From an uncultured Anaerolineaceae bacterium (GTDB taxonomy: Bacteria > Chloroflexota > Anaerolineae > Anaerolineales > UBA4823), in contig CAZTMX010000001.1 of assembly GCA_964614855.1 (NCBI GenBank), positions 1-54,186 on the forward strand: a stretch of 54,186 nucleotides of DNA. The letters are read 5' to 3'. The notes beneath the pieces were generated by a model that saw nothing but the letters and a program-made list of their open reading frames with translations, ran no database searches and was not told the origin of the DNA. Positions 1 through 54,186 of this stretch are shown here, in pieces. The position numbers were made by a program, and so were the translations under genes. Positions within the stretch are counted from its first letter, which is position 1. Every line of letters starts with the position of its first letter.

Positions 1-1293
1 GCCTCCACACCGCTTACACTGGCGTACTGTGATGAGATCAGGCAGCACGCAGCTTACACCTGGGGGGCAGCCGCGGTGATCCAAATCATGGAAGCTCTGC
101 TGCCCGATTGGCCGCCGGATAAAAACTTGCAAGGGATGGTGTATCCTCCAGAGGCAAAAGATGAATGGTTGTACCGCCTTGGGATTGCCTATGCCTTGAC
201 GGGTGATCGGGAAGGGTCTTTAAAGCACTTTAACCAGATCATCCAAACACCCAGTGTGCCGCGTTCCAGCTGGATCGCTCCTGCACAGGATTTCCTGGAT
301 CATTACACTTCCGACCAGGATATCTATCGCGCATGCGTGTTGACCACTTACTGCCAGCCTGCAGAAGCCTTGCAAACGCTTGTTCGATTTCTACCGCCAG
401 GTCAGGAGATCCTTCCTTATCTATGGGATACAGGGGTTTCGGTCACGGCTTCTGGTTATTTCGATTTTGATCAGGATGGGGAAAGCGAACGATGGATCGA
501 TGTGCGCCACCGCACCCGAGAAAAACCTGAGTTCTGGATCCTGGCTGCCCACCCTGGCGGTTTCGATGCGTTACGCATCGACCAGGTGAATGCAAACCCG
601 CCGTCCATTGAGATCCTGGATGAAGCTTTCATTGCAGAAAGCTCGCTGCATTTACAGCCTGCAATTTTCCTGGACGGCTCCCTGGCTTTTCATATGCAGC
701 GGCTGCCGCGGTCGGAAGTCCCATACATTACACCGGTTGCTTTGCGCGATGTGTACCCGGACCGTTACCTGGCGGTGTTCCACCGTCTACAAAAAGCCTT
801 GTTTGATGGCGAACCCCCAAAGTCTGTGATGAAGGATTTGCAAGCCCTGGCAGTCTACCCGGGATTGCTGTGTAAGAATACCTGGAGCTGCGATCCCTAC
901 TACTACATGCTAGGCTTAGCCAGCGAACTGGCAGGTGACACGCGCGCGGCTGTGGATGCCTATCACAAGTTGTGGTCGGATTATTCCAAAAGCCCGTACA
1001 CTATCATGGCGCGTATCAAGCTGATGGGGAGCGCTTTGCAGACCCTGACACCTACGCCAACCTATACCCCGACCACAACCGTGACGCCAGAACCGAGCCT
1101 GACACCCACCCTCACAGTAACCGGTACACCACCGACAAGCACACCCACGCCAACATTGACCTACACGCCTGATCCTAACGCCACACCGACGGAGACGCCC
1201 ACCTTGACACCCACTGTAACCTCCACACTCAACCTGACTGAGACACCGACCATCACACCCAGCCCAACAGGTACAATTACTACCACTCCTTGA
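1..1293 (+). CDS. Hypothetical helical-repeat protein with C-terminal Thr/Pro-rich tail (5' end probably outside the window)
   Basis: ORF track gives 76..1293. The same frame stays open back to nt 1, so the gene likely starts upstream. The last ~83 aa are TPT/TPE low complexity. No catalytic motif recognised. Confidence 0.55.
   Translation, partial: ASTPLTLAYCDEIRQHAAYTWGAAAVIQIMEALLPDWPPDKNLQGMVYPPEAKDEWLYRLGIAYALTGDREGSLKHFNQIIQTPSVPRSSWIAPAQDFLDHYTSDQDIYRACVLTTYCQPAEALQTLVRFLPPGQEILPYLWDTGVSVTASGYFDFDQDGESERWIDVRHRTREKPEFWILAAHPGGFDALRIDQVNANPPSIEILDEAFIAESSLHLQPAIFLDGSLAFHMQRLPRSEVPYITPVALRDVYPDRYLAVFHRLQKALFDGEPPKSVMKDLQALAVYPGLLCKNTWSCDPYYYMLGLASELAGDTRAAVDAYHKLWSDYSKSPYTIMARIKLMGSALQTLTPTPTYTPTTTVTPEPSLTPTLTVTGTPPTSTPTPTLTYTPDPNATPTETPTLTPTVTSTLNLTETPTITPSPTGTITTTP
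1042..1290 (+). repeat. Coding low-complexity Thr/Pro-rich repeat (linker/tail)
   Basis: Translation reads TLTPTPTYTPTTTVTPEPSLTPTLTVTGTPPTSTPTPTLTYTP..., with imperfect ACN/CCN codon periodicity. Confidence 0.8.
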
Positions 1294-1304
1294 AAGGTGA
1301 GCAA

Positions 1305-2156
1305 ATGACTTATCATAGAACAACCTGGCGACTGGTGAAGACCGCGCCTGCACCCGGCGCCTGGAACATGGCATTAGACGAAGCAATATTAGAAGCGGCA
1401 GGATCCGGCAAGGTGCCGCCCACATTACGCCTTTATGCCTGGCAGCCAGCCTGCCTGTCATTGGGGTATGCCCAACCGGTAGCCGATGTAGATCGAGCGA
1501 GTTTGGAGAGATTTGGCTGGCACCTGGTACGCCGCCCCACTGGCGGCCGGGCGATATTACACACCGATGAGCTGACATATTCTGTGAGTGGCCCGCAAAG
1601 CGAAGCGCGCCTGGCAGGCGGTGTGCTGGAAAGTTATCGTGTGTTGGCGCAGGCGCTGCTGGAAGCGCTGCATTTGCTCAATATTCCTGCAATGGCAATC
1701 GAAAAACCAGCCGCCCTTGCTGCAGAGCCAACCCAAGGCAGCACACCCGGGACGAAAAATCCGGTTTGCTTTGAAGCCCCATCCAATTATGAGATTACCG
1801 TTCACGGCAAGAAACTCTTGGGAAGCGCACAGGCGAGGCGGAAAGAGGGTGTACTGCAGCACGGCTCGCTGCCGTTATTTGGGGATCTTACGCGCATTAC
1901 TAAGGGGTTGGTCTTTGCGGATGATATGGAGCGCCAACGGGCTGCGCATCGCTTGCTGGAAAGGGCGACTACATCCGAAACAGTGCTGGGACACCCCTTG
2001 GGGTGGGAAGATGCAGCCCAGGCTTTTGTGCAATCTTTTGCCGCGACTTTGAACCTGGAGCTTCAACCCGGCGAGCTGACCCAAGAAGAATTAGCACGCG
2101 CCGAAACCCTGCTGGTGGAAAAATTCAACAATCCGCACTGGACCGAGCGTATTTGA
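1305..2156 (+). CDS. Lipoate-protein ligase / octanoyltransferase family protein (BPL_LplA_LipB-type domain)
   Basis: WNMALDEAIL, LRLYAWQPACLSLGY and RRPTGGRAILH are typical of LplA-like ligases. ATG 1305 follows AAGGTGA. The alternative TTG 1290 overlaps the upstream stop. Confidence 0.8.
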   Translation: MTYHRTTWRLVKTAPAPGAWNMALDEAILEAAGSGKVPPTLRLYAWQPACLSLGYAQPVADVDRASLERFGWHLVRRPTGGRAILHTDELTYSVSGPQSEARLAGGVLESYRVLAQALLEALHLLNIPAMAIEKPAALAAEPTQGSTPGTKNPVCFEAPSNYEITVHGKKLLGSAQARRKEGVLQHGSLPLFGDLTRITKGLVFADDMERQRAAHRLLERATTSETVLGHPLGWEDAAQAFVQSFAATLNLELQPGELTQEELARAETLLVEKFNNPHWTERI

Positions 2157-2191
2157 TTATTCTGGGTTCAAGAGTGACCGTGTAGCAATCT

Positions 2192-2872
2192 TCAGGGGGT
2201 GGGTGTGCCTGTAGGGGCGAGAAAGACCACATCGCTGTACCCAAGCTGGATAAATAAGCGGTACAAGATGCTTTCTGCGTTCTTGCCCGCCTGGTCCAGG
2301 ATGCCGTCTTCCAGGGCGGCTTTTGTGATTTCTTTCTCGGCAGCCAGCCGTGCGCTGGATTCCAGCCTGTAATCCCCCTTTGTGAGCAACCCGGTTTCGC
2401 GATGGTAGACATACGATTTCTCGTTGTCCAGCGCAGTGATGAAAACCTCCGCTTCGGGCAGGTTGACCTGGATCACACCGTTCTCGACAGTGATATCTCG
2501 CGACGACAAGTGTTCCAGGTTGACACCGGCGATCACTTTGCCGTGTGCGACCAGGATCAATTTATCGCCAAATAACGAGCCAAATGCACGCTGGTTTGTC
2601 TCGGCGGTGATCACCTTTTCCACCGTGTATTGGATGGTTTCCAGGCGTGCCAGGGTGCGGATATCTCGGATCACGGTAATTGGATTGGGAAGAATAGTTG
2701 GCGTAGGGTTGAGGAAGCTGGAAACGCTGGTGCTGAGTTCTCCGGTCATGGATTGCACCGGGTGTACCGTGCGCTGCACTGTGTCCTGGATGATCCAAAC
2801 GATGCCAAAAGCCATCAGTGCCGTGATCAGGAGAAAACCGAGAACAAAAACCCATGCCTTTGTACTGTCCAT
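2192..2872 (-). CDS. DUF4230-family membrane-anchored protein
   Basis: ORF track gives 2192..2947. The internal ATG ending at 2872 yields an N-terminal TM helix (WVFVLGFLLITALMAFGIVWII) and avoids overlap with the divergent gene. The body resembles DUF4230 (IRTLARLETIQYTVEKVI, LILVAHGKVIAGVNL). Confidence 0.7.
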   Translation of the reverse strand: MDSTKAWVFVLGFLLITALMAFGIVWIIQDTVQRTVHPVQSMTGELSTSVSSFLNPTPTILPNPITVIRDIRTLARLETIQYTVEKVITAETNQRAFGSLFGDKLILVAHGKVIAGVNLEHLSSRDITVENGVIQVNLPEAEVFITALDNEKSYVYHRETGLLTKGDYRLESSARLAAEKEITKAALEDGILDQAGKNAESILYRLFIQLGYSDVVFLAPTGTPTP

Positions 2873-2898
2873 GCGCAAGATTATACTATAATACGCAC

Positions 2899-3183
2899 AT
2901 GGCTCTCGGCATCCTAACTCTACAGCTGCATTTTCCGGGCTGCACATCCTTGAAGGAAAAACGCAGCCGCCTGAAACCCCTGCTGGCGCGCTTGCACCGG
3001 GAATTTAACGTCTCAGTGGCAGAGCTCGAGTTGCAGGATACCTGGCAGGATACCCTGATAGGATGCGCCCTGATCAGCAGCGACAGCGCCCAAACCCAGC
3101 GTTCGCTGCAGCAGGTATCCCACTGGGTAGAAACCCACTGGCTGGATGTCGAGCTGGTGGATGATCATATGGAAATCATCTAA
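2899..3183 (+). CDS. DUF503 (YlxP-like) protein
   Basis: MALGILTLQLHFPGCTSLKEKRSRLKPLL... matches the DUF503 pattern. ATG 2899 lies 6 nt after TATAAT (2887..2892). The upstream extension to 2854 would overlap the divergent gene. Confidence 0.75.
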   Translation: MALGILTLQLHFPGCTSLKEKRSRLKPLLARLHREFNVSVAELELQDTWQDTLIGCALISSDSAQTQRSLQQVSHWVETHWLDVELVDDHMEII

Positions 3184-3229
3184 TTTTGCATCCCCTTGGC
3201 TTACGCAGGGGAATACCACAGGAGAGAAC

Positions 3230-4021
3230 ATGGACTTGAAATTACGCGGTAGAAAAGCATTGGTAACCGGAGCCAGCCGGGGGTTGGGGTATGCAGTTGC
3301 CCTGGGGTTGGCTCGTGAAGGGGCAGAACTGGCGATAAACAGCAGGAGTACAGAGAGTGTTCAGGTAGCAGCGGAAAAAATCGCACAGGAGAGCGGTATG
3401 CGTGCATTTGGTTTTGCTGGAGATATCGGTGAACCAGATTATCCTCAGAAACTGGTGGAGCAAGCGGCCGCAGCTCTGGGCGGTCTGGATCTGATTGTGA
3501 CCAATGCGGGCGGGCCGCCTCCCGGAAAATTTGAACAATTTGACGATGCAGCCTGGCAGACAGCGGTGGATCTCTCGCTGATGAGCCATGTACGCCTGAT
3601 CCGCGCCGCGCTGCCGTACCTGAAACAATCCAGTGCAGCCAGTGTACTCACCATAACTTCCTACTCGGTAAAGCAGCCTGTGCCAAACCTGGTGCTTTCC
3701 AACAGCGTGCGCGCCGCCACAGTCGGGCTGACCAAAACCCTGGCTTTGGAGCTGGGCAGCGACGGCATCCGTTTCAATTCCATCCTGCCGGGTTGGACTG
3801 AGACGGAGAGAGTTTACCAACTGATGGGAGCGCGGGCAAAAAATAACAGCACCACGGTTGAAGAAGAGATCGCGCTGCAAATCAAGGACAGTCCCTTGGG
3901 GCGGATGTGCCAACCGGAAGAATTCGCCAATGTGGCGGTTTTCCTGCTCTCACCGGCAGCCGCTTACCTGACCGGGATCATGGTAACTGTCGACGGTGGG
4001 ATGTATAAAGGCACGCTGTAA
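3230..4021 (+). CDS. Short-chain dehydrogenase/reductase (SDR) family oxidoreductase
   Basis: ALVTGASRGLG Rossmann motif and a NAGG motif. The length is typical of a classical SDR. ATG 3230 is preceded by GGAGAG. Confidence 0.85.
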   Translation: MDLKLRGRKALVTGASRGLGYAVALGLAREGAELAINSRSTESVQVAAEKIAQESGMRAFGFAGDIGEPDYPQKLVEQAAAALGGLDLIVTNAGGPPPGKFEQFDDAAWQTAVDLSLMSHVRLIRAALPYLKQSSAASVLTITSYSVKQPVPNLVLSNSVRAATVGLTKTLALELGSDGIRFNSILPGWTETERVYQLMGARAKNNSTTVEEEIALQIKDSPLGRMCQPEEFANVAVFLLSPAAAYLTGIMVTVDGGMYKGTL

Positions 4022-4030
4022 AGGGCTGGC

Positions 4031-4564
4031 ATGGCAGTTGTCGTTGTTGCATCCACAAATCCGGTAAAGGTCCTGGCGGTCCAGCATGGTTTTTCGCAAA
4101 TGTTCCCCGCACAGGTTTTTGAATACCAGACTATCTCTGTCCCGTCTGGGGTAAGCGACCAACCCTGTACAGATGAGGAAACCCTGACCGGAGCATTGAA
4201 CAGAAGCCTGGCTGCACAGCAAAGCCTGCCGCAAGCGCAGTATTGGGTGGGTGTGGAAGGCGGGGTGGAGTGGCATGGGGAGGAGATGGCAGCATATGCC
4301 TGGATCGTTATCCGCTCAAATGAATTGACAGGCAAAAGCCGGACGGGGGTGTTTTTCCTGCCGTCCAGGGTGGCTGAATTGGTTCGCCAGGGAAAAGAAC
4401 TGGGCGAAGCTGATGATATCGTGTTTGGGCGCTCGAATTCAAAACAAGAAAACGGCGCCGTCGGTTTGTTAAGCGGGAATGTGCTCGACAGGGCGCAGCT
4501 TTACGGACAGGCGGTTATCCTGGCGCTTATTCCTTTCAAAAACCCACACCTGTACGATAGGTAA
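4031..4564 (+). CDS. yjjX: Inosine/xanthosine triphosphatase (YjjX/DUF84 family non-canonical NTPase)
   Basis: N-terminus VVVASTNPVKV and overall length match the YjjX family. Confidence 0.7.
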   Translation: MAVVVVASTNPVKVLAVQHGFSQMFPAQVFEYQTISVPSGVSDQPCTDEETLTGALNRSLAAQQSLPQAQYWVGVEGGVEWHGEEMAAYAWIVIRSNELTGKSRTGVFFLPSRVAELVRQGKELGEADDIVFGRSNSKQENGAVGLLSGNVLDRAQLYGQAVILALIPFKNPHLYDR

Positions 4565-5389
4565 ATGAACGAAAAGTATGATGTTGACGGGGTCATCTTT
4601 GACCTGGATGGGACGATTTACCTGGGCGAGCAGGCGCTGCCCGGCGCAGTGGATGCAGTTGCGGAGCTGCGGCGCAGAGGGAAGCGGGTCCTTTTCGTCA
4701 GCAACAAACCGTTAGAACCGCGCCGCGCGTATGCGCAGAAATTAACCCGCCTGGGTATGCCAACAGAAGAGGCGGATGTCATCACCTCCGCTTATGTGTT
4801 GGGGTTTTATTTGAAACATCACGCGCCGAAGCTGCGCCTGTATGTGATCGGCGAAGCTAGCCTGCGAGCTGAGCTGGCGGGATGGGGGCTGCAGGTGCTG
4901 CCTGAGTTCTTTGAGCAGGACGAAAAAGGGGTGATCGATACGGCAGGCGTTGATGCCGTCGTGGCGGCTTTCGATCGGACACTGGATTACCGTAAGCTGA
5001 ATACCGCTTACCAGGCGCTCAGGCGCGGCGCTCAATTCTTTGCTACAAACGCCGATAAGACGTGTCCCATGCCGGGTGGAGCAATACCGGATGCCGGGGC
5101 GACCATTGCCGCCCTGGAGCATATGACCGGCCGCCAGGTGGAGCTTCTGGCAGGCAAACCCTCCGCACTGATGATCCAGGTCGCTACGGATGTGCTCCAG
5201 CTACCTGCCCAGCGCTGCCTGGTTGTGGGCGACCGCCTGGAAACCGATATCCTGATGGGGCAGCGAGCTGGGGCGTTGACGTCGGTTGTCTTGACCGGCG
5301 CCTCTACCCTGAACCAGGTAAAAGAAATGAAAACGCCACCCACTTTTGTCTTGAACGATCTGAAAGAGCTGTTTCAGTGGGTGGCGTAG
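4565..5389 (+). CDS. HAD-IIA family hydrolase (NagD-like sugar phosphatase)
   Basis: DGVIFDLDGTIY (DxDGT motif I), VSNK, and GDRLETDI (motif IV). The start abuts the upstream stop. Confidence 0.85.
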   Translation: MNEKYDVDGVIFDLDGTIYLGEQALPGAVDAVAELRRRGKRVLFVSNKPLEPRRAYAQKLTRLGMPTEEADVITSAYVLGFYLKHHAPKLRLYVIGEASLRAELAGWGLQVLPEFFEQDEKGVIDTAGVDAVVAAFDRTLDYRKLNTAYQALRRGAQFFATNADKTCPMPGGAIPDAGATIAALEHMTGRQVELLAGKPSALMIQVATDVLQLPAQRCLVVGDRLETDILMGQRAGALTSVVLTGASTLNQVKEMKTPPTFVLNDLKELFQWVA

Positions 5390-5431
5390 AAGATCTATTG
5401 GTACAAGAAAATAGCGAACCAGGTCCCTTGT

Positions 5432-7261
5432 TTATTTACCCCAGTTGAAATCCAATTGGAATCTTTCCAGGCTCCAGGCAGGCGTGACCTGGAAGACCAA
5501 CGGTATGCCGTGGAACTCCTGTGGGATGTCCGTTAGAAGTACGCTGTATTCTCCACCCTCAGCAGCCGTCTCCAGGATAGTCCAGCTTTTTCCACCATCG
5601 GTAGAGTAACTGACCAGTGCAGGCTCACTGGCATTTGCCCAACGCAGACCCAGATTATCGCCGTCCTGCACCAGGCTGAGATCCTGGCTGGGCGCAAGAG
5701 TAAGAGTATCTGGAGAGTTTGGATTTTGTGCAATGGCTTGTTCAAGGACTACCTGGTCTTGATGTAAAATCCGCAAGCCGGCTGGTATTTGTTCCGGCAG
5801 GGGCAGCGCAGCATTGAAGTGTTTTATCGTGTGTTCACCTACCAAGGCCAGGTTGATGGGAAGAGGCTGCTCATCAAGCACAACTCCGTTAGCATCTAAG
5901 AATTGCACTCGGTATTCGCTATCCTTCAACAAATCGTCTGCTACAATATCAAGGAAATACGACGGTTCGATATTGATGCCGCCGCTATCCTGGATCGCAC
6001 CGCTCAGGAGCAAGCTGGTCTGTGAGGCCAATGTAACGGGGATAGAATCGCCATAATTAATTTGGGATGACAGCAAGCCTTTATAGGTGAAATCGGAAAT
6101 CCACTCTGGCCCGCAATAGCTCATAATATCTTTGTATATGGAAGGAGATTTGACTGAAAGTGTGCTTGTGTTTAACCCAAATTGGCCGATGCTGCCATCC
6201 GGGTATGGATAACCGGGGTGGACATCCACCACATCACCGCATGGGGAATGCAGGCGGCCGAGATTATGTCCAATCTCGTGAGCTGCGGTGACACCGCCAT
6301 CCAATCCGATCGACAAAGCGTCCGCAAGTCCAACAGAAACGCGCTGCCCATCATAAGTGGGCAAACCGACTTCTCCAATGCCGACATAGCCGCCCTCAAA
6401 CCAGGTAAAGCCTCTATCGTCGTAAACAGGCACCAGGCCGTAGTAGACCTCAGCGTATGGCGAGCCATCTAAGCTTTTCTGTTTGATCACCAGGTTGAGT
6501 AATGCCACCCAATCCCAATAATAATAGAGATCACCGGTGAAATTCAAGGGGGTCGGGCTGACTACCACATCTACTGTTCCGACGGGATAGATGCTTTGCA
6601 GCGAGGGTTTCAGGAAAGATGAAGAAGCAGGGGGGAAGGTTTTATCGTAATACTCATCGGTATAACGAATGGGGATTACCCTGACTCGAAGGTTAGGCAC
6701 AGCGATAAAGATGGCATTGTATCCAAAGAAGTTATTTTCTTCGTTGCTTTCCCAGTATTTGGAACCAGCGTCTACCCAGGCAGTTAAAACGACAGCGCCG
6801 TTCAGCCAATCTGACGGCAGGATGAAATTGAAACTCTTATTGATATCTGCACGCATCGAGTTGGCGTCCAGGGTCAGCGGATAGGCCAGGCTGGCCGTGG
6901 ATACCAGCGGTGAACCCGCCAGTGGCACACCATTGCGGGTAGCGCTTAAGTACACAGTAATGTTCGACAATGCAGCGGCTTCATTCACCCTGGCATACAC
7001 ACGTGCAACAGTTGGACGGTTGCTCACCAGGGTGACTTTATTGTCCAGGCTCTGAATGGCCTGGGTAACCTCAACCGCCGAGATGGTCAGATCCCGGGTT
7101 GGCAAGGGCGCCCGTGCCACAAATGGCAGATAAAAGTAGAGCTCTTGTTCTGTGGCTGTGTCGGGGGTTTGGGCAGATCCGGTGTGATAGCTGCTGCTCA
7201 GTAGCACGATCAGCAGTAAAAATACTGCACGCAATCTGCGTAGTGGTTGGTTAATTTTCAT
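5432..7261 (-). CDS. Secreted metzincin-type zinc metalloprotease
   Basis: N-terminal signal peptide (LLLIVLLSSSYHTGSA). HEIGHNLGRLH (HExxHxxGxxH, nt 6248..6280) is followed by a DIMSY Met-turn-like motif. SD GAGGTG lies upstream. Confidence 0.8.
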   Translation of the reverse strand: MKINQPLRRLRAVFLLLIVLLSSSYHTGSAQTPDTATEQELYFYLPFVARAPLPTRDLTISAVEVTQAIQSLDNKVTLVSNRPTVARVYARVNEAAALSNITVYLSATRNGVPLAGSPLVSTASLAYPLTLDANSMRADINKSFNFILPSDWLNGAVVLTAWVDAGSKYWESNEENNFFGYNAIFIAVPNLRVRVIPIRYTDEYYDKTFPPASSSFLKPSLQSIYPVGTVDVVVSPTPLNFTGDLYYYWDWVALLNLVIKQKSLDGSPYAEVYYGLVPVYDDRGFTWFEGGYVGIGEVGLPTYDGQRVSVGLADALSIGLDGGVTAAHEIGHNLGRLHSPCGDVVDVHPGYPYPDGSIGQFGLNTSTLSVKSPSIYKDIMSYCGPEWISDFTYKGLLSSQINYGDSIPVTLASQTSLLLSGAIQDSGGINIEPSYFLDIVADDLLKDSEYRVQFLDANGVVLDEQPLPINLALVGEHTIKHFNAALPLPEQIPAGLRILHQDQVVLEQAIAQNPNSPDTLTLAPSQDLSLVQDGDNLGLRWANASEPALVSYSTDGGKSWTILETAAEGGEYSVLLTDIPQEFHGIPLVFQVTPAWSLERFQLDFNWGK

Positions 7262-7455
7262 GCGCAGGGCACCTCATAAATATTCTTCTTACTTTTCGAC
7301 CGCCGCGCCACGGTGTTCCGGCCTTTTGGCAGCCCCAGGGTTACCGGTAATAGAATGGGCAGAATGAAGGGTTGCCTATGGGGCGCAAGTATAGCATAAA
7401 TGGTTTCTGAATAAGCTTAAAGGGGATTAATCTGTAAGTAAATAGGATAAATGGG

Positions 7456-8541
7456 CTAGGTTCTTGCTTTACCGCGCGCTTTGCGAACATAGATAGGGTT
7501 GCTGTAAATCCAGCCGCGCAGCTTTCCTTGAAATTGCGTATAGGCTTCTATACGGTAAACCCCCGGCTCAACGGTGATGTAGGTGCAGGTTTGCTGGTTT
7601 TCCCAGGTCTGAATTTGTACCCCGTCTTTGATCAGCCTGGTTTGGGCAGGACCTGGCAGGCGTACCTGCAGAGTGACGCCGTTAGAAATGTTCAGCTCTT
7701 CCCCCATTTGGACCTTTGTTTCCTGGCCCTGGGCGGTAAAACGAAACCCGCGGGTGGAAGCAGGTAAATCATTACCGATGAAGGCGCGGCCGTGCTGCAG
7801 GGCAGTGTAGATATTTTGCCGGTCGTTTTCAAGCTCTCCCTTCAATGGGTTCTCGCAAAGTAGATGGGTATTGATGCAGCGAAAATGGAATTCGTAGGGA
7901 AACAATACTCTCTTCAACGGCCCCATGCTGGCAGGCATGGCGTGTGCATCTGAGCCGCCGACCGCTACCACTATCTTCCCGCTGGCCAGTAATTCGTCCC
8001 ATCGCTTCAATGCGATGGAGGACGGTGCATGGGCGATGTGCTCGGGGTTATAAGCATAATATATCGCATGCAGCTTGTTTTTCAGCAGCGATTTGAACTC
8101 GGACATGTGGTTCCACAATTCGATGCCTGTGTACCCCTGGACATGCCAGTCCTCCCAGGAAATGTCAGTCTCTCCAAAAGCCGGCGCGGCAGGATCGTAG
8201 ATATGCGCCAAAAACGAAAGACCGCCGGACTGGCGCACCGAATCGATCAAGAATTGCGGATCGTAAGCATTGGTTGCTAAATCCTTGTTGGCATTGAAAA
8301 CCAGGAGGTGGTTTTTTTGCGGTTGGCGAGCCTGGTCGTGGATCTCTTCGCCGATGAGAAGTAGAACCTTCTTATCGCCTTCCTGATATACTTTTTCGAC
8401 CCCGCTGACATACACATTGTGATCAGTGACGATGACGGCATCCAATCCGGCGCGCAATGCCGCCTGGGCGATCTCTGCATGGCTGGCATGGCCATCAGAA
8501 TAATGGGTATGCATGTGGAGATTGATGACAACTTCGTGCAT
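7456..8541 (-). CDS. PHP-domain metallohydrolase (CehA/McbA-like)
   Basis: INLHMHTHYSDGH and AVIVTDHN motifs are typical of the PHP fold. Confidence 0.8.
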   Translation of the reverse strand: MHEVVINLHMHTHYSDGHASHAEIAQAALRAGLDAVIVTDHNVYVSGVEKVYQEGDKKVLLLIGEEIHDQARQPQKNHLLVFNANKDLATNAYDPQFLIDSVRQSGGLSFLAHIYDPAAPAFGETDISWEDWHVQGYTGIELWNHMSEFKSLLKNKLHAIYYAYNPEHIAHAPSSIALKRWDELLASGKIVVAVGGSDAHAMPASMGPLKRVLFPYEFHFRCINTHLLCENPLKGELENDRQNIYTALQHGRAFIGNDLPASTRGFRFTAQGQETKVQMGEELNISNGVTLQVRLPGPAQTRLIKDGVQIQTWENQQTCTYITVEPGVYRIEAYTQFQGKLRGWIYSNPIYVRKARGKART

Positions 8542-8557
8542 TGAGTCTCTAGATGAT

Positions 8558-8586
8558 TTGACGGATAGCCAAACGAAAGGTATAAT
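8558..8586 (+). promoter_or_regulatory. Sigma70-like promoter for secG (TTGACG-17-TATAAT)
   Basis: TTGACG at 8558..8563, a 17-nt spacer, then TATAAT at 8581..8586. It lies ~40 nt upstream of AGGAGG (8618..8623) and the GTG start at 8629. Confidence 0.55.
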
Positions 8587-8628
8587 CCACCCTGCTTAAT
8601 TACCAGGTTATACCAGCAGGAGGCTGTA

Positions 8629-8853
8629 GTGAAACTGTATCTCGATATCGCATTGATTATAACTTCTATTGCTTTGATTGCCAGTGTTATCTTGCAGAGC
8701 AAGGGCGCTGGCTTGGGTGGGTTGACCGGCGGCGACAGCAGCGGCTTTGTTACTGCACGGCGGGGTATTGAAAAAACACTGTTTCGCGTAACTATCGGTC
8801 TGAGTGTTTTATTCTTTGGCCTGGCGCTTGCCACCACCATTGTTACAGGGTAG
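8629..8853 (+). CDS. secG: Preprotein translocase subunit SecG
   Basis: 74 aa with two TM helices flanking the Gly-rich loop QSKGAGLGGLTGG. GTG start with a strong SD. Confidence 0.85.
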   Translation: MKLYLDIALIITSIALIASVILQSKGAGLGGLTGGDSSGFVTARRGIEKTLFRVTIGLSVLFFGLALATTIVTG

Positions 8854-8973
8854 TTAGAAAAGGTCGCACAAATCTCGAAAACACGCAAGCCTGGTAGTCC
8901 GTTAGATACACCTGGCGAGGGATGCTACCGGCAAGTGGTCGAATTGGTGCAGACCGACGGGAGCGTTGTTTAG

Positions 8974-9010
8974 AAGGCGTTTCACGGTCAAAGAGTGAAA
9001 CGCCTTTATT
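8974..9010 (+). terminator. Stem-loop with U-rich tail between secG and the SBP gene
   Basis: AAGGCGTTTCAC (8974..8985) pairs with GTGAAACGCCTT (8995..9006), followed by TATT. The hairpin ends 11 nt before ATG 9021. Confidence 0.5.
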
Positions 9011-9020
9011 AATCAATATT

Positions 9021-10739
9021 ATGAAGAACCTACGCTGGCAATTAATTATCGTGGCTCTGGCTTTGGTTGCTATTGCAGCACTGCTACTAAGCCAGCAGCC
9101 GCAGCTTCTCCCGGGTAACGAACCTCAGGAAGCGCCATTAACTGGCGGCGTGTACACAGAAGCGCTCATCGGCTCTTATGGCAGGTTAAATCCTCTTTTG
9201 GATTTTTCTAACCAGGCGGATCGTGATATCAACCGGCTGCTTTTCAGCAGCCTGATTAAGTTTAGCGATCGCGGCTTACCCCAGGGAGACCTGGCTGATT
9301 CGTGGGGGATATCCCAGGATGGTAAGGTTTATAACTTTTCTATCCTATCCAATGCAAACTGGCACGACGGCCAGCCGGTGACTAGCGATGATGTTATCTT
9401 CACCATTGAGCTGATGCGCAGCGAAGACCTGCCTTTGAGTGACGATTTGCGTGCATTTTGGAAACAGGTGGAAGTAAAAGGCCTTGATGAGAAGACTTTA
9501 CAGTTCCGCTTGCCCGAACCCTTTTCTCCATTTTTAGATTACCTTACATTTGGCATTTTGCCTGTTCACCGCCTGGGTGATACTTCTCCAGCAGACATAA
9601 TTGATGCGAAGTTTAACCTGGCGCCGGTGGGCAGTGGTCCATTCCGTTTTTCTTCCTTGATGGTTGAAAACGGCCAGATTACCGGGGTTGTCCTTTCAAG
9701 GAATGAAGCTTACTATCGGGAAAACGCATTTCTAGAGCAGGTTGTCTTCAAGTATTATGACGACCAGGTTTCCGCTCTTTTTGCCCTGCAGCAAGGGGAA
9801 GTGATGGGCGTCAGCCAGTTGAGCGGCGATGCCTTGCGGGATGCGCTCAAATCCGACAATATGAATGTCTTTACCGGTCGTCTACCCATGCTGAATATGG
9901 TCTTTCTCAACCTGGATTTGCCTGAAAAAGCCTGGTTGCAGGATTTAACCATCCGGCGAGCGCTACTCATGGGGTTAAACCGCCAGTGGATGATTGATAA
10001 GATCCTGTCTGGACAGGGGATCATGGCACACAGCCCCGTTTTTCCTGAAAGCTGGGCATATTACGAAGGGGTAGAAAAGATCCCCTTTGACAGCCAGCAG
10101 GCAACCACCATGCTAAAGCGGGCGGGATACACGATCCCTGCTGAAGGCGGTTCGGTTCGTTCGAAGGATGGTGTATCTCTGATCCTGGAACTGGTTTATC
10201 CGGATCATGCGCCTTACCCGGAATTTGCCGAGAGAATCCGCTCCGATTGGGGAAACCTGGGTGTGGATGTCACGCTGGTGGGAGTTTCATCCGAAGAATT
10301 ACTTGAAGATTATCTCAGACCGCGTGCGTACCAGGCTGCGCTGGTCGAATTGAATTTCTTTCGTTCGCCAGATCCAGACCCTTACCCGTTCTGGCACCAG
10401 GCGCAGGCTGCTGCCGGGCAAAATTATTCCCAATGGGATGACCGCCAGGCAAGCGAATATTTGGAACAGGCACGTGTGTCGGTTGATTTGAATGAGCGTA
10501 CCCGAAGGTATCGCAATTTCCAGGTGCGTTTTGTTGGCGAGATGCCGGCGCTGCCGTTGTTTTACCCGGTTGCATCTTACGGTGTGTCCACCCAGGTCAA
10601 AGGCGTCAGCATGGGACCGCTGTATGATTTATCAGACCGCTTTGCCAATATCACCTCCTGGTACATTTTCAGCACAACCACTGGCGCGCTGCCGCAAGAA
10701 ACCAGCGAGTCGGATACTGGGCCAACTGACGCGCCATAA
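9021..10739 (+). CDS. ABC transporter substrate-binding protein, family 5 (peptide/nickel type), membrane-anchored
   Basis: ATG 9021 gives an N-terminal TM anchor (LIIVALALVAIAALLL). The body has a family-5 SBP pattern. The track extension from 8922 runs through the hairpin and is unlikely to be coding. No permease or ATPase genes are adjacent. Confidence 0.8.
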   Translation: MKNLRWQLIIVALALVAIAALLLSQQPQLLPGNEPQEAPLTGGVYTEALIGSYGRLNPLLDFSNQADRDINRLLFSSLIKFSDRGLPQGDLADSWGISQDGKVYNFSILSNANWHDGQPVTSDDVIFTIELMRSEDLPLSDDLRAFWKQVEVKGLDEKTLQFRLPEPFSPFLDYLTFGILPVHRLGDTSPADIIDAKFNLAPVGSGPFRFSSLMVENGQITGVVLSRNEAYYRENAFLEQVVFKYYDDQVSALFALQQGEVMGVSQLSGDALRDALKSDNMNVFTGRLPMLNMVFLNLDLPEKAWLQDLTIRRALLMGLNRQWMIDKILSGQGIMAHSPVFPESWAYYEGVEKIPFDSQQATTMLKRAGYTIPAEGGSVRSKDGVSLILELVYPDHAPYPEFAERIRSDWGNLGVDVTLVGVSSEELLEDYLRPRAYQAALVELNFFRSPDPDPYPFWHQAQAAAGQNYSQWDDRQASEYLEQARVSVDLNERTRRYRNFQVRFVGEMPALPLFYPVASYGVSTQVKGVSMGPLYDLSDRFANITSWYIFSTTTGALPQETSESDTGPTDAP

Positions 10740-10801
10740 CTGGCTTTCTAGCGGCAATAAAAACAGCCGCTGATGACGATCCCAAACAAAGGAGAAATCC
10801 A

Positions 10802-11602
10802 ATGAACCCTGTTCTCGAGCTGATCCATAAGAGGCGCTCTGTTCGCGTCTATGACCCAACCCCCATCTCGGACGAAGAAAAAGATGCCATTTTACAGGCA
10901 GCCATGCGTGCTCCAACCGCAGGAGCCATGATGTTGTACTCGATCATCGAAGTGGCTGACCTGGCCTTGAAGCAGCGGCTGGCTGAGACATGCGACCACC
11001 AGCCCTTTATCGCCAAGGCGCCCCTGGTCCTGCTGTTCCTGGCGGATTACCAGCGTTGGATGGATATGTTCAGCGCAGCAGGCTCCGCCACGCGCGCCGG
11101 TGAGCTGGGCATTCCCAACCGGCTGCCGGCTGAAGGCGACCTGGTGTTGGCATTGATGGATGCTTTGATTGCAGCCCAAACCGCCGTTCTGGCTGCAGAA
11201 TCCCTGGGGATTGGTTCGTGTTATATCGGAGATGTTCTCGAAAACTGGGAGACCCACCAGGAGATGTTCAACCTGCCGCAGTACACCTTCCCGGCTGCCT
11301 TGCTGTGTTTTGGACGGCCTGCTGATCCCCCACCCGGTAAACTTATCCCGCGTTTTGATAAGCGGTTTATCGTTCACCAGGACTCCTACCAGCGTTTTGA
11401 AAAAGACCAGTTAAATGACGTTTTCTTGCCGTTTGGCTTTCCTTCTTTTGATCTGAAGGAATACAAAAATGGTGCACACAACCCGGTGCAGCATAACTAC
11501 TTGCGCAAGTTCACTGCAGACTTCTCAAGGGAGATGAATCGTTCCACGGCGGTGATGATCCGCAAGTGGTGCGGTCAAAACGATCCATCTGAACAAGCAT
11601 AA
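10802..11602 (+). CDS. Nitroreductase family protein
   Basis: IHKRRSVRVYDPTPISDEE and MRAPTAGAMM N-terminal motifs. SD AAGGAGA upstream. Confidence 0.85.
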   Translation: MNPVLELIHKRRSVRVYDPTPISDEEKDAILQAAMRAPTAGAMMLYSIIEVADLALKQRLAETCDHQPFIAKAPLVLLFLADYQRWMDMFSAAGSATRAGELGIPNRLPAEGDLVLALMDALIAAQTAVLAAESLGIGSCYIGDVLENWETHQEMFNLPQYTFPAALLCFGRPADPPPGKLIPRFDKRFIVHQDSYQRFEKDQLNDVFLPFGFPSFDLKEYKNGAHNPVQHNYLRKFTADFSREMNRSTAVMIRKWCGQNDPSEQA

Positions 11603-11607
11603 ATCAA

Positions 11608-14061
11608 TCAGGGGGTGCGGTTATAGATCAGGCGGTAGAGCGAAAAGATTTCATAGATACCGCGGATATAGGCGCGTGTCTCGCTATAGCGGATAATTTC
11701 CAGGAAAAGATCCGCATCATTTTGCGCCTGATCCAACCAGGCAGCTGAATTTCCCGGCCCGCCGTTGTAGGCTGCCAGTGCAGCATACATATCTCCGTCA
11801 AAGTTTTCGCGCTGTGTGTCCAGGTAATCGACGCCAAAAGTCAAAGATACGATGGGGGAGTACAGGTCTTCGGCGATGTAGTCATCAGGCCACCCCAGGT
11901 TTTTTTGGATATCCGCACCAGTGGCAGGGATGACCTGCATCAAGCCGCGGGCATCGGCTGATGAACGAACGAAGCCTTCAAACAGGCTTTCCTGGCGCAC
12001 CACGCTGAACAAAAACAGGGGGTGAAAGGCGTACTTCTCTGCCAGTGGGAAGATGATATCTTTGTAGTAGGCGCCAAAGCGGATATGGTTGAAATATGCT
12101 GGTGCGCTCAAGGTGCCGGCATCATCCAAGGATGCCAGGGTGAGCACCTGGCGAGCGGTCATGATCGCCGAGCGATAGGCGTCATTTTCGATCAGGTAAT
12201 TGAGCAAACGGTAGCTGAGCTCAGGATCATTTTGCACAGCCAGGCGTACCTGTTCATATTCTGCCCGTGCTTCGTCGTACAACCCCAGTGCCCAAAGCGC
12301 CGCTCCGCGCTGGATGCCACTGTCATATGCCAGTGCCCCCAGGTTGCTCAGGTCGGTTTCTTGGGGGATGTTGAATGTGGAGCGCATCCATTCATCTGCG
12401 CGCAGCCTTTCCGCAGCAAAATCGACACCTATGTCGTATGCCTCTGGTGGGGTAAAAGGCGCTCTACCGTGCAGGATATCTCTGGCACGCTCGCTGTAGT
12501 AGCCGGTTGGGTCGATGGTAGCAGTTTTCTCCCAGCCTTGCCGGGCAGCATCTGTATTGCCTTGTGCCAGGTGTGTCTTGGCGATCCAAAAATTGGCTAA
12601 AGAGCGGTCTTCCAGGGATACAGCCGTGGTTTCAAAGCGCATAAAGGCGGTCATTGCCGCGGCATAATTCCCCAGTCGGTAATGGGAAATTCCGCTCAGG
12701 AAGATTGAGCGCAAGGCAAATTCGTAGCTGGGATACAGGTTAAGTACACGCTCAAACCACTCGGCAGCTTGTTCCAAATTATTATCTCGTTCTGCAGCCA
12801 GGGCGGCATCGTAAAGGAATTCCGCTGCACGATCGTGGTTTGGAAATTTTTCTACAAATTCCATTAGACCCTGGGCTGCTTCGCTATTCTGGCCCAGGTA
12901 GGACCACTGCGTGATCGCTCGTTGGTTGTAAGCCTCAGCTCGATATTCGTGATCGGGTAGCTCCTGGATTAACTTATTCCAGTAATCGATGGCTTCTTCA
13001 TAACCGCCAAGCGCACGTGTCGTCAGACCGAAGAAGTAATAAGCGGTTCCGGGGTCTGCCGGGTTGGATAGTAAATACCGGTTCAGAGCAGCCAGGGCTA
13101 CACCGTATTGCCCGGCATAGTAATCGATCTTCCCGCGTGTCAACTCATCCACCTGAACGCCTGCATCAACCAGGGCTACCAGGCACAGATAGGCTTCATA
13201 GGCAGTTGGATAATTTGTGATGGCATCCATATAAGCTGCCTGCGCCTGTTCCAGGTTGCCCAGAGCAGTATAAGATTCGCCCTTGCGCAAATCAATTAAT
13301 GCGCGTGTGTTGGCACTGCCAGTGCGCATGGAGGCGTCATCGTAGAGATGGATGGCGGTATCGTGGTCTCCGCCCAGGGCGTAGGACCTGGCAAGTTTCA
13401 GTTGTAAGTTAATGCTGTCCAGGGTGCTGGGGCTAGCCAGCGCGGCTTGAAAGTCCTGAGCTGCACCAAGATAATTCCCTGTGGCAAAAACAGCGTCGGC
13501 GCGTTTATTCAGAATATAGGCATCGATCACACCCGGTCGAAGCGCCAGGTACTGCTCGAATTCCGCTGCAGCCTGGATGAAGTTTTCCTGTTTTAGCATG
13601 AGCTCGCCCAGGAAGAAATGAGCCTCTGCCACTTGAGAGGCTTGTGGGTAATCAGTGATGATCCTTGTCAATTGCAGGGCTGCTTCATACTCTTTGCGCG
13701 CCATCAAGTTGGCTCGGCCCAATCCCAAAAGGGCAGCTGCCCGCATCTCTGCATCCTGACTCTGGTCGAACGCGTTCTGAAATTCTATGATTGCCGCCTG
13801 AGGGTCACCATTGAACAAGGCATGTTCTGCGCTGTGGATACGCGCCCCGGGTAAAGGAGTGGGGGTGGGCAGCGGCGTGGGCGTGATCGTGGACGTAGGC
13901 GTTGGCTCTGGGGTTAGGGTGAGGGTGGGTCGCTGGGTTGGGATCAACTCCAACGGGGAGGCGATGCGGCGCGAACAGGAAAGGGACGTGAGCAGAGCAC
14001 CCAACAGGAGCAATAATCCCAGGCGTGTGGTTGTTTCCCTATTGAAAGTTCGGCGTCTCAT
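11608..14061 (-). CDS. Lytic transglycosylase (Slt-like) with long TPR region and Thr/Pro linker
   Basis: The C-terminal SLT domain shows VVRQESLFEGF, ARGLMQVIPATG and AAYNGGPGN. TPR-like repeats fill the middle. The start at 14061 gives the signal/lipobox-like LLLLLGALLTSLSCS and is supported by the abutting consensus promoter. The track TTG at 14136 is less likely. Confidence 0.85.
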   Translation of the reverse strand: MRRRTFNRETTTRLGLLLLLGALLTSLSCSRRIASPLELIPTQRPTLTLTPEPTPTSTITPTPLPTPTPLPGARIHSAEHALFNGDPQAAIIEFQNAFDQSQDAEMRAAALLGLGRANLMARKEYEAALQLTRIITDYPQASQVAEAHFFLGELMLKQENFIQAAAEFEQYLALRPGVIDAYILNKRADAVFATGNYLGAAQDFQAALASPSTLDSINLQLKLARSYALGGDHDTAIHLYDDASMRTGSANTRALIDLRKGESYTALGNLEQAQAAYMDAITNYPTAYEAYLCLVALVDAGVQVDELTRGKIDYYAGQYGVALAALNRYLLSNPADPGTAYYFFGLTTRALGGYEEAIDYWNKLIQELPDHEYRAEAYNQRAITQWSYLGQNSEAAQGLMEFVEKFPNHDRAAEFLYDAALAAERDNNLEQAAEWFERVLNLYPSYEFALRSIFLSGISHYRLGNYAAAMTAFMRFETTAVSLEDRSLANFWIAKTHLAQGNTDAARQGWEKTATIDPTGYYSERARDILHGRAPFTPPEAYDIGVDFAAERLRADEWMRSTFNIPQETDLSNLGALAYDSGIQRGAALWALGLYDEARAEYEQVRLAVQNDPELSYRLLNYLIENDAYRSAIMTARQVLTLASLDDAGTLSAPAYFNHIRFGAYYKDIIFPLAEKYAFHPLFLFSVVRQESLFEGFVRSSADARGLMQVIPATGADIQKNLGWPDDYIAEDLYSPIVSLTFGVDYLDTQRENFDGDMYAALAAYNGGPGNSAAWLDQAQNDADLFLEIIRYSETRAYIRGIYEIFSLYRLIYNRTP

Positions 14062-14068
14062 TGTTGAG

Positions 14069-14097
14069 ACTATAACCCAGGCTGGCGCAGGTGTCAA
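14069..14097 (-). promoter_or_regulatory. Consensus sigma70-like promoter (TTGACA-17-TATAGT) 7 nt from the ATG
   Basis: On the minus strand, TTGACA is the reverse complement of 14092..14097. A 17-nt spacer follows. TATAGT is the reverse complement of 14069..14074, and the ATG (14059..14061) lies 7 nt further on. Confidence 0.6.
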
Positions 14098-14193
14098 TGC
14101 AGCACCAGGCGAGTAGCTGTTTTGTGCCTTTGACAAAGCCTGGCGAGCATGCTACACTTTTTGCGCTAGCAAGATACCCTCCCGGAGGATGAC

Positions 14194-15246
14194 ATGCGCA
14201 CACTTGAATGGAACCCCGACTTTCAAACCTTACAGATGATTGACCAGCGGCTGCTGCCGGGTGAGTTCCGCCTGGTACAGCTCAGTGATACCCAGCAAGT
14301 GACCCAGGCGATACGTGAAATGGTGGTGCGCGGTGCGCCAGCCATTGGTGTGGCGGCAGCTTTTGGGCTGGCGCTGGCTGCCAGAAATTCCAAGGCGCGT
14401 GACCTTTTGACATTGCAGGCGGATGTGAAACAGGCGGCTGTGGAGCTTCAGTTAGCTCGTCCGACTGCAGTCAATTTGTCCTGGGCGCTGCGGCGGGTGC
14501 TACAAAAAACAGAGAGTTTTAACGGGACGGGAGATGAACTGCGCAAGCTTATCCTGGCGGAAGCGCAGGCAATCGCAGATGAGGATGTTGAAATCAACCG
14601 GCGTATGGCGCTGCATGGAGCTGCGCTGATTGAAGACGGTGATACGCTGATCCATCACTGCAACACCGGCGCGCTGGCAGCCGTGGATTGGGGAACAGCG
14701 CTCGGGGTGATCCGCATGGCGCACGAACAGGGCAAGCGCGTCCATGTTTTGGTGGATGAAACCCGGCCCCGCCTGCAAGGAGCGCGCCTGACCGCCTGGG
14801 AGCTGGGAAATTATGGTATCCCGTATGAAATCATCACTGACAACGCCGCCGGATACCATCTGTCTTCTGGGGTGGTGCAAAAAGTCTTGTTTGGGGCGGA
14901 TCGGGTGGCTGCGAATGGAGATGTAGCCAATAAGATCGGGACATATATGTTGGCATTGGCGGCGAATGACAACCACATCCCGGTTTACGCAGTTGTGCCG
15001 ACCTCGACGATCGATCTGTCGCTGGCGCACGGGGGGCTGATCCCAGTCGAGCAGCGCTCTGAACAAGAAGTATTGGATATCCAAATCGATGGCAAACCTG
15101 TGCATCCGGCAAACGCCAGGGCGCGCAACCCGGCATTTGATATCACGCCACAGCGCTTGATCTCCGCCTGGGTCACGGAACACGGTGTGATTAAGCCGCC
15201 CTTCTCTGAAAACATGAGACAACAAATCACACCAAAATCGCTCTAG
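14194..15246 (+). CDS. mtnA: S-methyl-5-thioribose-1-phosphate isomerase
   Basis: eIF-2B alpha/beta/delta-like MtnA pattern: [59 protein letters not shown]. Confidence 0.85.
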
Positions 15247-15333
15247 GCTCACGATTTCGAGAAATATTTGGTAGAATAAATGTTTGCGCCTGGGTTTCTG
15301 CAGGTAGAAATATATTGCTTGGGAATCTTGCGA

Positions 15334-16326
15334 ATGAAAATCCTTCTAACCGGTTCTGTGGCTTACGATTACTTGATGACCTTCCCGGGTTATTTTAAGG
15401 ATCACTTTCTGCCAGATCGCCTGGATTCTATCAGCCTCTCCTTTTTGGTTGAGTCGATGATCAGGCTGCGCGGTGGTATTGCACCCAATATCGCCTACAC
15501 CCTGGCTTTGCTGGGTGAAAGGCCTCGCCTTTGGGCGGCGGTTGGTGAAGACTTCGAAGAATACCGCGCCTGGTTGGAGAGCAAAGGAGTGGAGACATCC
15601 GGAGCGCGCGTGATCCCGGGTGTGTATACCGCTTCCTTTTTTGTGAACACCGACCGTGCCAATGCCCAAATCGCCAGTTTTTACCCCGGCGCCATGGCGC
15701 ACGCTGCAGAATTGTCCTTGCTGCAGTTGGGGGATTTCAGACCTGACCTGGTGATGATTTCGCCCAATGATCCTGGCGCTATGATCCAATATGTAAAGGA
15801 ATGCCAGCAGTCAGGCTTGCCTTACATTTACGATCCCAGCCAGCAAATCGTCCGGCTTACCGGAGCGGATCTGCAAGAAGGGATCCAGGGGGCGTATGCC
15901 TTGTTTGTCAACGATTATGAAGCCGCGCTGGTAGAGAAGATGACCGGATGGGATTTGCAGAAAACCCTGGAGGTCAACCCGAACATTATGCTGGTGATTA
16001 CGCGCGGCGAACAGGGGGCGGATATTTATACCGCCAGCCAGGTCGTTCACGTGCCGGTTGCCCCGCCTGAGGAAATTGTGGACCCAACCGGCGTTGGGGA
16101 TGCTTTTCGCGGCGGTTTCCTCACCGGTTTGAGCAACGGGATGGAACTGATCACATGCGGCCGGATGGGCGCCCTGGCGGCTACCTACTGCCTGGAAAGG
16201 CGCGGCCCGCAGGGTCACACCTATTCGGTGCAAGAATTTCTGGCGCGCTACCAGCAAATATTTGGTGACAGTGGAAAACTGGATTTCTTGAATCACACAT
16301 CGCAGGCAAGGGCGACATCTTACTAA
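15334..16326 (+). CDS. PfkB-family carbohydrate/nucleoside kinase (adenosine-kinase-like by context)
   Basis: The C-terminal DPTGVGDAFRGGF motif is typical of PfkB kinases. ATG 15334 (MKILLTGSVAYD) is preferred over the track start at 15280. Confidence 0.75.
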   Translation: MKILLTGSVAYDYLMTFPGYFKDHFLPDRLDSISLSFLVESMIRLRGGIAPNIAYTLALLGERPRLWAAVGEDFEEYRAWLESKGVETSGARVIPGVYTASFFVNTDRANAQIASFYPGAMAHAAELSLLQLGDFRPDLVMISPNDPGAMIQYVKECQQSGLPYIYDPSQQIVRLTGADLQEGIQGAYALFVNDYEAALVEKMTGWDLQKTLEVNPNIMLVITRGEQGADIYTASQVVHVPVAPPEEIVDPTGVGDAFRGGFLTGLSNGMELITCGRMGALAATYCLERRGPQGHTYSVQEFLARYQQIFGDSGKLDFLNHTSQARATSY

Positions 16327-16378
16327 GAAAAACCCGAGCCTGATCATTGATCAAACTAACTTGACCTGGAGAATATAA

Positions 16379-17638
<1,260 letters not shown>

Positions 17639-17653
17639 ACCGTCTTTCGACCT

Positions 17654-17691
17654 AAAAAAACAGGGCTGAGAAATTTTCTCAGCCCTGTTTT
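17654..17691. terminator. Bidirectional rho-independent terminator between convergent ahcY and recA
   Basis: The A7 tract is followed by CAGGGCTGAG (17661..17670), which pairs with CTCAGCCCTG (17678..17687). TTTT follows the stem. Confidence 0.8.
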
Positions 17692-17696
17692 GCTCT

Positions 17697-18776
17697 CTAA
17701 GCTTCGTCTTCGTTTATCTCGCTGTCATCTCCTGCGCTGAATGCCAGGGGTAATTCTCCGCTCAAAGCTTGCTGGCGGATCGCCAATTCGATCTCTTCCG
17801 CCAGGTCGGTGTTCTGCTTTAAGAAATCTTTGGAATTTTCGCGACCCTGACCCAGGCGGATATCACCGTACGAATAGAAGGAGCCGCGCTTGGTGACGAT
17901 ATCCAGGTTGGTTGCCAGGTCCAGCAGGTCGCCGGCTTTTGAGATGCCTTCATTGTACATGATGTCAAACTCGGCTGTACGGAAGGGCGGGGCGACCTTG
18001 TTTTTGACCACGCGTACCCGGGTGCGGCTGCCGATGACATCCGCGCCCAGCTTGATGGACTGGATACGACGTACGTCCAATCGCACAGATGCATAAAATT
18101 TGAGTGCCATACCACCGGTAGTCGTTTCGGGGTTGCCGAATACAACACCGATCTTCTGGCGTAACTGGTTGGTGAAAACTACCGCTGTGTTGGTTTGTTT
18201 AATCACACCGGAGAGCTTGCGTAGCGCCTGCGACATCAGGCGTGCCTGCATCCCCATGGGCGAGTCACCCATATCGCCTTCGATCTCAGCCCGCGGTACC
18301 AATGCTGCCACAGAATCGATTACGATCACTTCCACTGCACCCGAGCGGACAAGCGTTTCTGCAATCTCCAACGCCTGCTCGCCGGTATCCGGTTGTGAGA
18401 TCAACAGGCTCTCCACCTGTACCCCGCAGCGAGCGGCATACATTGGGTCTAGCGCATGCTCCATGTCAATATAGGCGCATGTCCCACCCAACCGCTGGGC
18501 TTCTGCAACGATGTGTTGGCAAATGGTGGTCTTGCCGGAGGATTCCGGTCCGTAAATTTCGGTGATGCGGCCGCGCGGGATGCCTCCCACACCCAGGGCG
18601 ATATCCAGAGATAAAGCGCCGGTGGGGATGGCTTCGACCACCAGGTGGTGCGCTTCGCCCAGGCGCATAATCGAGCCGTCACCGTAGCGTTTTGCGATAT
18701 CGCTGAGCGCTTTGTCCAGGGCTACCTGGCGGTTGCTGTCTATTTCTTGTGCTTGGGGGTTGCTTTTCTTGGCCAT
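17697..18776 (-). CDS. recA: Recombinase RecA
   Basis: GPESSGKTT Walker A plus canonical RecA sequence throughout. ATG ending at 18776 (MAKKSNPQ) has AAGGAG 9 nt upstream. The track extension to 18854 is unlikely. Confidence 0.97.
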
Positions 18777-18923
18777 GCTCGCTTGCTCCTTAAAGCAATT
18801 TCTGGTTGATATGATAGCGGTAAGTACTGGAATTGAATAGGAACTCAGGTGCAAACCTGCCAGCTAAAAATCTGGTCTGAATTAATTTTAGCACAAGCGT
18901 TCTACTTGTCAAGGGTATGCCGG

Positions 18924-20720
18924 TCATTCGATATCCTCAAAACCGGATTTTGCCAGTTGGTAGTACACCTTTTGTTCGGCTAGTAAGCTTTCGTGGGTTC
19001 CCTGTTCGACAATCCGGCCATCTTCAATGACCAGGATGCGGTCTGCGTTGGCGACTGTAGAAAGACGGTGGGCAATGACAAAGGCAGTGCGCCCTTTTAG
19101 CAAACGAGCCAGGGCAGCCTGGATCACCCTTTCGGTCTGTGTGTCCACACTGGATGTGGCTTCATCCAGGATCAGGATGCGGGGGTCAGCCAGCAAAGCC
19201 CTGGCAAAAGAGATCAGCTGTCTTTGACCCACAGATAGCACCACGCCTCCTTCTTCCACGGAGGTTTGATACCCTTTTGGCAAACGCATAATGAAATCAT
19301 GGGCGCCAACCGCTTGTGCTGCCTGTAGGACTTCTTCATCGCTGGCATCCAGGCGTCCGAAACGGATGTTTTCCATCACACTACCGGAAAACAGAAATGG
19401 GTCCTGTAAGACGATGCCCATCTGGCTGCGCAGGCTGTTTTGGGTCACCTTGCGCAGATCAAATCCGTCAATTTTTATAGCGCCTTGCGTAGGATCGTGG
19501 AAACGGCTTACCAATTTGACCAGGGTGGATTTTCCTGCACCAGTCCTACCCACCAGGGCGATGGTTTCTCCTGGTTGTACGTTCAGGTTGATCTCTGACA
19601 GGACAGGAGTGGGATCGTCCGAATAGTGGAAGGACATTTGATCGAATTGTACTTCCCCTCGAAGATACGGGAGATCCACAGCATTGGGGTCATCGACTAC
19701 CTCAGCAGGTGTATCCATTAGCGCCAGGATGCGCTCACCGCTGGCCATGGTGGACTGGAAGGCATCGTAGCGCTGGCTGAGATCTCGGATAGGCTCGAAA
19801 ATTCGCTCGATATATAAAATGAAGGCGATGAGCAAACCCGGGGTAATGGCGGCTGCAGAATCTGTGCTCAACACTGCACGCCCGCCCACCCACACTACCA
19901 GGGCAATGGAAATAGCGCCCATCAAGTCAAAAGATGCCGGGAAAGCTGCGGCTATGCGAGCAGCTTTCAGGCTTGTTGCTTTGTTGTTCTGATTCACCTG
20001 GTCGCGAAAGTCTGTGTAATTCTTTTCCTGGCGAGAAAACGCCTGAACGACCCGCACGCCGTTGATATTCTCGGCCAGAACGGAATTGACCCAACTGATC
20101 GCCTGGCGCACCAATCTGTAGTTCCGCCTGGCTCTGCGGCGAAACGCAACGGTGATACCTATCATCAGGGGTAATACACTAAAGGCGATCAGTGACAACC
20201 TGGTATCCAGCACTAGCATTGTGATTAGAGTACCGATCACAACAAACAAATCCCTGACAATGGCCAATAATGCCCAGGTGATAAACTCGCGCAAGACCTC
20301 TACATCATTGATTACACGGGTGATGATGCGCCCGACGCTGTAGCGGTTATAGAAACTAAGCGAAAGCTTTTGCAGATGGGCAAACAACTGCTCACGTACA
20401 TCGAAAATGATGCCCTGCCCGACGCGTGCCATGATATTTACGCGTGAGAAAATCGATACCCATTGCACGGATATGGCAAGGATATACAGAAGCACCGACT
20501 GGAGCAAGATATCCATGGAGCCGTTGCGTAAACCAGAGTCGACCGCCACTTTTAACAAATATGGGCCGGCAATGGCAGCGACAGAATTTAACAACATCAA
20601 CAAGATGGAGAACCACAAGCTTGCCTTATAAGGGATCAGGAATTTAACCAGGCGAGCAATGGTTTGTTTATCAAAACCCTTCATCGGTGCGTCATCCAGA
20701 GGGGCGGGGCTGCTGGTCAT
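18924..20720 (-). CDS. ABC exporter, fused permease/ATPase (heterodimer partner B)
   Basis: Six-TM type I exporter domain, Walker A GRTGAGKST, signature LSVGQRQ, and Walker B ILILDEATS. The start overlaps the upstream gene's stop by 4 nt. Confidence 0.9.
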   Translation of the reverse strand: MTSSPAPLDDAPMKGFDKQTIARLVKFLIPYKASLWFSILLMLLNSVAAIAGPYLLKVAVDSGLRNGSMDILLQSVLLYILAISVQWVSIFSRVNIMARVGQGIIFDVREQLFAHLQKLSLSFYNRYSVGRIITRVINDVEVLREFITWALLAIVRDLFVVIGTLITMLVLDTRLSLIAFSVLPLMIGITVAFRRRARRNYRLVRQAISWVNSVLAENINGVRVVQAFSRQEKNYTDFRDQVNQNNKATSLKAARIAAAFPASFDLMGAISIALVVWVGGRAVLSTDSAAAITPGLLIAFILYIERIFEPIRDLSQRYDAFQSTMASGERILALMDTPAEVVDDPNAVDLPYLRGEVQFDQMSFHYSDDPTPVLSEINLNVQPGETIALVGRTGAGKSTLVKLVSRFHDPTQGAIKIDGFDLRKVTQNSLRSQMGIVLQDPFLFSGSVMENIRFGRLDASDEEVLQAAQAVGAHDFIMRLPKGYQTSVEEGGVVLSVGQRQLISFARALLADPRILILDEATSSVDTQTERVIQAALARLLKGRTAFVIAHRLSTVANADRILVIEDGRIVEQGTHESLLAEQKVYYQLAKSGFEDIE

Positions 20721-22537
20721 ACTTCCCCCTCTTCGAACTCTTTTGGCGCGCGGCGAACCGGGTTTAGTTCAACTTCCTGGACATCTGGGGTCCTTTCGAA
20801 AAACTTCTCCTGGTCTTGCAGTTGTAATTCGTAAATTTCTCGGTATAACCCACCCTGGCGCAGTAAATCATTATGCTGGCCGCGTTCGATGATGCGCCCA
20901 TTTTGCATGACCAGGATAAGATCTGCACGGCGCACAGTGCTCAGACGGTGGGCAATGACAAACGTGGTGCGTCCTTCCATCAACCGGTCCAGTGCCTGTT
21001 GGATCAGGCGCTCGGTTTCGCTATCCACACTGGAAGTGGAATCGTCCAGGATCAGGATGCGGGGGTCCATCAACAATGCCCTGGCGATGGCAATGCGCTG
21101 CCGCTGACCGCCCGAAAGGGTCACTCCTCGCTCGCCGACAACAGTTTGGTAGCCCTGGGGTAAGTTCAGGATAAATTGGTGTGCCTGGGCAGCCCTGGCC
21201 ACCGTTTCAATCTCCTCCTGGCTGGCGTTGGGACGACCGTAAGCGATGTTTTCGGCAATGGTGGCAGAAAAGAGCAGAGAGGTCTGCAGCACGATACCGA
21301 TCTGCTTACGCAGGCTATCCAGTTCCACCTGGCGCACGTCGATCCCGTCGACCTTTACGCTGCCTTTGCTGGCCTCATAAAATCGCGGGATCAGGTTGAC
21401 CAGTGATGTTTTGCCAGATCCGGTGGTGCCGATCAACGCTATGACCTGGTTTGGCTCCACATCAACATCGATATCTTCCAACGCTGGCGCCACCTGGTTT
21501 TCATAACGAAAACACACGTTTTCGAAAGAAATTCGCCCCTGGAGAGGTGGTAATTTCATAGCACCCGGCTGGTTTTTGATCTCAGGCTCCAAATCCAGGA
21601 TTTCAAGGTTTCGCTTCAACCCGGCAACAGCTTCTCCGGCAGCATTGACCAACCAGGTAAGTTGTTGTGCCGGGGCTGCCAGCAACGCCAGGTAGCTATT
21701 GAAGGCGATCACTTCTCCGATGCTCATTTCACCGCGCAGCACCATTTGCCCCCCAAACCATAAGATCAGAATCGTACCCAAAGAGACCAGAAAGTGGGTC
21801 GTGGGCATGACTTTTGCAAAGGTGGTGATCACTCTCATGCGGGCTTTGTATAAAATCGTGTTGATATTTGTGAAACGCTGTTTTTCGTGGGGTTCACGAG
21901 CAAACGCTCTGACGACCTGGACCCCACTGACGTTTTCTTGTAAGCGGGCGGATAACTCGCCCAAGGCGATGTCGACATCAAAGAAATAATGGCTGATTTT
22001 CTGACCGAAATTCGTGGTCAGCAGTACTAATGGGATCATGGGCAGCATGGCAATGGCTGCCAGCCGGGCGTTTTGGGTAAACAGGATAGTTGAAATTCCT
22101 ACGGTTAAGAAGCCAATGCGCAGCATTTCGATCATACCAAACCCGGTAAAACGTTCTATGGCGCGTACATCTTCGATAACCCTGCTGATGATTTGCCCAG
22201 TTTGTGCATGGTCGTGAAATGTAAATGGCAGGTGTTGGATGTGGTTGTACAGCTTATTGCGCAGATCAAATCCGGTGTGCGCGGCGATCCATTCGCCTAA
22301 GTAGCGCTGGCTGAAGATCAGACCCGCTCGCAAAAATCCCAAACCCAGGATAACCAGGGCAGCCTGGATCAAGAAAAATGTATGGTTCTGTGCCAGCCCA
22401 TAATCAATCACCTGCTGTAGGATGGCAGGAAAAGTCATCTGAACTGCGGTTAGCGCCAGGGTAGCAAAAAATGCAAGGATGACCTGTAACCGGTAGGGTT
22501 TCAGAAGAGGGGCCAGGCGTAAGAGTTCTTTCATCAC
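20717..22537 (-). CDS. ABC exporter, fused permease/ATPase (heterodimer partner A)
   Basis: Walker A GTTGSGKTS, signature LSGGQRQ, Walker B ILILDDSTS. The start is either GTG 22537 or ATG 22534. Confidence 0.9.
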   Translation of the reverse strand: MMKELLRLAPLLKPYRLQVILAFFATLALTAVQMTFPAILQQVIDYGLAQNHTFFLIQAALVILGLGFLRAGLIFSQRYLGEWIAAHTGFDLRNKLYNHIQHLPFTFHDHAQTGQIISRVIEDVRAIERFTGFGMIEMLRIGFLTVGISTILFTQNARLAAIAMLPMIPLVLLTTNFGQKISHYFFDVDIALGELSARLQENVSGVQVVRAFAREPHEKQRFTNINTILYKARMRVITTFAKVMPTTHFLVSLGTILILWFGGQMVLRGEMSIGEVIAFNSYLALLAAPAQQLTWLVNAAGEAVAGLKRNLEILDLEPEIKNQPGAMKLPPLQGRISFENVCFRYENQVAPALEDIDVDVEPNQVIALIGTTGSGKTSLVNLIPRFYEASKGSVKVDGIDVRQVELDSLRKQIGIVLQTSLLFSATIAENIAYGRPNASQEEIETVARAAQAHQFILNLPQGYQTVVGERGVTLSGGQRQRIAIARALLMDPRILILDDSTSSVDSETERLIQQALDRLMEGRTTFVIAHRLSTVRRADLILVMQNGRIIERGQHNDLLRQGGLYREIYELQLQDQEKFFERTPDVQEVELNPVRRAPKEFEEGEV

Positions 22538-22557
22538 GAATTCTTCAACCCGGCGGA

Positions 22558-22947
22558 TCAGGATTGCGTTTCTAAGTGAAAAACAACCTGCTTGTTATCC
22601 ACGACCAGCCGCTCTAATTCTGTTAATGTTTCGCTCTCGGCTTCCGGCAGGGAAGCGAAAAAAAGCATGGCCTGCAAGCTGTAATCCCCCGCGCCAATAT
22701 CACCGCGCAGGTGCATGTTGACTTCCATTTTGCGGCTCATGCTCTCCAGAATGCTGGTTGATGTGCTGACTGCACCCTGGGGGTTCAGGATAGTCAGTTC
22801 TACGCTTGGACGTTGTTGGGTTGGATCGACTTCAAGGTATACTTTGATACGCCTGCCGTCCGGCCAGGGTTCGCAGCGCAGATCGCGAATGCGAACATCT
22901 TCCGGAGGCAGGCGGGTTTCGTTGGGGTCATCGAAAAAGAATTCCAT
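22558..22947 (-). CDS. Hypothetical 129-aa protein, first gene of the ABC exporter operon
   Basis: ATG with GAGG 7 nt upstream and a TATAAT-like box further upstream. Its stop lies 20 nt before the ABC gene start. No motif recognised. Confidence 0.55.
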   Translation of the reverse strand: MEFFFDDPNETRLPPEDVRIRDLRCEPWPDGRRIKVYLEVDPTQQRPSVELTILNPQGAVSTSTSILESMSRKMEVNMHLRGDIGAGDYSLQAMLFFASLPEAESETLTELERLVVDNKQVVFHLETQS

Positions 22948-22994
22948 GGGGTAACCTCTCGAAAGGAGATTATACCCCTGGAAGGGGGAAAATT

Positions 22995-23846
22995 CTACAA
23001 CCCAGCCATATACGCCAGCCCAACGGTTCCGGGACCGGCATGGGTGCCGATTACTGGGCTGACCTCTGAGACGATATTTTCAATTGAATGGAACCTTTCA
23101 CGGGCGAGTGACAGAACTTCTTCAGCTTCAACCGGTGCATTGGCGTGCAAAGTTGCCAGGTGCACCGGAGTTTTTCCTGCGATACGTTCTTCGATCAGGT
23201 CCAACAGCCGCTCGAACGATTTTTTGCGCGTGCGCACTTTATCGACCGCTTCGATGCGCCCATTCGCAAGCTCCAAGATGGGTTTGATATTCAACGCCGT
23301 GCCCAGGAAGCGGTTGGCGCTGCCGATACGACCACCGCGATGTAAAAACTCCAGGGTATCCACGGCAAACACCACACCGGTATTCTGGCGGGCGCGGGCG
23401 GCAATGGCCATGCATTCTTGCATGTCTGCGCCTTTCTGAATGGCTTTGGCAACCTGCAGCACCTGGAAGCCCATCGCCATGGCTGTGGATTGGGTGTCGA
23501 AAATTTCAATTTCTGCCTCTGGATAATGGGTGCGTGCTTGCATGGCCGAGACCATGGTGCCTGACAGGGCTGATGAAATGGTCATGGTGAGAATTTGGTA
23601 ATCCTGCGCCAGAAGCTCTGAGTAAATTTTCATAAATGCAGCAGGCGTCGCTTGTGAAGTACTGGGCATAGTTTTTGCATTTTTCAAGCGGTCGTAAAAC
23701 TCCCCGGGTTGGATATCCACACCGTCTTCATAGGTCTTGTCTCCCCAGATCAAGACAAGCGGAGCGATATGAAGTTGATATTTCTCTACGAAACCCCTGG
23801 GAAAATTGGCAGTGCTGTCTGTAACGAGAGCGATCTTTTCAGCCAT
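22995..23846 (-). CDS. DegV family fatty-acid-binding protein
   Basis: KIALVTDSTANFP and the overall DegV pattern. ATG ending at 23846 follows GGAGA. The alternative ATG at 23864 is also possible. Confidence 0.85.
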   Translation of the reverse strand: MAEKIALVTDSTANFPRGFVEKYQLHIAPLVLIWGDKTYEDGVDIQPGEFYDRLKNAKTMPSTSQATPAAFMKIYSELLAQDYQILTMTISSALSGTMVSAMQARTHYPEAEIEIFDTQSTAMAMGFQVLQVAKAIQKGADMQECMAIAARARQNTGVVFAVDTLEFLHRGGRIGSANRFLGTALNIKPILELANGRIEAVDKVRTRKKSFERLLDLIEERIAGKTPVHLATLHANAPVEAEEVLSLARERFHSIENIVSEVSPVIGTHAGPGTVGLAYMAGL

Positions 23847-24021
23847 AGTATCTCCATTAATCATACAAGGATAATTGCAGCGCGTTGAATTAGAATATAT
23901 AGATTGATCTGTCCGCGCTTACTTCTGATAACAACCCCAGGAAAAACGAATGGTTACGGGTTTGAGGAAAGAAAACCCCATCCATTCTTGATAGTTTCAT
24001 TAAAAGGAAAGCCAGAAGGTC

Positions 24022-24050
24022 TTGACCATTACAGGCTTACAGGCTAAAAT
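24022..24050 (+). promoter_or_regulatory. Sigma70-like promoter for ffh (TTGACC-17-TAAAAT) 8 nt from the ATG
   Basis: TTGACC at 24022..24027, a 17-nt spacer, TAAAAT at 24045..24050, and ATG at 24059. There is no SD in between. Confidence 0.55.
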
Positions 24051-24058
24051 GCAGTGCT

Positions 24059-25381
24059 ATGTTTGAGAACCTGACACAGCGGTTAGAGGATGTATTTAAA
24101 GGGTTGCGGCGACGCGGCAAGTTAAATGAATCCGATGTTGACGCGGCGATGCGCGAGGTACGCCTGGCGCTGCTCGAAGCCGATGTCAATTACGGCGTGG
24201 TTAAGGATTTTGTTTCTCGGGTGAGAGAGCGAGCCGTGGGGCACGAAGTCTCAAAAGCCCTGAACCCAGGCCAACAGGTCGTGAAAATCGTCAACGAGGA
24301 ATTGGTCAATACCCTCGGACCGGCGGATCGTTTGAACCTGGCAGGCCCGAAACCGCGCACCATAATGTTGGTTGGTTTGCAAGGTGCGGGTAAAACCACC
24401 TATGCCGGCAAGCTGGCGCGCCTGCTGCGCTCACAGGGCGAGCGAGTGATGCTGGTTGCCTGCGACCCGTACCGGCCGGCGGCTGTAAAACAGCTGGAGA
24501 CCTTGGGTGAGCGCTTGAATGTGCCGGTGGAATACCAGGCCGGGTTGGCGCCGCCAAAGCTGGCAAAACAGGCAGTCGATAAGGCGCAAAAGGGTGGTTT
24601 CACCATTGTCATTCTGGATACAGCGGGCCGTTCGCAGCTTGACCAGGGGTTGATGGATGAGCTGCAAGCCATTCGCAGCAACACCAACCCGGCTGAAGTT
24701 TTGCTGGTGGTGGATGCGATGATCGGTCAGGAATCGGTGAACGTTGCCAAGGGTTTCCGCGAGGTCATCCCACTAACCGGTTTAATCCTGACCAAGATGG
24801 ACGGCGACGCGCGCGGCGGGGCTGCGATCTCCATTCGTGCTGTCACTGGGGTGCCGATTAAATTCCTGGGCACCGGCGAGGCGTTGGATGCCATCGAGGC
24901 CTATGATCCCGGCCGGCTTTCTGGGCGCATCCTGGGGATGGGCGATCTGCTCGGCTTGATCGAAAAAGCCGAAGCGGCTTACGATGAAAAAACAGCCCGC
25001 GAGCAGGCCGAAAAGATGGTGTCTGGCGAGTTTTCCTTGCAGGATTTTGCAGACCAATTGCGCCAATTGCGAAAAATGGGTCCGCTTGGGCAAATTATGG
25101 AAATGCTGCCGGGTGGAATGGGGCAGATGGCAAAGCAAATATCCCCACAGGATGCAGAACGCCAGTTGAAAATGACCGAAGCCATCATCAATTCGATGAC
25201 CCGTGAAGAACGCATGCGTCCGGATGTTCTCAACGGTGCACGCCGCAGGCGCATTGCCCGCGGTTCAGGAACAGATGTACAGGATGTCAATCGCTTAATG
25301 AAGCAATTCCGCGATGCCCAACGCCTGTTCAAAACTTTTAAGAAATCTGGCAAGCGCGGTTTGCCGCGCATGTTTGGTTAG
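24059..25381 (+). CDS. ffh: Signal recognition particle protein Ffh
   Basis: GLQGAGKTT, DTAGR and TKMDGDARGG G-domain motifs, plus a Met-rich M domain. Confidence 0.97.
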   Translation: MFENLTQRLEDVFKGLRRRGKLNESDVDAAMREVRLALLEADVNYGVVKDFVSRVRERAVGHEVSKALNPGQQVVKIVNEELVNTLGPADRLNLAGPKPRTIMLVGLQGAGKTTYAGKLARLLRSQGERVMLVACDPYRPAAVKQLETLGERLNVPVEYQAGLAPPKLAKQAVDKAQKGGFTIVILDTAGRSQLDQGLMDELQAIRSNTNPAEVLLVVDAMIGQESVNVAKGFREVIPLTGLILTKMDGDARGGAAISIRAVTGVPIKFLGTGEALDAIEAYDPGRLSGRILGMGDLLGLIEKAEAAYDEKTAREQAEKMVSGEFSLQDFADQLRQLRKMGPLGQIMEMLPGGMGQMAKQISPQDAERQLKMTEAIINSMTREERMRPDVLNGARRRRIARGSGTDVQDVNRLMKQFRDAQRLFKTFKKSGKRGLPRMFG

Positions 25382-25498
25382 CTCCGCAGGGCAGCCGGCG
25401 GTTGTGTGCGATCCCTTCCGCGCCCCTCTACCCCGCCCAAGCCCGGCAGCGAAAATTACTTAGAATAACTATTGTTTGATTAGAAGGAGAGTAGTCTT

Positions 25499-25864
25499 AT
25501 GGTTCGCATTCGTCTGCGCCGGGTTGGCGCAAAAGGTCAGCCGAGTTATCGCATTGTGGCAATTGAAAAAGAAGCACAACGTGATGGTCGCCCGGCCGAA
25601 TTTCTCGGTTTCTATAATCCTCGCACAAACCCCGCCACGATAACACTGGAAGAGGAGCGTATTTATGTTTGGCTCAGCAACGGCGCTCAGCCCAGCGAGT
25701 CAGCCGCCCAGGTATTAAAAGCTGCTGGTTTGATGGACCGTTACGCACGTTTCAAACAAGGCGAGGATCTCGAGGCATTGGTTGCAGAGGCAAAGGCTGC
25801 CGAGCAGGCGCGCAATATCAGCGCAAAAACGGAAACCGTAAAAGCCCGCCAGGCAAGCAAATAA
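25499..25864 (+). CDS. rpsP: 30S ribosomal protein S16 (with C-terminal extension)
   Basis: MVRIRLRRVGAKGQPSYRIVA is the canonical S16 N-terminus. SD AAGGAGAG upstream. Confidence 0.95.
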   Translation: MVRIRLRRVGAKGQPSYRIVAIEKEAQRDGRPAEFLGFYNPRTNPATITLEEERIYVWLSNGAQPSESAAQVLKAAGLMDRYARFKQGEDLEALVAEAKAAEQARNISAKTETVKARQASK

Positions 25865-25894
25865 AGATCGCCGCCACCCGAACGGAGGCAGGTC

Positions 25895-26131
25895 ATGAAA
25901 GAACTTATTGAGTACATCACCAGGTCCCTGGTAGATGATCCCACTCAGGTACGTATCACCCAGGCTCGCCGTGGTTCGCAAGTGACGATAGAGCTACGCG
26001 TTGCCAAAGAGGATATGGGCCGGGTAATTGGCCGGAGCGGCCGGGTTGCCAGCGCCATGCGCAACTTATTGCGCGTGGCTGCCGGGCAAGAGAATAAACG
26101 CGTCACCCTGGAAATCATCGAACCCGAATGA
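25895..26131 (+). CDS. KH-domain RNA-binding protein (YlqC-like)
   Basis: VAKEDMGRVIGRSGRVASAMR contains the KH GxxG motif. This is the conserved position between rpsP and rimM. Confidence 0.85.
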   Translation: MKELIEYITRSLVDDPTQVRITQARRGSQVTIELRVAKEDMGRVIGRSGRVASAMRNLLRVAAGQENKRVTLEIIEPE

Positions 26132-26694
26132 ACCAGGCCGTTGTTTCCGGTGGAATTGATGAAACTGAGGGCTCGCCTGCTCCAGGCGAGCCCTTGTTCC
26201 TGGTGGTAGGGAAAATTCACCGCCCGCATGGTGTAAAGGGGGATGTGATCATGGAAGTGATCACTGACTTCCCGGAACGTCTGCGTGTGGGCACCGTTGT
26301 GTATGTTGGAGATCAGCATACCCCAATGGTGATACGCGGACGGCGCAAATCCAATACATCCTTGCTGATCAACTTCAATGAATACAAAGATCCGGAAAGC
26401 GCGGCTGTGCTGAGAAATCAACTGGTCTATGTGCGAGCCGATGACCGGCCGGCATTACCAGAGGGCGAATATTACCTGCACCAGTTATTAGGGCTGCAGG
26501 TGATCAGTGAGGAAGGCCAGGTTCTAGGGAAACTGGTTCAAATCCTGGAAACTGGGGCGAATGATGTGTATATTGTCCGGCCTGAAACTGGCGTTGAAGT
26601 CCTGCTCCCCGCTATTCCGGATGTGATCAAGAAGGTGGAGTTGGATGCCGGTAGAATGGTTGTCCATTTGTTACCTGGATTACTGACAGAATAA
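26128..26694 (+). CDS. rimM: 16S rRNA processing protein RimM
   Basis: VGKIHRPHGVKGDV and a PRC-barrel C-terminus. ATGA overlap with the KH gene. Confidence 0.9.
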   Translation: MNQAVVSGGIDETEGSPAPGEPLFLVVGKIHRPHGVKGDVIMEVITDFPERLRVGTVVYVGDQHTPMVIRGRRKSNTSLLINFNEYKDPESAAVLRNQLVYVRADDRPALPEGEYYLHQLLGLQVISEEGQVLGKLVQILETGANDVYIVRPETGVEVLLPAIPDVIKKVELDAGRMVVHLLPGLLTE

Positions 26695-26700
26695 CCAGCC

Positions 26701-27810
26701 GTGGAAAATTCTAAACAAAACTGGGTGGGTTTCAACCTGGTTAAGGGGATAGGCCCTGCCCGCTTAAGAGCTTTGTTGGAATATTTTGGGGACATTGGCA
26801 GCGCCTGGCATGTCACGCGCCGCCAGTTGGAAGCTTGTGGTTTACAAGAAAAGCTCATCGATGCCCTGGAGCAAACCCGCCAGGCTGGTGTATTGCAAAA
26901 GACCTGGGAGGCGATAGAAAACCAGGACATCCAGGTACTCACCTGGGATGACCTGGATTACCCCGATCGCCTGAGAGAAATCGATCAATCCCCACCGGTT
27001 CTCTATGTGCGCGGCAAGCTAGGCCAGGAAGATTTTCCTTCCATTGCGATTGTGGGTACCCGGCGGATCACCCAATATGGACGCCAGGTGGCGCGTGAGC
27101 TGGCTAGCGAGCTGGGGCGCAGTGGTTTTACGGTGGTCAGCGGCCTGGCCAGGGGGGTGGATGCGGTGGCTCACCAGGCTGCCCTGGAGGCCGGCGGGCG
27201 GTCCATCGCCGTCCTGGGCAGCGGGGTGGATGTGATCTATCCACCGGAAAACCGCCGCCTGGCAGAGCAGATGATTACCAACGGCGCTGTTGTCAGCGAT
27301 TATCCACCCGGCACACAACCCGAAGCAATGAACTTCCCCCCGCGCAACCGTATCATTTCTGCTTTGGCGCACGCGGTTGTAGTGGTTGAAGCGGGAGAAA
27401 AAAGTGGAGCGCTGATAACCGCTGCCTTTGCTGCCGACCAGGGTCGAGAGGTATTTGCCGTACCTGGTTATTTATACGCACCCTCATCGCTTGGGCCAAA
27501 CCGGCTGATCCAGCAAGGCGCGCATATCTTTTTGGGTGTTCAGGACTTGCTGGCGACGATGAATTTCGGCGAGTTTGCTCAGCGTGTAAAATCCCGCACG
27601 GTTTTGCCTGCGGATGCAACCGAAGCAACCTTGTTCGCCTTGCTCGGGCATGAACCCCTGCATATCGATGAATTGCGCGCCCAATCCGGCATGGCGGTCG
27701 AGACAGTGTCTGCAGCGCTGACAATGATGGAACTAAAGGGACTGGTACGCCAGGTGGGCTCCATGCGGTATGTGGCTGTCTTTGAGCCAGGGGCAGAATA
27801 TAAAGTCTAA
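26701..27810 (+). CDS. dprA: DNA-processing protein DprA
   Basis: Rossmann-like core GLARGVDAVAHQAALEAGGRSIAVLGSGVDVIYPPEN. GTG start. Confidence 0.9.
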   Translation: MENSKQNWVGFNLVKGIGPARLRALLEYFGDIGSAWHVTRRQLEACGLQEKLIDALEQTRQAGVLQKTWEAIENQDIQVLTWDDLDYPDRLREIDQSPPVLYVRGKLGQEDFPSIAIVGTRRITQYGRQVARELASELGRSGFTVVSGLARGVDAVAHQAALEAGGRSIAVLGSGVDVIYPPENRRLAEQMITNGAVVSDYPPGTQPEAMNFPPRNRIISALAHAVVVVEAGEKSGALITAAFAADQGREVFAVPGYLYAPSSLGPNRLIQQGAHIFLGVQDLLATMNFGEFAQRVKSRTVLPADATEATLFALLGHEPLHIDELRAQSGMAVETVSAALTMMELKGLVRQVGSMRYVAVFEPGAEYKV

Positions 27811-27859
27811 TCCCCCATTTTCCCCGCCCGGGTGTTGGATGGGTTGCCAGGAGTAAGCG

Positions 27860-28945
27860 ATGGATCATTATTACGCAGTCATTATGGCTGGGGGCGGTGG
27901 GACAAGGCTGTGGCCTTTATCCCGCAAGACGCGCCCCAAACAGATGTTAAGCCTCTTTGATGAACATACCCTTTTCCAGACCTCTGTTTTACGCCTGGAG
28001 GGTCTTTTTCACCCCAACCAGATTTACGTGGTCACCGTAGCAGACCAGGCGGAAGAATTGCGCGCCCAGGCACCGGAAATCCCGCTGGAAAATTTCCTGC
28101 TTGAGCCGCAACCGCGCGGCACCGCTTCGGTGGTGGGGTATGCTGCCGTGGTCTTGCAGCAGCGCGACCCTCTAGCAGTGATGGCTGTGTTAACTGCAGA
28201 TCACTTTATCAAGGATGAGCCGCGCTTTCGCCATCTTCTGGAAGTGGCGCAGGATGTGGCGCAAGCTGGCAACCTGGTGACTCTGGGGATTGAACCTACT
28301 TTCCCTTCCACCGGTTTCGGTTATATCCAGCAGGGTGAGAGCCTGGGTCGTTTCCAGGATTTGGAAGCGTTTCGCGTCGTGCGTTTCAAAGAAAAACCGC
28401 AGGAAGCCCAAGCTAGCGAAATGTTACTCAGTGGCGATCATGCCTGGAATTCTGGTATGTTTGTTTGGCAAGTCAAGGATATCCTGGCGGAGTTTGAACG
28501 CCAGATGCCTGACCTGTTTGCATCTTTGCAGAAAATTCAAGCCACCTGGGGCAGTGAAACTGCCCAACAGGTGGTTTGCGACGAGTGGCAGCGCCTGGTC
28601 AGCGAAACGATCGATTACGGTATCATGGAGCGCGCGCGACAGGTGGCAGTCATCCCTGCTGCCGGTCTTGGTTGGAGTGATGTGGGCAGTTGGGATTCGC
28701 TGTATGAATTGCTTCCAGGCGATGATTGTGGAAATATTGTTATGGGCGGCGCTCACATTGGGCTGGATACTCATCACTCTCTTGTGTATGTCAATCAAGA
28801 ACACCGCTTGATCGTTACGATTGGCGTGGATGACCTGGTATTGGTAGATACAGGCGATGTGCTCCTGGTTTGCCGCAAAGACCAGGCGCAGCGTGTACGG
28901 CAAGTGGTCAACCAGCTAAAACAAGAAGGAAAAGAATACCTTTAA
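27860..28945 (+). CDS. Mannose-1-phosphate guanylyltransferase
   Basis: AVIMAGGGGTRLWPLSR nucleotidyltransferase motif. The size fits the transferase-only (no isomerase) type. Confidence 0.85.
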   Translation: MDHYYAVIMAGGGGTRLWPLSRKTRPKQMLSLFDEHTLFQTSVLRLEGLFHPNQIYVVTVADQAEELRAQAPEIPLENFLLEPQPRGTASVVGYAAVVLQQRDPLAVMAVLTADHFIKDEPRFRHLLEVAQDVAQAGNLVTLGIEPTFPSTGFGYIQQGESLGRFQDLEAFRVVRFKEKPQEAQASEMLLSGDHAWNSGMFVWQVKDILAEFERQMPDLFASLQKIQATWGSETAQQVVCDEWQRLVSETIDYGIMERARQVAVIPAAGLGWSDVGSWDSLYELLPGDDCGNIVMGGAHIGLDTHHSLVYVNQEHRLIVTIGVDDLVLVDTGDVLLVCRKDQAQRVRQVVNQLKQEGKEYL

Positions 28946-28978
28946 TCTCTATTAGAATCAATAAGGAGGGCTTATCCC

Positions 28979-31303
28979 TTGGAAGCTTATTGTGTAAAGT
29001 GCAAAACGAAACGAGAAATGCAAGAACCAGTGCCGGTTTTTACCGGCAACGGCACCCCAGCCACGCGCGGGGTCTGTCCTGAATGCGGCACGTCCATGTA
29101 CCGCATGGGGAACACGCCGGAACATGCAGACCTGACACCGCAGGAAAAAGCCGAGCGTACCCCCAAACGCACGGGAAAATTGGTGATTGTCGAATCGCCA
29201 GCCAAGGCTCGCACAGTGGGACGCTTCCTTGGCAAAGACTATACGGTCAAAGCTTCTGTGGGACATGTACGTGATCTGCTGCGCTCGCAGCTTTCCGTCG
29301 ATACCGAGCATGATTTTGCGCCAAAGTATCGTGTCCCCAATGAAAAACGACCGGTTGTGAAGGAATTGAAAGCCCTGGCGAAAAAATCGGCGGAAGTGTA
29401 CCTGGCTACCGACCCCGATCGCGAAGGCGAGGCAATCGCCTGGCACTTGCTGGAATCGGCAGAAATCAATCCGGTAACAGCAAAACGGGTTGTGTTTCAC
29501 GAAATTACCGAACCTGCGATTGCAGAGGCGTTTTCCCATTCGCGCGAGATTGACATGGACCTGGTTTACGCCCAACAGGCGCGGCGTATCCTAGACCGGC
29601 TGGTGGGGTACAATCTCAGCCCGCTGCTGTGGCGCAAGGTGCGCAGCCGTTTATCGGCAGGGCGGGTACAGTCCGTAGCCTTGAGATTGATTGTCGAGCG
29701 AGAGCGGGAGATCGACGCCTTTGTACCGGTCGAATACTGGAGTGTCGATGCGGAACTGCTGCCCGAGGGCGGCAAGCAGAGCTTCCTGGCGCGGCTGACG
29801 CGCGTTGACGAAGTCGAACCGGTGTTGAACAGCGAAGCCGTCGTCCAACCCTTGTTGGTTGATTTGGAGAAAGCGGCTTTTGCTATCGCAAAGCTTACGC
29901 GCCGGGAACGAAAACGCAGCCCCGCAGCGCCATTTACCACCAGCACCCTGCAGCAGGAAGCCTCCCGCCGCCTGGGGTATACCGCACGCCGCACCATGGC
30001 GCTGGCACAGCAGCTTTACGAAGGCATCGATATCGGTCAAGGCGGTGCAGTGGGTCTGATCACCTATATGCGTACTGATTCGACCAATGTCGCAGAACTG
30101 GCACAGGAAGATGCCCGCCAGTTTGTTTTGGAGCGCTACGGGCAAAAGTTCCTGCCAGCCCAGCCGCCAAAGTACAAGACAAAAGCACGCGGTGCGCAAG
30201 AAGCGCACGAAGCCGTCCGTCCGACCTCTGTTCTGCGCCAACCAGATTCCCTGAAAGATTTCCTGAACCGCGACCAATACCGCCTGTACCAGCTGATCTG
30301 GAAACGGTTTGTTGCCTCCCAGATGTCCCCTGCAATTTATGATACGCTGTCGGTGGATATCAGCGGAAAGACGGATGCGCATAGCTATATACTGCATGCG
30401 GCAGGTTCGACGGTGCTCTTCCAGGGTTTCTTGATCGTGTACGAAGAGATGCGCGATGAAGACCAAAAGACAGGCGAAGAAGATGAAACACGCATCCCTT
30501 CTGGCCTGGTGGAGGGGCAGGTGCAAAAATTGCTGCGCTTGCTGCCAGAACAGCATTTTACCCAACCCCCGCCGCGCTATACTGAGGCTTCTTTGGTGCG
30601 CACACTGGAGGAAAACGGCATTGGACGACCCTCAACGTATGCGCCGATCCTGGGAACCATCCAGCAGCGCGGCTATGTGGTGCGCGATGGAAAGAAACTG
30701 ATCCCTACCGAGACGGGTATCCTGGTGAATGATATCCTGATTGAGCATTTCCCCGATATCCTGGATGTGGGTTTTACCGCATCAATGGAAAATGAACTCG
30801 ACCGGGTTGCTGCAGGCGACCAGGATTGGGTGAAGGTGATGCACGAATTTTACGGCCCCTTTGCGCAGAGTGTTGCCCTGGCCGAGGAGCGCATCCCGGA
30901 ACAAAACCTTGGCCCAGAACCTATCGGCAGGGCTTGCCCGGATTGCGGGCATGAGCTGGTGATCCGCTGGGGGCGTTACGGAAAATTTATCAGCTGCAGC
31001 AATTTCCCCGATTGCCGCTACACCGAAGCCTGGCTGGAGAAGATCGGTGTGAACTGCCCCAAGGATGACGGGGAAATTGTCATCCGCAAAACACGTAAAG
31101 GCCGCGTATTTTACGGCTGCGCAAATTATCCCAATTGTGATTTCACCTCCTGGAAATTGCCCCTGGCAAAACCCTGCCCGGCCTGCGGTGGGATGCTGGT
31201 GGTGGCGGATAAACACAATGCTCAGTGTCTGGCATGTGAAGAGAGGTTCTCCCTGGACCAAGTGAGCGAAGAAGAAGTCAGCCAAACGGCGGATGCGGCA
31301 TAG
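28979..31303 (+). CDS. topA: DNA topoisomerase I with extra N-terminal zinc ribbon
   Basis: The TTG start follows AAGGAGGG after an 8-nt spacer. The Toprim domain (KLVIVESPAKA) begins at about aa 67 and the core shows YITYMRTDS-like ITYMRTDS. There are three C-terminal CxxC...CxxC ribbons, plus an N-terminal CxxC-x22-CxxC. Confidence 0.95.
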   Translation: MEAYCVKCKTKREMQEPVPVFTGNGTPATRGVCPECGTSMYRMGNTPEHADLTPQEKAERTPKRTGKLVIVESPAKARTVGRFLGKDYTVKASVGHVRDLLRSQLSVDTEHDFAPKYRVPNEKRPVVKELKALAKKSAEVYLATDPDREGEAIAWHLLESAEINPVTAKRVVFHEITEPAIAEAFSHSREIDMDLVYAQQARRILDRLVGYNLSPLLWRKVRSRLSAGRVQSVALRLIVEREREIDAFVPVEYWSVDAELLPEGGKQSFLARLTRVDEVEPVLNSEAVVQPLLVDLEKAAFAIAKLTRRERKRSPAAPFTTSTLQQEASRRLGYTARRTMALAQQLYEGIDIGQGGAVGLITYMRTDSTNVAELAQEDARQFVLERYGQKFLPAQPPKYKTKARGAQEAHEAVRPTSVLRQPDSLKDFLNRDQYRLYQLIWKRFVASQMSPAIYDTLSVDISGKTDAHSYILHAAGSTVLFQGFLIVYEEMRDEDQKTGEEDETRIPSGLVEGQVQKLLRLLPEQHFTQPPPRYTEASLVRTLEENGIGRPSTYAPILGTIQQRGYVVRDGKKLIPTETGILVNDILIEHFPDILDVGFTASMENELDRVAAGDQDWVKVMHEFYGPFAQSVALAEERIPEQNLGPEPIGRACPDCGHELVIRWGRYGKFISCSNFPDCRYTEAWLEKIGVNCPKDDGEIVIRKTRKGRVFYGCANYPNCDFTSWKLPLAKPCPACGGMLVVADKHNAQCLACEERFSLDQVSEEEVSQTADAA

Positions 31304-31393
31304 AAATTGCACCATTGCAGATAGCAGCAGCAAAATCTGTTAATACTTCTGGAAAAATTGTGTTGTTGGGTGTTTTGTAGCAAAGGATATTTG

Positions 31394-31422
31394 TTGCAAA
31401 ATTTGATACTTTGGTCTACAAT
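31394..31422 (+). promoter_or_regulatory. Sigma70-like promoter (TTGCAA-17-TACAAT)
   Basis: TTGCAA at 31394..31399, a 17-nt spacer, and TACAAT at 31417..31422, in an AT-rich spacer upstream of the 31509 gene. Confidence 0.45.
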
Positions 31423-31508
31423 CAAATTAATCACCTGATCCATACACATTGCAGGATTGATTTTGCCGCTTCGATCATCATCAGGTTTTACGACAGGGAG
31501 ATTTAATT

Positions 31509-32627
31509 ATGGATGCTATCCGTGGATACACAAAAAACCCGCTTGCAATGCTGGTCATTGGGCTTGTGGTTGGGTCTATCATCGGTCTGGTTGTGCTCGG
31601 CTGGTGGTTATGGCCGGTGAAATGGGTCGACGCCGGCCCGCAGCACCTCAATATTGAACAAAAAGAAGGCTACCTGCGCCAGGCGATTGAGGCATTCGGC
31701 TACAACAGCGATAGTGGTAAAGCCATCGAGCGTTACAATTCCCTGGGCGATGATGCAGCCTCGGTTTTAAACAAGATCACGCAAAACCCTGGCGATATTA
31801 ACCCGGATATCATCATCGCATTCGCAGGAGCTGTCTCAGCGCCCCAAATAGTTGGAGAAATCCAGCCACCAGCTGCTGAACCCGCGGCTGGTCAAGAGGC
31901 TGCACAACCAGCTGGGTCTGCGGTTGAGCCGGCGGCTGGGACGCTGGTGGCGCCTGCTGGCGTCCCCGTTCAACCCGGGGTAACGCCTGCAGAAGAAGAG
32001 AAGGGTGGGGTTTCCTTCTGGCTGGTCTTGCTGCTGGTTTTGCTCGGGTTGGCTGTGGTTGCCGCTTTTGTATATTTCTTTGTCTTGCGGGGACGGCTGG
32101 CTGCTGGCGAAGGTGAACCTGCATATGCCAAGCAGGCGGATGATTACGGACAGGAAGCTGTCTCGGCAGCTTATCCTCCGGCCGCCAATGAACCTCCCAT
32201 AGCGCAATTTACCGCCACCTACCGCCTGGGGGATGATCTGTTTGACGATTCATTTAGCATCGATTCCACAACCGGCGAATTCCTGGGTGAATGCGGCGTC
32301 GGTATTTCGGAAACCATCGGCGTGGGCGACCCCAAAAAGGTGACCGCCTTCGAAGCCTGGTTGTTTGACAAAAATGATATCCAGACCGTTACCAAGGTGC
32401 TGATGAGCGAGCATGCCTTTTATGACACAACCACGCGCCAGCGGCTGGATGCAAAAGGTGAGCTGGCCCTGGCGCAGCAGGGCAGTGAAATCGTTCTGGA
32501 TACGCAAACCTTGCAGTTGGTCGCCAGGGTGATCAAGATGGAATACGGCGATGGCGCCATGCCGGATAACAGTTACTTCAAGACCTTCCAAATTGAGCTG
32601 GCGGTCTGGCCAAAAGAAGAGATGTGA
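31509..32627 (+). CDS. Hypothetical two-TM membrane protein with Ala/Pro/Gly-rich segment
   Basis: The start follows SD GGGAG after 8 nt. TM1 is LAMLVIGLVVGSIIGLVVLGWWLW and TM2 is VSFWLVLLLVLLGLAVVAAFVYFFVL. No motif recognised. Confidence 0.6.
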   Translation: MDAIRGYTKNPLAMLVIGLVVGSIIGLVVLGWWLWPVKWVDAGPQHLNIEQKEGYLRQAIEAFGYNSDSGKAIERYNSLGDDAASVLNKITQNPGDINPDIIIAFAGAVSAPQIVGEIQPPAAEPAAGQEAAQPAGSAVEPAAGTLVAPAGVPVQPGVTPAEEEKGGVSFWLVLLLVLLGLAVVAAFVYFFVLRGRLAAGEGEPAYAKQADDYGQEAVSAAYPPAANEPPIAQFTATYRLGDDLFDDSFSIDSTTGEFLGECGVGISETIGVGDPKKVTAFEAWLFDKNDIQTVTKVLMSEHAFYDTTTRQRLDAKGELALAQQGSEIVLDTQTLQLVARVIKMEYGDGAMPDNSYFKTFQIELAVWPKEEM

Positions 32628-32651
32628 TCTCGGATCTGATCTAAAAAGGAA

Positions 32652-32680
32652 GGGGCTGCCCAGGAATTTCGGGCAGCCCC
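32652..32680. terminator. Bidirectional rho-independent terminator (convergent 31509 gene and greA)
   Basis: GGGGCTGCCC (32652..32661) pairs with GGGCAGCCCC (32671..32680). The stem is flanked by AAAAAGGA and TTGGTGTTT. Confidence 0.8.
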
Positions 32681-32701
32681 TTGGTGTTTAAGGATTTATC
32701 C

Positions 32702-33169
32702 TTACTCAATCTTCAGAATTTTCAACTTTACTGTGCCGCCAGGAGTTTCAGCGCTGACTGTTTCGCCCTTCTTGGCGCCGAGCAGAGCTTTTCCAAAGGG
32801 CGATTCGTTCGAAATTCGCCCATTGCGAGGGTCGGCTTCTTTGGCGCCCACAAGGAAATAGGTCTCTGGATCGTAATCACCTTCCTGTATGGTTACCGTG
32901 GCGCCTATCTCAACGATTTCCCGGTTCCCCTTATCTTCATCAATAATGATGGCGTTATTCAGGATGTATTCCAGCTCCTGGATGCGCCCTTCCAGAAAAG
33001 CCTGGTCTTCCTTGGCCTTTGAATAGTCTGCATTTTCGGATAAGTCGCCCATCTGGATAGCGGCGCGCAGCCTTTTAGAAATTTCGTCTCGCTCCACGCT
33101 TTTAAGCTGCGCCAGTTCTGCTTTCATCCGTGCGGCGCCATCCGCGGTTAAATACGGTTGCTCTGTCAT
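32702..33169 (-). CDS. greA: Transcription elongation factor GreA
   Basis: YLTADGAARMKAELAQLK and SENADYSKAKEDQ are the canonical GreA coiled-coil and acidic tip. Confidence 0.95.
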   Translation of the reverse strand: MTEQPYLTADGAARMKAELAQLKSVERDEISKRLRAAIQMGDLSENADYSKAKEDQAFLEGRIQELEYILNNAIIIDEDKGNREIVEIGATVTIQEGDYDPETYFLVGAKEADPRNGRISNESPFGKALLGAKKGETVSAETPGGTVKLKILKIE

Positions 33170-33208
33170 TCGTTTCCTCTTAATGTTGTGTCTATTAATC
33201 CGGGTTGG

Positions 33209-34360
33209 TCAGGGTTTTATCGCCGGATCAAATAATTTACGGTATTCTTCAGTCGCAAAGCGATCGGTCATGCCGGCCAGGTAATCACATACCGTGCGCT
33301 GCAGCCCTGTTTCAGAGATCGTTGCCTGGACATGGTCCGGCAGGATGGCCGGCTCGCTCGTGTATGCCTTGAAAAGATCGCTCAAGATGCTGTCGGCTTT
33401 GACTGCCATGCGCACCACGCGGTGGTGGCGGTAAAGCCTGGTAAAAAGAAAATCCTTCAGCTGGCGGTTACGCCGGTGCATATCTTCGCTAAAACCGATC
33501 ACATTATACGGTAAGCTCTGCAATTCTTCAACCGAGTGCACATTGCTATCGCGCAACCTCTGGTTTGTGGTGTGCACCAGGTCGTTGACCTCCAGACCGA
33601 TCAGGCGGCGGATGATGCGCCTGCGGGAAAGCTCATCCAGGATTTCGCTGCGCACTCCCACGCTTTCCACCAGGATCTCCCACAAGGGCACGCCTTCCAG
33701 CATGCGTGGGGTGATCATCCCCGAGTGCAGACCATCATCCAGGTCGTGCGCCGTATATGCCAGCTCATCGGCGGCATTGGCAATTTGCGCCTCCAGGTGG
33801 CCGCGCAAATCCGGGTTGTAGTCGTTGGCATCCGAGCGGTCGTATTCCGACTCGTGTTTGACGATCCCTTCCCGCACCTCCCAGGTCAGGTTTAGACCGG
33901 GGAAATCAGGGTACCGTTTTTCCAGTTTGGTCACAATGCGCAGCGATTGTTTGTTGTGGTCAAAACCGCCATGATCGCGCATCAGGCGCGCCAGGGTCGC
34001 TTCGCCCGAATGGCCAAAAGCCGGGTGACCCAGGTCGTGAGCCAGGCAGATCGATTCGATCAGGTCTTCGTTGGCGCCCAGGGCGCGGGCGATGGTGCGC
34101 CCGATCTGGCTGACCTCCAGGGTGTGGGTCAGACGGGTGCGATAATAATCGCCTTCGTAGTTGAAGAAAACCTGTGTCTTGTATTCCAGGCGGCGAAAGG
34201 CAGTGGTGTGCAGCACGCGGTCGCGGTCGCGCTGGAAAACGGTACGGTACTCCGCCTCTTCTTCGGAGAAAAGGCGCCCTTTGCTGTGCTTGCTGAGCAT
34301 GCCGTATGGCGCCAGGTTTTTTTCTTCAAGCGCTTCTAGTTGTTGGCGTGTAATTAACAT
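33209..34360 (-). CDS. dGTP triphosphohydrolase-like HD-domain protein
   Basis: FQRDRDRVLHTTAFRRLEYKTQV, RLTHTLEV and HDLGHPAFGH are HD/dGTPase family motifs. Confidence 0.85.
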   Translation of the reverse strand: MLITRQQLEALEEKNLAPYGMLSKHSKGRLFSEEEAEYRTVFQRDRDRVLHTTAFRRLEYKTQVFFNYEGDYYRTRLTHTLEVSQIGRTIARALGANEDLIESICLAHDLGHPAFGHSGEATLARLMRDHGGFDHNKQSLRIVTKLEKRYPDFPGLNLTWEVREGIVKHESEYDRSDANDYNPDLRGHLEAQIANAADELAYTAHDLDDGLHSGMITPRMLEGVPLWEILVESVGVRSEILDELSRRRIIRRLIGLEVNDLVHTTNQRLRDSNVHSVEELQSLPYNVIGFSEDMHRRNRQLKDFLFTRLYRHHRVVRMAVKADSILSDLFKAYTSEPAILPDHVQATISETGLQRTVCDYLAGMTDRFATEEYRKLFDPAIKP

Positions 34361-34450
34361 TTTTTGGTTAAGCCTCGCAGATGTCGCAATTAATGGTAAG
34401 GCAAAAGCTGCATTAAGTTTAGCATAACATGAGTTTAGTCTAACGCAAGA

Positions 34451-35434
34451 GTGCGCAGGTGTCCAGCCTTTTTACATTGGGTCAGGATGGTAAAGCGTTT
34501 TGCGGTAACCTTTGGTAGAATCACATTCACTATGAAGCTTGACCACATCATCCACAGCAGGCAGGCAGGTGAATTCGCTCTCGGGTTGAGCCGGCGGATT
34601 TCGCCGCGCACTGGCAAGAAAGTCGCCTCTCTGGTGGCTGGGATTTTGAGCCGTAACCCAGACTCCGACCTGATGCAGGCGATTTGTGCCAACCAGTGGG
34701 TTGCATCCGGCGGCACACTGAGCGGCGCCGAGCTCCAATTGCGCGCCCGGGATGTCTTGAAAAACACAGGCATCTCCTTTTACAATCTGTTTCATTATCT
34801 TGAAGACCCTGCAGCGCTGCAAGAAATGGTGGAATTCTCTCCTGAGATCGAGCAGGTGATCCAGCGCAGCCGGGAAGGCCGGCGGGGGATGATCGTGGCG
34901 GGTGTGCACCTGAGTAACTTTGACCTGGTGGCGCAGGCAGCAGCCTTTCGCGGGCTGAAGGCTATGGCGCTCTCGCTACCCGATCCAGATGAAACCATCC
35001 AATGGCAGCACAGCTTGCGGTTGCGCTCGGGTCTGGAAATACTGGATGCTAACCTGGCGAACCTGCGCCAGGTCATCCAGCGCTTGCAAAACGGCGAAAC
35101 AGTGCTGACTGGCATCGACCGCCCAGTGCCGGAGCCAAAACTCAAACCCGGTTTCTTCGGTCAACCGGCGCACCTGGCGGTGCACCACGTCCAGCTGGCG
35201 CTCAAAGCCGGTGTGCCGGTCATCGTCATGGGCGCCATCTACGGTGAAGATGGCCGCTACCACATTCACGCCAGTGAAGAGATCGCCATGCAGCACAGCC
35301 CAGACCGCCAGCAGGAGCTTATACAAAATGCAGAATTGGTGCTCCAGGCTGCAGAGCAAATCATCCGCCTGGCGCCGCAGCAGTGGGCGGTTTTTCAACC
35401 GGTTTGGCCGGAAATCCTGCCGCCGGAGAGCTAA
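34451..35434 (+). CDS. Lysophospholipid/LpxL(HtrB)-family acyltransferase (PatA-like)
   Basis: The GVHLSNFD region resembles the HX4D acyltransferase motif, and the overall length fits the LpxL/PatA family. The start is uncertain: GTG 34451, ATG 34487 or ATG 34532. Confidence 0.65.
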   Translation: MRRCPAFLHWVRMVKRFAVTFGRITFTMKLDHIIHSRQAGEFALGLSRRISPRTGKKVASLVAGILSRNPDSDLMQAICANQWVASGGTLSGAELQLRARDVLKNTGISFYNLFHYLEDPAALQEMVEFSPEIEQVIQRSREGRRGMIVAGVHLSNFDLVAQAAAFRGLKAMALSLPDPDETIQWQHSLRLRSGLEILDANLANLRQVIQRLQNGETVLTGIDRPVPEPKLKPGFFGQPAHLAVHHVQLALKAGVPVIVMGAIYGEDGRYHIHASEEIAMQHSPDRQQELIQNAELVLQAAEQIIRLAPQQWAVFQPVWPEILPPES

Positions 35435-35467
35435 CCCGGATAATGTTTATGACATCAGGAGTGGGAT

Positions 35468-36136
35468 ATGAAGGACATCAAACAACATAAACGTGTCAAC
35501 GACATCCTTTTAGGACCGCTCGAAAGGCCGGCTTTGAAATGGCTGGCTGCGCACACCCCTGCCTGGATTGGCCCGGATCACATGACGCTTATCGGCATCC
35601 TGGGCACCCTGGTCATTGTTGCGGGATACTGGCTGAGTAATTTGCACACAGGCTATCTTTGGTTGGCCAGCCTGGGGTTTGTCATCAATTGGTATGGAGA
35701 CAGCCTGGACGGCACCATTGCCCGCTACCGCCACAAGGAACGCCCGGTGTACGGGTTCTTTGTCGACCACACCGTGGATGCCTTTAGTGAAGTGCTTGTT
35801 TTTATCGGGATGGGTTTATCCCCTTTTGTTCGTTTAGACCTGGCGCTGCTGGCATTGGTCGGGTATATGCTGTTGTCCATCCTGGTGTACCTGCGTACCT
35901 GCATCAAGGGGGAGTTTGTTATTTCTTATGGTAAGCTCGGACCCACCGAGGCGCGCCTGATCGCCATCGGCGCCAATACGCTGATCTTCTTTATCGGAAA
36001 CCCCGGGTTGACTTTGCTCGGTTTTTCAGCCACTGTTTACGATTGGATCATAGTTCTCATCATCGCCTTGTTGTTTGCCATTGCGCTCTCTACCGCTATC
36101 AAGCAGATAACGCTGCTGGCAAAAGCAGGACAATAA
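35468..36136 (+). CDS. CDP-alcohol phosphatidyltransferase family protein
   Basis: The signature D-x2-DG-x2-AR...G-x3-D-x3-D is visible as GDSLDGTIARYRHKERPVYGFFVDHTVD. The protein is multi-TM. SD AGGAGTGGG upstream. Confidence 0.8.
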   Translation: MKDIKQHKRVNDILLGPLERPALKWLAAHTPAWIGPDHMTLIGILGTLVIVAGYWLSNLHTGYLWLASLGFVINWYGDSLDGTIARYRHKERPVYGFFVDHTVDAFSEVLVFIGMGLSPFVRLDLALLALVGYMLLSILVYLRTCIKGEFVISYGKLGPTEARLIAIGANTLIFFIGNPGLTLLGFSATVYDWIIVLIIALLFAIALSTAIKQITLLAKAGQ

Positions 36137-36356
36137 CCAACCAGATTTAGCAGGTTAGGGTCAACAAGAATCCGCCAAACGTCAGCAATAATGAGAATTT
36201 ACTGGGACTTTATTGCTATTTCTTGATTTTTCTGCATAATATTAATATGGCAGCGAAGGTCTCGCTTTATACAATGCCGGGTTCCGCCTGCGGTTTGTAT
36301 TTGCGTTGATCTGCGCAATAACAATCTAGCGTAGGGATAATAATAAGGAGAAACCT

Positions 36357-38426
36357 ATGATGAAACTTATGCGATTCTTGATTATCCTCTCCCTGATCAT
36401 CTCAGTCTCAGCAACGTTCCCGGGCGCTGCCAGGGCAGATGATCCAACACCAGGGGCTCCGGTGGGCGGCGGAATCTCGGTGTACTTACCGACAATTTTC
36501 ACCAATCGGTATTACACGGTCAGCGGGCAGGTCACTGGGACCGAAGGGGAACCACTCTCCGGGGTCAGCATAACCAGCGGCAACGGAGAGACAACCTTTA
36601 CAGATCAGAACGGTGTCTATGCCCTCAAAGTGCTCATGGGTGAAACCGACCTGGCAGCGCAAAAGGACGGCTTTGCGTTCTCACCCACAGCCTTGGAACT
36701 TAACGTCACCAGCACCCTGGTTGGGCAAGATTTTTCTGCCATGGCTGCTTGCGTGGAAGGTCTGCAGAATACCAGCTTCGAAACTTGGGACTCTTGGTGG
36801 ATCACGGGCGGAGGAGCTGATTATACGAATATTAACAGCCATACCGGTGGAGTATCGATGCTGACCGGGATTCTCTCCTCGATAGACAATACTTACAACT
36901 GGTCGACTGTTACCACACCTTTGATCGCCATCCCCGCGGCAGCTACCTCGGTGACTCTACGCACCTGGTTTTATACCCTCAGCACAGATACAATCCTGCA
37001 GGTCTCCGATGCTCCCAGCGCAGGTCTATTTGGTGAAACGATCGCTGCATACGATGCCCAGTATGTGATGATCCTGGACGGCAGCAACAACCTGCTGGAG
37101 ACCCTGATGTGGGTGCAGGCTGATGCAAATACCTGGACAAACCACGTCTTCGACCTGACAAAGTGGGCTGGCGAATCGATCAAGATTCAAATTGGCACCT
37201 ACAATGACGGCGAGGACGGTGTCACAGCTATGTTTGTGGATGATGTCACGCTGGAGATATGCGATACAGTCCTACCTCCTCCTCCTCCTCCCGCTATTTG
37301 CTACAACGGTCTGTACAACAGCGGGTTTGAGTACGTAGGTGATTGGAAAATCCCGTTGACGGCGTATCCTGCCAACTACTCATCCACATACTCTTATGCT
37401 GGTGTCACATCCATGCGTACCGGTATTCCGCTGGATAAGCTGGTCAATGTATACAGCTACTCGGATGCCTGGCAGACGGTTACCATCCCGGCGGACGCAA
37501 CCAGCGCCTGGTTAAATATCAAGCTGCTGCCGATGAGCGAAGAGCCGGAGGTGGCTACCAGCCTGGCTGCCATTGAGCGGGATGTGGATCCAGGCGCGCC
37601 AATGGCAGGCAGCACCTGGGGCGACTCGGAGCTGGCACTGGATGCAGCATATATCCTGGTGCTCAACCCTTACACACAAACCATCATTAAGACCATCTGG
37701 TACAAGGAGAACCGCAACTCCACCTACTGGCTGGACAAAAGCTGGGATTTGATGGAGTTTGCCGGCAAGACCATCCGTATCCAGTTCGGCGTCTACAATG
37801 ACGGATACAATGGGCAATCGGTGATGTATGTCGATGAAGCCTACGTGGATATCTGCACCGGCGCACTCCCGCCTCCGCCTCCTCCTCCACCACCACCTCT
37901 ATGCGAAGAGCGTATTGATAACAATAGCTTCGAAGTCACCTCCGACTGGTATATCCCGCCGACAGCTTTCTCTGCCGGTTACTCGACCTACCGGGCACAC
38001 TGGGGTGTACGATCGATGCGCACCGGGATCAAGTATCTCTCGCAGAATAAGTTCAGCTACTCGGACTTCGGACAGGTGGTCACCGTCCCATGGTGGGCCG
38101 ATACAGCCTCCCTGAGTATGTACCTGTTCAATTCCAGCAGCGAGCCGTATTCGGTGGCTTTGGCAGACCAGCCCAACATGGCTGAATTTGGCGATGTCAT
38201 TCTCTACGGCGATATCCAGTACCTGTTGGTGTTAGATCTCTACGGCAACTGGATCGATACCCTGCTCTGGCAGCGGACAAATGAGCAATATTGGAAGTAT
38301 GTCTCCGTTGATCTATCCAAGTATGCGGGGCACACGATCAAGCTGCAGTGGGGTACTTACAATGACGGTTGGGGCGGTGTCACATCCATGTTTGTGGACG
38401 ATGTCTCGCTGATAGCCTGCCCATAA
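36357..38426 (+). CDS. Secreted protein: CarboxypepD_reg-like domain plus three tandem beta-sandwich (CBM/galactose-binding-like) repeats joined by poly-Pro
   Basis: Signal peptide LSLIISVSATFPGAARA. YTVSGQVTG...DQNGVYAL marks the regulatory-like domain. Three ~175-190-aa repeats each start C..N.SFE and end YNDG....MFVDDV.L..C. Confidence 0.7.
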   Translation: MMKLMRFLIILSLIISVSATFPGAARADDPTPGAPVGGGISVYLPTIFTNRYYTVSGQVTGTEGEPLSGVSITSGNGETTFTDQNGVYALKVLMGETDLAAQKDGFAFSPTALELNVTSTLVGQDFSAMAACVEGLQNTSFETWDSWWITGGGADYTNINSHTGGVSMLTGILSSIDNTYNWSTVTTPLIAIPAAATSVTLRTWFYTLSTDTILQVSDAPSAGLFGETIAAYDAQYVMILDGSNNLLETLMWVQADANTWTNHVFDLTKWAGESIKIQIGTYNDGEDGVTAMFVDDVTLEICDTVLPPPPPPAICYNGLYNSGFEYVGDWKIPLTAYPANYSSTYSYAGVTSMRTGIPLDKLVNVYSYSDAWQTVTIPADATSAWLNIKLLPMSEEPEVATSLAAIERDVDPGAPMAGSTWGDSELALDAAYILVLNPYTQTIIKTIWYKENRNSTYWLDKSWDLMEFAGKTIRIQFGVYNDGYNGQSVMYVDEAYVDICTGALPPPPPPPPPPLCEERIDNNSFEVTSDWYIPPTAFSAGYSTYRAHWGVRSMRTGIKYLSQNKFSYSDFGQVVTVPWWADTASLSMYLFNSSSEPYSVALADQPNMAEFGDVILYGDIQYLLVLDLYGNWIDTLLWQRTNEQYWKYVSVDLSKYAGHTIKLQWGTYNDGWGGVTSMFVDDVSLIACP
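37275..37292 (+). repeat. (CCT)5CCC proline-codon microsatellite (inter-domain linker 1)
   Basis: Direct reading: encodes PPPPPP between repeats 1 and 2. Confidence 0.9.
37869..37898 (+). repeat. Ten-codon proline tract (CCG/CCT/CCA) (inter-domain linker 2)
   Basis: Direct reading: encodes P10 between repeats 2 and 3. Confidence 0.9.
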
Positions 38427-38443
38427 GCCTCTGATTTTTCAAG

Positions 38444-38475
38444 AACTGCCGGGTTTCACTGCCCGGCAGTTTTTC
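38444..38475 (+). terminator. Rho-independent terminator after the repeat-protein gene
   Basis: ACTGCCGGG (38445..38453) pairs with CCCGGCAGT (38462..38470). A T5 tract follows. Confidence 0.8.
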
Positions 38476-38491
38476 TATGTATAATGAAAGG

Positions 38492-39967
38492 ATGAAAAAC
38501 GCCGGCTGGAAGATCAGAATTGGCATTTTTTTAACCTGCCTGTTTTTTTACTTGGCTTTTTGGAACGGGAAAGGGGTTTCAATCGACGGCATTGTCATGT
38601 TCCAATATGCCAAATCCCTACTGTTCCAGCGGTCGCTGGTGATGAACCCACCGGTGGTGTGGGGGCAAGAATTTACCGTCAGCCGCTGGCCGATTGGCTT
38701 GACCCTGGCGTATACGCCCATTCTGTGGCTCCTGGTTAAGGTCCCCTGGCTTTCCAGTAACCGCATCACCAAGATCCCTTATGATGCTGGGGTAGATTTC
38801 AGCAATAAATTCTTCAATGACCCGGCATACCAGTATGCCTCGCTTTTGCATCCCCTGGTGACCGCGATTTCTGCTGTGCTTGTCTATGAGCTTGGCCGGC
38901 TGCTTGGCTTATCGCAAAAGAAGGCCATCGCCGCAGCCCTGGTCTTTGGGCTGGCCTCCCCTGCAGCAGTCTACACCCGCTATGATTACGCCCAACCACT
39001 GGCTTCCATGTTTATCCTGGCGGCTGTGGTTTGTGTTCTCAAAGCCAGGCATGGCAACCGCTTGCTTCTTTTGCTTGGTGGGGCAGCGGCAGGGTTGGCG
39101 GTTTTGACCCGCCCTGAAACGCTCATCATCCCCGGATTGCCCTTATGCCTGGCTGTTTTCACAATCTCTCCGGTGCGAGACAATGAGAAGGGTTGGTTTT
39201 CCATGGCTCGGCTGTCCAACCTGCTGCGGTTTGCTATCCCGCTTCTGCTGGGGGTACTGGTTGTGTTATGGTGGAACGATCTGCGCTTTGGCAGCTGGAC
39301 AGATACCGGCTATTCCGGCGAGATCAACCGCTTTGTTCTGCTGTGGGATCGCTTCCTGCCTGCCCTGGTTGCCAACCTGGTCAGCCCGGGGCGCGGGATT
39401 TTCATCTTTTTTCCCCTCAGTCTGCTGAGTGTTGCAGGCATTTTCAGCCTTGGTAGGCGCGACCCGTGGTCGGGCTGGCTGCTTGGCACGGTGATCGCTG
39501 GTTCCTGGCTCATGTACTCCGCCTGGTACCAGTGGGCAGCCGGCATTTCCTGGGGGCCGCGTTTCCTGATCCCGCTTATGCCCTACCTGGCTGTGCTCTC
39601 CTGGTTTAGCTTGGATGCTTTAAAGATAAGAAACCCCAGGATCAAAGGAACAATCTGGCTGGGCCTGGCATTGCTCGGGTTGCCAGCGACGATGCAAGGC
39701 ATGCTCTTCCACCCGCTGCGCTTTTACGGTTTGTTGAACCTGGACAACCAGACAGTCAGCGAAGGTCTATACCATTTCTTACCGCAAATGTCGCCTGTCT
39801 TCAGCGGTTGGGGCGATGCGCTGTCGCTGGTGCACTATCGCAATGTTTGGATCGAATCCGCCATCCAGAACGGCTCTGGATGGGTGTATTTGAGCCTGCT
39901 GCTCCTGCTGCTGGCAGCCTGTGCCTGGTTTTGGGTTTGGGTCTTACCCCGCGCCGGCAACACTTGA
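38492..39967 (+). CDS. Polytopic membrane protein, GT-C-fold glycosyltransferase-like (ArnT/PMT family-like)
   Basis: More than 10 predicted TM helices, with the size and loop pattern of GT39/83-type enzymes. ATG 38492 lies 6 nt after TATAAT (38480..38485). The track ATG at 38477 sits directly on the terminator T-tract. Confidence 0.5.
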   Translation: MKNAGWKIRIGIFLTCLFFYLAFWNGKGVSIDGIVMFQYAKSLLFQRSLVMNPPVVWGQEFTVSRWPIGLTLAYTPILWLLVKVPWLSSNRITKIPYDAGVDFSNKFFNDPAYQYASLLHPLVTAISAVLVYELGRLLGLSQKKAIAAALVFGLASPAAVYTRYDYAQPLASMFILAAVVCVLKARHGNRLLLLLGGAAAGLAVLTRPETLIIPGLPLCLAVFTISPVRDNEKGWFSMARLSNLLRFAIPLLLGVLVVLWWNDLRFGSWTDTGYSGEINRFVLLWDRFLPALVANLVSPGRGIFIFFPLSLLSVAGIFSLGRRDPWSGWLLGTVIAGSWLMYSAWYQWAAGISWGPRFLIPLMPYLAVLSWFSLDALKIRNPRIKGTIWLGLALLGLPATMQGMLFHPLRFYGLLNLDNQTVSEGLYHFLPQMSPVFSGWGDALSLVHYRNVWIESAIQNGSGWVYLSLLLLLLAACAWFWVWVLPRAGNT

Positions 39968-39986
39968 TGCGCACGCCTTTTGCTGG

Positions 39987-40718
39987 CTAGAGTGCAGTTA
40001 GGTTCGGCGGGCAGTTCAGGCGTTTCTTGGGCAAGGGGGAGGCGTACCCGCCGGCTTTGCTGGTGCGCAGGTTTTGCAGCACCATCCCCTGTGCCTGCAC
40101 CATGGCGCACTTGACCGGGTCAAGCACCGGCACACCCAGGCGCTTGCTCAGCTCGATTTCCAAACCGGCCAGCACTGCGCCTGCCAGGATCAGCACCTCA
40201 GCGCCGTCTTGCTCGATGGCGCGCTGGCCGGCTTGCTGGAAGGCCAGGATGCGCGCTTCGCCGGGTTCAGCTGCCTGGATGACCGACATATCCACGGTTT
40301 GCACACTGGCAAAACGCTCGCGAAACCCGTGTTGGAATGCCAGCCTGCTCAACACCGGTCGCATACGGGTCAGTGGGCTGAGCAGCGAAAAGCTGTGCCC
40401 CAACTGGACGGCGGTGACCATCGACGCTTCCGCGATGCCGATCACCGGCTGCGCAGCGATCTCCCGCCCGCCCGCCAGCCCCGGGTCGCTGTAACAGGCG
40501 ATGACAAAGGCGTCCGAATCATGGCGCCAGCGGGCGATCTCTTCGCATACCCCCACAGCTGAGATTTCCGCCTCCAGGTAACCTTCGATGGTGTTCGGCC
40601 CCATTTCCGGTGTGACCATGCGGATTTGTGTACCGGCAAAGCTGGCCAGTTCGGCTGCAGTCTTGATCCCTTCGCTGACCTTTGGGTTAGTATTGCCGTT
40701 AATCACTGTGATAATCAT
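39987..40718 (-). CDS. Asp/Glu/hydantoin racemase family protein
   Basis: MIITVINGNTN, AFVIACYSDPGL and VLILAGAVLAG fit the racemase fold pattern. ATG ending at 40718 has AAGGAG upstream. The track extension to 40805 overlaps the upstream gene. Confidence 0.7.
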   Translation of the reverse strand: MIITVINGNTNPKVSEGIKTAAELASFAGTQIRMVTPEMGPNTIEGYLEAEISAVGVCEEIARWRHDSDAFVIACYSDPGLAGGREIAAQPVIGIAEASMVTAVQLGHSFSLLSPLTRMRPVLSRLAFQHGFRERFASVQTVDMSVIQAAEPGEARILAFQQAGQRAIEQDGAEVLILAGAVLAGLEIELSKRLGVPVLDPVKCAMVQAQGMVLQNLRTSKAGGYASPLPKKRLNCPPNLTAL

Positions 40719-40737
40719 GGCTTGTGTGCTCCTTTGT

Positions 40738-41571
40738 TTAGGTAACCAGGTGAGATGGAAGGAAATCCAGCCGGTTGTGATACACCAGGCGAACTTCGCT
40801 CTCAAGGAAATCCACCCGCGAGATGGCGGTATTGTTCAACGACAGCCATGTCCTGGCTTTTGGGTTTTCCTCACCCACCTGGATGGGCGAGGGGATATCC
40901 AGGATGGCGCCCATTAAATAATTGTAGAAACCGCCGTGGCTGACCAGGGCGATGCGGTCATCGCTGCCGCCGTGGCGCGCCAGCAGCTCTGCCAGCAGCC
41001 GTTTGGCGCGCTGCACACGCTGCTCGCGCGTCTCAAAGGGACGGTTCCACCAGCCACCCGCCGGAAAATCCGGCAGGATGAGCTCGGGAAAATTTTCATC
41101 GAAGTAGGAATGGTCGTTGCCGGGCAAACCGACCAGCTCGCCGCTGGCAGGATCTGCCAGGAAGATGCCGCCACCCTCGTGCAGGTCTGATAATGCTTGC
41201 AGCGGCATGTCCAGTTTCTGGGCTATCACGCTCGCGGTCTGGATGGTGCGCACCATCAGGCTGCAGTACAGGTGGGTAAAGCCGAACCCGCGGGCATTTT
41301 GCAGGTCGTCTGGGTCGAAGACCAGGTTGGGGTTGGCTGGGAGTGGGCCGCCCGTTGGAGCGGAGGCATTCTTCGCAGATTCCTTGGGCGTTCCAGGAGC
41401 GGTTTGACGGCCGGTGTGGTTCTCCCCAGCCAGGAAATCTGCCAGGCTGAGCGCCTGCTGCCAGCCGGTAGCGGTGATCTCGGGGTCTGCTTGCCGTGCG
41501 CTTTCGCTGCCGGTCAGGACATACAGGGCGTTGTTGTGTGATTGGGCGTGGCGGATGTAGTAAAGCTGCAT
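40738..41571 (-). CDS. Histidine phosphatase family protein (phosphoglycerate-mutase-like)
   Basis: MQLYYIRHAQS (RHG-type motif), a later SLMVRTIQTA, and VSHGGF. It carries a low-complexity insertion. The racemase gene lies 19 nt downstream. Confidence 0.8.
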   Translation of the reverse strand: MQLYYIRHAQSHNNALYVLTGSESARQADPEITATGWQQALSLADFLAGENHTGRQTAPGTPKESAKNASAPTGGPLPANPNLVFDPDDLQNARGFGFTHLYCSLMVRTIQTASVIAQKLDMPLQALSDLHEGGGIFLADPASGELVGLPGNDHSYFDENFPELILPDFPAGGWWNRPFETREQRVQRAKRLLAELLARHGGSDDRIALVSHGGFYNYLMGAILDIPSPIQVGEENPKARTWLSLNNTAISRVDFLESEVRLVYHNRLDFLPSHLVT

Positions 41572-41911
41572 GCTCTCAAAGCTCCTGATCTTGGCAGCGC
41601 ATGGTTGTTACGTTGCGCTATTGGTGATGCGCCAGTGTTGATGCGCAAAGGAATATGCGTTTTGATGGTTCGTTCTTTTTCAAGTCATAATAGTGTAATT
41701 GATTGCTGTAAAGTTGTCAAAGCGTGTAGTGGCTCCAAGCTGACCGGGAATATCACAATCATGTATAGACAACCCACCATGCGCCTGAAAAATCTCTAAG
41801 AAAAATGGTCGGAAAAAGTGCTATACTAGGAATGTTGTCTAACAGACTACCGCTGCCTGTGCTTTTTGTAATTCAGAAATAGCCCGGCAAAACCAAAAGG
41901 AGTAGCATGTT

Positions 41912-42631
41912 ATGAATAAAATGAAAAATAGGCAAGGGATCACCCATATCGCGGTCAAGACCGTCCTGGTTTTGGCCATGGTGTTGGCGGTTTTTGCCCA
42001 AACCACCCCGGCTGCCGCCGTCACGTGCAAATTCAAACATAAAGTCAAAGCAGGGGAAAACCTGATCGGGATCGGCCAGATGTACCAGTATGACTGGCGC
42101 GAGATTGCTGAAGCCAGCGATCTCAAGGAGCCGTATGTGCTTTCGGTGGGGATGACGCTGTGTATCCCCGGCGGGACAAAACCGTCTGAAACGACCACAA
42201 CCACAACAACCGATGCCACCGGCACGCAAACAACCACCACGACCAAGGTCTCACCTAGCCTGACCACCGGTTCTTCAATGAACTCGGTGTATGTCAAGGT
42301 GGAAGGCTTCCCCAAGAATACACCCTATTCAGTGCGCATCCAGGGTGTAGATAACAAGGGACAGCCGAACGGGATTTGCCCATTAAAGGTCAGCAAGTTC
42401 AACCCGCTGGATATTATCCCCGACTGCCAGATCGGCCGGCTGCGCACCGATAAGAACGGCTTCTACGAAGGCTGGTTCCGTATCCCTGTGGGCGTAGAGC
42501 AGACTTCCGAAATGGCAGTGTGCGTCAAAAACCAGTTGACGGATAATGTCTCCTGCGGTAACTTCGAGAACCCATTCTATACGTACAGTGCGTACACAGC
42601 CAGCCTGGGCTGCGCCAAGTGGGCGCGCTAG
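41912..42631 (+). CDS. Secreted LysM-domain protein with poly-Thr linker
   Basis: Signal/anchor VLVLAMVLAVFAQTTPAAA, LysM domain HKVKAGENLIGIGQMY...SVGMTLCIP, and TTTTTTT linkers. SD AAGGAG 9 nt upstream. Confidence 0.8.
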   Translation: MNKMKNRQGITHIAVKTVLVLAMVLAVFAQTTPAAAVTCKFKHKVKAGENLIGIGQMYQYDWREIAEASDLKEPYVLSVGMTLCIPGGTKPSETTTTTTTDATGTQTTTTTKVSPSLTTGSSMNSVYVKVEGFPKNTPYSVRIQGVDNKGQPNGICPLKVSKFNPLDIIPDCQIGRLRTDKNGFYEGWFRIPVGVEQTSEMAVCVKNQLTDNVSCGNFENPFYTYSAYTASLGCAKWAR

Positions 42632-42663
42632 GCTAAGTCAAATTCATTTCTCAAGATCAAGAC

Positions 42664-42695
42664 GGAGCTGTCCAAAAATACTGGACAGCTCCTTT
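42664..42695 (+). terminator. Rho-independent terminator after the LysM gene
   Basis: GGAGCTGTCCA (42664..42674) pairs with TGGACAGCTCC (42682..42692). TTT follows. Confidence 0.8.
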
Positions 42696-42746
42696 GCATT
42701 CTTGTAGATATTAATATAATTGATATATATTTACCCATTTCACTAC

Positions 42747-42775
42747 TTGACATGACAATAATTTGATGCTATACA
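42747..42775 (+). promoter_or_regulatory. Sigma70-like promoter (TTGACA-17-TATACA) in the AT-rich spacer
   Basis: TTGACA at 42747..42752, a 17-nt spacer, and TATACA at 42770..42775, ~200 nt upstream of the small ORF at 42975. Confidence 0.4.
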
Positions 42776-42974
42776 ATTCTTAACAATCAAAAAATTCGGG
42801 CGCGAATTACTGATCACCTTTTGATTGTCAACCACTCACCCTTTCATTGATTCAACAAAGAAAATCGCTGACCTTTTTGGGTTTCATTTTCTGTTTGATT
42901 GCCTGCCAATCATCCGCTGTTTTCGGATTGGACAGCAGGTTTTTGAACCCTATCTTAAGAAAGGAGAATATTTC

Positions 42975-43148
42975 GTGAAGACCTACATTGCAATCCTCAT
43001 CACCATCATCTTGCTCATTGGTTCGACATCGCCCGCCCTTGCAGCCGCAAAGGCGCGTGGGGACTTTGGGCTGGGCAATGTCAACCAGAATTTTGTCGGC
43101 GTCGAAATCCCGCCACCCTGGGACTTGCCGCCAGGACTGCTACACTAA
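42975..43148 (+). CDS. Small putative secreted peptide (57 aa)
   Basis: GTG follows AAGGAG (42961..42966) after an 8-nt spacer. The signal-like N-terminus IAILITIILLIGSTSPALA-AAK is followed by ~35 aa (GDFGLGNVNQNFVGVEIPPPWDLPPGLLH). No homology recognised. Confidence 0.45.
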   Translation: MKTYIAILITIILLIGSTSPALAAAKARGDFGLGNVNQNFVGVEIPPPWDLPPGLLH

Positions 43149-43346
43149 TATCGCCATCTATTTCAAAATAACTCCATCCGATATGGGGGCGCCTTTGCGG
43201 GTAGGATTTGAACTCGGCGGATGGAGCTTATCTAAAATGAATAATTACCGCACCATCAGTGTGGCTCACCCAGGCTGGAAAGTGAAAACTCACTACCAGC
43301 CTTTTCTATCCATTCTCGCTGCCAACTCGTGTCCGGATACCCGGAA

Positions 43347-43375
43347 TTGCTTTTTCCCCTTCTTTTATCTATAAT
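43347..43375 (+). promoter_or_regulatory. Sigma70-like promoter (TTGCTT-17-TATAAT) upstream of the SIR2-like gene
   Basis: TTGCTT at 43347..43352, a 17-nt spacer, and TATAAT at 43370..43375, ~120 nt upstream of the SD-led GTG at 43495. Confidence 0.5.
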
Positions 43376-43494
43376 ATTTTTAATTAACCTTGTCATATGA
43401 AGCTTTATACTCATCATCTCTTTTTTGATCAGCTCTTTGTGTGCCTGGCAGATTTGCCAATCCAACCTGGTACCCGTTCAGGAGGCATCCAACT

Positions 43495-44871
43495 GTGGAA
43501 ATCCGTGATGAATTGACCGCCCTGGCGCGGCAGATGCTGGAGCGCAGGGAAAAAGAGGCCCAGCCGCTGATCCTCTTCCTGGGGCGCGGCTGTGCAGATG
43601 CCGCCGGCGTACCCGGCAGCATCGAAATCGCCCGCCAGTTGTTTCGCGATAACGACCTGGCGCGCCAGTACCTTGAGCCTGCAGGTGATGCATCTGACGA
43701 ACAGGCGCTGCTGCACGCATTCAATGAGTTTGTGGCGGATATGACCCCCGGCCAGCGCCACCGTATGCTGCAGTCTTTCTATGCCGGGCTGCCGGTGCCC
43801 GCCTTTTACCAGGACCTGGCGCTGTTGATTAAAGCCGGGTTCTTCCGCCGTGTGCTCACCACCAGCATCGATGCCCTGCTAGAACAGGCGCTCAACGGTG
43901 CAGGCCTGTATATCGATAAGGATTACCAGGTGATCAGCCTGGGCAGCGCGCAGAAAACCCAGCCTCCACGAGATTACCAGCAGACTGCCTTTAGGATCAG
44001 CATCCTCAAGCTGCACGGCGACCTGGCAGCGCAGCAGACCTACCTTACACCGGAAGAAATCCTGGATGCCCTGGAGCCGCAGCGTGCCTTTATCAAGGGC
44101 GAGCTTTCCGGCGACCTGGTGATGGCGGGCTACGAGTTCGAAAGCGAGCCGCTAAACACCTGGCTGAACCGTGTGCCCGGGCAGCTTTGGTGGGTGAACC
44201 CGGAACCCCTGGACCCGACACATATTGCCCGGCTCCAGGATGTGCGCAGCCTGCGCATCATATCCGGCAGCCAGGCTTATCCCGAAGAGTTTTTCGGCCA
44301 GCTGGTATACCTGCTGCTGCGCCGACCGCTCAAGACCTCGCTTTCAGCCGAGCCGATCCAGGCGTATTCACAGGCGCAGCAAGGTCTGAGCGATGTCGAT
44401 CAGCTTTTGGAAAGCCTGGAGGAGAGCGACTTCTCTGATACGGATTACCTCAAGGACCAGTTGTACCGCAGCCGGGCGCTGCTGCAAAGCCTGCAGCAAT
44501 CCTCCGCCCCGGGGGAACGCAACCTGCAGCTGCAGGCGCAGATCGATTACCAGCGCCAGCGTGTGACCGAGCTGGAAGACCAGCTGCGCAGCCTGGACGG
44601 CACCCGGCGGCATGTGCTGCAGCTGCTGCGCGAAATGCAGCAGGAGGTCGCCAAGGCCAGCACAGACCCTAACCAGGTCGCCTTTTTCCAGAGCCAGGTG
44701 CGCGCCATCCGCCGGGAATACCGGCGCGAGACACCCGACCAGACCATCATTTCAGCAGCCATCAGCGCCACGCTGATCCTGGTGGAGCGGCTGGGCGCAG
44801 AAAACATCGATCCGCAGCTGCTGCAAGAGCTGGCAGCTTTTGCACCCAGTACGCTGAGCCGGAGGTCGTGA
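43495..44871 (+). CDS. SIR2-like (SIR2_2-type) domain protein with C-terminal coiled-coil-like tail
   Basis: The ordered motifs are LILFLGRGCADAAGVPG (GxG NAD loop), VLTTSIDALLE (TQNID/TTNYD-equivalent), ILKLHGDL (catalytic His, nt 44014..44016) and LVMAGYEFESEP. The last ~170 aa are a Q/L/R/E-rich helical tail. GTG 43495 follows AGGAGG (43480..43485) after 9 nt. The track start GTG 43441 lacks an SD. Confidence 0.8.
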   Translation: MEIRDELTALARQMLERREKEAQPLILFLGRGCADAAGVPGSIEIARQLFRDNDLARQYLEPAGDASDEQALLHAFNEFVADMTPGQRHRMLQSFYAGLPVPAFYQDLALLIKAGFFRRVLTTSIDALLEQALNGAGLYIDKDYQVISLGSAQKTQPPRDYQQTAFRISILKLHGDLAAQQTYLTPEEILDALEPQRAFIKGELSGDLVMAGYEFESEPLNTWLNRVPGQLWWVNPEPLDPTHIARLQDVRSLRIISGSQAYPEEFFGQLVYLLLRRPLKTSLSAEPIQAYSQAQQGLSDVDQLLESLEESDFSDTDYLKDQLYRSRALLQSLQQSSAPGERNLQLQAQIDYQRQRVTELEDQLRSLDGTRRHVLQLLREMQQEVAKASTDPNQVAFFQSQVRAIRREYRRETPDQTIISAAISATLILVERLGAENIDPQLLQELAAFAPSTLSRRS

Positions 44872-46004
44872 TGGCACAGGTGATTTCGCTGATGGTGCTG
44901 CCAACCGGCTCGGCTGAAGCGCTGCCGCAAATCCTGATGGAGCGCTCGGGTTTGTGGCGCGATATGTCGCCCTCGCTGGATATCCGCCTGTCCGTGCGCT
45001 CGCAGGCGCTGCGCGAAAACATGGACACCCTGCTGGGTGAGCTGATGGCGCAGATGGAGCACAACGCCCACCCCAGCCTGGCGGTTTTGAAAGCAGCCTT
45101 CAAAGGACATTACCGGGTGATCGTCCCAGCAGGCGTGCAGCAGGCGCTGGCAGATGCCTTGAGCCAATCCGCCCCCGGCACCCCGCCGCTGCTCAAGCTG
45201 CACATCCACCCGGCCGCGGAGTGGATCCCCTGGGAGCTGCTGCACGATGGCAAGGATTTCCTGGGGTTAAATTTCCAGATCGCCCGCCTGCCCATCTTAC
45301 CCAACAGCCCTGATCTTTCCTTTTATGAACCGCGCCGCGTCGACCAGGTGTGCAGCCTGCTGGCAAAAAACGCCTTTGATGAACCCTTGGCGCCCCAGCT
45401 TGAGCAAGCCTGGCAGGAGACCTTTTCTGGGCTGCTGCCGTCAGGCGTCCAGCTCACCCGTTACCCTGGCGAAGGCGCGCCAGCCCCAGGATATCCCAAT
45501 GTGGAGGACCTGATCCGGGCGGGCAGCAGCAGTGATATCCTGCACATCACCTGCCACGGCCACCTGCAGGACAGGTTCGACAGGTATTTTTGGTCGCTAG
45601 ACCACCTGAGCCCGCTGATCTATGATTACAAGATCAATGCTGCGCTTGTAAGCGATCTGCCGTTGGCGCAAAACCCGCTTGTTTTTGGCAATGCCTGCGG
45701 TTCGCCAGCAGCTGCGGCTGCAGACAGCAGCGGGATGCTTTCACCCGGGTTTGGCTCGCTGTTCTTCGCCCAGGGTGCGGTCGGGTTTATTGGAACCTTT
45801 GCGCCCATCACCCAGGCGCTGGCGGCGCCTTTTGCGCGTAAATTTTATGAATACTTGCTGGCTGAGGGGCTGCCGCTGGGGCGCGCCTTGCTGGCAGCCA
45901 AACGCTATTTTGCCGAAAATGGGGAAGCCGATCCGTCTTTTCTGTATTACTGCCTGTACGGACCGGCTGAAACCAGCTTTTACGCCGCGCCAGAGGACGG
46001 TTAA
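44871..46004 (+). CDS. CHAT-domain (caspase-fold) protease
   Basis: EWIPWELL, DILHITCHGH (His-Gly, His codon 45555..45557), PLVFGNACGS (Cys codon 45696..45698), AQGAVGFIGTFAPI and LYYCLYGP follow the CHAT pattern in order. ATG 44871 shares one nucleotide with the upstream TGA, and GGAGG lies 5 nt upstream. Confidence 0.85.
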   Translation: MAQVISLMVLPTGSAEALPQILMERSGLWRDMSPSLDIRLSVRSQALRENMDTLLGELMAQMEHNAHPSLAVLKAAFKGHYRVIVPAGVQQALADALSQSAPGTPPLLKLHIHPAAEWIPWELLHDGKDFLGLNFQIARLPILPNSPDLSFYEPRRVDQVCSLLAKNAFDEPLAPQLEQAWQETFSGLLPSGVQLTRYPGEGAPAPGYPNVEDLIRAGSSSDILHITCHGHLQDRFDRYFWSLDHLSPLIYDYKINAALVSDLPLAQNPLVFGNACGSPAAAAADSSGMLSPGFGSLFFAQGAVGFIGTFAPITQALAAPFARKFYEYLLAEGLPLGRALLAAKRYFAENGEADPSFLYYCLYGPAETSFYAAPEDG

Positions 46005-46071
46005 GCCACGTATAAAATTGCCAGCATCACTGGCATGCGCATGCCGATTGGCGCTGCGCCCTGCATCGCGG

Positions 46072-46692
46072 CTAAGCGCTCAGCAGTTGCTCGAGCACGA
46101 CCTTTGAGCGCGCTTCCACCTCAGCGTGCAGGCTGCCGCCGTGCGAGTCCATGGTGACCACCACGGGGAAATCCTGCACTTCGATCACCCAAAAGGCTTC
46201 CGGTACGCCAAATTCCAGCTTATAAACTGTCTGCACCCGGGTGACGGTTTGTGCGATCAGGGTGGCTGCGCCGCCGATGGCATGCAAGTACACCCCCGGC
46301 ACCTCACGGCAGGCGTTCAGCGTCTTTGGCCCCATCCCGCCCTTGCCGATTACACCCTGGCAGTGAAAATGCCCCATCACTGCCCCCTGGTAAGGTTCTT
46401 CGCGGATGCTGGTGGTGGGTCCGGCAGCCACAAAGCGGTACTCCTTTGTATCCAGCCCGGAGACTACCGGCCCGCAGTGGTAGATCACCCCACCGTGCAG
46501 GATCTTCGCCAGCGCCTGGTAGATTTCCAGGTCGTCACCCTGCGGCTGGCGGGTTTTCTGGATAAACGTCTCCACCAGCCATTTGTGGGCGGTGTCGCGC
46601 CCGGTCACCATCACCCCGGAGAGCAGCAGTGGGTCGCCGACCTTCAGCTCTCGGATCAGGTCATCGCTAAAAGGAAGTTGTATTTTGAGCAT
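46072..46692 (-). CDS. Class I (Fe-S) fumarate hydratase / tartrate dehydratase, beta subunit
   Basis: GDPLLLSGVMVTGRDTAHKWL and GKGGMG fit the Fe-S hydro-lyase beta-type pattern. ATG ending at 46692 (MLKIQLPF) is preferred over the track start at 46806. Confidence 0.85.
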   Translation of the reverse strand: MLKIQLPFSDDLIRELKVGDPLLLSGVMVTGRDTAHKWLVETFIQKTRQPQGDDLEIYQALAKILHGGVIYHCGPVVSGLDTKEYRFVAAGPTTSIREEPYQGAVMGHFHCQGVIGKGGMGPKTLNACREVPGVYLHAIGGAATLIAQTVTRVQTVYKLEFGVPEAFWVIEVQDFPVVVTMDSHGGSLHAEVEARSKVVLEQLLSA

Positions 46693-46745
46693 GGTTTGTG
46701 TCCTCCTGGCGCAAACAGCCAGCCGGCTGCGTGTGCCTGGAAATG

Positions 46746-47618
46746 CTACTGATAGGTCGCCGTACCGTCCCGCCAGGTCATGCGGCGACGGCGGTAGGCC
46801 CAGCACATATAGGAAATCGAGACAAAGAAGCTAGCGGGCAGCCGGTTCAGGTGCGTCAGCTTGGTCGCCAGCACGGTGGTGGCTCCGCCAAACCCCATGG
46901 GACCAATCCCCAGCTGGTTGGCTTCCTCAGTCAGGCGTTCTTCCAGGGCTGCCAGCTCTGGGTCGGGGCTGGGTTCGTCCATCTGGCGGAACAGTGCTTC
47001 CTTGGAGGCCAGGTAGGATGAGCCGCGGTCGCCGCCGATCGCTACACCCAATATGCCCGGCGCACAGCCCTTACCCTGCGCTTTGTGCACCGCATCCAGC
47101 ACGACCTTGCGCACACCAGCCAGGTCGCGCCCGGCGCCCAGGGCGCTGTTGGGCAGCGAATACTGCGCCCCCACGTTCTCGCAGCCGCCGCCTTTGAGCA
47201 TCAGGTCGATGGTCAGCGTGTCGTCTTCGCTCTCGTGAAAATGCACGGTGGGGAAATAATCGCCGCCCAGGTTGTTGCCGCTGTTTTTTCCACTTAGCGA
47301 ATCCACTGAGTTCGGGCGCAAGTAAGAGCGCCGCGTGGCCTGGACGACAGCCTCATCGATCTGTTTACGCAGGCTGCGCGTGCTCCAACCGGCAGGGTAG
47401 GAGACATAAAAAATTGGGGTGCCGGTATCCTGGCAGATGGGGGTCTGGTTGCGGCGCGCCAGGTCGATATTTTGTAAGATGCTCTCCATGGCGCCGCGCG
47501 CTGCCGAACCGGGCTGCTCGCGCTCTGCAGCCCGCCTGATCGCATCTTCCACATCCGGCGGCAGGTCTGTGGCAGCCAGCCGCACCAACTCCAGCACAGC
47601 TTGGGTGATATCTTGCAT
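46746..47618 (-). CDS. Class I (Fe-S) fumarate hydratase / tartrate dehydratase, alpha subunit
   Basis: PICQDTGTPIFYV and GGGCEN fit the Fe-S hydro-lyase alpha-type pattern. SD AGGAGG upstream. Confidence 0.85.
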   Translation of the reverse strand: MQDITQAVLELVRLAATDLPPDVEDAIRRAAEREQPGSAARGAMESILQNIDLARRNQTPICQDTGTPIFYVSYPAGWSTRSLRKQIDEAVVQATRRSYLRPNSVDSLSGKNSGNNLGGDYFPTVHFHESEDDTLTIDLMLKGGGCENVGAQYSLPNSALGAGRDLAGVRKVVLDAVHKAQGKGCAPGILGVAIGGDRGSSYLASKEALFRQMDEPSPDPELAALEERLTEEANQLGIGPMGFGGATTVLATKLTHLNRLPASFFVSISYMCWAYRRRRMTWRDGTATYQ

Positions 47619-47676
47619 GGCAGTACCTCCTGAAGGGTTGAAAAGCGAAAATATTGTGCTAATAAATCAAATCTGT

Positions 47677-49548
47677 TTATTCTGTGTGTTTTCGCAGCCA
47701 GGCGATGGCGCCCTTGGTCTGCCACCAGGCGTAGAAATAATCGCTGGCGTAGTGGCGCGCTTCACCGTCTTCATCCAGGTCCGTATCCTCGGCGTCGATA
47801 TCGGGCAGCAGGCGCCTGCCGGTCAGGTATTCCGGCGCCAGGGCGTTACACTGCAGGGCAACTTTGAGGGCGCTGCAGGCTTGCGGGCTGTCGCCGCTTT
47901 TGCGGAAGGCGAGCAGGGCGCGCGTATAGGGCCAGCCGGCGTATTCTTCATCGGCATAGCGCTCCAACAGCCCGGCAGCTTCTTCATCCTGGCCAAGCTT
48001 CATATAAATATACAGCAGGGCATAACGGGCGCCCTGGTGATCAGCCGGGTTCAAATGCAGGAGCTCACGGTAATGCCCCAGCGCCTGGTCATAGGCTTCC
48101 ATTTCCACCAGGCATTCTGCAACCCCCTGGCGGGCGACCAGATACGGGCGCGCCACCGGCAGGTCCCACAGGTGCCCGCTGTGCTGTTCAAACAGCTCCG
48201 GCGCCAGGTATTTTTCACCGGCGTGCATCCCACGCTCAAAGTATGCCAGCGCTTCTTCGACGCTTTCGGCCTCTTCGCCCAGAACCACCAGGGCGCGTAT
48301 GCAGCCGTCAAAGTAATCCAGTGCTTCTTTCGCCAGCAGCACCCGTTCTTCGGGGTCATCTGTCTCCCAGGAGCGGCGTGAAAGCTCCAGGGCGATCTTA
48401 ACCCGGGGATCATCCGGCAGGCGCAGCCAGTGCAGCATATGCTGGCCCTCGGGGGTGGCCAGCTCGCCGTCTTGATCCAGCGCCAGCGCCTCTTGTGCGA
48501 TCTCCTGGGGGTCATCCTGTGCGAAATCGCCTGCGAGCCTGTCAGTGTCCTTGCTTGCAGGGTAGCGCACCTGGACACACAGCTCACCCAATGGGGTGGG
48601 GATGGTGTATTCGGCTGTTGCCGGGGTGTAGTCCTCCGCTTCTTCATCAGGGGCCAGCCCAGAGACAAAGCGAGCGATGGCCTGCAAACAGGCGCCCAGC
48701 CGGTTGAGCTGCTCAGGGCTGGGGCGCAGGATTTCGTCTTGCGTATAGATAACAGGAACGGGATAGGCCTGCTGGTGTGCGACCGGCCAGCCGAATTGCT
48801 GGATGGCTTCCAGGTCAGCCGAAGGCACGGCTTCGGGCGGTTCGTAGCTGAGCATTTTCAGCCCCTGCTCGGGCAGAATCTCCAGCGGCTGGGTGGTTTG
48901 CGCAGCGACCTGGACCAGCTCCTGCCAGCTGTCGAAGAATAGCAAGCCGTACTGGATGCCGGCTTTGCCCATCAGGATGACGTACAAATCCTTCCCCGGC
49001 GGCTCTACATGCAGCGCCAGGGGTTGGGTGTCATCCAGCCTGTCCCAAACAGCCTGGCGGTAGAAATCTGCCGCTACGGCGTAGAAATGGGCTGCACTCT
49101 CCACGCTGATCCCTTCGATCTCCAACAGACCCAGCACCGAGGGCTGCGGTTTCTCATAGTCCATCAACCCCTGGATAAAAACCTGGTCGGCCAGCTCGTG
49201 ACGGGCGATCGTGCTTGCAGCGATGCCTGCCTGGGCCAGGGATGGCGCCAGCAGTGCATACATTTTTTTGGTTTCGAATTCTACTGCTGCCGGGCGGTGA
49301 GGTCTCGGGCTGCTGAGCGGGTAGATCATGTTTTCCGCCAAGAAATCCAGTATGTCTTCACCGGTGGGTGGCGTGTAGAAGGGTTGGCTGTCGAGCAGCT
49401 TACTGCCTTCTACATCAGCCAGCAGCAATAAGTATGGTGCGGTCTCACCGGAGGCGGTTTGTGTTTGGCGCAGAATCAAATACCAGGTATCTTGCTCCTG
49501 CGGCAACGCGAGCACTTCTGGGTGGATGCGCGGGCTTTTGCGTTTCAA
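47677..49548 (-). CDS. Hypothetical 623-aa protein with C-terminal TPR-like helical repeats
   Basis: TTG start with GGAGG 5 nt upstream. The C-terminal ~230 aa have TPR-like periodicity (AYDQALGHYRELLHLNP, GARYALLYIYMKLGQDEEA). No catalytic motif was recognised in the N-terminal ~360 aa. Confidence 0.6.
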   Translation of the reverse strand: MKRKSPRIHPEVLALPQEQDTWYLILRQTQTASGETAPYLLLLADVEGSKLLDSQPFYTPPTGEDILDFLAENMIYPLSSPRPHRPAAVEFETKKMYALLAPSLAQAGIAASTIARHELADQVFIQGLMDYEKPQPSVLGLLEIEGISVESAAHFYAVAADFYRQAVWDRLDDTQPLALHVEPPGKDLYVILMGKAGIQYGLLFFDSWQELVQVAAQTTQPLEILPEQGLKMLSYEPPEAVPSADLEAIQQFGWPVAHQQAYPVPVIYTQDEILRPSPEQLNRLGACLQAIARFVSGLAPDEEAEDYTPATAEYTIPTPLGELCVQVRYPASKDTDRLAGDFAQDDPQEIAQEALALDQDGELATPEGQHMLHWLRLPDDPRVKIALELSRRSWETDDPEERVLLAKEALDYFDGCIRALVVLGEEAESVEEALAYFERGMHAGEKYLAPELFEQHSGHLWDLPVARPYLVARQGVAECLVEMEAYDQALGHYRELLHLNPADHQGARYALLYIYMKLGQDEEAAGLLERYADEEYAGWPYTRALLAFRKSGDSPQACSALKVALQCNALAPEYLTGRRLLPDIDAEDTDLDEDGEARHYASDYFYAWWQTKGAIAWLRKHTE

Positions 49549-49688
49549 ATCGGCCTCCAGGCGGGCATGGGTATGGGTGGGTTTGCCTGTATTATAAATG
49601 CTTTTTGGTCTTCGCCCCAGGCAGCCCTTGACTTACTTGCTGTTCCGGCGATAATTCCTCCCTGGGTAGAACCCGCGGAGGAGAAATT

Positions 49689-50594
49689 ATGAGTGTACGT
49701 TGCTGGCTGTACAACGGAAATGAGTTAAAACAATTGGATCTGGGGCAGGTGGACAGCCTGGACGCCTCGACAGCGCTGATCCCTGGCGGGGCATACACCA
49801 CGTTTCGCACCTTCCAGGGCACCAAGACACTCTTACTCGAAGACCATTTCCTGCGCCTGGAGGAGACCTCCCACCTGGCAGGCCAACCCGTGCAGATCGA
49901 GCGCCTGGCTGTGCGGGGGGCGTTGCGCCGGGTATTAGCTGAAGCCCAAAGGCTTTTCGCTGTAGATTCGGCGCCGGATGCCCAGGAGGAAACCCCCACA
50001 CAGCCTGGGATCCCCTCCTCCACCCCATTCGACCTGCGCCTGCGGATGACGCTGGATCTGGAACAGCGACCCGGCGAGCTGTACCTGGCAGCCGAGCCGC
50101 TGCACACCCCGCCGCAAGAAGCTTACGCACACGGTGTGCGGGTGGTGATCCGTAGAATGCAGCGCATCAACCCCAAGGCCAAGTTGACGCGTTTTATCCA
50201 GCGCTCGGACCCGGTGCGCCAGTCCCTGCCTGCGGGTGTCAACGAAGCCGTGATGGTCAACGAGCAGGATGAGCTGCTAGAAGGGCTGAGCAGCAATTTT
50301 TATGCGATCCTGTATGGAGAGATTTGGACAGCGGAAGCAGGCGTGCTATCGGGGATCACACGCAGCATGGTCATCGAATGCGCCCGCCGGCTGGATATCC
50401 CGATGCGCTACCAGCCCGCCAGGTTGAGCGATGTGCCTCGCATACAGGAAGCCTTTATCACCTCTGCCAGCCGGGCGGTGCTGCCGCTGTGCCAGATAGA
50501 GGATACGACCTTGCCGCAGACACCCGGCGCGCTGACCCGCCGCCTGATGCAGGCTTATGTGGGTCTGTTGGAAGAAAGATTGGAAAAGATTTAA
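49689..50594 (+). CDS. Aminotransferase class IV family protein (BCAT / aminodeoxychorismate-lyase-like)
   Basis: The fold-type IV pattern includes FRTFQG, EGLSSNFY and VLSGITRSMVIE. SD GGAGGAG upstream. Confidence 0.8.
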   Translation: MSVRCWLYNGNELKQLDLGQVDSLDASTALIPGGAYTTFRTFQGTKTLLLEDHFLRLEETSHLAGQPVQIERLAVRGALRRVLAEAQRLFAVDSAPDAQEETPTQPGIPSSTPFDLRLRMTLDLEQRPGELYLAAEPLHTPPQEAYAHGVRVVIRRMQRINPKAKLTRFIQRSDPVRQSLPAGVNEAVMVNEQDELLEGLSSNFYAILYGEIWTAEAGVLSGITRSMVIECARRLDIPMRYQPARLSDVPRIQEAFITSASRAVLPLCQIEDTTLPQTPGALTRRLMQAYVGLLEERLEKI

Positions 50595-53587
50595 GCTGCG
50601 GTACAGGCGCGCAGCGCCTTGCGTGCCACCTCTAACAAAGTTTCCGTGCGGTCCCCATCATTGGGGTACATCCCGGTGCCGCAAGAAAGCCCCAGCTTGA
50701 TTTCCTTGCCTGCGCACACAAAGGGTGTCTGGAATTGCTCCGCCAGCCTGCCGGTGATGATCTCCAGCGCCTTGGCATGCGGCAGCCTTTCAATGATCAC
50801 CCCAAATTCGTTTTCCCCCAGGCGTGCCAGGAAATCATCCTGGCGTAAGTTCCGGTGGATGCGCCCGGCAGCTTTTTGGATGCACTGGTGGTAAATTTCC
50901 TTGCCCGCGCTTTTTTCCAGGTTCGCCAGCCCCTGGATCTGCATGATCAAGAGGCCAAATTGCTCCACCCGGCTTGAGGCATCCGAAATGGCTTTGCTCA
51001 GGTTTCCTGAGAATACCTGGCCTTCCGGCAGCCCGGTCAGGTGATCCACCGGCGCCGTCGATCTCCCCCGCTGGGCTTCAAAATCCACCTTTTTCACCAG
51101 CACCAGGTTGTGGTTGCCTGCCAGGGGGCGGACAGGCAGCGAGAGGGCTTCGATAGCGATCAGCGCGCCGGAGTGGTGCTGGATATGGGTTTCCGAGATT
51201 GGCGAAGCCTGCCAGTTTTGCCGGGTGTAATCCAGGCTGAAATTCTGCAAATTCATCCCCAGCATGATCCCCAGCGGCAAACCGCTGAGCTGCTGCGCCT
51301 GGTAATTGGCGGCTTTGATCTGGCCTTCGCCGTCCACCAGGAACATGGCATTGTTTGCATCCACCAGGCGGTACACGTGTGGGCAACCAGTGCCGTATCT
51401 CTCGCAGCCCTGGCGGGAGAAGCTGTCCAGGAAGCGCAGCTGCGGTCCAGCCGGTTGGGCCGCAGGATGCTGTGCAGCTGATAGCTGGGCGGCAGGGTGT
51501 TGGGCAGCAGGGTGTTGGGCAGCTGGGAGCTGGATCTTTTCCGGTTGGGTCTGGTAGGTGCGCCGGTAATGCTGGAAATCCTCCACCGCCTGCTGCACCA
51601 GGTTCGCCTCGTCTATCCAAAACGCCCAATCCAGGGCATAATCGATATTCTCCAGCTCTTCATCAATGGCGAATAGCAGCTGTCCTGGCGAGCGGCTGGT
51701 TGGAAGCAGGGATACTTTCTGGTGCAAATACTCCAGGTAGTGGTTGCCAAAAATCTCTTGCAGCGCGGATTTTACCTCTTTTTGGCTGGCCAGGCGCTCC
51801 ATGGCGAATTGGCGAATTAGGGGTTTAAAGGCATAGCGCCCGTATCCCAGGCGCACCAGCAGCGATTGGTCGCTGAAGAAAGTCAGCGTATCCTGGCTGG
51901 TATGGCAAATTTGCTCGGCAGCCTGGGGGGTAAAACTGCAAGGAAATATCGAGAGCGACTCGAGCTGTCTTTGGTATGGGTCATCCAGCGCTTCCCACAC
52001 GCTGGTCAGAATTTTCTTCATACTCCGCTGGCGAGCGGGTACATCATGCAAGGAAGTAGAAAGCACCACCAGGTCCTTATGCAGCGAATCGACGATGTTG
52101 GGCAGCGAGAGCTCGTGCAGCCGGTCGGCAGCCAGCTCCAGCGCCAGCGGGATGCCGTCCACCGCCTGGCACAGCTCCAGCACGTAAAACAGCCAGGAGG
52201 GGTTCTGCGTGAGGTCCTGGCGGCTGTGGCGGGCGCGCTTTAGAAACAGCTGGACTGCTGGCGATTTGAGCGCCTGGCTGTCGCTCGGGTCCAACGGGTA
52301 AGGCAGCCCTTCCAGGGTCAGCGGGTTTGCAGCCAGCAGGTTTAGGCGCTGGCGCGAAGTGACGATGATCTTGATATGCAGCGCATTTTGCAGCAGATCC
52401 ATCAGCAGGTGGGTGGAATTGTGCATCTCGTCGAACTGGTCGACAAGCAGGATGCAGCGCTTGCTTTCCAGGAAGCGCCCGATCTGCATCCTTGGATTGG
52501 CCAAGCTGATGGTCAGCCCCAGCGAGCGCGCCAGCGCCGGGTAGAACAGCTCCTCGGAGTGCACGCCGTCCAGGGAGAGATAGTACAGACCGTCCTGGAA
52601 TTCTTTCACCTGGCGTTGGGCGGCTTCGATCGCCAGGCGCGATTTGCCCACGCCCGGCAGGCCGTTGATCGAGATCAGTTGGCAGCTTGGGTTGGCGAGG
52701 CAGCGCGCCAGGTAGTCCAGCTCGTCTTCCCGGCCGATAAATTCGGTCATCGGGCGGGGCAAGCCGTCCGGCGCCTGGATTTCGCCTTCATCGCCGAGGA
52801 TGACCGGTTTGCCCAGGCGGATGCGCTCGTACAACCCAACGGTCTCCGCCGAGGGTTCCACGCCCAGTTCCTGCTGCAGCATGCGCACACACAGCTGGTA
52901 TTGTTCCAGCGCGGCAGAGCGGCGCCCGCTGAGCGCCAGCAGCTCCATCAAGCGCCGGTAAGCCTGTTCTTCCAGCGGGGCATGCTTGACATACAACCAG
53001 GCGTATTTTTGCATCGTCTCCCAGTCGCCCTGGGTTTTGTAGATCTCGCTCAGGTGGTCGAGGATTTCCAGCAGGTAGCGTTTAAATTGCTCGCGATGGA
53101 AAAAAGCCCATTCCTGGAAGGACTGGCTGTTCTCCACGTACAGCCCGGTCAGGAAATCCTGGCGGTAGAGATCCACTGCTTCTTGCAGCTGCTGGGCGCA
53201 GGTGGGGCAGGTATCCAGGTTCTTGTGATCGTGGACGCTGTTGGCTTGCAGATGCGCTTTGAAGGTATCGGCATCCACCCAATAAGAGGCCTTTGGGTTG
53301 AGCTGGATGGATTCATCGCTGACCAGCAGCAAGGGTTGTGAAGTACGCCGGTCTTCGATGGCATTGCGCACCCCCAACAGCGCCTGGCGCAGGTTGGCGC
53401 GGCTCATGATTTCAGGGCGGTCGGGCCAGAACATTTCTGCCAGCAGCTCGCGACTGATGGGGCGTTTGGCTTCCATCACCAGGTACGCCAACAGGGCGCG
53501 CTCTTTATCGGTGCGAAATTTGCGCGTGATAGATTGGTTGTCCAGGTTTACCTGGAAATCGCCGAGCAAAAAAAAGGATAATCTCAC
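50591..53587 (-). CDS. Multidomain regulator: SARP/BTAD winged-helix + NB-ARC (STAND) ATPase + helical region + PAS-like + degenerate GGDEF
   Basis: The gene has a GTG start. The N-terminal FFLLGDFQV...ERALLAYL, together with the BTAD helices, is SARP-like. The P-loop is GLPGVGKS (nt 52640..52663) and Walker B is ILLVDQFD. PAS-like sequence: LVDANNAMFLVDGEGQIKAAN. The C-terminal DHLTGLP...RQDDFLARLGENEFGVII is GGDEF-like. Confidence 0.85.
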   Translation of the reverse strand: MRLSFFLLGDFQVNLDNQSITRKFRTDKERALLAYLVMEAKRPISRELLAEMFWPDRPEIMSRANLRQALLGVRNAIEDRRTSQPLLLVSDESIQLNPKASYWVDADTFKAHLQANSVHDHKNLDTCPTCAQQLQEAVDLYRQDFLTGLYVENSQSFQEWAFFHREQFKRYLLEILDHLSEIYKTQGDWETMQKYAWLYVKHAPLEEQAYRRLMELLALSGRRSAALEQYQLCVRMLQQELGVEPSAETVGLYERIRLGKPVILGDEGEIQAPDGLPRPMTEFIGREDELDYLARCLANPSCQLISINGLPGVGKSRLAIEAAQRQVKEFQDGLYYLSLDGVHSEELFYPALARSLGLTISLANPRMQIGRFLESKRCILLVDQFDEMHNSTHLLMDLLQNALHIKIIVTSRQRLNLLAANPLTLEGLPYPLDPSDSQALKSPAVQLFLKRARHSRQDLTQNPSWLFYVLELCQAVDGIPLALELAADRLHELSLPNIVDSLHKDLVVLSTSLHDVPARQRSMKKILTSVWEALDDPYQRQLESLSIFPCSFTPQAAEQICHTSQDTLTFFSDQSLLVRLGYGRYAFKPLIRQFAMERLASQKEVKSALQEIFGNHYLEYLHQKVSLLPTSRSPGQLLFAIDEELENIDYALDWAFWIDEANLVQQAVEDFQHYRRTYQTQPEKIQLPAAQHPAAQHPAAQLSAAQHPAAQPAGPQLRFLDSFSRQGCERYGTGCPHVYRLVDANNAMFLVDGEGQIKAANYQAQQLSGLPLGIMLGMNLQNFSLDYTRQNWQASPISETHIQHHSGALIAIEALSLPVRPLAGNHNLVLVKKVDFEAQRGRSTAPVDHLTGLPEGQVFSGNLSKAISDASSRVEQFGLLIMQIQGLANLEKSAGKEIYHQCIQKAAGRIHRNLRQDDFLARLGENEFGVIIERLPHAKALEIITGRLAEQFQTPFVCAGKEIKLGLSCGTGMYPNDGDRTETLLEVARKALRACTAA
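51449..51523 (-). repeat. Five tandem 15-nt coding repeats (AAQHP-type pentapeptides)
   Basis: Two perfect copies of AGGGTGTTGGGCAGC occupy 51494..51523, with three diverged copies upstream. Minus-strand translation reads AAQHP AAQHP AAQLS AAQHP AAQPA. Confidence 0.9.
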
Positions 53588-53758
53588 TGACGCCGCCCAG
53601 ATCCCTGTGAAAGAAAACTTAGAAATTGGTGAGTTTTTTCTGCAATATCACGCAAAAATCACGCTTTTATCTACGCATATATAACATCTCAATCACGCTT
53701 CCTGGTAATAATACCGTTAAATCGGAAGATTTGCAACTATTTATTGGGAAAGGCGACC

Positions 53759-53977
53759 ATGAGAGAGAAACCAGGACTGCACAAATCGTACTTGCTGCGC
53801 ATCTGGAGGGACAGCCTCGATGGTGAGTGGCGCGCTTCGCTGCAAGATGTGGTCACCTGCGAAAACCAAAATTTTTCAACCGTTTCGTCGCTGTTGGATT
53901 TCCTGTCGCACGAAACCAGGCCCCAGGCAGCGACCTTCAGGCTTCAAAATGGCGAGGTGTTTATGCAGCGAACCTGA
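53759..53977 (+). CDS. Small hypothetical protein (72 aa), divergent from the regulator
   Basis: ATG 53759 follows GGGAAAGG. The sequence MREKPGLHKSYLLRIWRDSLDGEWRASLQD... has no motif I can name. Confidence 0.4.
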   Translation: MREKPGLHKSYLLRIWRDSLDGEWRASLQDVVTCENQNFSTVSSLLDFLSHETRPQAATFRLQNGEVFMQRT

Positions 53978-54109
53978 AAGATAAGGAATATAACGAGAGC
54001 TCAGCAAGACCTTTTTTATGTGTAATGGCTTACGCTGACTCCTAAGTGAATATGAGTTCGGGCGCGTAAGTCTAGTTGGTTTAACAACAAAACTCGATAG
54101 GAGGAAATT

Positions 54110-54186
54110 ATGAAATTGAAGAAATTGGGAATGATGTTGGTATTTGTCCTGGTCGCAGTGTCCATGGTCACCAGCCTGGTCGCGGC
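54110..54186 (+). CDS. 5' end of an exported protein (runs off the window)
   Basis: ATG 54110 lies 6 nt after AGGAGG. MKLKKLGMMLVFVLVAVSMVTSLVA is signal-peptide-like. It is absent from the ORF track because there is no stop within the window. Confidence 0.4.
   Translation, partial: MKLKKLGMMLVFVLVAVSMVTSLVA

Follow-up and report, generated by a model that had tools for sequence, protein, structure and literature searches.

We found that two translationally coupled genes from an uncultured Anaerolineaceae bacterium, encoding a SIR2-like protein and a caspase-fold protease of the CHAT family, form a derived, reduced core of a larger operon family that comprises SIR2, CHAT and a third gene (G3), with or without an astacin-like protease and effectors. 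This SIR2-CHAT-G3 family is rare and apparently unnamed. We analyzed the pair within a 54,186-nucleotide stretch of DNA (the window), where a sequence-only reading had flagged it as a candidate defence module. We tentatively interpret the pair as a protease-gated SIR2 NADase module for cell suicide or defence, a reading that we consider possible but fall short of calling probable.

The stop codon of gene 1 and the start codon of gene 2 share a single nucleotide, A44871 (Table 1). The sequence-only reading had placed its features correctly, and all motifs that it quoted are found in the translations. The one-nucleotide overlap and the GGAGG 5 nt upstream, from which it proposed coupled translation, are present, and this coupling is conserved across phyla: all related loci that we inspected show either a 1-nt (TGATG/TAATG) or a 4-nt (ATGA/GTGA) overlap, and the overlap is kept in Chloroflexota, Acidobacteriota, and Actinomycetota. 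From the sequence, the true start of gene 1 is probably GTG 43495; a database cluster (P0121, 458 aa) is 100% identical to gene 1 translated from this codon. The promoter proposed upstream fared less well, with a perfect -10 hexamer (TATAAT, 43370-43375) but a -35 hexamer (TTGCTT, 43347-43352) that matches the consensus at only 3/6 positions; our promoter scanner made no call at this site because it falls below 4/6 matches. A hairpin just upstream could insulate the operon against transcription from that side, and another marks its 3' boundary.

Table 1. Sequence features of the SIR2-CHAT locus, numbered from the first nucleotide of the window.
Feature	Position	Strand	Basis or remark
Short GC hairpin and T-rich run	43332..43345	+	Terminator-like scan; immediately 5' of promoter-like site
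Promoter-like site TTGCTT-17 nt-TATAAT	43347..43375	+	Sequence
Ribosome-binding site AGGAGG, gene 1	43480..43485	+	9 nt 5' of GTG 43495; sequence
Gene 1 (SIR2-like, C-terminal helical domain)	43495..44871	+	GTG start, 458 aa; ORF 43441..44871
SIR2 (Rossmann-type NAD-binding) domain, ~residues 20-275	43552..44319	+	AF2, Foldseek, profile alignment
Ser124 codon AGC, at catalytic Asn position of TTN[IF]D	43864..43866	+	Family alignment, motif census
Low-confidence, length-variable loop, residues 152-166	43948..43992	+	pLDDT <50; variable alignment columns
His174 codon CAC, SIR2 catalytic His of KLHGD	44014..44016	+	Sequence, alignment, motif census
Disordered, poorly conserved linker between SIR2 domain and helical tail, residues 277-300	44323..44394	+	pLDDT 30-50; variable length
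C-terminal helical domain, residues 301-458 (~160 aa)	44395..44868	+	Alignment, AF2
Ribosome-binding site GGAGG, gene 2	44861..44865	+	Within gene 1, 5 nt 5' of gene 2 ATG
Stop/start overlap TGATG	44869..44873	+	Gene 1 TGA 44869-44871, gene 2 ATG 44871-44873
Gene 2 (CHAT, caspase-fold protease)	44871..46004	+	377 aa; Pfam, AF2, Foldseek
Family-specific N-terminal beta/helical domain, residues 1-100	44871..45170	+	Conserved G27, W29; alignment, AF2
Caspase-like catalytic core, residues 105-365	45183..45965	+	Pfam envelope 105-351; AF2
Catalytic His229 codon, motif TCHG	45555..45557	+	Invariant in CHAT alignment
Catalytic Cys276 codon, motif FGNAC	45696..45698	+	Invariant in CHAT alignment
Hairpin and T-run between gene 2 and convergent fumarase genes	46019..46035	-	Terminator-like scan

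Both domains recognized earlier from motifs exceed their Pfam gathering cutoffs, and the predicted folds agree with them. Gene 1 matches SIR2_2 (PF13289) at 38.9 bits (cutoff 24.5, E = 1.2e-9), and gene 2 matches CHAT (PF12770) at 43.8 bits (cutoff 24, E = 2.9e-11) as well as Peptidase_C25 (E = 1e-5); the SIR2_2 and CHAT matches are both far above chance, and homologues reach E = 1e-140 to 1e-290. The AF2 model of gene 1 (pTM 0.80) contains two confident domains and a disordered, length-variable linker, with pLDDT mostly 80-93 in the SIR2 domain; this pTM suggests that the predicted helical tail packs on the SIR2 domain in a defined manner. The top Foldseek matches of the SIR2 model are the SIR2 domains of DSR2 and KomC (E = 1e-8), and the gene 1 profile aligns with SPARSA-type Sir2 (8jkz/8in8) over the GAG, TTN, and HGD motifs. 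The linker, which carries a large insertion in the family member P0160, is a candidate cleavage region, and the loop at residues 152-166, directly preceding the strand that bears the SIR2 catalytic His, is a candidate gating loop. The tail has family-specific motifs (LQAQIDYQRRQIxxLEDQLRxL, PNQxIISAA, and a C-terminal APSxxxR) and gave only sub-threshold scores, with no family match, in a Pfam scan.

The SIR2 active site departs from the canonical one at a single catalytic residue. The Gly-rich loop LFLGRGCADAAGVPG is intact and Asp126 and His174 are kept, but the TTSID motif, correctly read from the sequence, is non-canonical, with Ser124 where the TTNID consensus has the catalytic Asn. The window therefore does not encode the complete NADase set of the DSR2/ThsA/SPARSA type (Gly loop, both the Asn and the Asp in TTNxD, and the HG His). 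In those enzymes, NADase activity is lost when this Asn is mutated.

Gene 2 combines the CHAT profile match with the expected fold (AF2 pLDDT 90.6, pTM 0.92) and the His229/Cys276 dyad, and the three catalytic codons assigned earlier across the two genes are all correct. Its top structural matches in Foldseek are Csx29, separase, DdvA, and SAVED-CHAT, with probability 1.00 to Csx29, separase, and SAVED-CHAT. These last three proteases are restrained by a bound partner and cleave specific substrates. The N-terminal domain of gene 2 may serve in sensing or in binding a partner.

Defining the family by a tail-bearing SIR2 gene that directly precedes and overlaps a family-specific CHAT gene, as in the window, we identified related loci in Chloroflexota, Acidobacteriota, Actinomycetota, and other MAGs, four bacterial phyla in all. 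Homologues are scarce and patchy over these phyla: 1.84 billion representatives include only ~100 clusters at 50% identity. Wherever there is enough sequence to show it (37/37 loci), the gene immediately preceding CHAT is SIR2, and pairwise identities of the two proteins correlate across the family (Spearman 0.81); by this sequence measure, the two proteins co-evolve. The two genes had been described as occurring alone, which is true of the window's sublineage but not of the family, whose usual form is SIR2-CHAT-G3: in 36/43 loci the pair is followed by G3, a probable transglutaminase-like Cys-His peptidase, and the 7 loci without G3 all fall within the Chloroflexota clade. Further frequent accessories are a cytoplasmic astacin-like metalloprotease and a gene that we term U335, and variable effector-like genes lie beside the core, encoding a PLD, an LCAT-like lipase, or, in 7 related loci, a trypsin-NucA fusion. 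An EAD1 effector-associated domain is inserted in one SIR2-family member (P0174; E = 4e-14), and one CHAT-family member (P0253) has a second caspase domain fused to it; a Pfam scan of the window proteins gave no EAD match. EAD1 is an adaptor between effectors and conflict-system cores (Kaur et al. 2020, PMC7159879), and through P0174 the family therefore touches the network of NTPase-centred, EAD-coupled conflict systems.

Of the 21 loci that offer at least 4 kb on each side, only the window and one other (L001) are missing both G3 and the astacin-like gene; the effector-like neighbours have been lost from these two as well. Searches of the window by tblastn, also at relaxed thresholds, returned no G3, and we found no remnants of lost accessory genes there even at E <1. 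These losses, with that of U335 and the weakened SIR2 active site, are what would be expected if the two-gene version were a decaying, non-functional remnant, an explanation that we consider very improbable. Both ORFs are full-length, with the dyad, Gly loop, His, tail motifs, and coupled junction intact; near-identical copies occur in other samples (P0001, P0121); and Ser also occupies the Asn position in full-operon loci (L032, L047, L065, L066). L001 shares the two-gene form, with ORFs and dyad intact, at 59-64% protein identity, and the persistence of this layout at such a distance (~60%) points to long purifying selection since the loss.

If the protease does gate a SIR2 NADase, the two proteins would be made in a 1:1 ratio by coupled translation and would probably form a complex, in which the SIR2 domain would be kept inactive by its own C-terminal helical domain, by the bound CHAT protein, or by both. 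A trigger might be sensed through the CHAT N-terminal domain or the gene 1 tail, whereupon the Cys276/His229 dyad would cleave the SIR2 protein in the linker or in the loop at residues 152-166. Cleavage would free or oligomerise the SIR2 domain, which would then consume NAD+ and arrest the cell. We count in favour of this proposal that adjacency, overlap, and correlated identities mark the pair as a unit, that most of the family has the complete SIR2 catalytic set, that the two-gene form is maintained in the window and L001, and that, in the structural models, the best fold matches of the SIR2 domain are NADase domains of defence proteins, and that the best matches of the CHAT protein (Csx29, separase, and SAVED-CHAT) cleave specific partners. 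The predicted two-domain architecture with its disordered linker makes the SIR2 protein look gated, and the EAD1 insertion, the double caspase, and the variable effector-like neighbours make the family look like a conflict system. The Canu system, in which a caspase-family protease activates an adjacent pro-enzyme, provides an experimental precedent for such gating (PMC12799240). Counting against the proposal are Ser124, the loss of the catalytic His in some clades, the genomic setting outside defence islands and mobile elements, the synteny of the locus, and the absence of homologues from the plasmid and viral collections searched. So, too, does the presence of one or two further proteases in most of the family, which would mean that the two-gene form may be without its sensor or activator.

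Conservation differs sharply between the active sites. In the CHAT proteins, the 'CH' motif is present in 112/112 homologues in which it could be located and the catalytic Cys in 114/115, and the G3 dyad residues are conserved in 40/40 and 37/37 cases. The SIR2 residue pairs of 40 loci, in contrast, are N+H (22), N+Y (9), S+H (7, the window's state), and others (2). Family-wide, the Asn position holds Asn in ~80% of members and Ser in ~20%, the window included; in 11/40 loci, about a quarter, Tyr, Phe, Leu, or Gln stands where the catalytic His would be, and an actinobacterial clade has lost this His and has a degenerate Gly loop. Because SIR2 residues drift while the CHAT and G3 dyads are invariant, SIR2 catalysis appears dispensable in many lineages. 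In most members the Gly loop, Asn, Asp, and His are all retained, and this complete state is probably ancestral.

The sequence-only reading had suggested that the protease activates the SIR2 module. We retain this as the best account, but Ser124 and the clade-wide loss of His mean that it is not the sole one, and its logic is perhaps not family-wide. A rather less likely, still serious alternative is that CHAT is the executioner or signal-transducing enzyme and the SIR2-like protein a non-catalytic or weakly catalytic partner, either an NAD(+)/nucleotide-binding sensor or a securin-like chaperone/inhibitor that binds via its helical tail, with the protease released upon a change of ligand state. 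This would fit the invariant protease dyads and the drift of SIR2 residues in proteins whose tail and coupling are nevertheless kept, and the window SIR2 is itself S+H. In type IV Thoeris, an NAD-linked input turns on a caspase-like effector (10.1101/2024.10.24.620036). The His-less clades have other effector-like genes (trypsin-NucA, lipase) adjoining the core, and separase is among the structural neighbours of CHAT. Separase is regulated through a tightly bound inhibitor-chaperone. Against this alternative, we know of no SIR2 domain shown to be a pure sensor. The majority, probably ancestral, state has every SIR2 catalytic residue, and under the scheme of Kaur et al. the EAD1 insertion of P0174 classes the SIR2 protein among effectors.

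The immediate neighbours of the pair encode a LysM protein and fumarase. The earlier statement that the flanks contain no NTPase or STAND gene holds for these immediate flanks, with no NTPase adjoining, but a BTAD-NB-ARC-GGDEF (STAND-type) gene lies 4.6 kb downstream on the minus strand (50591..53587). In five Chloroflexota contigs the pair keeps its place beside genes for fumarase, a TPR protein, and an aminotransferase. Between syntenic genomes the pair is 50-64% identical, compared with fumarase at 74-81% and the TPR protein at 30-44%; by these sequence identities, the pair evolves at a rate typical for ordinary genes. Its GC content equals that of its flanks, we found no mobile-element marks, tRNAs, or defence genes near it, and the plasmid and viral collections searched contained no family homologues. 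The locus is stable, of housekeeping type, and vertically inherited in Chloroflexota, and is not a defence island. The sequence-only reading had proposed a survey of neighbourhoods; the pair does recur in unrelated genomes, and its locus has no defence-island or mobile-element context.

The stable position, matching GC content, ordinary rate, and quiet surroundings would also suit a lineage-resident regulatory pair that serves normal physiology rather than conflict, for example proteolysis regulated by NAD status, stress, or differentiation in filamentous Chloroflexota, in which SIR2 would deacylate or ADP-ribosylate the protease or its substrates. We regard this as improbable: by SIR2_2 clade and by best structural match, the protein groups with defence NADases rather than sirtuin deacylases; the family is patchily spread over four phyla in only ~100 clusters; and its effector-like neighbours can be exchanged, with EAD1 present in one member. 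An unlikely but somewhat better-placed synthesis is that the conserved engine is a protease switch, with SIR2 as a securin-like NAD(+)/nucleotide-sensing restraint that has repeatedly become a pseudoenzyme, and that the minimal form has been domesticated in Anaerolineae-type Chloroflexota as a stably inherited chromosomal cell-fate module, not a mobile phage-defence gene.

As the sequence-only reading had supposed, the pair is apparently not a named system. PADLOC v2.0.0 called no system, giving no match for the CHAT protein and only a domain-level match for SIR2, and a full-text literature search found no description of a SIR2-CHAT system. The PADLOC candidate PDC-S65 was rejected, as its match (38.8 bits, model positions 17-203 of 592) covers only the SIR2 domain and is not full-length. 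DSR2, the SIR2 of SIR2-HerA, the SPARSA SIR2-APAZ protein, and Kongming KomC provide the best fold or profile matches to gene 1, with GxG, TTN..D, and HGD aligned, but the window pair has no DSR2 C-terminal sensor, HerA, pAgo/APAZ, or KomA/B; its partner is a protease and its tail is family-specific. DSR2 and DSR1 are single proteins of ~1000 aa with a C-terminal sensor, whereas gene 1 encodes 458 aa of which only the SIR2 domain aligns (TM-score to DSR2 ~0.4 normalised to the query, 0.2 to the target). No HerA ATPase, APAZ, or short pAgo gene lies next to the pair, and the PADLOC Aga/pAgo matches cover only the SIR2 domain. On the protease side, TPR-CHAT/Csx29 of the type III-E Craspase, SAVED-CHAT, and separase share the His/Cys dyad geometry of gene 2, but its 377-aa product, for which the Pfam scan gave CHAT and C25 matches only, has its own N-terminal domain instead of a TPR or SAVED domain, and we found no Cas7-11, other cas, or cyclic-oligonucleotide cyclase genes among the annotated neighbours.

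Canu (CanABC), described alongside the trypsin-gated pro-nucleases of Hachiman, AVAST, and Lamassu (PMC12799240), resembles the pair in placing a caspase-family protease gene beside a pro-enzyme effector in a small operon without an NTPase, and in having effectors with disordered loops whose cleavage is proposed or shown to activate them. It differs in that the effector is an MBL-fold nuclease rather than SIR2, the protease resembles MALT1 and bears an Ig domain instead of being a CHAT protein with the N-terminal domain seen in the window, and the system is experimentally validated and found in defence islands, whereas the window pair lies outside islands and is known from sequence and models. 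Neither the window pair nor any of the 57 related loci that we clustered has a gasdermin or MBL-fold pro-nuclease gene next to it. SIR2 is not, to our knowledge, a signal-making enzyme. Type IV Thoeris likewise pairs an NAD-utilising domain with a caspase-family protease in two genes, but there TIR makes N7-cADPR and the caspase is the effector (10.1101/2024.10.24.620036), while the NAD domain in the window is SIR2. Features of Thoeris types I and IV (a TIR-domain ThsB; SLOG or Macro on ThsA) were not detected in the pair, in 12 neighbouring ORFs (31.5-53.6 kb), or in another window ORF (5.4-7.3 kb) that is zincin-like, and matches to the ThsA SIR2 domain were very weak and confined to relatives. 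The family also resembles the multi-peptidase conflict systems of Kaur, Burroughs, Iyer, and Aravind (2020/2021; PMC7159879, PMC8195603), such as the trypsin-NucA 'System 3' and EAD-coupled effectors, in its constant core, variable effectors, several peptidases suggesting a cascade, and often filamentous or multicellular hosts. Those systems have an NTPase core (MoxR-vWA, STAND, or GTPase), whereas none adjoins the window pair; the SIR2-CHAT-transglutaminase-like triad is absent from both papers, in which 'SIR2' occurs 0 and 1 times, respectively.

If the protease does gate SIR2, the immune pro-enzymes that caspase-family proteases activate, so far gasdermins, Csx30, and pro-nucleases, would come to include NADases, extending a theme shared with eukaryotic cell death. 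The window copy is the smallest form found, with two genes and no accessory protease or adjacent effector, and is therefore the easiest to reconstitute. The family also offers a natural experiment in which an immune-type enzyme has been kept as a pseudoenzyme in several clades while two or three protease sites stay invariant. Searches guided by defence islands would overlook systems such as this one, which reside in stable, housekeeping-type loci of uncultured soil and sediment lineages.

The assignments are firm: gene 1 encodes a protein of predicted SIR2 fold whose helical tail is private to the family, and gene 2 a CHAT protease that is predicted to be catalytically intact. The two families expected from the sequence-only reading were both recovered with Pfam, SIR2_2 for gene 1 (38.9 bits, cutoff 24.5) and CHAT for gene 2 (43.8 bits, cutoff 24; Peptidase_C25 also matched), and NCBIfam profiles matched neither gene. 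An AF2 model of gene 1 built with 30 homologues as input (pLDDT 79.8, pTM 0.80) places a Rossmann-type SIR2 domain at about residues 20-275, with a disordered loop at 152-166, and joins it through a disordered linker (277-300) to a C-terminal domain of five helices (301-455). Foldseek against the PDB ranked the SIR2 domains of DSR2 and KomC first (E about 1e-8), and the SIR2 family profile aligns with SPARSA-type Sir2 (8jkz/8in8) through the GAG loop and the TTN.D and HGD motifs. The gene 2 model (pLDDT 90.6, pTM 0.92) matches Csx29 (TPR-CHAT), separase, the CHAT anti-sigma factor DdvA and SAVED-CHAT. A profile of the tail by itself (A5), run against a 5.8-billion-protein set to look for the tail on other effectors, returned only six short fragments, the word prefilter probably having been swamped by coiled-coil words; the one that we checked, P0181, comes from a SIR2 gene cut short by the end of its contig and adjoining CHAT and G3, the third operon gene of most relatives.

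An ORF scan gave two long co-directional ORFs in the region examined. We place the start of gene 1 downstream of the mechanical call because homologue N-termini align there and a 100% identical database cluster, P0121, has exactly the resulting length (458 aa). Translation reproduced every peptide motif previously quoted for the two proteins, and the three catalytic codons lie exactly where they had been located. The proposed promoter holds up in part: its -10 element is perfect, but the -35 element matches at only 3/6 positions and a promoter scanner made no call. A terminator-like scan found a small hairpin just before this site. The GC content of the pair (0.59-0.64) equals that of its flanks, with no anomaly. 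The AT-rich 860-bp spacer between the LysM gene and gene 1 (GC 0.39-0.49; the syntenic spacer in the related locus L001 is only ~230 bp) also holds a small ORF whose peptide has a clearly signal-peptide-like N-terminus (VKTYIAILITIILLIGSTSPALAAAKA...).

Coordinates of features in the window and in related loci (L-numbers)
Feature	Sequence	Position	Strand	Remarks
Zincin-like protein	window	5432..7261	-	609 aa; weak Reprolysin and CARDB matches
Secreted InhA-like repeat protein	window	36357..38426	+	MAM / CarboxypepD_reg
Secreted InhA-like repeat protein	L001	14361-15563		
Secreted InhA-like repeat protein	L002	1-1849		
Secreted InhA-like repeat protein	L007	13822-15516		
Secreted InhA-like repeat protein	L068	963-3113		
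Small ORF	window	42976..43149	+	57 aa; GTG start; AAAGGAG 8 nt upstream
Promoter-like site	window	43347-43375		TTGCTT-17-TATAAT
Gene 1, mechanical start	window	GTG 43441	+	ORF call
Gene 1, probable start	window	GTG 43495	+	458 aa; AGGAGG 43480-43485, 9 nt before
SIR2 His174 codon	window	44014-44016		
Gene 2 ribosome-binding site	window	44861-44865	+	GGAGG
Gene 2 start	window	ATG 44871	+	A is last base of gene 1 TGA 44869-44871
CHAT His229 codon	window	45555-45557		
CHAT Cys276 codon	window	45696-45698		
Gene 2 end	window	46004	+	
Hairpin	window	46019-46035		between operon and convergent fumarase genes
BTAD-NB-ARC-GGDEF regulator	window	50591..53587	-	998 aa; winged-helix Trans_reg_C, BTAD, NB-ARC/AAA_16 STAND ATPase, C-terminal GGDEF diguanylate cyclase
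U335	L002	6316-7341		
U335	L065	4413-5501		
U335	L066	118-1113		
U335	L068	4362-5369		
U335	L007, L017			
Mobile genes	L005	15656-19175		phage-type integrase, HTH_17 excisionase-like gene, Rep_1-like gene; 4-8 kb 3' of operon

The two genes constitute a genuine operon whose conservation extends across phyla and whose proteins co-evolve. Homologue searches returned at least 144 CHAT and at least 60 SIR2 proteins, of which at least 15 CHAT-SIR2 pairs come from contigs of identical length. Exact look-up, GTDB genomes and JGI metagenomes together yielded 57 non-redundant loci. The pair recurs in unrelated genomes: wherever 1.3 kb or more of sequence precedes CHAT (37 loci), the gene immediately 5' of it is a tail-bearing SIR2, which in L009 is frameshifted yet present. 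Translational coupling likewise extends beyond the window, the two genes overlapping in every locus inspected by 1 nt (TGATG/TAATG) or 4 nt (ATGA/GTGA), and pairwise identities of the two proteins correlate across 27 loci (Spearman 0.81, Pearson 0.93). All host genomes are MAGs, from Chloroflexota (Anaerolinea and others), Acidobacteriota (Pyrinomonadaceae, Bryobacteraceae, Thermoanaerobaculia) and Actinomycetota (Gaiella, Solirubrobacteraceae), with one Planctomycetaceae fragment. The family is rare: a HMMER scan of 1.84 billion cluster representatives with the CHAT profile gave 179 clusters at E ≤ 1e-30, roughly 100 of them family clusters including fragments, with full-length matches down to about 1e-42; from ~1e-38 on, the matches are multidomain CHAT proteins of greater length whose alignments begin only near profile position 40.

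The pair matches no system catalogued in PADLOC v2.0.0. This collection gave no match for gene 2 and only SIR2-domain-level matches for gene 1, to PDC-S65 (17-203 of 592 model positions) and Aga SIR2, and its models (PADLOC-DB 2023) cover none of CHAT, G3, or the astacin-like and U335 proteins encoded beside some relatives. The partners that define Thoeris, DSR, SIR2-HerA, SPARSA, Craspase, SAVED-CHAT, gasdermin and Canu systems are all absent. The pairing had been thought to be unnamed, and our full-text searches of literature available without subscription turned up no description of a SIR2-CHAT operon.

The earlier view that the two genes occur alone is right for the window and L001, but not for the family: G3 (386-418 aa) follows CHAT in 36 of the 43 loci with downstream room, overlapping it in some. 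G3 is a probable transglutaminase-like Cys-His peptidase, judging from weak Pfam matches (Transglut_core in 5/13 members, DUF553 in 3/13; none above threshold) and an invariant A-N-C-x-D-G ... P-G-H-A ... E-T-T pattern; its profile matched no PDB sequence even at E = 10. The seven loci that lack G3 are exactly a Chloroflexota clade (window, L001, L002, L007, L065, L066, L068), in which the usual order is U335, an astacin-like metalloprotease, SIR2 and CHAT; the metalloprotease has a PPC domain and lacks a signal peptide, and in L068 its stop codon overlaps the start of SIR2. Acidobacterial loci carry the astacin-like gene 3' of G3, with a YscW-like gene. Astacin is present in 12 of the 21 loci whose flanks extend 4 kb or more in both directions; G3 and astacin are both missing from just two of these 21, the window and L001. 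The operon is at its most reduced in the window, where tblastn with E values up to 10 detected no remnant of G3, astacin, U335 or the YscW-like gene. Such a reduced pair could be a dead remnant, a reading that we consider very improbable because both ORFs are intact and the two-gene form persists in L001 at about 60% identity.

U335 is itself a conserved cytoplasmic family of ~335 aa, always encoded just 5' of the astacin-like gene, in Chloroflexota and one Solirubrobacteraceae MAG. It has near-invariant ISFQRTLRIPDDGxxYPLPPxLGxFP, PMYQxEAxW and QPWLDG motifs and no Pfam match, and profile-profile comparison found no relationship to G3. Other neighbours vary. Trypsin-NucA fusions of up to 863 aa lie near the core in seven loci (tblastn), an architecture described as a proteolytically activated conflict system (Kaur et al. 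2020, PMC7159879); PLD-family proteins and LCAT/PGAP1-like α/β-hydrolases also occur, and a zincin-like protein of ~640 aa ("G0") adjoins the SIR2-CHAT-G3 operon in five acidobacterial loci. The window encodes a zincin-like protein 26% identical to G0, 36 kb from the pair. Within the family, an effector-associated domain, EAD1, is inserted in the SIR2 protein P0174, and P0253 (617 aa, metagenome) joins a family-type CHAT to an N-terminal Peptidase_C14, placing two caspase-fold proteases in one polypeptide.

The neighbours of the pair in the window are ordinary genes. Before it lie genes for an HD phosphohydrolase, a lipid acyltransferase, a CDP-alcohol transferase, the InhA-like secreted protein, a glycosyltransferase, glutamate racemase, a histidine phosphatase and a secreted LysM protein, and after it fumarase α/β, a TPR/ST7-like protein, a class IV aminotransferase and the BTAD-NB-ARC-GGDEF regulator; scans of the window found no tRNA and no Rfam match. 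The pair adjoins fumarase in the window, L001, L065, L066 and L007. Identities to the window are 74-81% for fumarase, 30-44% for the TPR protein and, across the fumarase-linked loci and L002, 50-64% for SIR2 and 50-59% for CHAT. Based on this synteny and these identities, the locus is inherited vertically at an ordinary rate, not subject to defence-island turnover. We found no relative of the CHAT protein among IMG/VR viral contigs or 72,556 plasmids, and plasmid SIR2 matches are domain-level only (27-30% identity). The only mobile-element signature found near any member is in L005, from Pyrinomonadaceae. In Chloroflexota loci otherwise unlike in context, the gene for the InhA-like repeat protein is again no more than a few kb away from the pair. 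We rejected the LysM gene as an operon component: its product has a signal peptide, and outside the window L001 is the one locus where it is found beside the pair. We also rejected any functional tie between the pair and the BTAD-NB-ARC-GGDEF gene, which lies at a distance of 4.6 kb: the L065 counterpart, a 1633-aa BTAD-AAA_16-TPR protein 34% identical over the BTAD region only, lies on the other side, and other loci have none. We judge the presence of a BTAD-ATPase near the pair in both loci to be coincidence.

Across homologues, the catalytic residues of the proteases are nearly invariant: the CHAT His ("CH" before G) is kept in all 112 with the motif located and the Cys in 114 of 115, and the G3 Cys and His in 40/40 and 37/37. 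The SIR2 site varies. Asn and His occur together in 22 of 40 loci, Asn and Tyr in nine, Ser and His in seven, and Ala with Leu and Asn with Gln in one each. The Asn + Tyr group (KLYGD; L010, L012, L018, L020, L031, L034, L043, L044, L048) is mainly actinobacterial and has a degenerate Gly loop in most members (FLIGDLCGERAG), yet conserves the SIR2 gene, tail and CHAT overlap; the tailed, coupled SIR2-like protein is thus retained even where canonical catalysis would be lost. Loci without the His tend to carry a trypsin-NucA fusion (nuclease) or an LCAT-like lipase beside the core. The window belongs to the Ser + His group (TTSID), keeping the Gly loop, Asp126 and His174 with Ser124 in place of Asn. 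NAD+ cleavage by ThsA, DSR2 and sirtuins requires the Asn at this position. Ser may nonetheless be tolerable, since it recurs in otherwise complete operons (e.g., L032, L047, L065, L066).

These patterns bear on how the two proteins may work together. It is quite possible, and our tentative reading, that CHAT cuts the linker or gating loop of the SIR2 protein and that this cleavage would free an NADase, as fits the ancestral catalytic set and the two-domain model with its disordered linker; Canu (PMC12799240), gasdermin and Craspase provide precedents. That the protease dyads stay invariant as the SIR2 sites drift, and that the window itself has Ser for Asn, would instead fit a SIR2-like protein acting as a ligand-sensing, securin-like partner of a protease that is the real enzyme, an arrangement that we hold to be somewhat unlikely; in type IV Thoeris, a precedent, a caspase-like effector is under NAD-linked control (10.1101/2024.10.24.620036). 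Against any role in conflict we count the stable housekeeping locus and the absence of a mobile-element link, and we regard a non-conflict physiological role as distinctly unlikely. A conflict or programmed-death role for the SIR2-CHAT operon is likely, as suggested by the domain types, the best structural relatives, EAD1 in one member, the swappable effector-like neighbours and the sparse, patchy distribution. Coupling a caspase-family protease to an NAD-targeting domain or pro-enzyme is a known logic, and the SIR2-CHAT architecture looks to be a new form of it.

Follow-up and report, generated by a model that had tools for sequence, protein, structure and literature searches.

AfsR of Streptomyces coelicolor (PDB 8K60, 8JKE, 8HVR) is a large SARP composed of SARP, NB-ARC and TPR parts. 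The NOD and TPR of AfsR are autoinhibitory and ATP promotes its activity (bioRxiv 10.64898/2026.09.02.748808). The classes of SARP given in a 2024 review are small, medium, large (TPR) and SARP-LAL only (PMC10972967). Mycobacterial proteins of the Rv0386 type combine a class III cyclase, NB-ARC, TPR and LuxR (PMC2447327). Like the regulator described here, they unite a domain of nucleotide-cyclase fold with a STAND NTPase and an HTH in one polypeptide, whereas their cyclase is of class III, active and N-terminal, they bind DNA through a LuxR domain at the C-terminus, and TPR repeats are present.

PelD, PopA and SgmT are degenerate-GGDEF receptors that bind c-di-GMP by the I-site, and the outputs of this type are polysaccharide synthesis, proteolysis targeting and a histidine kinase. 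They have lost the A-site and kept RxxD and a second basic residue, as has the regulator; to our knowledge, no receptor of this type is joined to a STAND NTPase or to a DNA-binding SARP module. FleQ, VpsR, VpsT, BrlR, BldD and MrkH are c-di-GMP-responsive transcription factors which bind the messenger via AAA+, receiver, MerR, PilZ or BldD-specific motifs, and FleQ and VpsR couple this control to a P-loop ATPase domain. In these factors a DNA-binding activator is under direct control of the second messenger, as it would be in the model proposed below; we know of none that uses a GGDEF I-site or has an NLR-type architecture. GdpS is the orphan GGDEF protein of staphylococci, whose genome is devoid of c-di-GMP signalling. 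The NCBIfam GdpS model matched the regulator weakly (E 0.006). Both are the sole GGDEF protein of a genome without the remaining c-di-GMP machinery, but GdpS is a membrane protein without SARP, NB-ARC or conserved I-site logic.

Domain architecture of the regulator

The window, a 54,186-nt stretch of DNA from an uncultured Anaerolineaceae bacterium, contains the features listed in Table 1. The regulator ORF starts with GTG; its N-terminus VRLSFFLLGDFQV agrees with MARLSIYLLGxFQV of the homologues, and the identical start was called in the sister-strain assembly. The ORF and P-loop are where the initial annotation had placed them, the Walker B that it named was located (Table 1), and its domain order (wHTH, BTAD, NB-ARC, helical region, linker, PAS, GGDEF) was recovered by Pfam, AlphaFold2 and Foldseek in agreement. 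The Pfam scores support the BTAD (residues 104-257, 84 bits), NB-ARC (287-414, 27.5 bits; cut-off 23.5) and GGDEF (847-994, 85 bits) assignments. Trans_reg_C (26-81) reached 23.3 bits, slightly below its cut-off, and PAS_8 and a cyclase-sensor model matched weakly at about 744-793, also below the Pfam cut-off. The AlphaFold2 model (46 aligned sequences, mean pLDDT 86) gave the domain boundaries of Table 1, with a five-stranded PAS. Foldseek matched this model to the PAS-GGDEF protein PA0861, the AfsR SARP domain, EmbR, plant NLRs, Apaf-1 and CED-4.

Table 1. Features of the regulator locus, with positions in the window
Feature	Position	Strand	Details or evidence
Regulator gene, 998 aa	50591..53587	-	SARP (wHTH+BTAD), NB-ARC, helical arm, linker, PAS, degenerate GGDEF
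OmpR-type winged-helix DNA-binding domain, residues 1-104	53276..53587	-	Trans_reg_C, AlphaFold2, Foldseek (AfsR/EmbR)
BTAD helical domain, residues 105-258	52814..53275	-	Pfam BTAD
NB-ARC/STAND NOD, residues 287-600	51788..52729	-	Pfam, motifs, AlphaFold2
Walker A GLPGVGKS	52640..52663	-	
Walker B LLVDQFD	52430..52450	-	
Helical arm after NOD winged-helix, residues 603-680	51548..51781	-	AlphaFold2
Disordered linker with PAAQH tandem repeats, residues 688-744	51356..51526	-	TRF, AlphaFold2, strain comparison
PAS domain, residues 745-835	51083..51355	-	AlphaFold2 fold, Foldseek, weak Pfam PAS_8, homologues
GGDEF-fold domain, catalytically degenerate, residues 845-998	50594..51055	-	Pfam, motifs, family alignment
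I-site RQDD	50834-50845	-	
GENEF motif (A-site)	50804-50818	-	
SARP-box-like heptamer array ATCACGC	53647..53698	+	~11 bp spacing
Predicted -10 hexamer AATAAT, small-ORF promoter	53707..53712	+	
Sigma-70-like regulator promoter TTGCAA-17-TATTAT	53708..53736	-	
Divergent small ORF, 72 aa	53759..53977	+	Conserved uncharacterised family
Start (signal peptide) of choice-of-anchor O surface protein	54110..54186	+	Truncated by contig end

The regulator shares with AfsR the N-terminal wHTH plus BTAD and the NB-ARC NOD (phmmer E 4e-13 over residues 5-596; Foldseek TM 0.74-0.76 for the SARP part), predicted binding sites made of 11-bp direct repeats in place of a -35 element, and a C-terminal region in the place of AfsR's autoinhibitory sensor. 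It differs in its host phylum, Chloroflexota, in having a helical arm, PAS and dead GGDEF instead of the C-terminal TPR, in its four to six putative operator boxes against two for AfsR, and in its candidate target, a surface-protein/cytochrome operon rather than afsS and antibiotic clusters. Since it scored 68 bits with the NCBIfam AfsR equivalog, whose cut-off is 1430, the regulator is not an AfsR orthologue.

Walker A, Walker B, the TSR sensor-1 and GxPL of the NOD are conserved in the family and intact in the regulator. At the MHD-like position (F/Y-H-D in AfsR) the latch His is replaced by Lys (K588), so the latch may operate differently. What had been called a pentapeptide-repeat linker proved to be a low-complexity, disordered PAAQH tandem repeat (TRF period 15, 4.9 copies, 51454-51527) without the Pfam pentapeptide-repeat fold; it is 10 aa longer in the sister strain. 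A Cys-x8-Cys at the end of the linker, part of a conserved W-C-C-G-R / C-x8-C motif, directly precedes the PAS. The PAS is assigned with moderate confidence (pLDDT 56-86); PA0861 aligned over 268 columns, and the PAS domains of homologues gave strong Pfam PAS matches. The dN/dS values were 0.14 for GGDEF, 0.11 for PAS and 0.0 for SARP, and the low values of the two C-terminal domains indicate that they are still functional.

Divergent spacer and conserved cassette

The regulator and the small ORF are separated by a 171-bp divergent spacer. Exact ATCACGC copies start at 53647, 53658 and 53692, the intervening slots being degenerate; the array is imperfect, as the proximal exact heptamer is shifted by 1 nt from the phase of the distal pair. 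The end of the last heptamer lies 7-8 nt from AATAAT, and no -35 element was found at this promoter in the window. Upstream of the small ORF, the consensus across loci is 11-bp-phased WTCACRY heptamers. Three or more TCAC cores that keep an exact 11-bp phase are present at 16/24 loci against a shuffle mean of 0.004, and at none on the opposite strand. The last core stands exactly 14 nt before NATAAT at 12 loci in a scripted count whose list does not include the window; there, the same distance was read by hand (TCAC at 53693, AATAAT at 53707). Genome-wide, six phased doublets were present where 1.2 were expected, three of them at the two cassette copies. Published SARP sites consist of directly repeated heptamers, classically in 11-bp units that overlap the -35 element (PMC10972967). 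By its sequence, the arrangement of boxes and -10 is the classical SARP-box layout. The leader transcribed from the predicted promoter of the regulator contains the box array, and the -10 hexamers of both promoters overlap on opposite strands; occupancy should therefore also stop regulator transcription.

The small ORF has the core motif YxSYLLRxWRE..GEWRASLQ and a predicted beta3-alpha fold. It is divergently upstream of the regulator at 27 of about 31 Chloroflexota loci, and is also found at a paralogous copy in the same genome and in a same-genus genome. The choice-of-anchor O gene (687 bits with its NCBIfam model) comes next at 20 loci; the remainder of the truncated window copy is on contig C184 of this assembly, and L045 has the gene in full. 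The order FG-GAP, cytochrome b, Rieske, cytochrome c was found in L045, L046, G001 and contig C184, the c-type cytochromes of the cassette being mono- and multihaem. Judging from this gene order, the regulator is part of a cassette conserved in Chloroflexota. The ORF at 53759, earlier named as a possible target, is strongly supported as such by the comparative evidence, and the regulator very probably switches on the adjacent operon for the small protein, the surface protein and the cytochromes. That the cytochrome genes are transcribed together with the small ORF is assumed from their shared orientation and conserved order.

Degenerate GGDEF domain and proposed switch

The label 'GGDEF-like' held for the fold, which superimposes on known GGDEF domains with TM 0.85-0.93 and rmsd ~1.2 Å, but not for the active site. 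The A-site reads GENEF, without the second Gly and without the D/E that binds metal; the metal-binding DxD has become MQIQ with both Asp gone, the FK..N stretch is absent, and Glu replaces the guanine-binding Asn of LPNR (PEG vs PNR). By these residues the domain is catalytically dead and no cyclase. Slot 3 of the motif is N in the window strain and Y in its sister strain (94% identical). Canonical GG[DE]EF was found in only two family proteins and at 0/19 species loci. Across 27 family proteins the only invariant residues of the domain are F859, R915, D918 and G970; the I-site RxxD (R915, D918) is present in 27/27 proteins and at 19/19 species loci, and K/R947 in 27/27, with Arg in the regulator. 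R947 is equivalent to R390 of PleD, and the RxxD lies five residues ahead of the GENEF motif. The degenerate A-site and the invariant RxxD together place the GGDEF domain at the sensor position of the STAND switch.

The regulator is probably an AfsR-like, NLR-type (STAND) transcription activator of the small-ORF operon, with PAS and dead GGDEF as its sensor. The SARP module would bind the phased WTCACRY array, which would substitute for the -35 element, and the bound regulator would recruit RNA polymerase to the small-ORF promoter. The small ORF would head a co-directional cluster of choice-of-anchor O, FG-GAP, cytochrome b, Rieske and c-type cytochrome genes. As in AfsR and MalT, the NOD may alternate between an ADP-closed and an ATP-open/oligomeric state, and the C-terminal module, with PAS and GGDEF in the usual TPR position, may keep it closed until a signal arrives. 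Our best guess for the family-level ligand is c-di-GMP, activating or modulating at the I-site (R915-x-x-D918 plus R947), with a second, possibly redox, input from the PAS. The earlier proposal of second-messenger control of a STAND switch is plausible, with the invariant RxxD in its favour and the gene content of the host (below) against it.

Alternative readings and sensing in the host

Less likely, but worth weighing, is that the PAS and its adjacent Cys motif are the true input (for example redox, O2 or a small metabolite linked to the cytochrome operon), with the dead GGDEF serving only as a scaffold for dimerisation or autoinhibition and c-di-GMP without a role in this organism. The cytochrome b, Rieske and multihaem cytochromes of the likely regulon, the conserved Cys motif and the purifying selection on the PAS favour it, as does the gene content of the host. 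No other GGDEF, EAL, HD-GYP (HD_5) or PilZ domains were found in the host genome, which is 89% complete. A same-genus genome carries three canonical cyclase genes, two of which are cleanly absent from the host, with the conserved neighbours adjacent on contiguous contigs; the region around the third is not syntenic with the host. The missing enzymes and the absences at syntenic sites make an endogenous c-di-GMP signal doubtful. Apart from the incompleteness of the host genome, what argues against PAS sensing alone is that most family members (750-800 aa) are without PAS, yet have a GGDEF with the invariant RxxD; a plain scaffold would not be expected to fix just two I-site residues while the A-site drifts.

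The GEDEF domain of Caulobacter PdeA/CC3396 binds GTP, and a degenerate A-site still binding GTP could report cellular GTP to the STAND switch. The orthologue clade of the regulator carries GE[DNR][DE]F, and the relatives P0004 and G001 retain LDVD plus GEDEF, the variant found in PdeA. We consider this improbable, as the regulator lacks the Mg ligands and the guanine-binding Asn, and A-site residues are unconserved across the family. A diguanylate cyclase gated by NOD oligomers that join GGDEF domains, as the initial annotation had offered, would fit the intact fold and the LDVDDFK...GGDEF of the distant family members P0008 and P0009; it is very improbable, being contradicted by the lost residues of the regulator (P0001), the drift of slot 3 between near-identical strains and the missing canonical motif at the species loci. 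That the regulator is an NLR/Avs-like protein of anti-phage defence and no dedicated transcription factor is hardly credible: the NB-ARC core is like that of plant NLRs and a SIR2+CHAT pair lies 5 kb away, but the genes between are housekeeping (fumarase, aminotransferase), zero PADLOC models match the regulator, its N-terminal effector is a DNA-binding SARP module, and operon and operator synteny is kept in many genomes.

The fusion had been called unusual. No paper on SARP or BTAD with GGDEF in one protein was found in the literature searched, which agrees with that view, but the architecture is not rare: it was found in at least 27 protein clusters and at least 19 species-level Chloroflexota genomes, with the proteins machine-annotated as 'diguanylate cyclase'. 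All organisms involved are uncultured MAGs. An AfsR-type switch with PAS and dead GGDEF as sensor thus recurs in MAGs and is not found in the literature searched. Within the preferred reading of an AfsR-like activator, the I-site input may in this organism be vestigial or serve another ligand, and the PAS may be the effective sensor.

Domain architecture of the regulator

The initial annotation described the 998-aa regulator (P0001) as a fusion of SARP/BTAD, NB-ARC, PAS and GGDEF domains. This architecture was right: Pfam, AlphaFold2 (AF2) and Foldseek agree on it, and the BTAD, NB-ARC and GGDEF assignments were all backed by Pfam profiles (see the table). The annotated P-loop coordinates proved exact, and the Walker B motif was present. 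The N-terminus, VRLSFFLLGDFQV, aligns with the start MARLSIYLLGxFQV of the relatives, and the same start was called in the sister-strain assembly. A full-length AF2 model built with 46 sequences as input had a mean pLDDT of 86. When this model was compared with the PDB using Foldseek, it matched the PAS-GGDEF protein PA0861, the SARP part of AfsR (TM 0.74-0.76) and EmbR, and also plant NLR resistosomes, Apaf-1 and CED-4. The GGDEF fold had a TM of 0.85-0.93 and an rmsd of ~1.2 Å to solved GGDEF domains. A sequence search of the PDB returned AfsR with an E value of 4e-13 over residues 5-596, plus several cyclases. Winged helix (wHTH) and BTAD, the combination that makes a SARP, were both found, by Pfam (for the wHTH slightly below cut-off) and by superposition of the AF2 model on the AfsR SARP domain and EmbR.

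Features of the regulator, its cassette and related loci (window positions unless a contig is named; residues are those of P0001)
Feature	Position	Residues	Strand	Details
Regulator ORF	50591..53587	1-998	-	998 aa; GTG start; sole long frame there
Trans_reg_C		26-81		Pfam, 23.3 bits, slightly below the 26.2 cut-off
BTAD		104-257		Pfam, 84 bits
NB-ARC		287-414		Pfam, 27.5 bits, above cut-off
PAS models		near 744-793		Pfam, weak, below cut-off
GGDEF		847-994		Pfam, 85 bits
wHTH		1-104		AF2 boundary
BTAD		105-258		AF2 boundary
NB-ARC core (NOD)		287-600		AF2 boundary
Four-helix arm		603-680		AF2 boundary
Disordered stretch		688-744		AF2 boundary
PAS		745-835		AF2 boundary
GGDEF		845-998		AF2 boundary
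P-loop (Walker A) GLPGVGKS	52640..52663	309-316
Walker B LLVDQFD	52430..52450
Pre-PAS Cys motif	~51392-51424	~722-732		G-C-ERYGTG-C-PH
Exact ATCACGC heptamers	53647, 53658, 53692			degenerate slots between
Last TCAC and AATAAT	53693 and 53707			14 nt apart; read by hand
Regulator promoter	53708-53736		-	TTGCAA-17-TATTAT; conserved in ~10 loci
Small ORF	53759..53977		+	72 aa
Choice-of-anchor O protein start	54110..54186			first 25 codons, then contig end
SIR2_2 and CHAT genes	43441-46004		+	overlapping; 476 aa and 378 aa
623-aa protein gene	47677-49548		-	DUF7309, DUF6930, TPR_19
C152 box array	C152, ~520-680		-	six 11-bp-phased TTCRCA boxes, then 7 nt, TATACT
Syntenic cyclase absence sites	C23, 16376/16391; C137, 4850/4691			contiguous contigs

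The linker had been annotated as a pentapeptide repeat. A repeat does exist, but it is a disordered, low-complexity tandem repeat of PAAQH; a strain sharing 94% nucleotide identity has 10 more residues in this linker. The PAS region was modelled as a five-stranded sheet with helices (pLDDT 56-86) that aligns with PA0861; the profile PAS_8 gave only an E value of 0.012, below cut-off, and strong PAS profile matches were found in the homologues. Directly N-terminal of the PAS core lies a pair of Cys residues within a short motif, which takes the form W-C-C-G-R-x-G in most PAS-bearing relatives. This motif may serve in redox sensing or in holding a cofactor.

The NB-ARC core carries the motifs of a STAND protein. 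Walker A, Walker B (D383), the sensor-1 motif T410-S411-R412 and G478-x-P480-L481 are all invariant in the alignment of 46 sequences. The His of the MHD-type latch is missing, and K588-P589 stands at that position. This His is present in 14 of the 27 GGDEF-type members and in 30 of the 46 family members, and the position is K, R or Q in the closest relatives of P0001. The latch motif of AfsR is F/Y-H-D (bioRxiv 10.64898/2026.09.02.748808).

The regulator shares the SARP and NB-ARC scaffold with AfsR and, by analogy, is taken to work like it, but the two are not orthologous (68 bits for the NCBIfam AfsR equivalog NF053617, whose cut-off is 1430). The C-terminal TPR that defines large SARPs of the AfsR type is missing: Pfam gave no TPR, and AF2 placed about four helices there, followed by the linker, PAS and GGDEF. 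Nor is the protein an Avs-type defence NLR, and PADLOC returned no match for it. In the literature searched, no description of a SARP/BTAD-GGDEF or STAND-GGDEF-AfsR fusion was found, and the SARP review has no SARP-GGDEF class (PMC10972967). The fusion had been called unusual, which holds for that literature but not for the databases, where it recurs in at least 27 clusters at 90% identity among the best 120 matches, and in 19 species-level genomes. Where annotated, these entries are named 'diguanylate cyclase'. Other proteins carry a TPR or an HSP90-like C-terminus on this scaffold. The latter (PF00183, PF13589) was seen on Chloroflexota SARP-NB-ARC proteins of ~1300 aa (P0020-P0022, P0028, P0030, P0032 and P0036), which are machine-annotated as 'molecular chaperone HtpG' and represent another sensor swap.

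In the same-genus MAG G001 (CAWJHE010000008.1, MFD04716.bin.2.168) the regulator appears as two adjacent ORFs, as if the gene were naturally split (a Rosetta-stone argument). This was ruled out by comparison with the continuous relative P0004, which placed a single frameshift in the helical arm. Besides the regulator, the choice-of-anchor O gene and others in the G001 assembly are frameshifted. The tails of the 'short homologues' P0006, P0007 and P0010 (570-641 aa) are likewise out of frame, and their source MAG assemblies carry several frameshifts. The G001 frameshifts are likely to be assembly errors, of the kind that yields such misleading 'short' SARP-NB-ARC entries.

Two further loci were noted in the window. 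The SIR2_2 and CHAT protease genes are conserved in the sister strain (L045, GCA_040772025.1), and the SIR2_2 protein matches the PADLOC candidate system PDC-S65 (E value 1.7e-10); the two may form a defence pair. The gene of the 623-aa protein lies between fumarase and aminotransferase genes.

The GGDEF domain and the search for c-di-GMP machinery in the genome

The GGDEF domain had been considered as a possible STAND-gated cyclase, and this is wrong. The catalytic A-site motif reads GENEF (residues 924-928) in place of GG[DE]EF; the metal-binding stretch hhhhDxDxFKxxN reads LIMQIQGLANL, without the DxD ligands; and the guanine-binding Asn of LPNR (LxNR) is replaced by Glu in the stretch LTGLPEGQVF. 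The third position of the A-site motif is Asn in P0001 and Tyr in the sister strain, which indicates that it is unconstrained. By these residues P0001 is predicted not to be a diguanylate cyclase, and dozens of database entries labelled as such are almost certainly not cyclases.

The I-site, the RxxD pocket that binds c-di-GMP, is retained. It reads RQDD at residues 915-918, five residues ahead of G924. PleD places its RxxD at exactly the same distance from the motif, and R947 stands where PleD has R390. Both sequence elements of an I-site receptor, RxxD and a second basic residue, were thus found in P0001. Across an alignment of 27 relatives with a GGDEF domain (33-50% identity), just four residues of that domain never vary: F859, R915, D918 and G970. 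A basic residue, K or R, stands at position 947 in 27/27 aligned proteins and in 17/19 species loci. Only 2 of the 27 aligned relatives retain a canonical GGDEF with DxD, and in the species-representative genomes with the fusion RxxD was found in 19/19 and GG[DE]EF in 0/19. The dN/dS between the two strains was 0.14 for GGDEF, 0.11 for PAS, 0.04 for NOD and 0.0 for SARP, from small counts; by this measure the GGDEF domain is not decaying. PelD, PopA and SgmT are I-site receptors. The dead A-site with a conserved I-site has the pattern of such a receptor and not of an enzyme, and c-di-GMP is its putative ligand.

The genome of the organism (2.98 Mb, 270 contigs, 89% complete, with the window as its longest contig) was searched for c-di-GMP machinery. 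It holds exactly one GGDEF domain, that of P0001. No EAL, HD_5 (HD-GYP) or PilZ domain was found in this 89%-complete genome, and tblastn with six diverse GGDEF queries gave nothing beyond P0001. The genomes of 30 relatives have 0-22 GGDEF domains each, mostly 5-13, with best matches of ~140-180 bits. G001 has three canonical GGDEF genes. Our genome cleanly lacks two of them, of 884 aa and 966 aa, between adjacent conserved neighbours; the third lies in a block without synteny there. Since the syntenic sites are intact, the absence of cyclases is genuine, at least in part, rather than a gap in the assembly. The assembly is nevertheless incomplete, because the rest of a paralogous regulator on contig C121 is also missing.

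The initial annotation had the regulator wired to c-di-GMP signalling and proposed second-messenger control of the STAND switch. Conservation of the I-site across the family speaks for this control, but no c-di-GMP machinery was found in the organism's own genome, so the wiring cannot be asserted for this organism. Messenger control is plausible for the family and doubtful in this genome, where the I-site may be vestigial or bound by another ligand, or the PAS domain may be the working sensor.

A conserved cassette with phased, predicted operator boxes

The cassette of regulator, operator and operon is the most solid new result of this analysis. One copy of the divergent small ORF (68% identical) accompanies a paralogous regulator fragment (71% identical) on C121, and another (53% identical) lies at the orthologous locus of G001. 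Comparative loci were retrieved from species-representative genomes with an alignment query, which gave 36 loci; a single-protein query retrieved none. The real relatives among the 36 were all uncultured Chloroflexota or Anaerolineae MAGs. In 27 such loci a divergent homologue of the small ORF lies just upstream of the regulator, whatever the C-terminal domain of the latter. The next gene, found in 20 loci, encodes a protein of ~1150 aa with a signal peptide and a match to the NCBIfam family 'choice-of-anchor O' (687 bits). Within the genus-level clade (L045, L046, G001 and our contig C184) this gene is followed by those for FG-GAP, cytochrome b and Rieske proteins, and then by those for mono- and multihaem c-type cytochromes. 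C184 is likely the continuation of the window's own operon. On C121 the paralogous cassette comprises the regulator fragment, the small ORF, a 1154-aa choice-of-anchor O protein, FG-GAP and a multihaem cytochrome-like protein.

The small proteins form a family of ~70 aa with the core YxSYLLRxWRE..GEWRASLQ....F..L..L..FL, and their genes, with few exceptions, diverge from a SARP-STAND gene. AF2 gave a beta3-alpha fold for the window's copy, with pLDDT >95 for residues 11-52. It matched no Pfam or NCBIfam family and gave no significant Foldseek match in the PDB (best E value 0.67); all of its 63 homologues (63/63) are annotated 'hypothetical'.

Upstream of the small ORF, heptamers of the form WTCACRY are repeated with exact 11-bp spacing, five times in G001 and four times in many other loci. 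The C121 operator has four exact matches inside a five-core 11-bp TCAC register. Exactly phased TCAC cores, 11 bp apart, numbered three or more in 16/24 loci and four or more in 10; for three or more, the mean over 500 shuffles was 0.004 loci, and the opposite strand gave 0. In 12 loci the last TCAC core lies exactly 14 nt ahead of a NATAAT hexamer, and the same distance was found in the window (see the table). Phased doublets occurred 6 times genome-wide against 1.2 expected, 3 of the 6 at the two cassette copies. ATCACGC with one mismatch was not enriched across the window (169 against 162 expected); what sets the operator apart is the clustered, phased arrangement of the heptamers rather than their total number. 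SARP boxes consist of directly repeated heptamers, set in 11-bp units and overlapping the -35 (PMC10972967). The phased heptamers, which overlap or replace the -35 and stand ~8 bp from the -10, have in silico this published layout, and we predict that they form a SARP operator.

On opposite strands, the -10 hexamers of the regulator promoter and of the small ORF overlap. From the position of this promoter, the boxes fall in the regulator's leader. The overlap suggests a promoter switch or negative autoregulation, as read from the sequence. Rfam gave no match in the spacer or leader.

A separate box array was seen on C152. It precedes the gene of a secreted Gln/Gly-rich protein and adjoins another cytochrome b/Rieske pair; it probably serves another SARP of the same genome as operator, for example the one on C229.

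Proposed mechanism and implications

AfsR is autoinhibited by its NOD and C-terminal sensor and is made more active by ATP (bioRxiv 10.64898/2026.09.02.748808). By analogy, the C-terminal module of P0001 would, on signal, permit ADP/ATP exchange and oligomerisation. Between four and six boxes would then be filled by several SARP modules, which would bring RNA polymerase to a promoter that lacks a -35; activation of the small-ORF operon would be coupled to negative autoregulation. The best guess for the signal of the family would be c-di-GMP at the I-site, to which the PAS domain of the long forms would add another input.

More broadly, the family may represent Chloroflexota-wide NLR-like switches in which TPR, dead GGDEF, PAS plus dead GGDEF and HSP90-like domains are swapped as sensors over one operator (the 11-bp WTCACRY boxes) and one regulon (the small protein, choice-of-anchor O, FG-GAP, and bc-type and multihaem cytochromes), with c-di-GMP at the I-site opening the STAND NTPase in the GGDEF versions. 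Taken jointly, these proposals are tentative, and we consider it rather unlikely that all of them hold. The regulon is possibly an extracellular electron-transfer or surface-remodelling module. If the joint proposal were true, the GGDEF versions would be the first bacterial NLR-type transcription factors with an identifiable small-molecule trigger, and in this cyclase-less genome the receptor would hear c-di-GMP or a related dinucleotide that the organism does not make itself.

The signal sensed by AfsR-type regulators, AfsR included, is still not known (bioRxiv 10.64898/2026.09.02.748808). The sensor position is filled here by a domain with a well-understood pocket, and with it a STAND transcription factor has a candidate ligand. 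P0001 is thus a concrete case of a bacterial NLR-like transcription switch that a small molecule could open. To our knowledge, almost no transcription factors of Chloroflexota have been characterised; for this phylum the comparative data predict a full circuit of operator, two overlapping promoters and regulon. They also present an evolutionary puzzle, a GGDEF receptor domain under purifying selection in an organism in which c-di-GMP metabolism seems lost.
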